From: Lytechinus pictus
Lineage: Eukaryota
Length of the DNA stretch: 64,000 nucleotides
NCBI RefSeq assembly: GCF_037042905.1
Contig: NC_087251.1
Span: 26,910,001-26,974,000 of the forward strand
Reading direction: 5' to 3'
Under the pieces are notes generated by a model. It saw nothing but the letters and a program-made list of their open reading frames with translations. It did not search any database and had not been told where the DNA came from. The position numbers and the translations under genes were made by a program. How positions within the stretch are numbered: position 1 is the first letter of the stretch; every line of letters starts with the position of its first letter. Below are positions 1 to 64,000 of the stretch, piece after piece.

Positions 1-476
1 AAGTTTCAGTGGAAATCTTAGAAGAAATCCCAGCAGTTTAATACATTTCAATTCTTTTAAATGTTTACAATATACTGTTACTTCTATTAACAGTCATGAT
101 ATTCCCCTCTGAAAGAAAAATCTGAAATATAGCCAAGGGTCGCTAAGTCACCGCCGAAGTCTGAGAGGAATGTCACTCCAACAGAAATACAGTAAAGAAT
201 AGAGTACTAGTTTACAGGGTATAATCTATGAAGTGGCAGTCTACACTGTAACCCAATTACAAATAACTACATTATGTATGTATACCTTCGAGAAAATCCC
301 ATACTGTCACACACTATGGAGAGTAATTCAATTAGAAAATAATAAAGTGCCAGTCTTATTTTGCCATTCAATTGGAAATGTATATTTCAAAAAGTGTTCA
401 CAGGGTATAATATAGACATTTAAGCAGTCTATGGTGTACTCAATCACAAATACAAAATAGAAAAGAAATTCCTCAC

Positions 477-603
477 CTGGCCAGCACCAGCCTTCATATT
501 CACTGCCATCTTGTTTGTGGACGAAATAATCATTGTCTTTGCCTTCTTTGTACATGTGATAGTTGTTATCTCGGTGAACGTGAGGATCCACAATGGTCAC
601 CAT
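477..603 (-). CDS. GANAB: Glucosidase II alpha subunit (GH31), coding exon 13 in window; gene continues beyond left edge
   Basis: MVTIVDPHVHRDNNYHMYKEGKDNDYFVHKQDGSEYEGWCWPG matches the GH31 IVDPH...GWCWPG motif; AG acceptor 604-605, GTGAG donor 472-476. Confidence 0.95.
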
Positions 604-1191
604 CTACATAGAAGGCAATTAATAGAAACATTTTACCAAGTGTCAAGTTTTACATAACAATTGGTTACAATAATAAGTCGTTTTGTTGAAAAATTGTGAA
701 AGGATCTATCACAAGCACCAAGCGCATGTAAAAACTGGCAATTGCTGTATGGTAGTGTAATCAACAAAATTATGAAATTTTGATGTAATTTTGCAGAGCC
801 CCATGCACTACATGTAGCAATCAATATATGGGACTACACACAAGTGGTCAGACCAAAAGTATCAGTTGCTTATCATAACATGTAGGTAAGGAAATATTGA
901 GAGCAATCCTTTTCCATTAAACATTTTTCTACATGTACATTATCTCCCTAAATATGAAAATGAAGTGAAAACTCATGATAAGATTTATTTACTACAACTG
1001 GACTATCAGGTTAAAAGTTAATTGAATTAAAAAAAATTAAAAATCACAGAAAGTATGTGTCTGTGATGATACTACAACATGATATAAATAATTGGGTATT
1101 CATATTTTTATGAATAGGAGGGTACTCTGCCAGTTCAATTTTCATTGGAAGCTGGTGTATAAACAAGTCAAAACAATAATTGGATATTTAC

Positions 1192-1267
1192 CTTTCTTCC
1201 TTTCGCAGCCAATTGATCCAACATTCTTCCTGGGTCTGGGAATTTATGATTATCCCAAGTCAAATAT
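1192..1267 (-). CDS. GANAB: GANAB exon
   Basis: YLTWDNHKFPDPGRMLDQLAAKGRK; AG/GT boundaries, phase-compatible with neighbours. Confidence 0.93.
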
Positions 1268-2014
1268 CTATGACAAAGAAAAAAATAATTTCATAATTGA
1301 AACAATGGATACAAAAAACGTAATAATACAAATGTTTCAAAATACAAAAAAAATATGCACAGAAAGCATTAAACATATATCTGAAGAATTCTACATATTG
1401 ACTATGAATTGATTGAATTGGATTGAAGATATGACTTGGAGTTAGAGTTCAGCACAGGATTATTATCAACATGGATAAAAAAAAAATCAAATTATCATAA
1501 GGCCAGGATTGCCATACTTGGGGAAAATAATGTGCTGTTTGGATGATGAATGTTTACTTCAGGCCTACATTGATCTTGCAAATAAGACATTCCATTAAAT
1601 GCCCTCGTGAATACACACATTAAACAAACAAGGATGTAAAAATAGGTTAGACCTAGGATGCTATATAACTAGGCAGAGACAGGACATTTAACACATCACA
1701 TAAGCAGGCCATCGTTATTCGCAAGCACTGAATGAATCGCCATGCGCCTTTTAACGCAAACAAACGCAAGCATCATTTTGCCCTAGCATATAACAAAATT
1801 TCTCCCAAAGTCATAAAAGGAATATCAGATGATCAGACACATTTATATCCAAGTCAAACAATATGTCAGGATTAATAGTCAGTTTCAGATCAATATTTCA
1901 TGTTGCTATCAACATCGTAAATGACCAAAATTACTTTTTATCATAATTAGAGTGAATAATTTGAATTTACTATTTTTCTGTAAATGAAGGATTGGAAAAG
2001 GAAGAATAACATAC

Positions 2015-2092
2015 CTCTTTCCATTGGTGTGTTCAATATCAAGCCAGATCACATCACAGGGGATATCATGCTCGTCAAAATTAGCATCAACT
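2015..2092 (-). CDS. GANAB: GANAB exon
   Basis: [26 protein letters not shown] (GH31 WLDIEH motif); CAG/GTAT boundaries. Confidence 0.95.
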
Positions 2093-2895
2093 CTGAAAGG
2101 ATGAAATAAAACATTATACATATTGGCCTTCCTGTTCACAATGCTTGTCTCAAACTGAGTTGGTTTTTCTTATTTTCAAATTAGTGAGAAAATGACATTT
2201 TATGAAATACATATGCAGGATCTCCAGAGTGGAGCTGCTAGTGTATAACATAAAAAATAAAATTACAATATTGTACACATCAGCCTTGATGTTCATGATG
2301 CTCATCATCTCAATCTGAGTAGGTTTTTCTGATCCCAGCTTATTGAAAACATTACATGTTATGGAATACATGTGTGTGATCTCCGAAGCGGAGCTGCTCG
2401 CGTACGACATCAAAAATCAAAACTTTACACATATATAACCATCACTGATGGACTTTCTGCCATACTTTCATTAACTCAATACCAAACTTATCTTACTATG
2501 ATGACTATGTTCATTAATAAGTGTCAATGAGAGGATGAAAGGTCTGGGCATGTTTGTATGTGAAGATGTGTGCATGTGTATGTATTCACTATTTCTTCCT
2601 ATGCTATTACTTTTTTAATGGAGGAAATGGGTCTTCGGCTGACAGGCACATGCTTTGTTGTATTTTGGAGGGTTATTTTTCAAGTGTTGCCCTTCTCTTC
2701 TTGCTCTAATGCCATTATATACAAGTATTCACACAGAATTTAATGTTTTCATTTTATTTTTCAAGAATACTATGATTCTGAATTAAAATGAGTTGTATGG
2801 TTGCTTCATTTTTTGATTTTCATTTAAACCAACTTGACATGAGGGTGGACTTCCATTGTAAATAATGGTTTCAAAAAATATCTTGTTATACTCAC

Positions 2896-2957
2896 TGTAA
2901 CACATCATCTTCATCGTTGTAATTCCAGCGACACTGATGGTATGCTATGGAAAAGAG
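2896..2957 (-). CDS. GANAB: GANAB exon
   Basis: LFSIAYHQCRWNYNDEDDVL (YHQCRWNY motif); CAG/GTGAG boundaries. Confidence 0.95.
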
Positions 2958-3243
2958 CTGCAATGAAAGAAATTTGAAATAAAAATGACAGCAATATCAA
3001 CAAATAAGTTTTTATTCTTTAAAAAACATAATATTAGGTATTTATAGCGCATCATCTATCTAGAAATAATCAATTCCAGGACACACTATTGTTGATTCTA
3101 CTGCTCAAGCTCCCACCTCCAGCACTCTGAGCATTTGAGATATTAAATCCTGCTGGCTACCGATTCACCTCACCTGAGATGAGTGCAGCACAATGTGAAT
3201 AAATCTCTTGCTAATACCGAACAAATCATGGAATGATGCTTAC

Positions 3244-3417
3244 CGGAGGAAGGAATGGCTTGCCAGTCAGATCGGTATACTGAGATAGGACGTCCTTTGG
3301 AGAAGGCCCAAAAAGAAGGAAGGTGTCGATGATACCAGATTCAGAATACCAGTGGGTGTCGACTTGTGGGACATCACTCTCCCCTTTCACGTAGTCAAAC
3401 ATTCTTCCAAAGAAAGA
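3244..3417 (-). CDS. GANAB: GANAB exon
   Basis: SFFGRMFDYVKGESDVPQVDTHWYSESGIIDTFLLFGPSPKDVLSQYTDLTGKPFLPP; TAG/GTAAG boundaries. Confidence 0.94.
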
Positions 3418-3537
3418 CTAGAATAAGGACAAAGGTGTCATTCACTAACAATCAAAATCAACTGCAAGTGAGGTGAAATCAATTTTAAGGTCAACATATA
3501 TCATAAGATCAACATTGATTTTGATCATGAACAGGAA

Positions 3538-3712
3538 GATGTTGCATAAAGCTGTTTGTAAGTTACGAGCGACTTTACGACTGACTGGAGATCCTTTTTA
3601 GGCATTAAATCAAAATCGATGAAAATTTGGTGAATATCATTTATCACAAGAAAGGATCGCCAGTCGTTCGTGGAGTTGCTCATAACTGATGGACAGTTTT
3701 ATGAAATACCTA
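3538..3712. mobile_element. Short palindromic MITE (family also at about 8688-8852, 15882-16049, 42513-42725)
   Basis: Terminal inverted repeats of type GGGTGTTTCATAAAGCTG / CAGCTTTATGAAACACCC, with interior shared by the 3538, 8688 and 15882 copies. Confidence 0.7.
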
Positions 3713-4135
3713 CCTGGACCATTGTTGTAATTAGTGTCAATCTTCCGAACAGTATCCATTCCAGTTTTAGGAATCATCCCCAAGACTTCATAAGACTCTC
3801 TCAATAACATGTTTCTATTTGGTTCAAATCGATATTACTGACATACATCAGACATTAGCTTTAAAATCAAGCAATATTCTTAACTTCAATTGAAATCAAG
3901 TTTACAGAAGTTGAATTACACAATTCTTACGCTCATTAAACTCATCTGAATTTAATAGATACTGTCTAAAAAATTTTGGGAAGGAATGCTTTATGATGAA
4001 TTGCGATATAAGTTACACATGAAGCATGTTATCTTTATCAGAAGACCAGCATGTGAAAAAGTGAAATAACAGTGACAAATAACAACAAAGTTTATACTTC
4101 ACAAATGAGCTTATATATGGAATACTCGATCTCAC

Positions 4136-4214
4136 CTTATCAGCAGTATTTGATGTAATATCAATGAATGTCTCTGCTGCATTCAGCCAAAACAAACCTA
4201 CTGTCCTCTCTTTA
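4136..4214 (-). CDS. GANAB: GANAB exon
   Basis: KERTVGLFWLNAAETFIDITSNTADK (FWLNAAET motif); CAG/GTGAG. Confidence 0.94.
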
Positions 4215-4948
4215 CTGCAATTAATAGAAATATATTGCAGTGATCATTTGTTCAGTTACCTTGCAAATTTCCCTATCCCCCCCTCAATTATGAAAAGTGA
4301 GAAAAAGAACAGAAATAAAAAAGAGAGAGGCAGAGGGATACGAGAGGCAAAAACTCAAAGTACAAAAGAAACACCATTCGTTAATATTTTCACTCTACTG
4401 ACAAATGGTTCGAGGCTTAGTAGATGAAAATCCCAGGGGGTGTACTTGGATTATGTTTCTGGGTGGGTGTGAACACTTCACTATCAGTCTAAAGGCATTG
4501 TGATATTGAATAAATTCTTGGACATCTTGTCCTATAAGCTTATAAAATTAGCACAAAAGCCATCTCATAAAAAATAAGCATGGTTACTGTTTACAATCCC
4601 TTGGAAAAAGTTAGATAAATCATTTATTTCCACCATTTTTTATGCATCACATTCAGGAACAGACCCAATCTATGACCCAGACCATGTCCCTATTTCACAA
4701 AGAGCTGGTAAAACAAATGCACAGTTTCTATAAAAGAGTTTACTATTGACTAATCATGAATGATTTCAGTAGCTTTAAACTGTTATTGCTAATTTGTTAT
4801 TGTAACAAACTTTATGATATGAGCCTTGATGTTAATGAAGTCTTCGGTTGCAATTCAGTAATATCTATAAAAAAAACACAAATAGCAAACAAATTTAAGA
4901 CATAACACTTCTGAGACACAACAAAGATTAGAGCTAGCAATCACTTAC

Positions 4949-5050
4949 TTGTGAGCTTGCATAAAAGGTACAGATCCATAGAGAGCCATACGTTTGTCCA
5001 AATCATACTCAAACACATCCAGATTGTAGAGACGATAGGGGTCAGATGAT
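4949..5050 (-). CDS. GANAB: GANAB exon
   Basis: [33 protein letters not shown] ([10 protein letters not shown]...LYGSVP motif); CAG/GTAAG. Confidence 0.95.
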
Positions 5051-5686
5051 CTGCAAGGTTAATGGGTAGAGATGATAAATAAACAGTTTTTTTTAAACAT
5101 GTTTTAGCAGCAGGCAACGGTTTGGGATTGTAATGTAAATAGATTAATTTAAGCCAGTGGATCTTCATAACGCATAGTACTATTAATGTTTGAATATTCA
5201 TCAATCAAGCTCAAGCAATATGAGATGGTAGAAAATTACATAATATGCCAACAAGATGATGATCAGAAAAAAACACATACATTAGACAAAATTTCTTCTA
5301 CCAATACCGCTTATCGCAGGACTACCGATTATGATGGTTAAAAATTAGAAATGTCAACTGTTATAAGAATTCCCCAAGAACTGGTCCCACTCTTACAAAT
5401 AGTTGCGGTTGACTTGATCATTCACAACTAGAGAAAGCCACCAACACAAACATCTAGAATGTATTCATAATTAAAGAGTTTTCTGAATATGTTTACTTGT
5501 ACATGCATCATTTCTTGACAAATATGTGTGCTCTTCTAAGTTTCCACAGGGAAATTGTGAATATTTCCCATATATTCAAACTACGAAACTGATGGATTTT
5601 TTTGCATAGTTGAGATTGATTTGATCAATCACGACTCTTTGTCAGATGTGACCCAGATGGTAATTTCTGTTTTGCTGATATCTTAC

Positions 5687-5783
5687 CCTGTTGCCTTGAG
5701 TGCAAGAGAATCGGCATGCTCCGGGATACCATAGACATGATCAAATCCAGGGAAGGAGAAATCCAGTCCAATGGATGAAGGAC
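5687..5783 (-). CDS. GANAB: GANAB exon
   Basis: [32 protein letters not shown] (HVYGIPEHA motif); CAG/GTAAG. Confidence 0.95.
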
Positions 5784-6565
5784 CTGCAAATGAAAGACAC
5801 AACATAACATAATGCACTATACAGTCTATGGCAGAAATTTTAGGACATCAAATAAAAGTAGCCCAGAGGGGAAGTCATCTAAAGGACTACTAGTCACTTT
5901 TTAAGACCTGAGCCATGAATGCCAGTTTGCTAAACACCAAAAATTAGAAAATGAGATTATATACCAAAGAAGGCTTGAGCTATGGCCTTATAAACAATAA
6001 TTAGTTCAAGTATTCCAAGGTTCAAGTATTTGCCTTTAATAAGGCACAAGCTAGACAGGAATAACTGTCGTTTCTGAAAATTAATTTAAAATTTCTGACA
6101 TTTCAGTATCATCCCCGTAGTGGAGCCAACGTAGTTCAGCGGAACAACCAAAATACAGAGACTGAAGCTTTTGGTCTAGGCACAAGCCTACATGTACCTG
6201 AGCAAATGTTCTTATAGGGAGGTATGCAATATGAGAATTTGGGTATAGTTCATATTCTAAGAATTTGACATCCTTAGTACCCAGTAGTAACAATGACAAT
6301 AGTGTAAACATATACAGCACAATCATTGCCCAGGGACCCCAAAGTGCTGGTCCAGAAACAGACAGATTTGATAAAATTTTCAATTGAATACAAGCATTTT
6401 CACCAATATTGGCCTCATAACACACTGCTCATTAACTGATCACACAATCGATTTCCTGATTGCTTTCACTGATCATTATGTGCAATCAAATCAATATCAA
6501 TTACAATAATCAATCGCAAACAAAAATCAGTTGCTCAGATTTGTGTTACTGGGTCCTGGACTCAC

Positions 6566-6686
6566 CGTATGGTTTCTTATCAGTGTGTGATTTGAAGGTT
6601 TCCTCCCACATATCGGGCTCCTCCGGTTCCTCCGGCTCCTTCTCCTCGGCCTGCTCGACATTCTCCACCTCCTCCCCTTCCTCCAC
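6566..6686 (-). CDS. GANAB: GANAB exon (acidic loop plus WEETFKSHTD)
   Basis: VEEGEEVENVEQAEEKEPEEPEEPDMWEETFKSHTDKKPY; CAG/GTGAG. Confidence 0.93.
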
Positions 6687-8868
6687 CTGATCAATATAAG
6701 GAGTCATTTCAAATCACAAACTAAATATTCCAACTATCCCAAGAAAAAGGAAAAGTTGGCCCTGTCGCATGTTTGGGACAATTTAAAAGTAAATTCATTT
6801 CATTGTGACATACAATATCAAATGAATGAGAGCACAGCCCTCATGGGTATGTTGATTAAGAAGCAGAACTTTGGTGAAGAGCTGCAATGGAAGTGCTTTT
6901 GTGAGGGGTGTACTCACTTCTGTTGGATATTGTACCTAGCTACATTTTCCCTTGTATAAGAAAAATCTGAGATATTTGAAATAGCTTTTAAAGAGAGAGG
7001 AACGAAAGACAGCATTGAAAAAATTCAAATTCTCTGGTTTGGCATAAGCTAAGCAAGATATAACCCAAGCAATTTTTTAACACAAAAGAAATGGTTTTGG
7101 TACAGCATAAGTTTTGACTGTCTCATGAAAGAAAGCAAACCTTAAACTTTGTCATTCCTCATCCAATTCTAAATATTTTTTGGTCTTTGTTCGTTTCTTA
7201 ACTTACAATAATTTATCTCTATTGATTCATGGTTGGCTTGGCATAAATGACTTGGCATAAATAAGAGAGTATGACCCTCTTCTTTTTTTTTGAAAATGAA
7301 TATAAATGCACATAGGAGCAGAGCATCACTTCAGAAAGCTGTCACCAGAAAAAAAAATTGTCACTGTCGAATACAAATTTATGAAGCTATTAATTTATGT
7401 TACATCTCATATCTAAAAATTATTGGTTTGGAAGCATATTCAAATACCTTTAGAGGAAACCTTGCACCACACTAACTTACATGCATCTTCAATACTTAAT
7501 CTAAAATACTTAGTATCGAGTCTGCAAATAGTTTTTCAGGTAACCATATTCATATTACATCTATCAGATTAACTAGTTCAAAGGTAGCTTTTTAATGTAT
7601 GGTGGCCTTGAAATGTGCTCCACGGCATTTCAAATTGCTGTGAATTTCATAACCATTGAGAAAATTTTGCCATCAAGCTTACATTTTAAGTAGCAAACTT
7701 CACAATTTCTATAATGCGAATTGATCATCTTTTGATAGTATTGAAGAAACAGATGGCAAATAAGTGCTTTCTGGCCATATCCATCTGGTAAAATTCATTA
7801 TAAATTTGCCAAACTATAATAGTAACAAAAAATCATAATATTGGTATCAAAAGTTGCAAATTTGCAAACTGAAATCGTCAAATTGGTGATCAAAACCATC
7901 TTATTTATTTAAAGTTATGTTATCAAATTGATGCAAATTGAAGTTGATAGGTTCATGGCCACCATGTGTATCCAACAGGACCATATAGTGTATGGAATAC
8001 ATGTAGGTCGATATAACACAGCAATAATTGAACTCTAAAAACATTTCAAACAGTTTACTGATAGATGGCGTATAATAAATGCTGTTTATTATTTATTATT
8101 AAATAAATTTTGGGACCTTTCCCTCCACCGTATGTGTCATCTATATCTACTACTCAAGGAAAGAGCAAAGATTCTGGATATAGAGTGAAATAACCACTCG
8201 AAAAAGACTGTATGAAAAAAATTATGCTGACTTTAAAATGTAAAAGCAAATAAAAAATGTATGATTTCAAATTTTTCAACGGAAAACCATACCAGTATAA
8301 TACTCTTTGCCAGATGTTTTACTGACTACAAAAAAAAAAAAATTCAAAAATATCACATACTGGTACTGCAATTTCATTTCATCTTTTGAAGTGTTTGATA
8401 AAAATTAAATTAGTAAACTATGATAGTTTTCATTATATATTTTTTCTTTTGTGCAAATGCTATGCAAATTATATGTTAACAGTTTCTTTTGTACTGCTAC
8501 TGTATATGCCTTTGGATTATGGAATGTGATTTGGCAGTTACAATAATCATTTAGAAAGGATAAGAATTGACAAACAAAATTTTTAAAAAGAGAGAGAATT
8601 GATTAAATAGATGATAGAAAGAATGCTCACGAAGTTTAGAATTTGGAAGATGTTCTACATGTATGCTGCCCAAGACTAAAAGCAGGATAGTGTTTCATAA
8701 AGCTGTTTGCATGATACCCATGACTGTACATAAGACTGGAACATGTTCTTAGGTGCAAAGTCAGCTATATTAGGATATATCATCTATCCCAACAAAGGAT
8801 CACCAGTCGTGCATAAATCATGTGTAACCTACAAACAGCTTCATGAGACAGCTTCCTGGACTACTCAC

Positions 8869-8893
8869 CGGTTGGTCTTGGTCTTCCTCGGAT
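8869..8893 (-). CDS. GANAB: GANAB 25-nt microexon (SEEDQDQP)
   Basis: CAG|ATCCGAGGAAGACCAAGACCAACCG|GTGAGT; bridges the phase-2 end of exon 13679-13852 to the phase-0 start of exon 6566-6686. Confidence 0.8.
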
Positions 8894-11800
8894 CTGTAAC
8901 CAACCAAATCAAGAATGGCATCTTTAGCAAGGTCAAGTAGACCAGGGCCTTCTTCACCCTGGTCCAGAGAGCTGGGGTAGTATACATGTTAATAGTAAGA
9001 TACATTTAGGTTAAGGGTTGTTAGACACCATACTTCCCTTGTAAGGGATGAATGAACTTTGTCCACAGTAGAACAATTTGTTACTGATGGAATCAGAAGT
9101 ATATGGTATCTCTTCTTAGTGTTTTATCAACAATACCTGAACTTGGTAGATGACAAGGAAGTCATTAATCTAAAAAGGCAATGAAAGAGCGAGGTATACC
9201 ACGCCCGAGAGCAACACCAACAGGCAGGCAAACCATGTGGATGACAGAGTGCAGCAGCATGTTGATACATGGAGACAATTTCAGCCAGTTACTAAAGGAT
9301 TTCTAACAGTGTGATGGTTCACTTATTAAATATTTTGATGAATAAACTGACCACTTGTCATATACTAAATTTGAATTCCTGTCAAACTTAAAAGAATTAA
9401 AAATATTGGTTGAATACGCAGCGCAGCTAAATTTTTATTTTGAATTCTGGACACAGATAGTTCTATACTATCTGCCTTTTAATGGAATATGGAATTTTAT
9501 CCTCTTTTTCTTTTTTACACAAAATGATCACTTTATATTGAAAGTAACTAAAAATTTACCCTCTTTAAACTTAGAAAATTGATATGCTCTCCATTTGGAT
9601 TGAAAATTATATGGACATGTTCATACCATAAAAACCACCACCATGGTTAATTGGCTAATGGCACAGTCATTTGGGTAATACAATAAACATTTTCTTTATT
9701 TTATTTTGGTTTACAACATATGGAATTAGATGTTAATAGCAGAGATGAAATGTTTCCATGGATACATGTATATACATGTAAGCACAAACGAGAAAGGCAA
9801 TAATATTGAATGATATGCGAATTGACCTTCACTACCTTCATGTAACATCCAATTTTAATCAATTCGTTGCCATGGAAAGCATGCAGATACCAGCAGCAAC
9901 TTCCACCAAGTTTGAACTTTGAGATATTACAATGCCATGATAAGTGCTCAGATGACAACCAACAACTGGTAGGTTGTACATGAAACTGTCTGAATTGGTG
10001 CTTTGACTGAAATTCAAGTATTGGATGTCTAACAACCCTTTCATTTTTTTCCAATGGGCACATAAAATATCTAATTGTGTTGATAATGTAACTACCAAAA
10101 ATGTAAAAGTAAAGATACAGACTGGCATGCGAGAACAATGACAAGTAGTCAAACAGAATTTCAGAATATGGTTAAATGACATGAATTACTGAAATATTAT
10201 GGGTATGAACAGAACAACAACTATACTATGATCTTATGACATTATGGACAAAACATTAGCTATGTTCATGCACATTTATTCTATTCTTTCAAATTTTTTC
10301 AAATATTAAATAAAAATTCAAGAAACATCCTGCCTCCCATTATATCAATCCCATTCATGTTTTTTTGCATGCAAAGTACTTTGTCAAATGCATAAAATAA
10401 TTCAAATTCAGAAGAAAAAAATCTTCTATGATGTCATCAGGTGGTCTACTGGTCTAGACTAAGATAGCAAAAGTCCACGCAAATTTCTGGATGAAATGCT
10501 AAAAAGATAATAATCTGCCACTTGAAAATAAAAATGTTAGTACAGTATAGTGTGAGATTGAATGCATGTTAGTAAACTGCTCTCATCCCTAGGAGTGCAT
10601 ACATTTACGTGTACACACATACAACATCTACATTGTAAAAGGAGATTGTCTCTTTTTCTTCTTTTTTTGAAGAAATGGCCCATATTCTGAACTTGGGTTA
10701 AAATTTTAAAATGTGGTCTATAGTGGTTTAATTACGGACAGCCATCTCTACAAAATGTTCACTTTCTTTTGTCACCACATATGATATTTGAATCATTAAC
10801 TTTGTATGGAAAAGATAACTACAAAAGTTCTATCCATTAATGGAAAGATTGAGAGATGCGCCAGGTAAAGAAGCACAATAATTTTTTTTAGACTTGTGGC
10901 TATGATTCATTGCTTTTCAATAAACAAACCTGGACTAACTTCAGACAGAGTTCAAAATATGGGCCAATGGATCAACTCAAATGCATTCAAACTTTAAATA
11001 TGTAGTTTTCTAGTGAAATAGTTCTCAGTACATAATGGATTTGAACAAGAAGAACAGAAATTCGCACACAGAGGCATTTAAACACATGCACATCCACATC
11101 AACATGGCAAGAAATGTCATTCAGAGCAAAGGCATGAATCTATTTTGGCAGAAATATGGAGGATGACACAGATACACGTACATTAATACTGGCAGATTAA
11201 GGTATACAGGATTTAATCACAAATTATGCTAGACTATATTGGCCTGTATCACACTCCCCCCCCAAAAAAAAAAAAAAAAAAAACTTTCTTTCATCAGCAA
11301 TTAACAACTCCAGTTTTACAGTACCTGTTTATCTCAAAGCATACACTGTCATGGTCTAAATTTATGAAAAATCGTTTTTATCATTTGTTCTGAGGATGGA
11401 TTGAGACTATGATTTTGCCAAGTAGGACCATTTCCCACTTCTTCCACAAAGATTTTGACTTACATGGTGATGCTCTAATATTAGTATCCTAATCATTAAA
11501 GCACTTCAAAAAATCTTTTCAGTTCATGTAAAAAGTAGCATGCTTAGCTCTTTGCAAATATTGTGATAGAATACCAGCTGAGGCAATCGGCTGGAAGAAA
11601 TATCTATATAAAAAAATATGAGAAATCATTAAAGAATATTAAAAATGGGAGAAGTTGCTGGTCAAGACCGCCATGATTGATTTGAGAGAAGGACAAACAT
11701 ATTCTCTTGACCCTTTATACATTAAATTGACTAATGTTGTATCTTAGCCATCCTTGTGTAATTTGCATGGAATTGTTGTTTGGTTATTGAGCATCGTTAC

Positions 11801-12801
11801 CACTACCATTAGGGGTGAATTATCAATATTATACTTTTTCGCAACAAGGCCCTGCATAGATTTTTCTTTTGCATTGATCCTTTTTTCAAAACAAGGAATG
11901 AGTGATATATGCCTTGCCAACTTGTTAAAATATATGTCATGATCACCATCATGATGCAACAGAATTGTATCAACTGGTCATTGTGAAAACACCAGCCGTA
12001 GAATGCAACATCCTATGAAATTTCAGAAGGGCTATTTCATTAAATGCTGATCCCTTTCACCTACCCCTCCCCTTTATTATGAGTAATATAATTGAATAAA
12101 TGTTGTATATCTGCGAAAGGTAAATGTGTTAAGCGATGGCAAATTTATTGTCTTATGAGACTTGCAGGTAAAATTGAACAAATTACCTTTTTATAGACAA
12201 AAAGTGGTTAAAATGGTTTCAAAATTAATTTTACTGACTCCGGATAATCTAATGCAAAATATTCAGAATTCCTAAAAAATCAGACCTTCATTTTTGAGGA
12301 GCGCGATCGCGCCAGCGCTCCTACCGCATTCCTAAAAAAAATATAAGGCAAACAAAATATCGTGCTCCTTATTAAAAAAAAACTTCACCAAAAGTTACTG
12401 AAATTTCTCATTTTACATCTTTATATTCATGAAATAGGCATCTATTTTCCATAATTCCTTAAAATTACTTTTAGTAGGAAACTACCAAAAAATGAAGAAA
12501 ATTCACCCCTAATATCTTGACTCTGATTTATGATGTTAAACTCAGTAAATATTGCAGTCCCATATGTAGATTTTCATGTTGTTGACCAAGTGTAAAATGT
12601 TCAAAAAATCAATGATCGTTTTCAGTTAATGTGGCAACACCATGGAAGTCTACATGTGGGCTACAATATTTACAGATTGTACCATCATCAATCAGAGTCA
12701 ATTAGAAAGAGCTGAATATTCTTCATTTCCTGATAGTTTTCAACTAAATTAAAATAATTTCAAGGAATTGTGGAAAACAGATGGCCATTTCATGGATTTA
12801 A

Positions 12802-13197
12802 AGGTAAATGCTAGTTTTGGTAGCGATATCAAAATGAGTTAGTACAGAATCCAATGAAATGACCACCAAAGTGTCTGTTTGTATGAATAAAACGCATGTG
12901 CCAAAGGATTCTGGAAGAAATTGTGTAATTGCTGAGAAATCAGCAAATAAGCACATGATTCGGGTAGAGCGTTGGGCCCGACGCTCAAAGCAATAATTAT
13001 ACACTGTCCCACGTGCGCTTATCTGTGTTGGGGAAGTTCAGTCTGAACATTTTCAGCGTAGATTTCAAGATTTCACAAAGTTCAGTTTATGTAACTGTAC
13101 CAGATCTAGATCCTCGATGATATATACTGATAATTAAGCCTGGATTTACAGACTTTCTCATGAAATCAGTGTTTACTGCAACTACTGGAATTTCTCT
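12802..13197. mobile_element. TTAA-flanked non-autonomous DNA element (Kolobok-like AG termini)
   Basis: TTAA|AGGTAAATGCTAGT...ACTGGAATTTCTCT|TTAA; imperfect TIRs. Confidence 0.55.
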
Positions 13198-13678
13198 TTA
13201 AAGATGTAAAATGTGAAATTTTAGCAATTTTTTATAATTTTTTTTTTTGAAGGAGCGCAATATTTTGTAAACGTAATGACCCAGGCCTAGTTTCACCACA
13301 GATTAACAGATATTGCAATTACAATTATAAGAAAATCTACAATTTAGCATACATGTATTGTATTAAATTGAGCTCCTTTGATAGAGCGATTCTAAGGAGC
13401 TCAAATGAGCTCCTCAAAAAAGTAAGGAGAGCGATTTATTGAGCTCCATGAGATTATAAACGTGAAGGACTGAAAAATATGTTCAAAGAATACCAATAAC
13501 TACAAGCAAAGAAGAATCTTAAAGAGAATATGTGTATTTAAGAGAATTACTTTTTAAAAATATGTAAAATCAAAATCCCACCACCAGTACAGATGTACTC
13601 TGTGCTTGACGTCATTCTCTTTTGCAAGTCTAGGCATTGAAGTGACTGCCACGCTACCAAATTCTTATTTAATCTTAC

Positions 13679-13852
13679 TTTCTCCTTTCCCGCAGATGTT
13701 CAAACTTCATGAGCCCTCTAGGGTTGATGCTAAAGACGAGCTGCTTGTTGTCGTAGAAGTCCATACGGAATGGCTGGGAGGAGAGCAGCACGGTGATGCC
13801 AGAGCTGGTGGTGGCCTCAATGGACGTCGAGTCCTGCTTGTTAATGGTCCAT
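13679..13852 (-). CDS. GANAB: GANAB exon
   Basis: WTINKQDSTSIEATTSSGITVLLSSQPFRMDFYDNKQLVFSINPRGLMKFEHLRERR; AAG/GTAAG boundaries. Confidence 0.9.
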
Positions 13853-14437
13853 CTTTTATGAAGGTGAGTCAGAGAGAAAATAATGGAGATAAGGAAATAA
13901 GTATTTTACATCAAAATGTGGTAGAGTATGAAGCCAGCTTCAGCAAACTTAAGGACAACTGCATTTCAAAAATGGGTTTTAGGTCATATTGCATAAAACT
14001 TTACTATTATCATCAGGTTACGATGGGAATAAATGAAACCTTAATAGTGATTGGCAGTTGAGCCATGTTACCATGACAATTACAATGATTTATGTAATGG
14101 AACTTTGTACATTATGCATTACCAGTACTGAAGTAATTACGCATTGTGGATAACATGTACACAATCATGGCATGTTTCCACATTACAGTTTTTCAATTAC
14201 TCGCAATAATCAATTGATAGCATTCATTAATATTTTATGAAATCCATAAATGTACCATCAATTCAATGCAATGTCATAGCATATGCAGTGTGACCATTTC
14301 TGGAGAAGGAAGGAATTATTGCTAGTTGCCATCTTAAAATGTCCTCTATGATGAGATTTTTTCAAGGCCATACTGCTTCATGGAAACGGCAAGTAATGGG
14401 ATTACGATCAGCTTGGACTTGACTTGCCATGACTTAC

Positions 14438-14677
14438 CTGACAGGAGTTGGTTCGAGTACCAGGACATCAGGAACCTCATATCTCGGTCTGATAGGACTC
14501 AGTTCATTGACTTTGAAGCGGACCATCCGATCCTCAAGGCCAAAGACCTCAAGACTGAGCAGGATACCATTCTTGGTGTTGAGAATATTCCCTCGCATCA
14601 CTCCATCAGACTCGATATGGAAGGAATCAAGGACAGCTGCATAGGGTGATTGGCCTTCGGGAATGTCCTTGTGTCGC
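14438..14677 (-). CDS. GANAB: GANAB exon
   Basis: RHKDIPEGQSPYAAVLDS...MVRFKVNELSPIRPRYEVPDVLVLEP, aligns with the human GANAB N-terminal domain as recalled; CAG/GTAAG. Confidence 0.93.
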
Positions 14678-16395
14678 CTGTATGAAGATTCAATATGCAA
14701 AGTTTATAGCATGTTTGACTACAATTGAGATACCCTAAATGTAACTGCGGATGGGATACATTTTTTGCCACATGGCTGCAAAAAGCAGATGAAATGAATA
14801 AACAGAAAGTGAATACAATATAGGTTATGAGTCTGATTGTGTAACACTGGAGAAAAAAAAGAGAAGAAAAGAGTTGGCACATAGATAGCACATTATAGTG
14901 CGATTATGAAAAATAACTTAAGTGATGTGGTTCTCATGTTCTATCTGAACACTAAAGAATGTGGGTACTTTTTGTATCTCTGAACAAGCATTTTGTATAC
15001 CACTCGAATTTGAGAAAAATGTCTAAAAATCAACTTGAAGTTATAATTATACAAAACATAGGGTTCCATGACATTTGCTCCACTCTAAATTCCACACACT
15101 AATCGAATTACCAACTTTAACCCTGGGTTCAACACTACACCCTAACCTAAACCTAACATATTGCAACCCTAACCCTAAATCTTAGATGAAATTAATCCCA
15201 GAGCAATTGTCGCAGGAGCAAATGTTGTGTCACCACAAATTAATTAGTAAAACCTATTTATCATTTATGAGCTTTCAAATACACCTCCTTAATGCCTAGA
15301 GAAGCAAAATATTACTCCATATTTGTTTGATAGAAATCATTCACACACATTTTTTATCCAACTTCCTTAGGAAAAACTCAATATCATCAGAGTACAAATA
15401 TCTCCTAAGGTACTTTACTGGATATACATTTGGGTCAGCACTCAACAAACATCAATCAACCTTCTTCTGTAACTGAAAGGATTACAACATTTATATTCCT
15501 TGCCTCAACAAAAGAACAATGGTATGACCTACGAACTAAAGTGTTTCAAACTTTATATTGATCCATTTTTTTTATTTGGAGCTCCTCAGTGAATGGTATC
15601 AGGTATATCTTATTAATTTAAACAGTGCTAGGTTATCTGCAAAGAAATATAGTGTAAGAATAATGAATTGGACATTTTAGTGTACATGTATACTTCAATT
15701 CATTCATAAAGAGGCTCTACATCCAAAAAGGCATATAAATACCCCTTTCCAATCTAGTTAAAGATTTTGACTGTGGAATCAGGCCCAGTCCAAAGTTTTA
15801 CTCTTTCCTTCCTGAGTTATGACCACTCTGGGCTCCGTAACACACAAATTTGCAATCAATCGCTAAATGGACTGACCTGATGGGTGTTTCATAAAGCTGT
15901 TCATAAATTTACACACAACTTAAGACACGACTGGAACATGATCTTAGGTCCTAACTCAATTACATAGGGATATATCACTTGGCAAGAGAAAGGGTTACCA
16001 GTCATGCATAAAGCCATTCGTAACCTATGAACAGCTTTATGAAACACCCACCAGGAACCAATCACAAATTTTCTTTCATATTTGCTATTCATCACTAAGC
16101 TTTGTATTACAGGGCCCTGGTCAGATCTCAAACATCTCAGTGCCCTAATAAAATGATATCATATTTTAATTTTTGCAGTCCAAAATGTGTTTTTTACCAG
16201 TAAAAAGGGCTCTTGATGTTAAAGTATCAATCATTCAAAATATAACTGATATTTTGTACTTTTTCATCGAAATTAAAAACCAAAGTGCTAAAACAAAAGT
16301 GTGTTATTTACCATTCTCTTTATTTTCCATTCTACTACTTTTCACATCATTAGATGAGAGATAATCCTTTATACATACTTGTTTTATGAACTTAC

Positions 16396-16508
16396 CTTGC
16401 AAAACCACACTGATCAACAGTTTTGAAATTGGACTTGTCAACTGCGTGTCCTACTTCAAATAGTAGCACAAGGGAAAGGCCAATCAAAGACAATTGTGCG
16501 AGACCCAT
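16396..16508 (-). CDS. GANAB: GANAB first coding exon (signal peptide); acceptor at 16513-16514 implies an upstream exon
   Basis: MGLAQLSLIGLSLVLLFEVGHA-VDKSNFKT: hydrophobic signal followed by the AVD(R/K)SNFKT mature start; GTAAG donor. Confidence 0.88.
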
Positions 16509-16759
16509 GTTCCTGGATGCAATGAAAAAGACAAATACAAGAGAGAGAGAATATAAACAAGGAATATTTCTTTTTATGCAAATATGATTCTATTTGCAGA
16601 ATCCTATGTATACAGGTTAAAGTTCAGATGTCACAAGTAACCTATCCGCTGCAAGCCACCCCTTCCCAAGTTCTCATTATCTCATACAGAATATCAACAG
16701 AAAAAGTAATTGTACCAGTACAAAGAAAGAAGTTTTTACAACAAAATAAGACAATCTGC

Positions 16760-18420
16760 TGCTACGAAATGACATTTGGTGGTTGTTTCTTATGACCAAA
16801 TCGCTATGATATTTGTAAGGTGGTAAGCAAAAATAAAAGGCATTACGGCATTGGAGAGTAACATCAAATTAAAAGTAACTCATTTTTCTCCTAATGCTCT
16901 AAGCATGGCATACTTTTGACCTTTTCATGTTTTTACATGCTATCATCTTTGACTCTCTTTTAATCAAACATATCTAATAATTTCCCCAAGTTTGGATAAG
17001 GGTACATACAATATGAAACAAATTAGTTTTGTCCATCAAGCCACATTTTAATGCATAAAGGGCAATTCCATAACATATGTACGTCCGACCCCCTATATGT
17101 GGGACCTTCATGAAATTGTCTATCTCTGATTTCATGTTCATTTGACAGTCTGTAATGTTCTCAAAGGACCATGACTTGGTCAGTTTATGAAGTGAAGTAA
17201 GACTTGAGAAAAATGGGTTCAGACGTACAAAAAGGTTGATCATTTTATGGAATCGCCCTAAAGTTTCTTGTTTTTATTGTCATAAATTCACTCCTGTCAG
17301 CAATATCAGCCACAGGCCTATTTAACAGAATATGCAGCTGTTAGGAATTTATATAACTGAATTTTTTTAAAGCATTTTACTTTTTGACACTCCCAAGAAA
17401 GCAGATGGCGCTGTAGCAGTTGTGCAAGAAATATGAAATTTTCATCTGAAAACTTGCTCAGAATTGAAAAGATATTTTCAGTAATAACAGAAGAGTGGAT
17501 GATACAAGGTGATTTCATGGAAGTGGATACAGACAACTTTGAAATTGAATTGATGATATTTGGGCGTGTTAAGAAACTATGTGATATAAAATCTAGACAA
17601 GTATATGATCACTTCATTGAAAAATTTCAAAATGATTATGTATTTCATGTTACAGATGGGCAATCTGAATATGATTTGGGAATGGGGGAACTGAAAGAAG
17701 TATTTTTGAGACTGAAATGGGCAATGCTAATGAATAAACACATAATTTCAATACAATTACAAGGGGCTGTACACGAAAACAGAACTTTTTAAATTTGGTT
17801 TTGAGACAGTTCATTTTTGTAAAAAAAGAAGTTGAGTCTTACAAAAAATCATTTTTTAATTGTCCTGAAATTAAGTGATTATGGGAAGAGATGAGTAATA
17901 TATTACAAATGAATAAACTTGGCAGTGACAGTTGGAAAACAATTTTCATGGGGATATCTGGAAATACTACAAGAATATCTTTAGAAAGTCAAAAAGGGGC
18001 CTAAGCTTTCGATCCTAGCAGAATCTTCGTCGGAGGCAAAATGACAAACATATAAAGTGGAACAACCATAATATAGACCACAAACAAGCTACAGCAACAC
18101 TAGAAACAAGGAGACAAAAGGGGCATTAGTGAGTAGAGAAGACCAATCAGGTTAGTGAAGGGAATGAAAGAAAAGGAGTAGGCAGACACAAAGGGAAGTT
18201 AGTGTAAGTAAGGCAAGAGGGATTAAGAATATCTTTAATAAATTGTATTATATTTTTAGTTCAAGAAAACAGGGAATATTGGCAACCGTACAGAAAGTGA
18301 CACATGTGGTTAAAGAATATAGAGATACGGAATATCAAATAGCGTTTAAAAAGAGGAAGCTGGGGGTGCACTTATAAAGAAAATGGGAACAAATCAGTGC
18401 ATACTTGTCTTAATGCTATG
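16760..18420 (+). pseudogene. Decayed L1/Tx1-type LINE ORF2 3' fragment
   Basis: ORF 17433-17792 (KSRQVYDHF...KEVF...LQGAVHEN) and downstream broken C/H-rich remnants resemble the zf-RVT end of L1/Tx1 ORF2; many stops; boundaries approximate. Confidence 0.55.
17984..18224 (-). mobile_element. Penelope-like retroelement end fragment with hammerhead-like motif
   Basis: 13-bp direct repeat AAGAATATCTTTA at 17971-17983 and 18225-18237; minus-strand GCCT-CCGACGA-A-GATTCTGCTAGGATC-GAAA-GCTT-AGGC. Confidence 0.65.
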
Positions 18421-18510
18421 GATGTCTTGGTTGCTTCATTTTTGTTTCTGTTTTGTTTTATTTGTTCAATACAGATAGATGTACCACAGCAGGATGCATA
18501 GTGTATGGGT

Positions 18511-20300
18511 TAGTATAATGCTGCAAGTCAGGCGCCATGTTCGGGGTCGGTTCGGTTCGGCAGAAAATTGCCGAACATTGGTTCGGTTCGGGGTTCGGTA
18601 ATGATAGACTGATAAAGTTATAGTTCATTCAGGTATACGTAGCGTACCGGTAGACAATTTGTACTTGATTGACTGCATGTGCTCGTGTGTCCTCTGTCAC
18701 ATCAAACCATTTTATCTCTATCTTGTTGACATGAAACTATGAAAGTTATAGCGCTCAACGAATCAACTGTTATCTCGAATTTGATTATCTGATGACAGAT
18801 TTATTGGGTAACTCACAGTTCTAAAATGGCGACTCTTCCTCGTCGTCCATACCTGGACCACACTTTGGATACTTGCCAAATTAACTACGCTCGCACTCGT
18901 ACCAGCTAGGCCAGCGCATGCAGTCCCCTTGTAGCGGGACTCTGAGCTCATGAATATTTATATTTACAGTCCGGCCAAACGTGATTGGCCATTGCATCAC
19001 ATACGAGGCGGCCAGCGCCAGTGCATTGAACTGCGCTGCAGGCATAGTAGGGCCAGGGGCGTGTCGAAGAAAGCGTGCTTATGTAATGCGCCTTTCGCTA
19101 ATTGGCTCGATGGGTGAACTAAACCACCAATCGCATGTGGCTGATTGTCGCATTGGTACATACAGCCACGTGCTTTGTCTGCCCGCGAAACTCAGCTCAC
19201 CGATTGAAGAGCAATTGCCGAGATTTCTATGATTTTATTGGTCAGATTTCATTCGACCATGAACATACAGACAAAGTGGGATGCAAAGTTTTACGACTGT
19301 AATGGGACAGGGGGAGTAGAGTGATCATCAAATTGTTTATGGTTAATTTGAGAAGTTGATAAGAAAGGGAAAAAAGTAAAGATTGGGGGTCATTTTCCCC
19401 CAAGAGATGAATGTTTCCGCTTTATCTTCATTCAACTTTTCAACAAGGGGAAGGGGATCTTGCTATATGCTAGACCGTAATCATTCATGAGTGTTTGATT
19501 TTTATTTTCATCTGATTGTTAATAATAAAAAAAATAACTTCACCTCATCTCATTTCTATATTATTTGTTTTGCGTCTCTCCTTTCCATTTTTAACAGTCA
19601 CTCACTTTATTTCCCACTTTCACTGGATCTCTCGTTTTCAATCATGAAAACTAGACAGTAGCGAGCCGACACCTCAATAATAATGTTAATCACCTCAATC
19701 AGATCTTTATTCTCCGCCGCAACAATACACGAGTTACGATCTTAATCACGTATCGTAATTCGTAATATTAATGGTACTTCATCTTTCACTTTCAGTTTAT
19801 TCAGCTCGTTCATTCAAAATACTTTGAAGATTTTCAAACAAGAATCTTGTTCGCCACCTAAAAACAACAATATTTAAATAATTAGATTTAACCAATGAAC
19901 ACTCATACAGTTTTGGTTTTCTTTACCATGCTTCGGCGATTCGGCCACAGAGCGAGAGATGATGAAAGCCAGTAAAATGATTATAGCGCAAGCTCGCGCA
20001 ACATCATTCATCGGATCTCCTTTCTTAATCAGGGACGTAAAAACCACAATGTCAACATGAAAATGAAAACAAAATCTAGTAACCGCAAAATAAGCGCATA
20101 CTTCCAACATACAATTGCAAAGAAGATTAGAGAATGCGCAAATATAATGATTAGAAAGGGTGTAAACTTATAAATTTATTAGCTGAAAGCCGTTTTTTTT
20201 TTTTGCCGAACTTCCGAACCAAGTCTTAGTGTTCGGTTCGGTTCGGAAGTGCCATGTTCGGCGAACTACCGTTCGGTTCGGCGGTTCGGCTACAGCACTA
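18511..20300. mobile_element. Non-autonomous hAT-like DNA transposon
   Basis: 8-bp TSD GTATGGGT (18503-18510, 20301-20308); TAGT termini; clustered subterminal TTCGG/CCGAA repeats at both ends. Confidence 0.8.
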
Positions 20301-21731
20301 GTATGGGTGTACATGTGTGGATGGATGTGTATTGTGACTGGGGGAAGGGAAGGGGGGTAGTGGTGATTTTAGAAGCGAGCATGTGTGAGTGTTTGGGGAG
20401 AGTGATGAGGGGGAGGGGGTAAGGTGAGTCACTGTAGGGATGTTTTAGGCAAAATAATCTTCCTCTAATTAACCTTTACAAATAATTTTTTATCCATTTT
20501 TCATTCTGTTAAAGAAAAAAAGTCATCCTTAACAGTTAACACAGTCTGTTTTATTTGTCAATTGATGTAATTTTTTTCTTCTTCTCTGTTTTCACATTGT
20601 TATGTAAGAGAAATTGGGCAGTCATATTTCATTTAATTCTGAAAATTTGTTAGACTAATCTCATTGATATTTATAATTTCTTTCTTTCATATACATGTAC
20701 AAAATCTTGATTTATAAGAATTGCTATTGTAAACTTTTTCCACTCCTACTATCTATCTAATTTACCCCTTACTAGCGTCTGTAACGTTGGCGAAGAACAA
20801 AAAGAAACAAGATGGCGGTGTAAACATCGCACAAGTTTTTCCTGTCTTTTCATAATATTTTTCTAGTTTTTTAATGAATTCTAGTTTAAAAATGAAATCA
20901 ATATTGTAGAAATGTCGGAAATGAAGATGTATCCCATTTACATGATTTAGGGCTAAAAGTTAGATCTAGATCTTTTAGAAGGAAAGTAGAAATCTCGGGG
21001 TGAAAGTTTCAGTTTTTTTCGCGGTACACGCATATGAATGGGACTCAATCCCTGGCTCTGTGCCTGTGGAGTGTAAGCACACGTTAGTGCATGACGTTTA
21101 CTCTCTAGTAACCCAGGGAGTTAGACCTCTGACGCATTCGTTCTCTGTATCGATCGGCCACTTTGGTTTCAATTTTGACAGAAGGAGAACGAACGAGACA
21201 GAACATTTCCTTATTTTGAGGGTCCAGTTTGTGCCTCGATGTCAGGATTCTGTTTTTCACGATAGACCTTCATCCATATAATCGAGGTAAGTGCATAATT
21301 TATATTTTCCCCTTTTATTTTGAGTGCTATTGCAACCCCATTCTACCCCATTTTGGAGAGCATAGACCCAGGGTGCGACATAAGCGCTTGCCCGATTGCC
21401 CGGGGCAAGTAGAAGTTAGAGTCGGGCAAGTGTTTTGAAGTAAAGACAAAAACTACTTGCCCGAATCGGGCAAGCAAAATTCTCACTGTGAAATGAAATT
21501 TTACAAAGTTTCCCCATACTTCACATGCAAAAATAAAGAAGAGAGAGAGAGAAAAAAAAACGAAGTTAACAACTTCCTTCAATTCAAATTGCAAGCCAGT
21601 TTGCGACATTTTTTGTGATCTACACACAAAAACACACACACAGAGTCAGCATACATACATGTGGCTGGTGCGCACAGCCTCCAGCCTGTGTGGCAGGCAT
21701 GCATGGATCTGCATGCTGCTGTGTACACCTG

Positions 21732-21888
21732 GGGAGTGTTTCATCAAGATTTTCATCCGACAAGTTGTCAGATCTGACATCTTTCTCTGATGTTGATTGG
21801 CTGAGAGGTACTGTTACTATGGTAACTGTCGGATAAAATGGGACTTGTCGGATAAAACGTCCGACAAGTCCTTTCATGAAACGCTCCC
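21732..21888. mobile_element. Harbinger-like MITE nested in the 21369-23220 element
   Basis: TIR GGGAG(T/C)GTTTCAT, 3-bp TSD CTG; second copy at 42883-43039. Confidence 0.8.
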
Positions 21889-22194
21889 CTGTACTATCCC
21901 CGATCAAACTCCGAATCAAAGTGAACAAGCTCACATGAAAAATACTTTTTCCAACAAAATAATCACAAAATCGGCGGGAATTTTTTTATACTTATATGGA
22001 TTCTCAGATTACTGATTTGGTGATGTGATCGGAGGAGCAAGTTATTGAGTTTTCATTACTAGTTTCAGTCGTTGTTTTGAGTGTTGTTGTGATCAGTGTA
22101 GTTTATTTTTCCAACAATTTTCAAAATATATTTTAAACAAAAAAAAATATCAGCAAGATTTTTGTTAGATTGCATTTTTGTTTTGTTTCAAATT

Positions 22195-23003
22195 TGAGCT
22201 TTCTTCCTCTTTCTTTCTTTCTTTTTCTTCCTTCCGTAAGTAATCCTTACTTGCTACCTTCCTTCATTCCTTCCTTTTTTCTTTCTTTCTTTCCTTTCTT
22301 TCTTTCTTTTCTATCCTTTCTTCATCCTTTCTTCTATCTTTCCCGCTTGCCATTTTTGTTCCATCTATCTTTCTTTTCAATCTTTCCTAGCTTTCTTTCC
22401 TGATCTTTTTTTCCCTCTCTCTGTTCATTTTTTTTCTGTCCTTCATTTTCTTACATGTACTTTCCTTCTTTTAAAAAAAATTCTTCATTTTTTCTTTACT
22501 CTTTTTTTTCTTTGCTTCCTTCTCCCTTCCCGACCTTTTTCCTTTTTTTTTTCTTTCTTTCCTTCCTTCTTCCATTATTTTTTTTATTATTCTCTCTTCA
22601 CTTCATTCTTTTCATCCTTTCCTTCTCTTTTTCCTTATTCTTTCTCTCCTTTTTTGCAATTTCCTTTCTGTTTTCCCCTTTCTTTCTTTCAGTCCTTCCT
22701 TCCTTCTTTCTTTCTTTCAAAAAATGAAGAAAATCTTTTTTCCTTCATTCTCTCTTTCATTCCTTTTTCTTACTTTCCCCCTCTCCATTCTTTCTTTCAC
22801 CCATTAATTCTTTTTCCCTTCCTTTCCTGTTCTTTTCTTTCCCTTTTTCTTTATCAATTCAAAGAATGAAGGAAACCTTTTTTTCTTTCCTTTATTCTTT
22901 CTTTTTTCTCCATTCATCTCGTTTTTCTTTTTTTTTTCTCCTTCAATCTTTCCTTCACCCATTCTTTCACCTTCCCTTTATCTTTCTTTCTTTCTTCCTT
23001 CCT
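22195..23003. repeat. Pyrimidine-rich low-complexity tract
   Basis: Degenerate (CTTT/CTT)n; source of spurious Phe/Ser/Leu ORFs. Confidence 0.9.
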
Positions 23004-23425
23004 TGAAAAAAAAATTACAAAGTACAATAGTTCACGTCTAAAGAGAGGAAAGGGGCAATGGTATATAAAACCATATTACTCTCTTTTGCAGCGGTAAAAC
23101 ATTATTTTGAAGGATTTTATTCGGGCAAGTGAAATGTATTTTCGGGCAAGTATTTTCCAACTATTTAGAAATTCACTTGCCCAACCGGGCAAGTGCTTCT
23201 AAAAGTTATGTAGCACCCTGATAGACCCTATCGCCTATGTCCACCTCGTATTACATGGACGAGTCCTGGGCTCCGGCCTGCTCTTCGTGGGCCGGAGCTC
23301 CCTGGGTTAACTCTCTAGGTCTAGGAGGCTCGGCATTATCCTGGTTTCAGTCACCACTCCATTCACTGCCGATCATTTCGTCAGCGGCGGTTGCCTGGAG
23401 GCTTCTGTGGAGTAAAAAACATCTA

Positions 23426-24071
23426 CTAACGTAGGCTTACTCCCCAATGAAGCCTGGGTCGGGTACCCATATCTGGCCATGGAGGCCATAAATTCCCACG
23501 GTGAAACTAGACCTAACTCACCAATTTTACGTTTTGTTTTGCGCCCAAACTAACGTACATGGGCAAAAACAATATTAACTCCCAGTTTTTAATAAAGTTC
23601 CTAATATTTATTAAAAAACCAAAAAATATTTATATATTTATAATATATATATATTCGGTCGATAAATATCATTAAAATTACTTTATATTTATCGACCGAA
23701 ACAAATATTTTATGATTCGTGATATTTATCGGCCGATACATTTTTCAAAATCTAAGTTGCAGCTCTACACGCGTGTGGTATCTAGGTATCGATAACAAAA
23801 GACTACAAAATGGCGACGTAAACAGACTGGGTAAGTGAACGCTCGTGCTCTAAATTTTTTTTCAATTTTACTACTATTTTTAAAATAAATATTAGGAACT
23901 TTATTAAAAACTGGGAGTTAATATTGTTTGGCCCATGTACATTAGTTTGGGCACAAAACAAAACGTAAAATTGGTGATTTAGGTCTAGTTTCACCATGGG
24001 AATTATCATGGCCTCCACGGCCAGATATGGGTACCCGACCCAGGCTTCATTGGGGAGTAAGCCTACGTTAG
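23426..24071. mobile_element. Long-TIR MITE flanked by TA
   Basis: About 190-bp inverted arms (CTAACGTAGGCTTACTCCCCAATG... / ...CATTGGGGAGTAAGCCTACGTTAG); internal small hairpin 23655-23699. Confidence 0.8.
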
Positions 24072-24085
24072 TACTATAGTAGGCC

Positions 24086-25025
24086 TAGCCTGGAGGTGTC
24101 TGGGGAGTGAAAGTATATACTGTACGTATGGTCACTCCCCTAACGCCTGGCGTTGTGATGTATAGACTCCTACGTACCGAGGGAAAAGGCAACTATAAAA
24201 ATGCGCCAAACTGCTAGTTATGTTTAGAATCTGAGGTCACCAATGCTGTACATGGGGAACAATATTGGTTGGCAATGTTTGGCAAAAAATGGATGGTAAT
24301 GGTTATAAAAAAGACGAATAAATTATATGAAGTAATAAAAGTAGAAGAGAGTTTACTTACACTTGTTGACATCGCCATCTTTGATCCTTTGTTAATGCAA
24401 CCTAGTTACGTGACGCGTATAGAGGGCGGCAAAATCATGAGCGGTGCTATCTTAAAAAGTGCTAAAATGTCCCGCTTCAACTGAACTATAAATACGTGGA
24501 AGTCGTGTACACCCAAGCAAAACATCGCCGGCGAACTCGATAAGTCACGTGACCGCCGCCATTTTGCTAGGTCAATTGTTCGAGAACGCGCCGTAGAAGG
24601 CAAGATGCAATATGTTTTCTCTATGTATTTCTAGTTCAGTGGTTGAAGCGGGACATTTTAGCACTTTTTAAGATAGCACCGCTCATGATTTTGCCGCCCT
24701 CTATACTAGGTTGCATTAACAAAGGATCAAAGATGGCGATGTCAACAAGTGTAAGTAAACTCTCTTCTACTTTTATTACTTCATATAATTTATTCGTCTT
24801 TTTTATAACCATTACCATCCATTTTTTGCCAAACATTGCCAACCAATATTGTTCCCCATGTACAGCATTGGTGACCTCAGATTCTAAACATAACTAGCAG
24901 TTTGGCGCATTTTTATAGTTGCCTTTTCCCTCGGTACGTAGGAGTCTATACATCACAACGCCAGGCGTTAGGGGAGTGACCATACGTACAGTATATACTT
25001 TCACTCCCCAGACGCCTCCAGGCTA
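24086..25025. mobile_element. Palindromic hAT-like MITE, copy 1
   Basis: About 410-bp inverted arms beginning TAGCCTGGAGG; 8-bp TSD AGTAGGCC; same ORF seen on both strands (24269+, 24842-). Confidence 0.9.
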
Positions 25026-25070
25026 AGTAGGCCTAGGTTTTTAATCCCCAGTCCCAGAAGCCTCCAGGCT

Positions 25071-27893
25071 TAGCCTGGAGGCGTCTGGGGAGTGAAAGAC
25101 TTATACTGTACGTATGGTCACTCCCCTAACGCCTGGCACTGTGTCCTATACTATCCTACACACCGAGGGAAAATGCAACTATAGAAATGCGCCAAACTGC
25201 TAGTTATGTTTAGATTCTAGCTTTAAAACTTATGTACATGGGTAAAAATATTGGTTGGCAACGTTTGGCAAAAAATAAGTGTTGATGGATTTGAAATGAC
25301 GAATAAATTAATATGAATAAGAAAAGTAGAAGAGAGTTCACTTACACTTGTTGACATCGCCATCTTTGAATCCTTTTAATTGCAACCTAGTTACGTGACG
25401 CGTATAGAGGGCGGCAAAATCATGAGCGGTGCTAGATTAAAAAGTGCTAAAATGTCCCGCTTCAACCACTGAACTAGAAATACGTGGAAGCCGTGTACAC
25501 CCAAGCAAAACATCGCTGGCGAACTCGATAAGTCACATGACCGCCGCCATTTTGCTAGGTCAATTGTTCGAGAACGCGCCGCGCCGTAGAAGGCAAAATG
25601 CAATATGTTTTCTCTATGTATTTCTAGTTCAGTTGTTGAAGCGGGACATTTTAGCACTTTTTAATCTAGCACCGCTCATGATTTTGCCGCCCTCTATACG
25701 CGTCACGTAACTAGGTTGCAATTAAAAGGATTCAAAGATGGCGATGTCAACAAGTGTAAGTGAACTCTCTTCTACTTTTCTCGGTATTTTATAGATGGCA
25801 AATATAGCGATCTTCAACGCTTATATATAAGCGTCGAAATTTGTAGCCATCTCCTTGTATTAGTCTATAATATACGACGTGTCAAATTGTAGCGAACTAG
25901 TTCGCTATTTCCAGATCTCCTCTATATATATATATACGAGGGGGAATTGTAGCGAACTAGTTCGCTATTTTCCAGATCTCCTCTATATATATATATACGA
26001 GGGGGAATTGTAGCGAACTAGTTCGCTATTTTCTAGATCTCGTCTATATACAAACGACGGGAAATTGTAGCGAACTAGTTCGCTATTTTTCGGATCTCCT
26101 CGATATATATACACGAGGGGGAATTGTAGCGAACTAGTTCGCTATTTTCCAGATCTCCTCTAGATACATACTACGGGATTTGTAACGAACTAGTTCGCTA
26201 TTTTTCGGATTTCCTCTATATATATATACGACGGGAAATTGTAGCGAACTAGTTCGCTATTTTCCAGATCTCCTCTATATATATATACGACGGGAAATTG
26301 TAGCGAACTAGTTCGCTATTTTTCGGATCTCTTCTTTTGTAGCGAACTAGTTCGCTATTTTTCGGATCTCCTCTATATACGACAGAAAATTGTAGCGAAC
26401 TAGTTCGCTATTTTTCGGATCTCCTCGATATATACACGAGGGGGAATTGTAGCGAACTAGTTCGCTATTTTCCAGATCTCCTCTAGATACATACTACGGG
26501 ATTTGTTCGCTATTTTTCGGATTTCCTCTCCCTATATATACGACGGGAAATCATAGCGAACTAGTTCGCTATTTTCCAGATCTCCTCTTTATATATATAT
26601 ACGACGGGAAATTATAGCGAACTAGTTCGCTATTTTTCGGATCTCTTCTTTTGTAGCGAACTAGTTCGCTATTTTTTGGATCTCCTCTTTATATATACGA
26701 CGGAAAATTGTAGCGAACTAGTTTGCTATTTTTCGGATCTCCTCTATAAAATTTTATACACGAGGAGGAATTAGTGAACTAGTTCGCTATTTTTCTAATC
26801 TTTATATATACAAGAGACGGAATTGTAGCGAACTAGTTCGCTACAATTCCCCCTCGTGTATATAATTTTATAGAGGAGATCCGAAAAGTAGCGAACTAGT
26901 TAGCTACAAATCCCGTCGTATGGATATAGAGGAGATCTGGAAAATAGCGAACTGGTTCGCTACAATTCCCCCTCGTATATATATATAGAGGAGATCTGGA
27001 AAATAGCGAACTAGTCTGCTACAATTTGACAATATGGCATCAATATATACAGCCAAAACCTGCAGATTTTCACTTTGAAGCCTTCACAATAATGTAAGCT
27101 TTGGAAAAAATGACAACTAGTTCGCTACAATTCCCCCTCGTGTACATATCGAGGAGATCCGAAAAATAGCGAACTAGTTCGCTACAATTTCCCGTCGTTT
27201 GTATATAGAGGAGATCTGGAAAATAGCGAACTAGTTCGCTACAATTCCCCTTGTGTATATATCGAGGAGATCCGAAAAATAGCGAACTAGTTCGCTACAA
27301 TTTCCCGTCGTTTGTATATAGAGGAGATCTGGAAAATAGCGAACTAGTTCGCTACAATTCCCCTCGTGTATATATCGAGGAGATCCGAAAAATAGCGAAC
27401 TAGTTCGCTACAATTTCCCGTCGTTTGTATATAGAGGAGATCTGGAAAATAGCGAACTAGTTCGCTACAATTCCCCCTCGTATATATATATATAGAGGAG
27501 ATCTGGAAATGGCGAACTAGTTCGCTACAATTTGACACGTCGTATATTATAGACTAATACAAGGAGATGGCTACAAATTTCGATGCTTATATATAAGCGT
27601 TGAAGATCGCTATATTTGCCATCTTATTATTTCCCTACTTTTCTTATTCATATTAATTTATTCGTCATTTCAAATCCATCAACACTTATTTTTTGCCAAA
27701 CGTTGCCAACCAATATTTTTACCCATGTACATAAGTTTTAAAGCTAGAATCTAAACATAACTAGCAGTTTGGCGCATTTCTATAGTTGCATTTTCCCTCG
27801 GTGTGTAGGATAGTATAGGACACAGTGCCAGGCGTTAGGGGAGTGACCATACGTACAGTATAAGTCTTTCACTCCCCAGACGCCTCCAGGCTA
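25071..27893. mobile_element. Palindromic hAT-like MITE, copy 2 (diverged subfamily), interrupted by a foldback element
   Basis: Same TAGCCTGGAGG termini; 8-bp TSD TCCAGGCT (25063-25070, 27894-27901); right arm split at 25782-27635. Confidence 0.9.
25782..27635. mobile_element. Foldback element (MULE/FB-like) with modular tandem-repeat arms
   Basis: 9-10-bp TSD (C)TACTTTTCT; about 100-bp unique TIR (AGATGGCAAATATAGCGATCTTCAACGC...) followed by about 57-60-bp repeats containing palindrome TAGCGAACTAGTTCGCTA. Confidence 0.88.
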
Positions 27894-27899
27894 TCCAGG

Positions 27900-28200
27900 C
27901 TAAGAAGCGGCGGTGACTTCTTTCAGTTTCATCTCCCATTGACCTAGTTTGTTCACAACGAGCGCACACACGATCACGAGAAGAGAGTTGATTTATTTCA
28001 GGATAAGGCCGGAACCTCCTGGCTACCTCTCACCTCTCTTTTATATCCCAGTTCCTTCCCAATCCCACATTTTCGACACCGACACCACGAACGACGTCAT
28101 CGCTCCCGCTTTCTCACCGAATCTCTGCGAGTCTGCGCTGCCGCGCCGAGATGAGTGCAGTGTGCCAGTGAGAAACTGTGGCATCACACTGCTCATTTTA
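27900..28200 (-). promoter_or_regulatory. Putative GANAB promoter and non-coding first exon
   Basis: CpG-rich non-repeat segment with minus-strand donors AG|GTGAG (28029-28033) and CG|GTGAG (28113-28117); no in-frame ATG found; no transcript evidence. Confidence 0.35.
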
Positions 28201-28523
28201 TCCTCTCAACAATCGACCATATCCACCTTTCCCATTGTTTATTACTATTTGATCAATGTGAAACAAATACAAAAATATCTGAATTACGGAAAAATCACCA
28301 AAGCTATATTGCCACTACATTAAATGATCAAATAAACAGGAAGCGAAAACTTACAGTTTATTACACGTCGCTCTCAGCATCGCCATGATGACATGTTATG
28401 GTAGCTTTGAATGAAGGGATCACCAAAGCTGTGAAATACATGTTTCTGCTGTGGTGGACTGCGTGGCGGATTAAACTTTTTGCTAAGAGGGTTTTTTTTA
28501 TATTTGTTTTCATCATTGACATC

Positions 28524-28664
28524 CACTAGCGTACCTACGGGGGGGCAGAGGGGGCAGTCTGCCCCCTCCCCTGACGAGCCACAACCCATGCAAAGGACGT
28601 ATCCCTGCCCCCCCCTGACGAGCTTGAAAGACCTTTTTTGCCCCCCCCCTGACGAGCTTGAAGA

Positions 28665-28716
<52 letters not shown>

Positions 28717-28825
28717 TGTCAAATTTTTTTCTGGTACGAAATCCTTCATTTTTTTTTTTGCTTGTCAATTTTTTTGGCGGACGGTTTTGCCCCCCCCCCT
28801 GTGAGAAATCCTAGGTACGCCACTG
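28524..28825. mobile_element. Short non-autonomous DNA element (CAGTGGCGTA-type ends)
   Basis: TIR CACTAGCGTACCTACG / CTAGGTACGCCACTG; 8-bp TSD TTGACATC; internal poly-T. Confidence 0.8.
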
Positions 28826-29314
28826 TTGACATCATATTCCATAAAGATTTGAATGAGAAAATTTGCGGTTTTATTTTCACTTCAATAGGCGGATCCAGTT
28901 GGGGGCCCAAGGGGCCGCGGCGCCCCTCCCTGTTGGCGGCGCCAAAAAAACAAAAGGAGAGAAAGAAAAAAAACTCGGAAAGAAAAAGGAGAGAGGAGAA
29001 AAAAAAGAACAAAAAAGGAGAGAGGAGAAAAAAAAGAACAAAAAAGGAGAGAGGAGAAAAAAAAGAACAAAAAAGGAGAGATGTCGACAAAGGTGAATGG
29101 AATAAGGCAAGGTGAAATGGAAAGTGGAAAGAATTTCGGTTCATTATAACTATACAAATATATTTAAAAAAAAATTGCCAGTTGATGGAGATAATCTTCT
29201 CAAGAACATGCAGGGGATTAAGCTTCTGCTCAAAATAATTACAGTAAGCCAGTTCGGAGTTCCATTCTGCTCATGATCAGAAGAAGGTCATTCAGACTAA
29301 AGGTGGCATGATGG

Positions 29315-29675
29315 CATGGGCGGCCCCAAGGGGGGACAGGGGGAACGCGTCTCCCGCGGCCTATCCAAAATACATGGACCTGTCCACGGAGGATTAATCT
29401 ATTGTTATTGGGGGTACTGAGCATGATTGTCACAGCACCCAATAAATGATAGATAATCCTCCGTGGCCAGGTCCATGCCAAAAAAGTAGGGGCCACATTA
29501 TCAAAATTTACCCCCTACTATTTGTGGTCTTTTATAATGGAAAGAAATACATCATTCAAAATAAAAATAAAATATGTATTAATTTGGACGAGTTGACCTT
29601 ACTTTTTTTTTTTTTGCTTGTCAAATTTTCCAGCCCCTGGCCCCCCCTACCTTTGGGGAAAGATTTCCGTCCTTG
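29315..29675. mobile_element. Short DNA element with 8-bp TSD
   Basis: TSD CATG(A/G)TGG; splits a sequence found uninterrupted at 31521-31700. Confidence 0.6.
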
Positions 29676-29787
29676 CATGGTGGTTTGATATCTAATGAGA
29701 CAAGCACCAACTTTGATGTCTTGATTATTCATATATTATTTTGAATTTCGAATTTTCAGTTCTTTGTGTTCGCATCAATATTGTTTA

Positions 29788-30413
29788 AAGGGATGCTCCG
29801 GTCTGAAAATAAAAAAAATCACAGAGCAAAATGCTGAAAATTTCATCAATATCTGATAACAAATAGCGAAGTTATTTAATTTTAGATCTTTGCAGTATAT
29901 TATGATTGTGAAAACAGTATATGCACGTCGTCATGAAAATTCATTAGATGGGCTGATGATGTCACATCCCCATTCTCATTTTTCTTACGTTATTACAGTC
30001 ATGAATGAAATCATAATTGTTTCATTTTTTTCACAATGTGTGAATGATTATATGTCTCCCTTTCTTTATAATAAAATAAGTTGCAGCAATGAATACCTTA
30101 TGCACTTAATCAGTTTTTATTCCAAAAATATATTTTTGGTTCTTGAGGAAAAAAAATTGAATATACTTAATTTCATATAGGCCTATAATAAAATACAAAA
30201 GAACAAGTGGGGATCTGACATCATCAGTTTGCTCATTATGAACATTTATAAAGACATGCCTAGAAATGTAATAATGCAAATTCTAAAATGCCATAACTTG
30301 TTATTCCTTGTCCGATTTTGATCAAATTTTCAGTGTTTTGTTTGTCTGATTTTTCTTAACTTGTTCAAATTCGTTCAAATCATATGAGTTTAAGCCTGGA
30401 GTGAGTAACCCTT
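29788..30413. mobile_element. Palindromic TTAA/Kolobok-like MITE (related copy at 53735-54346)
   Basis: TTAA|AGGGATGCTCCGG start; quasi-palindromic interior; degenerate right end. Confidence 0.6.
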
Positions 30414-30749
30414 TTATTAGATACCCATCCTGCTCATGATGCTTAGGACTGCAAAAGCTCAATTTTCAGGTTCAATTTTTAGGTTTAAATGCATTAAACC
30501 ACAAAATTTTAGCTCACGCTTCGCACTCTCATTATTAGTAGGCCTTAGCTTGTTTGTAAGAAAGCAATAAGATGTTGATAAAAGTCTTAAGTAAAGACTA
30601 CCCCTCCCCCAAAAAAAACCATTAAAAAAAAACTTTTAACGGCTGATCGGGGAAAAAATGTATGAAAATATTTTCCCCCACCCCTATAATGGCGAAAGCT
30701 GGATCTGCCCCTGCACTTTAGCGACATTTAAAGACGAATCCAAGTTTTA

Positions 30750-31272
30750 AAGGACAATTCCACGCCAGCAGATATTTGATTTGAATAAAAAGAAAAAAAT
30801 CCAACAATTAAAGCTCAACACTGAAAATTTCAATCGGATGTAAAATAAGAAAGTTCGTTTTAAAGTTTTGCTTAATTTCACAAAGCAATATTCCTGCATG
30901 GTCGATACATGAAATATTCTATTTTTCTCCCCATTGTAATGTGAAACAAAGTTCTTTCCTGAACATGTGTATTTGCATTGTTTTAATATGGTTCTGTCAG
31001 GTTGGTCATTATCGTCAAATCTGTAAAAAATTGAAAGATTGTATAATTCAAACATTAAGAAACAAAAGAAATAGTGAGTGAGGGACATCATCGACTCTCT
31101 CATTTGCATACCACTGAGTTGTGCATATAACTATTTTCCAAAAAATAAGCAAAACTTTAAAATGTCATAATTTTCTTATTTAACATCTGATTTTGATGAA
31201 ATTTTCAGCGTTATGCTTGTTTGATTTTTCTTTATTGATTAAAATCAACATTCTTTGGGATGGACTTGACCT
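30750..31272. mobile_element. Kolobok-like MITE (related copy at 40779-41367)
   Basis: TTAA|AGGACAATTCCAC ... GTGGACTTGACCT|TTAG; interior shared with 40779-41367. Confidence 0.65.
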
Positions 31273-31804
31273 TTAGTAGCTATAGGCCTATAGGCCTAAT
31301 ATCAATCATTTTGACTAATTAAAAAAATAATTTCTGTGTCGGAAAGTGTGTGGGGACGGATGAATGTAGGCCTAGAGGCTATTTCCCTATAGTCTACAAT
31401 TAGAGACTTATATTTGACACTTTAACCAATAACTGGTCTAGAATGAAGACTATATACTATAAAGGCTCTGCACAATGTCTATCATACACAGTAGGCCTAC
31501 TATATGAATCTAGTCTCACTACCGTAAGCCAGTTCGTAGTTCCTTTCTGCGCATGATCAAAAGATTCTGCGCATGATCAGAGAAATTAACGTCATTTGTA
31601 CTAAAATGACATGGTGGTTTAAAATCCCCGGTTAAAATATATAATGAGATAAGCACCAACTTTGATGCCTTGATTATTCATATATTCTTTTGAATTGTGT
31701 TTTTCATTTACATCCAAAAACAACAACAATGCGTCCACGAACGACTGGTATTTCACAGTTTGCCAAGTACATTGTGCAACATGCTATGATATATGCATTC
31801 AAAG

Positions 31805-33394
31805 CAGTGGCGTAACAGGCGGGGGGGCAGGGGGGGGAAGCTGCCCCCCCTGGCGGAGCTCACCGGGAAAATAAAAAAAAAACGGGAAAAAGAAAAAAGA
31901 AGGGAGGAAGAAAGGGAAAGGGAAAGGAAAGAAAAGAAAAAAGGGAAAGGGGAAAGGGATGGGGAAAGAAAACTAAGAAAAAACATAAAAAAGGGAAAAC
32001 GGAAAGATAGCGGGAAAAGGAAGGAAAAAGAACAAGTGAGAAAGAACAATTCGCCCCGATATAATACATTAGCATGATTAGTAAGACAGGGAAATAAATT
32101 AAAGATGACAAAAAGGCAAACAAAAGCGGGAAAAAAGGGCAGAATGGAATTAGCCAAAATCTAAATTGGAAAATAAAGAATATGGACAAGATAACGTACA
32201 CTATACCGGGCTGCCGAGGATTGAGATAACGAGCGGGAAGAAAAATGGATGGTATATAGCATAATGTCGTATGAAAGTCTATCATAAACTTGCTAAATCT
32301 CCAAAGGCTCTGTCCTAGAGTCAATACCCCGTGCAGTGGGGGCTCTTCATCTGTAACCTTTTATGGGTTCTATAAAGGGCCCCTATATGGACCCTTCCTG
32401 CATTAAGCTTTACGTTGAAGCACTGGCGTACCGGGGGGTGGTTCCACAGCCAAGGGGAAATAAAAGAAAATAAAGGAGGCAGCGAAATGAGATGAATGAA
32501 AAAAAATATATGACATGATATTTGCTATAATGATGTAAAAATCAATCACATAATTAGAATTTCATTTTAACAGGCCATTTTTTTCTGGCTCGCTTCGCTC
32601 GCTGGCGACTTTTTACAAATTTTCCCACATTTGCTATATGGTGTACCCCTCACAATATTTGGATGATTACGATACACAACTGCATTGCATTTATGTGTTG
32701 TGTTAAAGCTATATAAATATACACGCAATTTGATTAAAACAAGTGGCCATCTGTAAGGTTTAAAATGGCTTTGATATCAAGAGGTTCCGGGGCTCTGCCC
32801 TGGACCCCACCCATAAAGCACTGTTATATGGATGAGTTGGACCATGGCCCACAAAAGTTCTACAACCAAACAAAAAAAAAAGAGGAAAGAAAGGAAAGTG
32901 TATTATATTTTTCTGAATATCACGTTAAAATCTATCTTCATGTTAGATTCTCATGAAAAGGTGATTTTTTTTTTATCTCGCTCGCTTCGCTCGCTCGGGA
33001 CCTATATTAAGCTACTTCTTGCCAGAAGCGCCATACTCGGCCCCCTCGAGCATAAAGAGCTTCGCCCTGATGCTGACTATCATAACAAAAATCCTGTTCA
33101 CCGTGGCATACAAAAAAGAGAGAAAAAAGGAAAGAGAGGAGGGTGAAATATGATATCATCTTTTTAACATTATGTCAAAATCTATCACAAAATTGGATTT
33201 TTGCAATAAAAATGTCAAAAAAATTTGCTCGCTCGCTTCGCTCGCTCGCTTATATATATATATATATATTTGCCCGATACGCCATATCGCCCCCTCAAAA
33301 TTGTTGCCTTATGACGCCATTGCCTGTTCCATGATATGACCGGGAAATTTTTGGCTCTTGCCCCCCCTGGCCACCGACCCCTGTTACGCCGCTG
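31805..33394. mobile_element. Non-autonomous DNA element, CAGTGGCGTAACAGG termini
   Basis: TIR CAGTGGCGTAACAGG / CCTGTTACGCCGCTG; 8-bp TSD ATTCAAAG; internal GCTCGCTTCGCTCGC motifs. Confidence 0.82.
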
Positions 33395-34122
33395 ATTCAA
33401 AGTAGGAATGCAACAAATACTTTCATAAAGTGTTCATTGGTGTGTATTCTAGTCACCTGGTCTATTCAATTTCTTCATCCTGCTATGTAAGGCATGCTTA
33501 CGTAATATCTTGCTTTGAAATCTGCCTATCATAATGAAAGAAATGAAAGGTCATTTGACCAAAATTATCCATGAAGTAGGCCTAACTACGAACTGGTCTA
33601 TTATATGCACCATGCAAAACCAAGGATCTGTGACTGCAGACTATACTAGTATACAATTCCCTCCGAAAAAGGGAGAATATTGTCATTCAATGAATACTTA
33701 TACTGTTTTACCAAAATCATGCAAAATCATGCAACTTTAAAGCGATCGAACATTAATTTGACCTTAATTTTTTTTAATGAAAATTTAATTTTGTGATGGA
33801 TTTTAAGGTAATGCTTATGGAAAGTAGCATCACATATCATTTTTCTTTCCTTTTGTTTTCTTTTTCTTCTTCTTGGTCGATTGTGGAAGCCTACACATTT
33901 TTTTTTCAAAAATAAGCCCACTTGATCAGGATATTATAATACAGATCGAGGTTTTGAAATAATAATAATAATTATGATAATAACAAGCAATATCAGCGAA
34001 ATGAATGTCTCTTTCTCTTCCTTTAATCCTGCTAATATTAGCCTTATATGAGGTCTACATTTCAGACAGGCAGATCACATCATGTTCAATTAATGCCATG
34101 CATATTAGTATCTATTGTAGGA

Positions 34123-34430
34123 TTTTTTTTTTCAAATAATATTTTTGTATCCCCTCACTTGATTTTTCATTCTGCATAGGCCTGCACATTCAAAAGAGAT
34201 TGGATTTCAAACACTAATTATTTTACCAAACAATTTCAATTGTCAGTTCATAAAATCTATATCTCTTCCGGGTATTTTTTTTCAAATAATATTTTTCCAT
34301 CCCCTCACTTGATTTTTCATTCTGCATAGGCCTGCACATTCGAAAGAGATTGGATTTCAAACACTAAGTTTTAATTATCTTACCAAACAATTTCAATTGT
34401 TCATAAAATCCGTTATATCTCTTCCGGGTA
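34123..34430 (+). repeat. Local tandem duplication, 2 copies of about 150 bp
   Basis: TTCAAATAATATTTTT...TCTCTTCCGGGTA repeated head to tail. Confidence 0.85.
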
Positions 34431-35174
34431 GGCCTATCTTTTTCGAAGGTGATCAATGCAGAATTAAAAATCAATGAGGGGATTACTAGACTATAAGTTT
34501 TAATAGTCTAGTAATAGGGGGGGGGGCTTCTGGGGACATGAGATTTTCTTATACTCGCACTTCAAGAGAGCATAAATGTATATTCTGCATTAAGATGCTA
34601 TCCGTTGCAAGGGAGCGTTTAGCGACCGCGAGCGAGAAAATTTTCAAATTTGAGTAGTAAAAACTTTAATTTTAGAGCACTTGACAACATGAATGGAAAA
34701 CTATACGCAATATGATCGACCAACATAATATATATCTATTGTTTCTTTGTGGTCGCCTGGGGGGTTCAGTCCCAAAAGCCCCCCCCCCCCAAAAAAAAAA
34801 AAAAAAAAAAAAAAAAAACAACGCTCCGATTTGCTCTTGATTATAGCCGGGATTATATAGTTGCCCCATATAGGACAGAGCTGTGTTTGAAAATGCATCT
34901 CTTTTCACCCCTTTTCACCCTAAAAATAATTAATATCAGTCGGTCGAAAAATGGGTGACCCCGCATTCACCTGTCGCTAGCATATTATAAAATCGGCCCT
35001 CCGGATCTGAATGAACTGAGGATCTAGGATCGGAAGCAAAGATAAGTTCGTTGAATGTACCGTACGTATACCGTACCCCCGGTAAACAAACAACACGAAC
35101 GCCGTGCCATGCCTACGCTGTTGTCAGCAAGGTGGTGAAGCCGAGTGATTCAAAGACTGATTAACTGCAGATAA

Positions 35175-35178
35175 ATGG
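35175..35178 (+). CDS. Evectin/PLEKHB-like gene: ATG+G at end of first exon
   Basis: ATGG|GTAAAT within a CpG-rich segment (34960-35440); phase 1 matches next exon (G+CT = Ala). Confidence 0.6.
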
Positions 35179-36163
35179 GTAAATATAAAGAGAGTCATAG
35201 CATGCATAACTGTTAGGCATTAAGTTGAAGATTTCAAGACTACACATGATACGAAATGAATTCTTTTTACATGTATGCTTGTTATGATTTGGCTTTTTTC
35301 TCCAGGCCCAGGCCAGACCAATTTACTACCGGGCCGGGCCGCCTCGCCTTGGTTTTTAAACTAATGGGTTTCTGGTGGGAAGCCGCGGCGGCGGAGCTCA
35401 AGATCGTGGTGGTGCATTGTGGAGACTCGCGGGGACATGCCAATATGCCATCTCTAATTTTTAACTCATTATTGACATTGATTTAAAATAAAACGAAGGA
35501 TGTACTTTAAGAATGCAATGCAGCTTTGATTGTCAACTGTGACTGTGAGAATGAGAAATCGGCAAGTAATTATTAACATTTGTAATAATTATTGAATATT
35601 GATAATGATAAATTTGATAATAAATTAATAAGGACTGTGTGGGGACTGTGATGACATTTTTATAATAAAATATCACAGAGTCCGCTAGGCTTACATCAAT
35701 TGCAAGAAATCTTTAGTGTTGGGTTGTATTCTAAGCATAATTTTACTCTTTACTCCATCATCTTGAAATCTGACCATCTGCAACTTGCAAGAATCTAACT
35801 AGATCTATCTGCAAAAATGTTCAACCCTGAAGGAGGCAGATGTAACCTGAAGAAGAAGAATCATCAACTTTATTGTCTAGGTCCTTTTTCAAGAAAACGG
35901 AATAGAAATTGGCATTTGGCATTGATATGCCCATACCAGTATTTTAGGCAAATTGATGTGGTATCTATTTCCTTTTTTTCAATTTTCTACTGGGGGCTAC
36001 ATATAGTCTTCTTCTTCTTCCTATATAAGTACATACCACCTGTGGTGTATTGTCGTACTGTATTGTGGACTTGAATGCTGAGTGCTGAGTATCCACCGTT
36101 GAAGTTGTGGTAAAAAAAAGCCAACATATATATAATATTTACATATTTACAAACAAATGCAGA

Positions 36164-38770
36164 CTAACATAGTCTGACATGTTGCACCTCACTCTTGAAT
36201 ATGTTTGCTGAGGTGCTGTCTACGACGTCCTGAGGTAGGGAATTCCATAACCTGGCAGTGCCAGTGGCAGGAAAGAAGGAATTTTTGTAACATTCCGTAT
36301 TTGCAAATGGAATCATGAGTTTTTGAGAATGACCTCGGGATTTGAAGGATGAGTGTTTCAGTTGTTGCTTGACGTCTACAAGATTATTAATGATGCGATA
36401 CATTAGTAGAGTCTTGGCTTGGGCCCTACGCTCTTGAAGGGTTTGCCACTGTAGTTGTCGAAGCATAGCAGAAATGCTGCTTGTAGTTCGGTAGTTGTGA
36501 CAAACATAGCGTGCGTACCTGTGTTGTATCATTTCCAGATTTCTGATTTTTGACTGTGTGAATGGGTCCCAGATCTCAGATGCATACTCCATTATTGGCC
36601 TCAGGAGCATCTTGTAACAAATGACCTTAGTGTTTCTTGGACAGCTTGTGAGATTTCTTTGCAGAAAACATCTGGTATTATTTGCTTTCTTGGTAATGGA
36701 GTCTACATGGGCGTTCCAACTTAGATTATTGCTAAAGGTTATGCCGAGGTATTTGGCATTACCTTTTTCTTCCAGACCTTGGCCGTGGATGAAGTACCTG
36801 TTGTGTGGAAAAATTTTCTTCCTTGTAATGTGTAAAACCTGGCACTTTCCGGGATGGAATGTCATACCCCAGTCCCTCTCCCATTGCTGCAGAGCATCAA
36901 GATCATGCTGCAGATCTTCGGCGTCTTCTCGTGAACTGATGGGATGGTATAGGGCACAGTCGTCAGCAAAAAGACGAACTGAAGAGCCATTGGTCACATA
37001 CTCTGGCAAGTCATTTATGTACAGGAGAAAGAGCAAAGGACCGACGACACTCCCCTGCGGTACTCCTGAGAGGACAGTTGCTGGTTCTGATGTTGCTCCA
37101 TCAATAACAACTCGTTGACTGCGTTGAGACGAAAAGTCAGCAAGCCAAAGATGTACTTCATCCCTTATACCATAGTATCCAACCTTGTACAGCAGTCTTT
37201 GATGTAGAACTTTGTCAAACGCCTTGGAAAAATCCAACAAGATTACATCAGTTTGTCCTCTCCTGTCGATTGTTGAAGCAAGATCATCAACAAATTTAAC
37301 TAACTGTGTTACACAGGATCTCCTTTTCCGGAAGCCATGTTGGGCATCAGATAGTGTATGATGCAAGTCCAGGTGTTTCATGATGCTGCTACACACAATA
37401 TGTTCTAAGGTTTTACATACTATCGAAGTGAGTGATACAGGTCTGTAGTTCTCTTGCAGCGATCTATCACCCTTCTTAAAGACTGGGACAATTTTTCCTT
37501 TCTTCCAATCTTCAGGAATGGTACCTTGATTAAGGGACGCCTGATAGAAGTGAACAAAGATTGGTGTTAACTCAAGTGCAAGTTCTTTCAAGAGCCGCGC
37601 TGGAATCATGTCAGGTCCAGAAGCTTTGTGTGGGTTCAAATCGTGTAGGAGCTTGTAAACCCCTGCTGGTGACACATCAATGGGTTCCATACTCTTGTAA
37701 GGACTGGGACCTTTCTGTGGTATGCTGGTGATGTCTTCGTTTCCATTGAAAACTGAAGAAAATTGTTTATTGAGAAGACTAGCTTTAGTAGAACTGTCAG
37801 ACACCATTCCGTTGTTTGGAGAAAATGAAGTGGAGACACCATTGTTGTCGCACTTCTTGCTGTTGATGAAACTCCGAAATATTTTTGGATTTGAGGAGCA
37901 TTCTGGGCTGACAATGTTGGTAATGTAGTCACTGTATGCTACTTTACAAGCCTGCTTGCACTCTTTTTGGAGTTGCTTGTATCGCAAAAAATCATGGTTG
38001 TTCTTTGTCATTCTCGCTTTCTTGTAACTCCGTTTCTTCCTTCTTGACAACCTCTTGATATTTGAGTTAATCCAAGGTTGGCTGTATCTGGTCGAAGACA
38101 TTTTGGAGGGTACACACTGATCAAGGATATTTAACAATGATGTCTTGATGTCATACCACATATCAGAAACAGAGTCTGCCGTTGAAGGGTACTTCCCAAG
38201 GAACTCTTGCTGGAAAAGTTTTCCTCGCTTCTTCATTTCATCTAGACTGGCCTTCTTCCAAAGATGAATCTTACGCCTCACCGGTTTTTTTCTTCGGACA
38301 GATATGTCGGACACTGTCAGGACAATGTCATGATCCCCTAAGCCTGGAAGAGGTGAACACTTCGTAACAAAGGATGGACGATTGGTGAGAAAAAGATCAA
38401 GGGTATTGACCCCTCTAGTCTTGAATAATACCATCTGTTGGAGAGTACAATTTTGAACCATATCCAAGAACCTGTTGTTAATTTGAGCAGGATTCCTATT
38501 ACCACAAACTGTCTGTAAAGACCAGTCTATGCCAGGCAGATTAAAGTCCCTTCCAATCCAGATAACAGTTTTCCTCTCTTCTCTACACAGTGATTCGATT
38601 GAGGAACACATTTCATCCAAGTAGTGATGGTCGCTGTTTGGGGGTCGATAAAGAGATCCAATCACAACATCTTTTTTCTGACCAATATGAACCTTAATGA
38701 ACACTTGCTCTACATCCTCGTCTTTCAGGATCTGTTTGTATATTAGATCATTTCTTATTGCTAATAACAC
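36164..38770 (-). CDS. LINE polyprotein C-terminal part: APE endonuclease remainder plus reverse transcriptase
   Basis: YRPP, DFN, LDLFLTN, DH endonuclease motifs; NYRPVSLTS, QHGFR, LDFSKAFD, GVPQGSVVGPLLF, LFADD, KYLG RT motifs. Confidence 0.95.
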   Translation of the reverse strand: MLLAIRNDLIYKQILKDEDVEQVFIKVHIGQKKDVVIGSLYRPPNSDHHYLDEMCSSIESLCREERKTVIWIGRDFNLPGIDWSLQTVCGNRNPAQINNRFLDMVQNCTLQQMVLFKTRGVNTLDLFLTNRPSFVTKCSPLPGLGDHDIVLTVSDISVRRKKPVRRKIHLWKKASLDEMKKRGKLFQQEFLGKYPSTADSVSDMWYDIKTSLLNILDQCVPSKMSSTRYSQPWINSNIKRLSRRKKRSYKKARMTKNNHDFLRYKQLQKECKQACKVAYSDYITNIVSPECSSNPKIFRSFINSKKCDNNGVSTSFSPNNGMVSDSSTKASLLNKQFSSVFNGNEDITSIPQKGPSPYKSMEPIDVSPAGVYKLLHDLNPHKASGPDMIPARLLKELALELTPIFVHFYQASLNQGTIPEDWKKGKIVPVFKKGDRSLQENYRPVSLTSIVCKTLEHIVCSSIMKHLDLHHTLSDAQHGFRKRRSCVTQLVKFVDDLASTIDRRGQTDVILLDFSKAFDKVLHQRLLYKVGYYGIRDEVHLWLADFSSQRSQRVVIDGATSEPATVLSGVPQGSVVGPLLFLLYINDLPEYVTNGSSVRLFADDCALYHPISSREDAEDLQHDLDALQQWERDWGMTFHPGKCQVLHITRKKIFPHNRYFIHGQGLEEKGNAKYLGITFSNNLSWNAHVDSITKKANNTRCFLQRNLTSCPRNTKVICYKMLLRPIMEYASEIWDPFTQSKIRNLEMIQHRYARYVCHNYRTTSSISAMLRQLQWQTLQERRAQAKTLLMYRIINNLVDVKQQLKHSSFKSRGHSQKLMIPFANTECYKNSFFPATGTARLWNSLPQDVVDSTSANIFKSEVQHVRLC

Positions 38771-39660
38771 TCCCCGTAGCCATCTTGTCGGTCTTTCCTG
38801 ATAACATCAAAGAAGGGTGGGAAGAACTCTGAACTAAAAATTGTACTGTTCAGCCTGGTCTCTGTTCCAATAATAACATCAGGTTTCTCACAATCGATGA
38901 GGGCATTCAATTCCTCCTTCTTGTTCTTCAAACTTTGGAAGTTGATGGTAAGAACTTTAATACTCGAGGGATTGGGTATGTTGTTACGATTTCTCCAATG
39001 ATTTAAAGACCGTCTTGGAGAAGAGCTTATCAATGGAGATCCGATGTTGCCTGGTACAATGCTTGATTGTAAATCGCTAGCATTGCTGAGTGATGAATGG
39101 TCAAGACTTGAGAATGAATTTGATAAATCAATACTCCTAGACGATGAGAAAAGACTGGAAGAAAACTGTGGCATACCGCAGTTGGTACATTCCCATGTAG
39201 CATTGCCTCCATTGAGAGCGATGTAGACTGGGGTTGACATGTGCATACAACTGACGTGGAACCAATGATCACAAACATCGCAGGCAACACCTCTCTGAGC
39301 CCATGTCACTCCCTTGTGACAGATTTGGCAAGGATACTTGGGTTGGTAAGGGCCCGGATTTAGCTCCACATCCGATGATAATGATAAAAGTAGTAGAGTG
39401 ATGTAAAGTAAGGAGTGAGATTTCACCTCTTTAAGGACTGATAATGAACGCCTACTTCGTGTAACAACCTTGATCGCAATGCCTTGCTTTACTTGTTGAT
39501 ATTTGTTTATAATGCTCTTTTCAAGACAGTCAACTGCCTTGAAGTTTAGAGACTCATGACAAAATAAAGATTCCCGTCTTTGTGTCTCTACTCATCTAAT
39601 AAAACAACTGAAAAACGTAGTTGAAAGAATTAACAAGTAAAGTGAATTCCTGTTCATCAT
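38761..39660 (-). CDS. LINE polyprotein N-terminal part: leader, 2A peptide, PHD finger, APE start; one in-frame TGA (39592-39594) and a 1-nt frameshift near 38772
   Basis: DVELNPGP at 39349-39372; C4HC3 PHD (CQIC...CDVC..WFHVSC...WECTNC); INFQSL...IIGTET; GYGG junction broken by loss of one G. Confidence 0.85.
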
Positions 39661-40277
39661 GATGATTACTTTCTCTAACAGACAAGTAACTATATTGGTT
39701 AGGGAAAATCATAAAAGATGGTTGTCAACGACTGCTAAAACTTAGAGTTTCCATTTTAACTAACATAGTTATTCTGCATCTTAAAGAATATAATCTTGAG
39801 GACTCCATGATGATGTTTTTTTAAATATTTTGACATATACTTCTTCATCATGGAGTCTTGAACCGCCGGCCATATATGTATAAGAGACACATGTAAACAA
39901 AGATGGATTTTCCTAGGAAATCGATAGTTAGAGGGTGAAATCGATTTGTAGGGTCGAATTTTATTTATCTGTGAACCTTGATGCGCCTAGTGCGTATAAA
40001 GGGATAAAATTTATTTCACTATAAATTGTAAAAATGAGACGTTTCTTACCAGACCGATCTCCTGTAGATCCCTCGATCTGTTTGTCAACAAAGCAAATAC
40101 AATAAAGCCTGACCCTTGAACCGCTTCATTATGATGTACATCTGATTAGCGATGCCGTTTTGAAGAACAATTTATAGATAAAAATTATCATTTCACAAAT
40201 ACTAAACTTTAATTTTAACGTGATTATAAATAATTAGTAGTATTATACTAATTATTTATAATCACGTATTAAATTTT

Positions 40278-41497
40278 AGTGTCAACAATGAAATCTTAAC
40301 CGAAGGTTAAGTTTTTGAAATGGCATCATAACTTAAAAAGTATATTGACTAGTAGTTCATGAAAGTTGGACATAAGTATTACTGAATATCCTTCCTCAGT
40401 TTCAGGTCACATGACCAAGGTCAAAGGTCATTTAGGGTCAATGAACTTAGACCATGTTGGGGAATCAAAATCTTAACCTAAGGTTAAGTTTTTGAAATGT
40501 CATCATAACTTTGAAAGTATATGGACCTAGTTCATGAAACTTAGAAATAAGGGTAATGAAGTATTAGTGAAGATTCTACCGTAGTTTCAGGTCACATGAC
40601 CAAGGTCAAAGGTCATTTAGGGTCAATAAACTTTTACCCTGTTGGGGGTAATTGTTGAAGTGCCATCATAATTTGAAAGTTTATAGATATAGTTAATGAA
40701 ATGTGGACATGGGTAATCAAGTATCATTGCTCATCTTCACAATTCTTAGGTCACTTGATCAAGGTCAAATGTCATTTAAGGTCAAGTCTACCCCAGAAAA
40801 AAGTTGATTTGAATAAATAGAGAAAAATCAAACAAGAATAATGCTGAAAACTTCATCAAAATCGGATGGAAAATAAGAAAGTTATGACATTTTAAAGTGT
40901 CACTTTTTTTTTAACGAAACAGTTCTATGCTCAACTCAGTGATATGCAAATGAGAGAGTCGATGATGTCACTCACTATTTCTTTTTTTTTTTATTGTTTG
41001 AATTATACAATATTTCATTTTTGACGGATTTGACAATTATGTCCATCTTGTTTGAACCACAAACTGTTAAAACAATCAAATTCTACGTGATCAGGGAGGA
41101 ATAAAACTTTTACCGCATGACAATGAGGAGAAAATTCAAATATTTCATATGAATAAAATACAAAAGAAATAGTGAGTGGGTGATGTCATCGGTCCCCTTA
41201 TTTGCATACTGACCCGGATGTGCATATAACTGTTTAGTGAAATTTAGAAAAAGTTTAAAATGTCATAACTTATTTCAGATCCGATTTTGATGAAATTTTC
41301 AGTGTTATTCTTGTTTGATTTTTCTCTTTTTATTCAAATCATCTCTTTGTTGGGGTGGACTTGTCCTTTAAGGGTCAATGAACGTAGTATTATATTATTA
41401 AACGAATGGTGTTTCCTGTGAATAATTATTTTATCAGCACTGCTGCCATATTGAATTGTGTAATGCAGGCGAGACTGCCAGAGGCACTCCATGTGTT
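40278..41497 (-). mobile_element. Partial copy of the tandem-repeat-bearing (Helentron-associated-like) element, interrupted by a Kolobok-like MITE
   Basis: Reverse complement of the 54841 end (GCAGGCGAGACTGCCAGAGGC) and of the CAGGTCACATGACCAAGGTCAAAGGTC core repeats. Confidence 0.75.
40779..41367. mobile_element. Kolobok-like palindromic MITE
   Basis: GGTCAAGTCTACCCC ... GGGGTGGACTTGTCCT flanked by TTAA; host repeat resumes after 41371. Confidence 0.78.
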
Positions 41498-42882
41498 GCT
41501 CTTTATATTTTGTAATATACTGTATGCAAGATTGCCAGGGCCGGGGATTCACTTTTTTTCACTTTCTGTATTTGTCATTGACTATAATTTTATCTATTTT
41601 GTAAAATTATAAGTTGGATTATTATTTTCATTTCATTTAGCCCAAAAGTTTTGTTACATATTCATATATGTTTGTAGTTTTGGTTTTGTTTGTTGGAGTG
41701 GGACTTATCTTATTTCTTTGCACTACTCTTACATTAACAGTTATTTCACTTTTCTTCCTGTATTTATTAACATTACATACATCTACATGTATGTAAGATT
41801 ATTATTTGAAAAAAATTAATTAATTTTGCTTTATAATACTCACAGGCTGAAAGTGGGGAAGACAGTGCAATACTAACATTTGTAATACTAATAACAACTG
41901 TGGTAAAACGGACATCAAAGGCTGGAATCATCAAAATCTACTGGCACAAAAGCTTTAGGTTGCAATCACTCGTGAAATAATCTACATGTGCTTGAGCCTG
42001 TCTTGGAGATTGGGTGATATGCATGATGTGCAGCACTGCAGATTCGGTTAAAGTTCTGTGTTAGTATCTTTTCATCATTAATCTTTTGAGGTGGTGAATT
42101 TTTTTTATGGTAGTTTATGAAATGTAGTGGTCAGTGTGGCTTCATATGTAAAGCAAACTCTCATTAAAAGAAAAATTATGTTTGCAATTTAGAAAGAATT
42201 CAATAGGGATGGTATTTGCAAGGTGCCAAGAAAGGTATGATCAATTTGTTAGGGGTATCCCCCCACCCCTGTAAGGATTGTGTTACCTTTCTGAGCTGCC
42301 AATGAGCTATCTTGAATTCTCTTCCTAGAAGGCAGTTGAGCAATCATATGACCATTTCTATCTGATGTGGGTGCAAAATACTGCAAATAAAACATTACAC
42401 AAAGGCATGATCTGAATTCACCTCAAAGCTTTAGAAATAAAAAGGCCCCTGAAATTCCATTTTAAACATATGTAGCAAAGTTCAGCAGATGAACTAAAAA
42501 TAAGTAGACCTGGGGGATGTTTTATAAAGAATTAAGTATGACTTAAAGTCACACTTAAATGCCTGGTTGCCTACGGTATAAAAGGCATGAATGCATTGGT
42601 CAGATCTTGCCAAGAGGACGCGCACTAATGCATATTGATCAATAAGATTACGCATTGCAAACCATGTACGCATCAGCATTTAAGTGCAACTCTAAGTCAT
42701 ACTTAAATCTTTGTGAAACACCCCCCAGGGGGTGTGTTAAAGTTGTAATTAATGCATGGCTTATTCATAAAGATTGAGTGGTTTTTTGTCTGTTTGATCC
42801 ACCATCCCAATTTTAAGTTTTTTGGCTCTTGTGTCCTACTTTGCACATGGCATGTCAATTTTTTTAAGTTATCCTACTTCTG

Positions 42883-43039
42883 TGGAGCGTTTCATCAACA
42901 ATTTTGTCCGACAAGATATCAGATCTGACATCTTTCCTTGATTCTGATTGGCTGAGAGGCACTGTTACTATGGTAACTGTCGGATAAAACAGGATTTGTC
43001 GGATAAAACGTCCGACAAGTCCTTTCATGAAACACTCCC
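42883..43039. mobile_element. Harbinger-like MITE, second copy
   Basis: Highly similar to 21732-21888; CTG TSD. Confidence 0.8.
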
Positions 43040-43194
43040 CTGAAATGAATTAGATTGCCCAATGGGACTACTGTGCATCCTCAAAAAATTTTATAAATGT
43101 AGTATTAGTGAGACCCAAATCACATTATTGTTTTTAAAAGATGTGCTTAATACCAACCTAACAGTTCTATATTTTTTTCTGTATATGTATACAG

Positions 43195-43236
43195 CTGGTA
43201 CAGGGAGACTGAAAGAAGGATACCTCAAGAAATATG
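43195..43236 (+). CDS. Evectin/PLEKHB-like exon 2 (PH strand 1)
   Basis: AGTGRLKEGYLKKYG; CAG/GTGAGT; KEGYLxK is the typical PH start. Confidence 0.88.
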
Positions 43237-43462
43237 GTGAGTACACAACCAGAGGCCCTGTGTATTTGCACTCAAATAGTACCAAATACAAGAGGTCACT
43301 TGTAACTAAAAGCATGCATGTTTATCTGTGGTATAATATTTTAGAGTTGCTTTGAATTGCAACTCCTGCCCAAGAAGACATGCATTCAGACATTTCTGAC
43401 TTTATTGATTTTGAGGGGGAGTAATGACAATTGCTCTTTAGTCGTTAATAAAGAGGCTTTTT

Positions 43463-43733
43463 GATAGGAGAAATTATAATTTGTAAACAAATTTTCTTCA
43501 TTACTCCTATGTGTTTAAGATCGCATGCTTGATCTGTAATGAAAATCATAAGTCAGAAAAAATTGGAACCAGTGGGATTCGAACCTGTCATCTACTGCTT
43601 GCCGGGCAGCGACTTAACCACCAGGCTATTCTGGTTCACAGCCAAGTCACGATAAACTGGAATTCAAATACCCCCGATCCTCTACTTTCTTTTTCATTAT
43701 GCAAATGCAGGCCGCCGTGGACAATAGATAGTA
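43463..43733 (-). mobile_element. Retroposed insert with internal tRNA-derived segment (SINE-like)
   Basis: 16-bp TSD AATAAAGAGGCTTTTT (43447-43462, 43734-43749); A-box TAGCCTGGTGG and B-box GGTTCGAATCC at 43565-43638. Confidence 0.72.
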
Positions 43734-44290
43734 AATAAAGAGGCTTTTTTTTAATGATTTGTCACTAACAGTATTGGTACTATCAAGTCAAACTTCCATC
43801 TAGCCCTATTAAAGTAGCACCGACTTTTGTAATTGTCAGCGTCCTCACATACATCTTAAACCTTATCAAATTTTCATGCTTACCATTTAGGAGCAGATTT
43901 CTTGCTGTGGGGAAAGCCGAGAGTCAAGTCTTTGAAACTTACAACTTTTTTGTGCTTCCACACTTTATCGAACTGAAAATTTGTATAAGATTTAATGACT
44001 GTGGTCAGTAGTTGGAGAATTTGGGTTATATTAATTTCAGAGTAGTCTCCCTCTTTTGTGATGAATTTTACTTCGTGTAATCTTTTTATCAGTGATATGT
44101 TGATGTTAGGAGAAACAATTTTGTATTACTGTAGTTTAGGTTTTATCAAGAGTAAAATAAAATGCTTGAAATTTAACAATTTCTAAAATATTTAGTTATA
44201 TACTGGAGAAGAACACTTTAAAATGGCAAATGGTGATGAGGAAACTCTGATGTATATTTAAAAAATAATCCCTATTTGAACATTTCAAAG

Positions 44291-44546
44291 GTAACCTTGT
44301 GACACGATGGAGGCGAAAACACTTCACTATCTACCAAGACGGTCAGCTGGCCTGGTCAGATGGGAGCGGTCATACTCCTGACAAGGTCATCAATATCCGT
44401 ACAGAATGCTCCATGCTAAGGGTAGGAGCACAGGTTGGGTCGGATGCACCATCGGTACCCTCAGGATCGCGGAAAGATTTCATGTTTTCCATGACTGCAA
44501 GAGGAAAGAATTATTACATTCTGGCAGAGACAGAGCAAGACTTGGT
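44291..44546 (+). CDS. Evectin/PLEKHB-like exon 3 (PH domain core)
   Basis: NLVTRWRRKHFTIYQDGQLAWS...FMFSMTARGKNYYILAETEQDL; AAG/GTAGGT. Confidence 0.9.
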
Positions 44547-45372
44547 GTAGGTTCAAGTTTACATTGCAGGGTATTAATTTTCCTGGTATCGCATCGCAAT
44601 TCACTTCACATTTTTGAAAGACTGCAATGCATGAAGTCTTTTGTATAGCATATTTTTACATAGGACTGTACATTACTTAGGTGGGAGCTTTTTTCTTATG
44701 ACAAAAAATGCTATTCAAATTTGTAAAGCAAAATTATTCCCTGCATTGTTGTTCACCCTGCTCAAAATCTCCAATACATATAATTAAGTCACGGTTCATT
44801 GTTTTTTGTAAATGGCTGAACAGTCATTTTGGCTTAAAAAATCAAAATCTACAAAAGTGACTCATCTGTAAGGTGAAGTCTCCCTCGATCTTCCAACTCA
44901 AAATCCTTGTCAAAAGCAGTTATAATTCAAGAATTTCTGTCAGACATTGTTTTCTTACTGCCTAGAGTTTGAACAGGTCTGTTCTCATACTTGTGAGAAA
45001 CTCAACTGAAATAGCGTTTTTTTCTCTTGCTCTTTAAATCTCTCCCTGATATTTGTTGAATCAATTACATGTAAATGTACTTTGCCATTTTTAAGTTCAT
45101 CAGTTGGACATGTCATGTACCTGTTAACAGCATAAGATTTTTCAAGTATCCTTTTTTACCTGAAGATTTGTTTTATTAAAAAAAAAAAACATTCAAATTA
45201 AATGAAATCAAACCTCAGTTGGCCAGTCGCTTTGAATACTTTTATCCCTAATTTTACTATATTACTTTTGTTTATCAGTTTATCAGTAAATAAGTTATTT
45301 ATATGAAAAATCCAAGTCACATGATTAGAATTGAAATTTAACTTGAACTGTTTTTCCTTTGTCATATTGTAG

Positions 45373-45560
45373 TCAGTGGTTGGAGGTACTTTACCATGCT
45401 AAAGGAGTCCCTCATCCTAGTCAACAACAGCAGCAGCAGCAACCAGGAGTACCAGTGGGAGGAGGGGGGATGCCCCGACCTCAGGGTCAACTCCCGTACC
45501 CCTCACAAGCCCCTCCTCCAAACCAACCCCCTGCGTATGGTTTCAATCCTAATGTGACTG
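45373..45560 (+). CDS. Evectin/PLEKHB-like exon 4 (PH terminal helix, Gln/Pro-rich)
   Basis: QWLEVL with conserved PH Trp; poly-Q; PPAY; TAG/GTAAGT. Confidence 0.9.
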
Positions 45561-46543
45561 GTAAGTTATCTTGTGTGATCAGTAGTCCATTGCTAAAAAA
45601 AATGCAACTAAAAAAAAAAAACATAACTTGAACTTCAACCAGTCAGAAGCAGCTTATTTTGGATTTACTTCTGATTTGTTTAATGCTGTGTTCAACTGAA
45701 ACTCGTTTGTTTGCAACAGGGGGTCGATTTGTCTTGATGCTGGAAATCACTGGTTCAAGTTGCTTATGGAGTCACAATTTTGTTTGTCAAACAAACAGTT
45801 TAAATGTTTCTTAAGAAAAAGTTTATCGCGACTGCTGTAGGCCTATATTCTGAAAGAAACCTGTATTGGATTACACTTGCCACGGTTTTAGTCTTTTCTA
45901 AAATTGTTGAAATCTTAGAATTACACTCTCTTTGTTATGTTTATTGTGCTCTTTCTCATCCTTAACGGTGAAGAAATCAATTGAAGTTTTCATTTTCAGA
46001 CAGCTTTTCAAAGTTTAAGTGCCAATAATGCTGAAAAACTGAACATTCAGAGAGATTCATTTGGCTACCAGTAGATAAACCACATATTTAAACCATAGGT
46101 TAAGATTAACCGGAGTTCAGACATATTGGCCTGAAAGTCTATTCTAAGGTTTAGTAAATCCTGCTAAAGTCTCTATCATTATTCCAATTCATGACTAGAT
46201 TATGTGATGTGTTTGCCCTAAAACAAGATTGATGTGGGAGATACGAAATGAAAATTTATTTCATTTGATAAAGTTTGAAATTAGATATGAAATCAATCGG
46301 TTACATCAATCACCTTGCCATATGTGCTCATGTAATGTAAATCTTTCTTTGGCATATTACTGGTTTAGGGTTCAATTTGAATGTCCATGTACAAGCATGG
46401 TATCTATACTTCAAATAGCAGTGACAACACAAGAGGGAATTTTAACTGTTATGATTTATCAATTGTAATAGTACGATTATTTCTAGGATACCTCTAAAAG
46501 TTGTGAAAAATAATGAAAGGAATTTTTTTTTTATTCTTGCTAG

Positions 46544-47067
46544 GTCAACCGCCGCCACCTGTTGCTGCATCACCCTATCCTCAGGCAGGTGGATACCCCG
46601 CCCAACAACCGTATCCAGTCCAGCAACAGAGACCCGCATACCCTACACAACCAGGCGGACCAGTGGCAACGCGGCCTGTGCAACAGACTGTGGTCATCAG
46701 GGACGACTCCCGACAGTACTCCAGGGGCGGGGACGGTTTTGCCACCGGGCTCCTTGCCGGTTCCCTTCTAGGAGGGTACCACGGATGGGGGTGGGGCTAC
46801 GGAGGTGGTTACTACGGTCATGGGTGGGGTGGTGGCCTTCATTTCGGTGGTCATCACCATCATCACCATGATCATTTCCATGATCACGATCACTTCCATG
46901 ACCACGATCACCACCATGATCTTGGAGGTCACGACAGCTACGGAGGTCATGATGATTTTGGAGGAGGAGGAGGAGATTTTGGAGGAGGAGATTTTGGCGG
47001 AGGGGACTTTGGTGGAGGGGACTTTGGCGGAGGGGACTTTGGTGGGGGAGATTTCGGCGGAGAATGA
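46544..47067 (+). CDS. Evectin/PLEKHB-like last coding exon
   Basis: YP-rich, TVVIRD, GFATGLLAGSLLGG hydrophobic glycine segment, His/Asp tract, (GGGDF)n, TGA; TAG acceptor after poly-T. Confidence 0.9.
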
Positions 47068-47675
47068 GAAGTAAATATAATTGGGAATCTAAACCTTTAT
47101 GCACAAATGTCAACATTCTTATGCTGTTTTGTGTACCTGGCACAAAGACCAAACCATAACTTTTATTTTAAAACTAATGTCCATTTAATTATTTTCCATT
47201 GAAATTCAAATTGTCAAGGTAACTTGTTAAATTGATGGGTTTGATGTATGTTTTAACTGGAGTGTGGGAAGCCATACCTGTGGGCTCTATGTAGACAGGT
47301 GGTCCTTCAATATGGGTGGCTGCTGAATCAGGTTTCACTGTATGAACAAATCAAATTATCCCACTTGACAAATCTATGAAACTTGATAAGGGTATTATGA
47401 TTTGTCCTGTGGACTTATATAATTTTTAGCTCTTAGTACCAAAGACTATTACTTTAAAACATATAAAATAATACTAGGCAGGAAGGTACTAGGAAGTCAG
47501 TACTCTAGCTTACATAGATGTACTTTTACTTGTATTAATGACGTGAAATTTCTTGTCATATAATTGTATTGTATGTTAATTTGAAGGAGTTTGCATTTAA
47601 TTGGACATAATGGATCATAGTTGTAGATATCAAGCAAGCCTGGGCATTGAGTCCATTTATTTGCCGTCGACTTAA

Positions 47676-48403
47676 CCCTAAAATGGCCGGGGGGGGGGGT
47701 TGAATCAACCCCCCCTCAACATTTTCTGTGATCATTCCGCCGCGCGAAATTTTTTTACCGCGCCACTCGCAGAGTTTATACATTTAAGTCTCGCGCATCT
47801 TTTGAGACCAAATTTACGATGCCCGGGTACACGGTTCCGAAATTACGCAACATTTTGTAAGTGCATGTCAGACCAAAAATTGTTCCAAAACGTGATTTTG
47901 TGTACAAAGTCAGTGCAAATTGAGTTTTCTAATCTTATTCATAAAGATATGATTATTTTTACTTTAAAAAGCTGAAAGCAATTGATTTTAGGATAATTAT
48001 ACTTCAAAAAGGTTGTGCAATAAATCTGGTGAAAAAAACAAAGAAAAACAAAAGGTTGAAAAACATAGAAATACATAAGAAATTCATAAAACAATAAAAT
48101 ACATAAGAAATTGATTTCCAAACCGAAGTTTTTTTCAATTGCCATTGTTAAGAATGCTACAAAGAATATTTTTACCAAAAATTAGCATTCTAGGAGCTTT
48201 ATTTAGTGAATTAGAGCAAAAAGTATGATTTATGCATAAATTAGCATAATTAATTCATATAAAATAAAATCTCATTATTTTGGAAAATTTTACCATACAG
48301 CCTTGCGGCGCTCGCGCGATCGGCGGCCGAGATCTCAGGGGGGGGGTTGTATCAACCCCCCCCCCAGCCACAGAACAGCCAAAAAAGCCCGGCCTAGTTA
48401 GGG
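47676..48403. mobile_element. Non-autonomous piggyBac-like element
   Basis: TTAA|CCCTAAAATGGCCGGG ... CCCGGCCTAGTTAGGG|TTAA; subterminal G-run/C-run palindromes. Confidence 0.85.
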
Positions 48404-48664
48404 TTAATAAATAGGGTTAAATTTACCCCAGTTAAACCACAAATTTTAGCCATATGGAAAATTGGGTTTGAATGTGTTTTGTGCAATACTAAAATGGAAA
48501 AAAATATTTTTGCATCCTCTATAATTATATTTATATTATATATTCATCATACTTTTGAAACAAGGCCTTTCATAAACATGATATCTGCAAAGTCCCTTCT
48601 GGTAAAGGTATGCAAAGAGTATGTGTATCAGTGTGCATTGATGCCGCACCTATGCAGGCAAAAA

Positions 48665-48711
<47 letters not shown>

Positions 48712-51700
48712 TGTCTCTCCTCTGCCTGCAGCCAATGACCTATAATGCACCTGTGAAATCCTTGAATCCTTGAAGTATGGGTGTATAATGTAGCATAATC
48801 AACTTCACGGTTCTGTTTCATAAAGACTTGTTATAGTAACAAATGCGCAATTTCTATAACAAATGTACTACCTGTCAATTTCAGTAGCTTTCAACTGTTA
48901 TTTCTAATTTGTTATTATAACAGGTATTATGAAACGGACCCCTGAACTTGCTTTCTATGTAAAACATCACTTTACTGATTTGTCCTTATGCTACTTTCAC
49001 TATACAATACAACAGGTCTTTATACAGCTGTTATATGATTTTCTCATAAATTGAACAGGTTTGGGGGTTTTCCTTTTAACGAGCCTTAAATATTCTTCTG
49101 TAAAATGACCACACAAACCTGCATTTTTTTTCTGTGCCTCTAACATTTGTAGGAATGCAGATTATGTCAACATGTGAATTATGATAGAAATTGTAGCTGT
49201 ATTTTTTTTATTAATAGCAAAATTGAACTTTTCATTTTGGTTGCTTTCAAACAATAATGTTCTCAATTGTAAAGTACCTAAACACATTAAATTTATTTTT
49301 CTATGAAGTTTGAATGGTAAAAAAATTATCACAAAGGCTGAAAATGTTGAGTTGAAGATATATACAAATTGTGCCAAACCTTATATTGCTGTGTTCTAGA
49401 TATTTAAGCATGTTACAAACAAACTTTATTCAGGCAAAACGGTCAACAAACGTTCATAAGGATAATTCTCTTATGTAGTTAGATGTTTTTGGACAAATGA
49501 AGAGAAATTGTCTTAATATCAATATTTCTAATTTAACAAATGGGAAATGATTCTTCATCAGTTGGGGATGATCAAATAAAATAAAATTTAAACTTGACAT
49601 TGATATTTAGTTCAAACATGATTTTATTTGGGAAATAATTGTTCACCTATTGTAATTACATTAAAGATATGTCTAACTTCATTAACAAATCTGTCACCCA
49701 ATATTGTTGTTTTAAACAATCATAAGCAATTTAAAAAAAATTCTTATCATATTCTTTTTATGTTGTTTAGAAACAATATTGTAGTGAATAAATCTGCTGA
49801 AAGGGTGGCTTTTCAGATGCCCTTGCATTCAAAATATGACAAAAATCCACTTAAATATTTGGGATAATCATTTGTGTGTAGTCCCATACATGCCTTTCTG
49901 TGCGCAATGTTCATATGACTCTCTGCAAAATAGAGTTACAGCTAACTCTGCCTAATCTGTTAATCTTGAGACCACAGAAATTGGATGTGTTAGGAGAAAC
50001 TTGACTCACAGAATGTACATGACACATTGTCTTGCATATGCTTGTCTGAAATCTTGGTTAAACTTCTTCAATTATTTCACTTGATATTTATTTAAAGGAT
50101 ATTGTGTACTGATTTATGCAGAGTTGACTGTTGATCATTTTGGAAATTCAAAAATATTTTAGTTGACATACATTCTGATGTTCATTATAATCAGCATATC
50201 CCAATCACTCAGAAATTTATACAATAATTATATTTCATGCTCTACATTTGCGTTTATGGTGAAATACTTTTTGTCTATCAAGGCTGATCTTTCTTCACTA
50301 AATCTAAATATTTACCATATCTTACTAAATTTATATGAATTTTACCTTGTCATATATATATATATGTATATATATTGTATGCAACTTAATGCATGTCTTT
50401 CACATTATAGAGGAGCAGCTTTAGTACTGTTTTAGGTTTTAAAGATATTTGCATATACATGTATATGTATGTTTATATTTTATGTGTTTGTAAAGAAAGA
50501 ATATTTATTCATTTGAGAGCAACTGGTAGACCTATGGCTTTTTAAGTATTTCCAAGAGAATTTGGAATAGATGGTTCAGATCCAGTTTAATAAGATACAT
50601 CAGCATTCAAACACATCATGTCAAAACACTTATTAATGTTTTAAAAAAAATGTCCTTTATTTGCTCTCAGTTTTAATAGAGGTGAAAGTTCAGATGAGTC
50701 CTATTTTATGATGTCATTTGTTTGTTTTAACAAATCTTGGCAAGAATTATTTGCGTTGTTTTATCAATCCATTTTTTGTAGCCAGGCAACAATGAAAAGG
50801 TTTCATGTCTGTGCAACATTGTTGTTGCCTTGCATCTAATTGACTTTGAGTTGAACTTTGTTGTACTTAATTGGCCTAGAACTAAACTTGTAGCCTCTTG
50901 TTTATACAGTATTGCTTCTGGGCCCTCATTTCTCTATTTTTATGTACATATTATTATCTATAGGAAAACTGTTTGGAAAATGCAAAGTAGTTCTTAAACT
51001 ATAGTCCAACTTTTTAATAGAGTTTGCTGACTGTCATCTATGTCTCATGATGATGATTTAAAATGATTTTGTTTACTTTTACATTTCATTTATTTAAAGG
51101 ATATTGTGTACTGTTTGTCCGTCCTTTATATAGTATTTGTGGTATCTAAAGTACTGTTAGAGAATATACATGTAGAGATAATACTTTATGCATTGTGCAA
51201 TGTCTTACTACTTTAATCATTTGATTATATCTTAATATTAATTGATATCTTGATATTGAAGATACAATTTTAGAAGGCAAAGTTTACGCCTCCATGGCAT
51301 TATGAAATTTTAATACCTTTATTTTTAGATTTATAGCCTTGTATGTTGTACGCTTCAAGAATATTGTTTTTATTTCAGAGGCTGATAATATGATATAATA
51401 ACCTGTCAATTTGAGATATTCAAGGGCAGGCTCACAACAAGGGATAATATTCTGAAAATAGTGCCATGTTTGCCCATGATAGCATTTTTTGCTATCAGAG
51501 CTGAATATAAAAAATAATTTGTCTTTCAAGTCTGCATGTTCTTATATTTCAAATGTGCAAGCCAAAACAAAAGATCAAAATGAACCCTGTGTTAAATTCT
51601 TTAGTTCTTCATGGTACTTTTCCCCCTGATTTTCATTGATGGAAGAATAATTCAAACGCAAATGAATTCATTTTCAGGATCACTATAATGTATGGATTCA

Positions 51701-53734
51701 CATCATTACATTTATTGATACCTTGATATGTGTGTGTGTGTTTTATAGTTCAAATACTATTAATTTATTATAGCACTAGGTCAGAGGTTCCTGGTATTTC
51801 ATGCATTAAATCTTTAGCTTGATATAAAGGTTGACCCGAACTAAGAATTTCCTTTCAGGATGTTTTAGCATCAGTACTTATAGAAATCAAATTATTAAAT
51901 TAATCTACATGTATGCCTTCATGTGTATATGTTTGGTGTACAGTTCAATTATTCTATGCCTCATTTCAATGTATGGGTTAATGTTTAATCAGAAGCATGG
52001 TCAAAGACGTAACTTTCTGAATGTTGCAATTAATGATATATCCTGCAAGAGAAATAAAGAAAACAAATTAAGGGGGAAAAAGATAAAGAATGAGAGAACG
52101 GGATAGGGAGATGGAGATGGAAGGAGAGAAAGAGAGAGAGACAAAAAGGAAGTGAGATAGAGGATGATGAGAAAGATATGAAGGACAGAGGGGGGGGGGC
52201 AAAAATGGGGGTGGGAGAGAGAGGAGACAGAAAGTAGGTGGTGGGAAAAAGGAGGAAAGAGAGAGTGGGATAAACACAGAGAAAGATTAATAAATGGGGA
52301 GAGAAAATGACGAGAGGGGCGACTTATTAAACAGAATTAAAAGGGACAGAATGCACCGAGATTTATTAAGCATTTGGCAATTTGTGAATAATGATGCTGT
52401 GTAAATTATCTAATTATTTTTTACTGAAGGGGATGGGCGCAGTGAACAAATATTTTCATTTCATGAAAGAATAGAGGCGAAATATATGTATTTGAATAAA
52501 TAGTCTTGACAGTTTAAAATTTAAACAAAAGAAAGGGGAATTTTTCACCCAATGTTTTGCGGTCAGAAACAATCAATAGGTCTGATTATTTATATTAATA
52601 TTTGTATTACTATTGTTGTCATCATCATCTTCATCATTATTATTATCATAATTGTTGTTATTATTATCAGCATTATTATTTTTATTAGCATTAGCATTAT
52701 TATTGATCAAAAATGGGGGTCTAAATATATATATAAATTCCACCCTCTTTCTTGTTATTGTCTTTCTATTTTCTCCCTTTTCTCTTTTCTTTTTTTTTTT
52801 GCTTTCTTTCTTTGTTTCTTTTATTCTTTCTTTCTTTTTTCTTACTTTTTCTTTCTTTCATTTTTTCTTTCTTATTTTCTTTTCTTTATTTCTTTCTTTC
52901 AGCTCTCTTCTTTTTCTTTCTTTCTTTCGTTTTATTTCTTTCTTTCTTATCTATTTTTTATTTTCCCCCTTCTTTCACCTACTTTTGATCCCCTTTTTCA
53001 TTTATTCCTTTAAGATATGTTTTGGGGTTGGGGGCCAGAATTCCCACACCTGAAATTTAAGGGGCGTCCCCCTGTCTCCCAACTGCTTTCGCCACCAAAA
53101 AAAAATAGAGCACTATAATATATGCGTACATTTGAATCATTTTCTGTACAGTTGATAGTAGGCATACAAACAAAAACAGTATGAAGCTGCAGCGTAAAGT
53201 GCTAAAAATTTCGGAACACCATTCGAATGGGGCAAAATTTTAAAAAGCCGCTAGCAAGCAAAAAATGACCATTCTTACATAAAAATCTTATTTTTTAAAT
53301 ATATTTTGACATAATTAGTCTTTTCTTTCACTTTCTCTATTTTTTCTTTAGTTTTTCTTTTGCAGGGGTGCCTATAGGGCCCCATCCCTCACCTATACTC
53401 CAGTGGATTGAAGTATGTACCCCAATGCCTTGCAAGGTCAGAAATAATAATTCACTGTATGCGCTGTTTAAAAAAAATTGTTTTAAAAGTTTAAACAACT
53501 TGTTTAAAAACAATAGTCGTTAAAGTGAAAGGCTTAAACAACATGCTTGAAAGTTAAAACAGCGTTATAGGCCTAAGAATCGGGATTAAGATTGAATGGG
53601 TCAATCCCTGCCCCGCCCCCATGAAGCTTTTTTGTTCTCATAATTTCAAATTTTATCGCCTTAACTATAATTATGAAAGTCATTCATACAATTAAAAAAA
53701 GAGTCACCTTGCCGTAAACTGTTACTATATTTAA

Positions 53735-54346
53735 AGGGATGCTCCGGGCTGAATATATTTATATCTCAATAAATAGAGTAAAATTCACAAGATATTAAGC
53801 AAATAAAATGCTGACAAATTAAAATCGGAGAACAAATGACGAAGTTATTGAATTTTAAAGATTTGCATTATTCCGGTGAAACAGTTTTAGGCATGTCTTT
53901 ATGAATATTAATTAGGTGGGCTGATGACGTCATATCCCCACTTGTTCTTTTGTAGTTTATTAGATGAAACTGGGTTTATTCAAAAAATTTCTACCGACAA
54001 CTAAAATAATTGAATTGACAGCTGATAAAGTGCATTAGTAATTTCTTGCTGTTGCAACTAATTTCAGCATAATGGACACACATCATCTACACATTTAGGA
54101 AAAAATAAAACAATTATGATTTCATCTAATAACATAAGAAAAAGGAAAGTGGGGATGTGACATCAACAGCCTTTATCTAATGAATATTCATGAAGACATG
54201 CCTAGAACTGTTTCACCGGGATAATGCAAATTTTTAAAATTCAATAACTTCGTTATTTTGTTATCCGATGTTGATGAAATTTCAGCATTGTTATGAAATT
54301 TCTATTTATTAAGATATAAATATCTTAAGCCCGGAGTACTGTCCCT
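53735..54346. mobile_element. Palindromic Kolobok-like MITE
   Basis: TTAA|AGGGATGCTCCGGGCT ... AGCCCGGAGTACTGTCCCT|TTAA. Confidence 0.75.
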
Positions 54347-54840
54347 TTAATAACAGACAAGTAGAAACGTTTGTACTTTTAATACATGTATTTTAGTTTA
54401 CCTTTCAAAAATGTTTTTGAATTCTGATTTATATTTTGCATTTGGTTGTTTTTAGGGGTAAATAAATTCATTGAAGATTCAAAGCATTTTTCAGATAATA
54501 TAAAATGAGGAAAATGGCAATATTCAATATTTTGTATAATAAAAAATAAACAAAATAATAATGAGTGCATAACGTCATTTTTTGGTCCGTATAGCTACCA
54601 GAATGTGCATATAACTGTTCCTTATTTTACCATCCGATTCTTATGAAATTTTCACTATAGTATGCAAGTTTCGTTTTCTAATTTCAAATTCCTTTGAATA
54701 ACAAGTTGTATAAACAAACATACAGAAGATGATCGTTCGAAATATTAGAAACATAAAATTATAATTGAAAGTAATCAACGCAGAACATAGGTAGACGACA
54801 AAAATTATTGTACAAATGTGTACATATAATCATTAAGAAT

Positions 54841-56185
54841 AACAAGTGGAACGCCTCTGGCAGTCTCGCCTGCATTACGCGATTTAATATAGCAGCAGTG
54901 CTAACTTTGAAAACTACTGTAAGATAATCATTCACAAAAACACCATTCATATAATGACATAATACCACGTTCATTGACCATAGATGACATTTGAACGGTG
55001 ACTTAAGACTTGTCAACTACACCCATGTCCACATTTCATTCACTCTATCCATAAACTTTCAAAGTTATGATGGCAATTCAACAATTACCCCAACATGGCC
55101 TAAGTTTATTGACCTTAACTGACCTTTGACCTTGGTTTTGTGACCTGAAACTCACAGGGGATGTTCAGTGATACTTGATTACTCTTATATCCCAAGTTTT
55201 ATGAAATAGATCAATAAACTTCAGAGTTAGAATGGTAATTCAACAAATACCCCGAACACAGCCAAAGTTCATTGACCTTAAATGACCTTTTACCATGGTC
55301 ATGTGACCTGAAACTCGTACAGGATGTTCAGTGATACTCGATTACTCTTATGTCCAAGTTTTATGAACTAGATCCATAAACCTTCAGAGTTAGGATGGTA
55401 ATTTAACAAAGACCCCCAACACGGCCAAAGTTCATTGACCTTAAATGACCATTGACCATGGTCATGTGACCTGAAACTCGTACAGGATGTTCAGTGATAC
55501 TCGATTACTCTTATGTCCAAGTTTTATGAACTAGATCCATAAACCTTCAGAGTTAGGATGGTAATTTAACAAAGACCCCCAACACGGCCAAAGTTCATTG
55601 ACCTTAAATGACAATTGACCATGGTCATGTGACCTGAAACTCGCACATGATATCCAGTGGTACTTGATTAACCTTATGTCCAAGTTTCATGAACTAGATC
55701 CATACATTTTCAAAGTTATGATAGTAATTCAACAAATACCCCCAACTTGACCAAAGTTCATTGACCCTAAATGACCTTTGACCTTGATCATGTGACCTAA
55801 AACTCGAGCAAGATGTTCACTACTACTTGATTAACCTTATGCCCAAGTTTCATGAACTAGGTCCATATACTTTCTAAGTTATGATGTCATATCAAAACTT
55901 AACCTTCGGTTAAGATTTTGAAAATAATTCTCCCAACATGGTCTAAGTTCATTGACCCTAAATGACCTTTGACCTTAGTCATGTGACCTGAAACTCAGGC
56001 AGGATGTTCAGTAATACTTGATTAACCTTATGTCCAAGTTTCATGAACTAGGTCCATATACTAAGTTATGATGTCATTTCAAAAACTTAACCTTTGGTTA
56101 AGATTTGATGTTGACGCCGCCGCCGCCGTCGCCGTCGGAAAAGCAGCGCCTATTGTCTCGCTCTGCTATGCAGGCGAGACAAAAA
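54841..56185 (+). mobile_element. Helentron-associated-like (DINE/Pearl-type architecture) element with 163-bp tandem core
   Basis: Subterminal IR GTCTCGCCTGC (54863-54873) / GCAGGCGAGAC (56170-56180); terminal hairpin 56155-56180; (GCC)n microsatellite; about 6 repeats spaced 163 bp. Confidence 0.75.
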
Positions 56186-56934
56186 TGAATAATTTTTCAA
56201 ATTTTAAGAACAGGTCTACTCTACATGCACAATGAATAAACACAACAAACAGAGCAAAAAATGAATAAATAAAGGGTGTAACTTAACAGGGATGGGGGCC
56301 CGGATGGAGCTAAGGGATGATAATAACTGAGGAGGACGGGAATAAGAAACCATGGCGCTTTTATATTGAAAGATATTTAGAGGTAATATTTTCTTGGTTT
56401 AGGTAATTTAAAGTTGGTTCCGAAATTTATGTGATACCAACTCAAATTCAGTTTTTAAAAAAGAAGAAAAGGTCGAAGAAGAAGAAAAGGGATACGGGGG
56501 GGGGGGGGCAAGGGGACGGGCTTGATTATTTAAGCAAAAAGGCAACGATGAAATGTATTGTTTCTGTATGAAAATAAACCCCAAAATGATAATAATAGCA
56601 ATAATGCAACACACTAATCTCCATATCCTGCTGCAATCCAGAGTTCTATGGCACTATAATAATAATAATAATAATAATAAAGACCCTATAGTGCATGTAA
56701 GGAAATCATGTCCGGTTGATTTTGCTGTTGTTGCCTCAGAAAATGTCGACAGTAGCAGTTCATGATCATAATTACTCTTTTTCTTCTATATATTCTGGGA
56801 GGAAAATTTTAACCGTAATAGGGGTTGAACGTTTTTGTCAAGGAAATCTAAATTTTGGACAAAGTGAATACGTTTGAAAATACGGCACAGCATTACTGCA
56901 TCGCTTCAATTTTTTTTTTCAATGTAATGCACCT

Positions 56935-58588
56935 TTTTTTTTTCTTTTTATATTTATTAACTTAATACAAGTTAATATACAAACACAACACGCTTACAGA
57001 ACTGCCTACATACATGTTATAACAACAACAAAAACCTTATGCACTAATGAATAATAAACTGAACTGACTATACATAAAAACACATACGTTTAGGAGTAAA
57101 TTGTATAGATAGTAAAAGCACACTAACTGATTAAGAACATGTCTGGTACAGAAATACCAAAGAATCAGGACTGAGTCTGAGGCCTCGTAGTTTCAAATGA
57201 AAAAGACAATTTTCTAAAGTGAATACCCAATTTATTTATTTTCTCTGCTATTTTATATTCAAGTTTCTTTTTGTAGTTGATAAAAATCATAAAGGCGTCA
57301 AAATTTGGTTCCAGTTTTTGAAATCTGCAATGGTATATGTAAAATTTCAGGTAAAGGACTAAACAATTTATACATTGCATGTGAACTGAATCATTAGAAA
57401 CACCAAACATCTTCTCAAAAGTTGTCCAATTTAGATGATCTCCTATTTTTGTACTGAGTAAAGATAATAGGTTTTGCCAAAGCGGGGTAATTTTTGGACA
57501 CTCACAAAACAAATGGACCAGTGTCTCTGGGAAAGCTGAACAATAAAAACAATTTGGAGATTCTTTCTTTTTTATCTTGTGCAAAAAGGCATTGGTGCCG
57601 ATGGCATTGTGAAATACCTTATAATAAAATGAACGTACCTGTGTTTCAATTGTACAGCTAAAATTATTGGAATGAAGTACTGACAAATCCCTTTGTTCTA
57701 AATTGAGAGCTTCTTCCCACCTTCTTTCAGCCTTAGTTGGATCGACATTCTTTAACAGTCTCTTGTAAGAAAATCGATGAATCTTCTTAACTCTTAATAG
57801 ATCTGTTACAATCTTGTCATGTACAATTTCATCAACCTGTGCAATATTATCAAACCATGATAGATAAATGCCATTCAGAAGACTTTCATATTTTCTTCTG
57901 TCCCGAATGGGTAAATCATATTGAATTACTAATTCCTCAAAAGTTTTCACATGATGTCCCTGGTACAAATCTGAAACCTGACAAATTCCCCTCTGGAACC
58001 AGACTGGGTAGTAAAAATAAGGTCGATGCTTTAACGATACCATCTTATTCCACCACAAGAAATCCCGAAAATGAAAATTATTTAAATTCAAATCAATCAA
58101 AGCATTTTCCTTGTACTTGTACCATGTGATAAGAGATTCTTTAAGCTGGCAATTTTGTATTTTATTGAGAACACATTTAGGGGGAGAAGTCTTAAATAAC
58201 ACTGTTTTGTCTTCAGTTGATGGAAGTGCCTCAAAAATTATAATTCCACATTCTTCCAAAAACTAGTGTACTGAGGGTCCAATAAATATTTGACCCACAC
58301 CATCCTTTGCGCATTTGCATAAGTTTCGGGGTCAATCATACGCAAGCCACATTTATCAAAATCATTATGTCACGGTAATTATCTTTTGACCCTGTCATTT
58401 CCATTACTCCAAATAAATTTAAAGAGAAGCGTGTTAAGCTTTTTAAAAAAGGACTTTGCACAGAAAACAAATATAGTAACTGAGGCAAGACTAAAACTTT
58501 AATCACTGCAAATTTGCCTATAAAGGAAAGTCCTCTGTGATTCCAACAATGTATGGTTTGTTCCATGCTTTGCAGCTTTGGAATGAAA
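56935..58588 (-). mobile_element. 5'-truncated L1/Tx1-type LINE
   Basis: 17-bp TSD TTCAATGTAATGCACCT (56918-56934, 58589-58605); poly-A tail and AATAAA; ORF 57165-58259 with CFYC...ETLVHLFCEC zf-RVT motif; WNHRGLSFIGK motif upstream. Confidence 0.9.
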
Positions 58589-58619
58589 TTCAATGTAATG
58601 CACCTGTTTGTTAAACAGC

Positions 58620-58793
58620 TCCACCTTGGGCGTGGTCATTAAAGACATGGCCCTGGATCCGAGGGGTATCGCGTCCATGCTGAGCCTAGCCGAGCCGTAC
58701 GTTCACCTTGCTTGGCTATGTTCATGTACTTCTTCCTTGCCTGTTCGCTGACGAGAGTGCCCGAAGCGAAGTGGACCGAGCTGAAGATTTAAG
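58620..58793 (+). promoter_or_regulatory. Putative calpain promoter and non-coding first exon
   Basis: GC-box GGGCGTGG near 58628, CpG-rich stretch, AAG|GTTGGT donor; downstream exon has a polypyrimidine acceptor at 59606-59607. Confidence 0.5.
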
Positions 58794-59665
58794 GTTGGTT
58801 CTTGACTGTAAATACTTATCTTTTGATATTTGAGTATCGTTTATTGAAGCGAAAGTTTGATAACGGCATTGATTCACTTGAATATTATTAGATTATTCTT
58901 CAATCTTAATATTATTAATATTAATAGAGAATCAAAGTGACTGACGGCTCGAGAAGACGCGTTGCGACGCAAATGGTCTTTCCATAGAATTTCCTACCGG
59001 TAGCAAGATGTTATTCAGACTGTTTGAACTGAAGTATAAGTTGACCAAAAACCTTTTGCAAATTATGGAACACGAAATTCGAAACGCTTAAGGCAACCTT
59101 CAACCAATTTGATGTTTTTAGTGCTAAAGGAATAGAGTAATGAAATTTAAATTACCAATACCATAATATAAGAAATGCAATTTTTCTCTGGCCAAAAGGC
59201 AAAACTCCCTGACTGAGATACGAATAAATAATAATAATAATACACATGTTGAATTTTGTTATTTTGCACCATGGTAATTTATTTGCTCCTAATTAAGTTA
59301 ATAAGAGCCAAAAAAAAAACACACCAGCAATTAACTAAACTGACATTACAGTTGTCATGTGTCCAAATATTTAGTCTTGCAGTCAATTGCGAGTATAGAC
59401 ATGATTCTTTGCATTGGAACTGAAAGTAAAGTGGTAGATAAATGATATTAATTGCAGATTTGCATAGTGTCTGTAATTGATTAGAATTCAGTTTCCTGCA
59501 GCATTGTGTTTTGATATAAAGCAAAATTTCATTGACTGGAATAAATGACATTTTAAAACTGAATTTTTATTATCACCCATTTTCCCGACTTGTTTTTTTT
59601 TATACAGTTGAGGAGCAGGTTTTGGATTTTTTTTCTGGGAAATACAAAGGAGCTACAATTCCATC

Positions 59666-59833
59666 ATGACTTCCACGAAGAAGATGATAGAACAGGGGTC
59701 GCAATATGACCAGATCCTGAGACAATGCAGGAGCACCGGCACTCTGTTTGAGGACCCCTACTTTCCTGCAGTTGATGAAAGTATTTTCTATACTCAGAAA
59801 CCGCCAAGGCCATTTGTATGGAAGCGACCTAGG
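59666..59833 (+). CDS. Calpain family cysteine protease, first coding exon (gene continues past the window)
   Basis: QYDQILRQCRSTGTLFEDPYFPAVDESIF...FVWKRP matches the calpain LFEDPxFPA...WKRP motif; AGG|GTAGGT donor. Confidence 0.9.
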
Positions 59834-62800
59834 GTAGGTCTTGCCCTTTCTTAAAACTCTTTTCCTTTTCACTTTTTTATCTGGGGAGGGATGGGGAATA
59901 GGGTGGGTACTGTTAACATTTAAGGTGAACATTGTATTGAGAATATTGTGAAAAAATGACCGGGGGGGGGGGGGGGGTCAGGCTTTGTTATAAGGTTATC
60001 TTTGAAGTGATAAAAATATAATTTGAAAGATGCTTGTATGGAATTAAAAAATGAAATCTAAAAAGTATTAAAATCATCCCTCGATTTCAGAACACCTTAA
60101 AAATTAGTTTGTCATCTTTTCCTAGGTGCTAAATGTCTCAAAATCATGATGGGGAAATGTATAGGCTACCCCAGGCAATTTCATCCTTTTTCCTGATTTT
60201 TTTCTAAGACTTCTAGCTTAAAAATACATGTACCCTTTAGCCTTAAGGTATGAGTAAGGTGGTCAACTTGTATTTGGTCATGTGTCTTGAACTCGCCCTA
60301 CAAAAAGGTGGTGTTGTAAACGCTTTTTCAATTTATATTCGGTAATATGATATCTTAGTTGAATGGAGAGATAGTGTAATGAAATTAATATCATTTTAAA
60401 GCTAAATATTTACTTTATTATTTCTGAAAAAAATTAGCACACATGAATTCTCAACACCTGGTAGAATGAAAAATGGTGAGGGGGGAAGTGGTACACATAA
60501 AGTCTATGGGAAAATCATGTTTCATATTTTAAACACGAATAACTTTGGTATGTAGGGGGCTAGAGACTTAATTTTGGTCTCATTTTAAAGCTTGAAGTGA
60601 GTAGTATAATAATCCAATACTCTACAATTTATTTCAATTAATTGATTGTTATTAGCAATAATTAAAACCTTAAAATTCCTTACATAAAGAACACCAAAAA
60701 TTTTCCCAAAGGAACCATTTATGATGCAATTTTTGGGCCAAATGGAGACGTTTATTATGAAATCGGTGTCATTGGAAAGCTGAGTAGAGGCTTTGTTATG
60801 GTTGATAGTATAAATTATATTTACATCATTTTGTAACTGTGATCATGGATAGAATGAATAAAATGACCTACAATGGGTGGTGGAATCAGTACATTACATG
60901 GGACTCTATAGCATTGTTGTATTGCTAGTATCAAACATGCGTATCGTTGGTTTGTAAGGTGCTAGACCTTTGATTTTGGTCTCATTTTACTGCTAAATAT
61001 AACCGGTATAATAATACACCTCTACACATACAAAGCGGTGCCTTCGGTGGATTTACAATATGGTGCGCCACCTATCGTTTGCAGCGGACAGGCCGAAATT
61101 TGCAATGCCTTATAGGAAAAAGTCGACATCTGTTGCGCGAGTGCATGCGATGTACTGCAATGGCCGACGTGGTTCGGCTGGCTTGCATAAAATAATGCTG
61201 TTTACAGGGTCCAAAGGGTAGGAGAGTAATTTGCTGCACATTTATTTGCGATATTTAGACCGTTTTTTGGGTGATTTTTTCTTCCGCTTTCTGGTTTTCA
61301 TTTTTGAAGCATCCCTGTCACATTACAGAACACTATTTTTTTGGTAGTGTTATATTGGAGAGCTGTATATGTAAAGTGCATAGAGCAGTTTTAATTGACT
61401 GTGTGCTACCAAGTATATATTATAAGCACAGTTTATTATTATTATTATTATCATCATCATCATCATCATTGTGTATTAAAGCCCAAGTTAAAAAAGTAAT
61501 TGTTTATGATTCTAGGCTAAAAAATCTTTTACAACTGTGTTTCTTGTGAAACACAATGAAATACTCTTGAAAAGTTGATGGAGATATTTTTAAGACGTGC
61601 TGAAGTCATATCTATATTTTAAGTACCCAGCCTGATATTTGTATAGGCCTTGTATTGGTCTTGTACTACACTGTGACCATATAAAGTTAATGAGTAACTT
61701 GGAGCCATTCCTACATGTAATTAAGATAACTCATTAACAGTTGTCAGCATGAAAACAGCAGATAACAGAATGCTAATTCTTAAGATTTCCTGTGGAAATT
61801 TTATTTTGGTAATTTTTGTTTGTTTGGAAGATGCTTGATGGTTTGAGCTGGTAGAATGTTCTTACACTAAAGAACTAGACTTGAAATTGTGATGTTCTCG
61901 AAAGTAGAATGTGAGATGTTGATAAAAATGCATTGAATTAGATTAAGAACAAGAAGGGGCAACTGGTGTTTCTTAACCTTTTTTCTGATTAGGTTATGCC
62001 TGAAATGTGTATGCAGATATTTGTACTTCACATAATTTAAAATCCTAGTCATGAATTAAAACTAGTTTGAACAAAGGAATTAAACCAACAAGTGAAAATT
62101 ATCTCCAGCTGCTAAAAGATGATGGAACAAAATTGTACAATTCAAATTAGAACAAAGGTGTACACCATTCCACCTTAAACTTATGTGATATACTTCATTG
62201 TAAAATAATACACACCAGCTACATGTAGTTAGATTTTACCCAATGTTCAATCATAGAGCTATTAACAGCTCCATGGTTCAATCGCACTCAGTTCAGTTCA
62301 CTCCTTTTTTTTCTTCTCCAAATTTTCATGAGTAATTGAGCAGGATACTGGTTGATTAGTGGGCTAAAGAATTACCTGAACCAATTTATACCAAGGCTGC
62401 ATGATCCACAGCTCTCCTGCAAAACCAGGAAGAGTCTCTCTGTATAGCCTGGTTTACACTCATACATGCAGTTACCTTACTATTTGTTTGAAAAAGTTAT
62501 AGTGTAGGCTATGTTGAAGGGATGTAAGAGCTAGGAAACTAAATGATAAAGTACATGTATAAACTATTGATGAATTATAACTTTTATTCGTGAGGCTGCT
62601 ACATACTGCATATCTAGGCATATTCTCAGACCATTTTTAGGATATGTGGCATCACATTTGAACATTGCTCTGTGACTCCATCTCTAAAGCTCTGTGGTAG
62701 GGACCTATATGTGATAATGTCTCAGAATACATCTGGGGCCCTCTTGCATAAAATCTGTCTTCTAATATTACCAACAAGCTAAAAATCAAATGGTGTTCTG

Positions 62801-64000
62801 TGTTTGACTGCCGAGATGTGTCCGCAAAGTAGGTTTTGATAGGGACCCTGCATGGTCTGGTGCCATTTTGAGAAGTTGCCTCATATCTGCGCAATTTTTC
62901 ACTCGTCAGAGTTTTTTTTATATATTGGTCATTGATCAAATTATCTAGAAGAACTCTGAGTGTATGCATAGTTAGCTTTGTCTGTCATACAGGAAGTTAT
63001 CTGCCCTACCCTTGGGCTTTCGATTTCTTCATCCATTGAATTACAGTCTGTTGAATTCTTGAGTAAATACTGGTTGAATAACGGACTCAACCAGGCAAGA
63101 CATTGATTTTTGTCAAGAGAGAAATGGAACAAAAAAAAGTTTGAAGAATGAATACTAGCTAAAAAAATTCAGCATTGTAACTTCGACAGTATACAAGTCT
63201 GAATGATTGGCGATGGAGAATACATTTGATCTGCATGAATCTTTTTTATATATAGCAGCAAACATGAGATTTCTTTCATTTGGTTTTCTCATACACACAC
63301 ACACTGCGGTGTGAACCATGTTAAAATGCAGCCAATATATATTCCGATGACATAAGGCACTCAGGCATGAACAATTCAATTGTCATAAAACGACTATCCT
63401 TGATAGACATTAGCCCTTTTCTTTTACACCTTCAAATGATTTTTGTGGCTTTTCCTGTATGTGTGGTTGATGATCTTGATCCATTATATGGGCAGTTAGA
63501 TTTTTAAATTTCGTATTTAATGGGATTTTTCAAAGCCGTTTTCATAGCTGTAAATGGTGGATTGATTTACAAATGAAATTTTTTGCATTGTGCTAATGGC
63601 AATAAGCTGATAATTATTTACTTTTCAGACAACAAAAATTTTCCTTAAATTCAGGAAATAGTAGGTCGGGCTAAATTTAAAGGGGGATCTTTAATAATGT
63701 GACTGACATTGTGTTTTAGTCTTTTGGGGGTGTGGTTTATGGGCTGACATTTTAGTCCACCATTTCCTGTGGTCTTTTGGTCTTCTTTCGTCTTCTTTTC
63801 CTTTCTGAATAGAAACACCAAAGAATATTTGCACAAGCTGTTTTCACATGAGGGTAGGGCAGTCATTTTAGACATTGAGAAAAGGGCAGGTTGGTTTATA
63901 TAGGGTCCATGCGTAGATGATATATACACAGTGAGCAACTCGGTGTTTTGTGGCCATTTTTTACCCCTTTTTCCTCCTTTTTAAAGCTGTTTACGATGTT

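Follow-up and report, generated by a model that had tools for sequence, protein, structure and literature searches.

A signal-like start of the 2A leader in a single-ORF LINE of Lytechinus pictus and in related elements

Introduction

Single-ORF LINEs of the 2A-PHD-APE-RT type are the closest described relatives of the element analysed here. They were reported from the purple sea urchin as STR-24/25/34/35_SP, and Crack-17_BF and CR1-1/17/26_BF are further APE-type LINEs with a 2A and a single ORF (Odon 2013, PMC3708506). The 2As of the sea-urchin LINEs were active in vitro, and a separate product with 'functions N-terminal of 2A' was already suggested in that report. It is not known to characterise the sequence upstream of the ∼30-residue 2A or to mention a signal-like segment (Odon 2013).

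A hydrophobic tract is part of many 2A sequences, and the 2A-like signal sequences of sea-urchin NLRs give dual targeting (Roulston 2016, PMC4981915). A protein encoded downstream of a 2A enters the ER only when the skip fails (de Felipe 2010). SRP-bound ribosomes at the ER translate the RNA of the retrotransposon Ty1, and the nascent N-terminal protein enters the ER (Doh 2014, PMC3945221). The ORF1 esterase of the L2 element ZfL2-1 binds lipids, and membrane targeting has been proposed for its retrotransposition (Schneider 2013, PMC3905857).

The window studied here is a stretch of 64,000 nucleotides of Lytechinus pictus DNA, which contains a copy of such a LINE on the minus strand. To our knowledge, lowering of ORF2 output is the only function proposed so far for the N-terminal 2A of LINEs without ORF1. 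The 2A itself was already known; the main result here is the signal-like start of the 2A leader, which recurs in related elements of several animal groups. This start may show how 2A-LINEs reach cell membranes, and it bears on RNP assembly and nuclear entry of LINEs that lack ORF1. A preliminary description of the locus had presented the leader as hidden; N-terminal 2As in single-ORF LINEs, including the sea-urchin 2A-PHD-APE-RT elements, were however already in print (Odon 2013, PMC3708506). Like the LINEs of that report, the window element has a single ORF without ORF1, an N-terminal D(V/I)ExNPGP motif, a PHD finger between the 2A and the APE domain, and then the reverse transcriptase (RT). 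Unlike theirs, which is given as 40–80 residues from the N-terminus, its 2A lies at residue 103 (Odon 2013).

Results

The window element is a dead copy: its 5' end is truncated, and one nonsense codon and one frameshift interrupt its ORF (Table 1). It shares 98.9% identity with the intact copy L061, from which it differs at 43 positions. The 1-nt deletion splits its ORF into two frames, at 38761–39591 and 36164–38806. Pfam matches in the window frames and in the intact copy (PF03372/PF14529 and PF00078) place an APE-type endonuclease and an RT in one ORF. The family, with its single ORF, is of the published 2A-PHD-APE-RT type; it is young and present in low copy number. Its leader is present in five copies, which vary in 5' truncation and share the 3' end that lies at 36007 in the window, with a (GAA)n tail. 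Four loci have their 5' end at −1295, the window copy at 39792 and L005 at 39701; the sharp end ∼1295 nt upstream of the ATG that is common to four copies marks the full-length 5'UTR. No target-site duplication was seen by eye at the ends of the window copy.

The statement of the preliminary description that the element has no separate ORF1 held up. In the 1295-nt 5'UTR, the longest ATG-started ORF has 63 codons and the longest stop-to-stop frame 74 aa. A Pfam scan of five 5'UTR frames (57–74 aa) gave no match at the cut-off, the sole match below it being VtrC with an E value of 0.01 and 16.7 bits against a cut-off of 27. The 5'UTR has a GC content of 33%.

Table 1. Features of the LINE copy in the window. 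Positions are those of the window; residues and codons are numbered from Met1 of the leader.
Feature	Residues or extent	Position	Strand	Basis or remark
LINE copy, leader-2A-PHD-APE-RT single ORF	5'-truncated and mutated	36007..39792	(-)	L061 and L062 yield identical ends in BLAST searches of the window
5'UTR remnant	132 nt	39661..39792	(-)	Homology to other copies ends at 39792
Leader	Codons 1–103, Met1 to Gly103 of NPG	39352..39660	(-)	
Signal-peptide-like hydrophobic segment	Residues 6–21, SLYLLILSTTFFSCFI	39598..39645	(-)	MMNRN before, RR after
TGA	Codon 23 of the leader	39592..39594	(-)	Private to the window copy; others read CGA
RSRR	Residues 68–71, positions −35 to −32 from the skip-site Gly	39448..39459	(-)	Positional K/R profile
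2A/StopGo element	Residues 84–104, hydrophobic tract LLYITLLLLSLSS plus DVELNPG/P	39349..39411	(-)	Homology to distant families begins here
PHD finger	Residues 111–161	39178..39330	(-)	Pfam PF00628, E 2.7e-6
APE-type endonuclease domain	Approximate, spans the frameshift	38306..38946	(-)	Pfam PF03372 and PF14529
1-nt deletion relative to the intact copy		38775..38776	(-)	Comparison with L061
RT domain		36734..37474	(-)	Pfam PF00078, E 8e-34
Stop codon and 3'UTR	Stop codon at 36164–36166, (GAA)n tail at 36007–36020	36007..36166	(-)	

The leader is read on the minus strand from an ATG-ATG at 39660 and spans 103 codons, with DVELNPG/P (39349–39372) at its end. Reading upstream in frame from the GTG at 39426 (V79) through the one TGA to this ATG-ATG reproduced the translation of the preliminary description letter for letter. 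The leader had been taken there as the start of the LINE polyprotein, with the suggestion that a consensus of genomic copies be built to see whether the TGA is a sense codon. Four further copies span this codon (L002, L003, L004 and L005), and all four read CGA (Arg), so that the TGA is a private C-to-T change at a CpG in the window copy. In L061, an uninterrupted leader-2A-PHD-APE-RT ORF of 1163 codons runs from the same ATG-ATG. By the four CGA codons and this open frame, the leader belongs to the single ORF of the element, and the TGA is a decay mutation.

Between M2 and M139, the latter within the PHD finger, no Met occurs; any AUG start that takes in both the 2A and the whole PHD finger must therefore be M1 or M2. 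Judged from these sequences, the ATG-ATG probably serves as the start codon; the 23 upstream ATGs in the 1295-nt 5'UTR of full-length copies count against it. Comparison of L061:4000–6401 with three raw RNA-seq runs under the same species label and one contig set gave few reads, all on the flank, and zero depth over the 5'UTR, leader and PHD finger, and is silent either way on expression and start site.

The motif DVELNPGP, residues 97–104 of the leader ORF, conforms to the canonical 2A consensus D(V/I)ExNPGP, as the preliminary description had said. It follows the tract LLYITLLLLSL; the codon of Gly103 ends at 39352, and that of Pro104 occupies 39351–39349. By likeness to the sea-urchin LINE 2As that have been assayed, the ribosome would at this site release residues 1–103 at Gly103 and continue from Pro104, making a separate PHD-APE-RT protein. 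A search of the 812-Mb genome with a degenerate DNA pattern for D[VI]ExNPGP gave 143 matches, versus one for the reversed pattern used as a control, so the motif is present more often than by chance. From the 143 matches, 50 loci (L011–L060) were translated, together with L061. Among the 120 foreign relatives listed, from echinoderm, amphioxus, mussel and other assemblies, 101 have NPGP followed by the CxxC of a PHD finger, in the same layout of an N-terminal 2A with hydrophobic upstream context. The hydrophobic segment that had been proposed as a separate membrane anchor proved to belong to the 2A itself, at positions −8 to −16.

The preliminary description had also assigned a furin-like site to the leader. 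RSRR, which matches R-x-[K/R]-R, is present in all copies of the window family that cover residues 68–71; the sister subfamilies have RVQRKG, LVQRKPG, QVQKKSR and TRSRKEA in this region. Site enrichment was assessed in the spacers of 83 related leaders against 500 shuffles. The R-x-[KR]-R pattern was found in one of the 83 leaders, versus 2.0 expected from shuffling, which speaks against a furin site. Neither dibasic pairs (67 versus 72.2 expected) nor N-glycosylation sequons (53 versus 62.9) were enriched in the 83 spacers, and R..R was marginal (21 versus 14.7, a count reached by 30 of the 500 shuffles). A basic zone 17–36 residues before the skip site is found family-wide, with a K/R fraction of 0.2–0.36 at positions −22 to −36 versus about 0.07 further upstream. 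RSRR is best read as part of this positively charged stretch ahead of the 2A hydrophobic tract rather than as a furin site.

The leader of the window family starts with a short n-region, MMNRN, followed by a 15-residue hydrophobic core, LYLLILSTTFFSCFI, which fits the n-region and core of a signal peptide. The highest Kyte-Doolittle mean over 13 residues, 2.18, falls at position 9. Leaders were scored as passing when a 13-residue Kyte-Doolittle window starting within the first 12 residues had a mean of at least 2.15; such windows are a crude stand-in for a signal-peptide or membrane predictor. By this measure, a signal-like start is found in 13 of the 18 2A-LINE families of the same genome, versus 13 of the 266 ORFs that were taken as controls from the same DNA. 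The 18 families were grouped by eye and leave out loci that are degraded or have no in-frame Met (L011, L023, L029, L032, L033, L037 and L056), leaders shorter than 60 aa (L019, L039, L051, L054 and L055), and exon-like ORFs with a stop three codons after NPGP, which are not LINEs (L044–L047, L053, L057 and L058). The five families that fail are the L018 group, L042, L035, L048 and L028, the last of which passes with its second Met.

Foreign elements were scored on the 83 leaders of at least 60 aa from the 101 relatives with NPGP and PHD. Forty-five of them pass at 2.15, 54 at 2.0 and 61 at 1.7, versus 0, 1 and 12, respectively, of the 1463 internal Mets of the same proteins. The 83 leaders form 63 clusters without a mutual BLASTP link, and 36 of these clusters pass at 2.15. 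A second set of relatives showed the same pattern, with 10 of 18 leaders passing at 2.0. The signal-like N-terminus noted in the preliminary description is thus a recurrent and non-random property of 2A-LINE leaders. There are exceptions: among the 83 foreign leaders, between 22 and 38 fall short, depending on the threshold. In one group of close relatives, the leaders are instead rich in Arg ('QAARAAG'), and the leader of subfamily L051 is only 38 aa long.

The hydrophobic core of the relatives has a median length of 12 residues (IQR 10–15). A core of about 7–15 residues is in the range of signal peptides and below the length of a membrane span. The end of the segment lies 55–136 residues from the skip-site Gly (median 80; 82 in the window family). 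Since the ribosome tunnel hides roughly 30–40 residues of a nascent chain, a segment that ends 55 or more residues ahead of the skip-site Gly is expected to have emerged by the time of the skip. The core of the window family leads immediately into RRVETQ, with no clear small-x-small site by eye; without an obvious small-residue cleavage region, the segment might stay uncleaved as an anchor, or might not be a signal. Plausible signal-peptidase sites were seen by eye in other families, for example TRISSG in L048 and LIGC in L015.

Leader length is narrowly distributed (bulk 81–122 aa, median 103 in the 83 relatives), and leader sequence is not kept. The window leader could not be aligned with those of its nearest subfamilies, L017 and L028, upstream of the basic zone, and the spacer is unalignable even between sister subfamilies (pN 0.6). 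A homologue search with residues 1–170 returned two proteins only. In an exhaustive search of 1.84 billion proteins, full-length matches begin at residues 63–90, and the first ∼60 residues are therefore without a detectable relative. Pfam gave no match on the leader, and an AlphaFold2 model of residues 1–170 as a single sequence was unusable (mean pLDDT 29).

Estimates of dN/dS across subfamilies, which the preliminary description had suggested, gave a mixed result. Two pairs with diverged synonymous sites indicate constraint on the leader (0.20 for L016/L060 and 0.27 for L024/L059), but the first ∼16 codons, pooled over five pairs, are nearly free to change (0.72; 40.5 nonsynonymous to 15.5 synonymous), residue identity being barely constrained there. 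The value for the L012/L050 leaders was 0.77, and the L043/L052 leaders differ by 6.5 nonsynonymous to 0.5 synonymous changes. Within the window family, the changes are too few for dN/dS; L004, for example, has three nonsynonymous and two synonymous changes and one extra Met codon by eye.

Discussion

The preliminary interpretation is retained with regard to the single-ORF leader, the lack of ORF1, the 2A and the signal-like start, and is given up with regard to the furin site, the separate membrane anchor and the hidden status of the leader. We hold with moderate confidence that the window contains the leader of a decayed 2A-PHD-APE-RT LINE, in which a signal-like segment docks the translating RNA at the ER and the 2A frees a cytosolic ORF2 protein; co-translational ER docking is the most likely role of the leader. 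The leader would have four successive parts: the hydrophobic segment of residues 6–21, a fast-evolving spacer, the basic zone with RSRR, and the 2A with its own tract. The N-terminal segment would have emerged from the ribosome long before synthesis arrives at the skip site; once exposed, it might be recognised like an ER signal, by which the translating LINE RNA would be docked on the ER. StopGo would then uncouple the ORF2 protein to the cytosolic face, and the leader would remain in the membrane or lumen. Failure of the skip would lead to a leader-ORF2 fusion that is pulled into the ER.

The leader is signal-like across dozens of unalignable families and in every case long enough for the segment to emerge ahead of the skip, which makes ER docking with uncoupling of ORF2 a concrete and testable model. 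The model joins Ty1 translation at the ER, the lipid-binding ORF1 esterases of L2-type elements and the 2A signal sequences of NLRs. If true, it would offer biotechnology a natural family of 'signal-2A' cassettes; if the signal reading fails, the window element would be no more than one decayed member of a LINE type already known.

The same leader could be a payload in itself: a small protein targeted to the ER, cut by furin at RSRR and then secreted, or anchored by the hydrophobic segment, as a virus-like accessory. Its signal-like N-terminus, the fit of RSRR to R-x-R-R in the window family, and a frame that is kept open with constrained length across families are what such a product would need. 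The reading is nevertheless improbable, as the furin-like pattern (one in 83 leaders versus 2.0 expected) and dibasic pairs (67 versus 72.2) are no more frequent than after shuffling, the sister subfamilies listed above lack RSRR, and the second hydrophobic tract is that of the 2A. Moreover, the spacer, which would be the mature product, cannot be aligned between sister subfamilies (pN 0.6), and upstream of about residue 63 there is no homologue among 1.84 billion proteins. A hydrophobic segment that acts without the ER, as a degron for the released leader, a handle for a chaperone or ribosome-associated factor, or a patch for self-association or lipid droplets, would account for the nearly free residue identity (dN/dS 0.72), the lack of a clear cleavage region in the window family and the lack of sequon enrichment. 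We give this little credence, because the layout is that of a classical signal, placed directly after the start with a short basic or polar n-region and a core of 10–15 residues, and because small residues follow the core in many relatives by eye.

It is unlikely, too, that the leader is chiefly a dosage or fail-safe device, in which the signal serves StopGo failures by losing the fusion to the ER, or SRP pausing together with the 2A lowers ORF2 output, in either case leaving the cytosol with only a small but clean share of the ORF2 protein. Fusions left by 2A failure behind an N-terminal signal are indeed reported to be translocated into the ER (de Felipe 2010), a lowering of ORF2 expression by the 2A has been suggested for LINEs that lack ORF1 (Luke 2013), and most retrotransposon 2A-like peptides reduced protein abundance according to a 2026 preprint; the distance of at least 55 residues between signal and skip site is, however, explained no better by such a device than by ER docking. 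Finally, the upstream frame might be open by chance, with a hydrophobic start that comes from AT/T-rich DNA and a real product that begins later. The region is AT-rich, as the 33% GC of the 5'UTR illustrates, but control ORFs from the same DNA rarely have a signal-like start (13 of 266, versus 13 of 18 families) and none of the 1463 internal Mets passes at 2.15. There is also no Met between M2 and the middle of the PHD finger, a 2A is inactive unless translated, and two pairs of leaders have dN/dS of 0.20–0.27, which together make an artefact very improbable.

Docking at the ER may have a wider meaning, which we put forward tentatively and with more doubt than belief: the 'signal peptide - spacer - basic zone - 2A' leader might be an ancient modular SRP-docking device that is shared by the single-ORF LINEs of echinoderms, amphioxus, molluscs and other animals and acts at the ER or nuclear envelope. 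StopGo would free the ORF2 protein beside the membrane-tethered RNA, and the device would replace the membrane- or RNP-localising role of the lost ORF1. Ty1 follows the same principle as the proposed docking, and the likeness is one of mechanism and not of sequence; for the window LINE, docking is a proposal. Unlike the window LINE, Ty1 is a yeast LTR element without a 2A, and its Gag is translocated and then returns to the cytosol (Doh 2014). ZfL2-1 belongs to the same broad group of LINEs, that of the PHD/esterase ORF1 types. As described, it has a separate ORF1 with a folded SGNH esterase (Schneider 2013), whereas the window LINE has no ORF1, no esterase and a short leader without Pfam match.

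The '2A-like signal sequences' of NLRs, possibly a shortened and domesticated form of the same device, likewise combine an N-terminal hydrophobic signal with StopGo, and there the skip loses the signal and yields a cytosolic product (Roulston 2016). In the NLRs as reported, one 26-residue N-terminal peptide of a cellular gene is both signal and 2A (Roulston 2016). The LINE leaders differ in that the signal-like segment and the 2A are separate hydrophobic stretches, 55–136 residues apart, in a transposon. The window leader, too, is not a single ∼26-residue signal plus 2A: its 2A occupies residues 84–104, and a separate hydrophobic segment lies 82 residues ahead of the skip-site Gly. With its leader of 38 aa, L051 is the only LINE subfamily that resembles the layout reported for NLRs.

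The leader belongs to an intact LINE reading frame

Retranslation of the minus strand reproduced the leader exactly as it had been described in preliminary form: the ATG-ATG start, a single TGA, RSRR, a hydrophobic run and the skip site DVELNPG/P (slash, point of skipping) are all present. According to Pfam, PHD-finger, APE-endonuclease and reverse-transcriptase domains follow in that order on the 3′ side. Chance does not explain the 2A motif: its degenerate DNA pattern matched the 812-Mb genome 143 times and the reversed control once.

Features of the LINE copy in the window (L061, intact genomic copy of the same family)
Feature	Position	Strand	Basis
LINE copy, 98.9% identical to L061 on a different contig	39792-36007	-	BLAST and alignment
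ATG-ATG start of leader frame	39660	-	direct translation
TGA at codon 23 of the 103-codon leader, sole stop in frame	39594-39592	-	direct translation
RSRR	residues 68-71 of leader	-	direct translation
Val79 of leader frame, previously read as GTG	39426	-	direct translation
Hydrophobic run LLYITLLLLSL, then DVELNPG/P	Pro104 at 39351-39349	-	direct translation
1-nt deletion relative to L061, splitting the ORF	beside 38775	-	comparison with L061
6-nt in-frame insertion relative to L061	36261-36266	-	comparison with L061

The window copy is unremarkable, a dead representative of an already known LINE type. It is 5′-truncated, a (GAA)n tail forms the 3′ end of the LINE, and it differs from L061 at 43 positions in all, 36 of them substitutions (seven CpG-type); only two differences fall in the leader, one being the T at 39594. 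From the same ATG-ATG, L061 has an uninterrupted ORF of 1163 codons spanning leader, 2A, PHD, APE and RT. Five copies of the family carry the leader. Through the 2A it is open in L002/L061 and L004/L062 and broken in the window copy (TGA), in L003 (TAA at codon 93 and a second stop) and in L005 (4-nt insertion). The TGA is CGA (Arg) in all four others and so is not a stop fixed in every copy, the condition under which the preliminary description would have been refuted; the leader is therefore part of the LINE's ORF. Between M2 and M139, which is inside the PHD finger, the frame has no Met, so a functional 2A together with a complete PHD can come from an AUG start only at M1 or M2.

The LINE has a sharp common 5′ end ∼1295 nt upstream of the ATG at four loci: L066/L003, L061, L064 with L062 (G000:C2:63323161-63330889) and L065, a sister subfamily (G000:C31:489500-497500). 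The 5′UTR (33% GC, 23 ATGs) holds only short frames, at most 63 codons from an ATG and 74 aa from stop to stop, and none of five frames scanned had a Pfam match at cut-off; the earlier statement that there is no separate ORF1 thus stands. We infer that the ATG-ATG is used as start despite the 23 upstream ATGs. At L064/L062 the 5′UTR is interrupted by a ∼6.8-kb insertion, presumably a further mobile element. The L065 leader (38 aa, DIEVNPGP) differs from that of L066, though ∼1.1 kb of 5′UTR is 89% identical, which suggests that 5′UTR or leader may have been exchanged modularly between subfamilies. Just upstream of the window copy, 40281-41497 is a block whose internal repeats, direct as well as inverted, are 72-86% identical; the block is also found beside L006 and L009 and is therefore a separate repeat family.

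A signal-like segment recurs at the start of 2A-LINE leaders

The leader's signal-like start is a real feature, widespread among 2A-LINEs and apparently undescribed. Fifty loci around 2A motifs (L011-L060) were translated together with L061. Visual sorting of the LINE-borne ones gave 18 families, whose leaders, counted from the first in-frame Met, are 69-128 aa long. A leader passed if a 13-residue window beginning in its first 12 residues had a Kyte-Doolittle mean of at least 2.15. Thirteen of the 18 families passed, compared with 13/266 controls (4.9%; first-Met ORFs of 60-200 aa from the same DNA stretches). The window family scores 2.18, and passing N-termini include MVLKLIIGVLLLLTLIGC, MNVLVLYFLISIICS, MARSVAGKIICLTLLMTILNMIY and MPMEIMLKLFLLALLFIG. 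The five failing families are L028, which passes solely from its second Met, L048, which scores 1.78 yet resembles a classical signal on visual inspection, L035, the L018 group and L042. Families with and without a PHD share the feature.

Searching with residues 96-420 of the intact protein gave 251 relatives at E ≤ 1e-10. Among the 120 listed, from sources including a brittle star, two amphioxus species, mussels and a sea cucumber, 101 show a PHD CxxC no more than 25 residues after NPGP, and in 83 of the 101 the leader starts with Met and is at least 60 aa long (median 103). At thresholds of 2.15, 2.0 and 1.7, respectively, 45, 54 and 61 of the 83 leaders passed, against 0, 1 and 12 of 1463 controls taken after internal Mets of the same foreign proteins. 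The N-terminal parts fall into 63 clusters without a BLASTP link at 1e-3, of which 36 pass at 2.15. By eye, several failing leaders have a hydrophobic stretch slightly deeper, behind a later Met. A second leader type, found in close foreign relatives (P0005, P0008, P0011, P0012, P0014 and P0252), consists of Arg-rich QAARAAG/QAPRGAR repeats with no hydrophobic N-terminus and might be RNA-binding. An independent set from an exhaustive search shows the same tendency: NPGP is kept in 21/148 proteins, and 10/18 leaders of at least 60 aa pass at 2.0. Full-length matches in that search begin aligning at query residue 63-90, so the first ∼60 leader residues have no detectable relative among its 1.84 billion proteins.

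In foreign leaders the hydrophobic core has a median length of 12 residues (IQR 10-15), and in those of this genome 14; cores of 10-15 residues are of signal-peptide length and below membrane-span length. Between the end of the hydrophobic window and the skip-site Gly lie 55-136 residues (median 80); in this genome the range is 56-106. The ribosome tunnel hides about 30-40 residues, fewer than this distance, so the segment emerges before release of the leader. Leader lengths cluster at 81-122, with few between 41 and 66; shorter leaders are mostly truncated gene calls, and in others the 2A tract itself lies close to the N-terminus, as in subfamily L051 (38 aa).

Upstream of the last 25 residues, leader dN/dS was 0.20 for L016/L060 (0.11 downstream), 0.27 for L024/L059 (0.12) and 0.77 for L012/L050 (0.15); L043/L052 showed 6.5 nonsynonymous to 0.5 synonymous changes (0.23). 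The first ∼16 codons alone gave 0.72 (five pairs pooled), and upstream of its last 25 residues the window-family leader is unalignable with the nearest subfamilies. Reading frame, length and hydrophobic character are kept, the residues themselves are not; this pattern is expected of signal peptides but is weaker evidence than a low dN/dS.

Known 2A-LINEs and the basic zone

Odon 2013 (PMC3708506) reported 2A-like sequences 40-80 aa from the ORF2 N-terminus in Rex1, L2, CR1, Crack and Ingi LINEs, purple sea urchin included, correlated their presence with absence of ORF1, described the 2A-PHD-APE-RT layout in STR-24/25/34/35_SP and others, and suggested that the portion N-terminal of the 2A becomes a separate product. 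Many 2A sequences contain a short tract in which the side chains are long and hydrophobic (Roulston 2016, PMC4981915). Given these descriptions, the window element, which likewise has 2A-PHD-APE-RT and lacks an ORF1, is of a known kind, and what had been taken for a separate hydrophobic segment is the tract of the 2A itself. No description of a signal-like N-terminus in LINE leaders was found in the non-subscription 2A literature searched.

The furin site proposed at RSRR does not hold up: R-x-[KR]-R occurs in 1/83 spacers against a shuffle mean of 2.0, and sister subfamilies have RVQRKG, LVQRKPG, QVQKKSR and TRSRKEA at its place. R..R occurs 21 times against 14.7 expected, a count reached in 30/500 shuffles, and neither dibasic pairs nor N-x-S/T sequons are enriched in the 83 spacers over shuffles. 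At -22 to -36 from the Gly, 20-36% of residues are K or R, compared with about 7% farther upstream; RSRR (-35 to -32) lies within this zone, and the hydrophobic tract (-8 to -16) downstream of it. The basic zone, as opposed to a furin motif, is the conserved feature. It probably belongs to the 2A context, where it would either give the nascent chain positive charge inside the tunnel or serve the hydrophobic tract as n-region. In PHD-less families (L011-L016, L024, L033, L041, L055, L059 and L060) K-Y-[LF]-x3-I-x-Y-Y-x-N-S-x-A-T-F-Q directly precedes the 2A, with a KR/KRK cluster ahead, and is conserved leader sequence extending past the 2A core.

A possible role at the ER

The leader's anatomy, intact ORF, recurrence and spacing are observed directly. 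Judging by published assays of relatives, StopGo would release the leader at Gly103; anatomy and precedent suggest that the exposed signal-like segment may dock the translating LINE RNA on the ER, StopGo leaving the PHD-APE-RT protein cytosolic. As precedents, a protein behind a 2A enters the ER solely when skipping fails (de Felipe 2010), Ty1 RNA is translated at the ER on SRP-ribosome complexes (Doh 2014, PMC3945221), an L2 ORF1 esterase is lipid-binding (Schneider 2013, PMC3905857) and L1 requires ESCRT. Less probably, the leader might be a processed secreted product, the signal might be a fail-safe or dosage device, or the hydrophobic segment might work outside the ER. The signal-like start supplies a testable purpose for the N-terminal 2A of ORF1-less LINEs.

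Other 2A frames in the genome

The 26-aa N-terminal 2A-like sequences of sea-urchin NLRs work as signal sequences (Roulston 2016). A cluster of at least 11 2A motifs takes in G000 contig C4 at about 23.85-25.94 Mb (L044-L047) and L053 on C8. Their frames are short and exon-like, reading …NVLLLRSGDVExNPGP, three codons and a stop with no LINE domains after, and might be cellular genes that, like those NLRs, carry 2A-like signal sequences at the N-terminus. At L057 and L058 (G000:C9, 6.46 and 7.08 Mb), an open frame rich in Ser, Leu and Phe and 150-170 codons long, which looks exon-like and not LINE, ends in …QELMLVTAGDVELNPGP with a stop three codons on.
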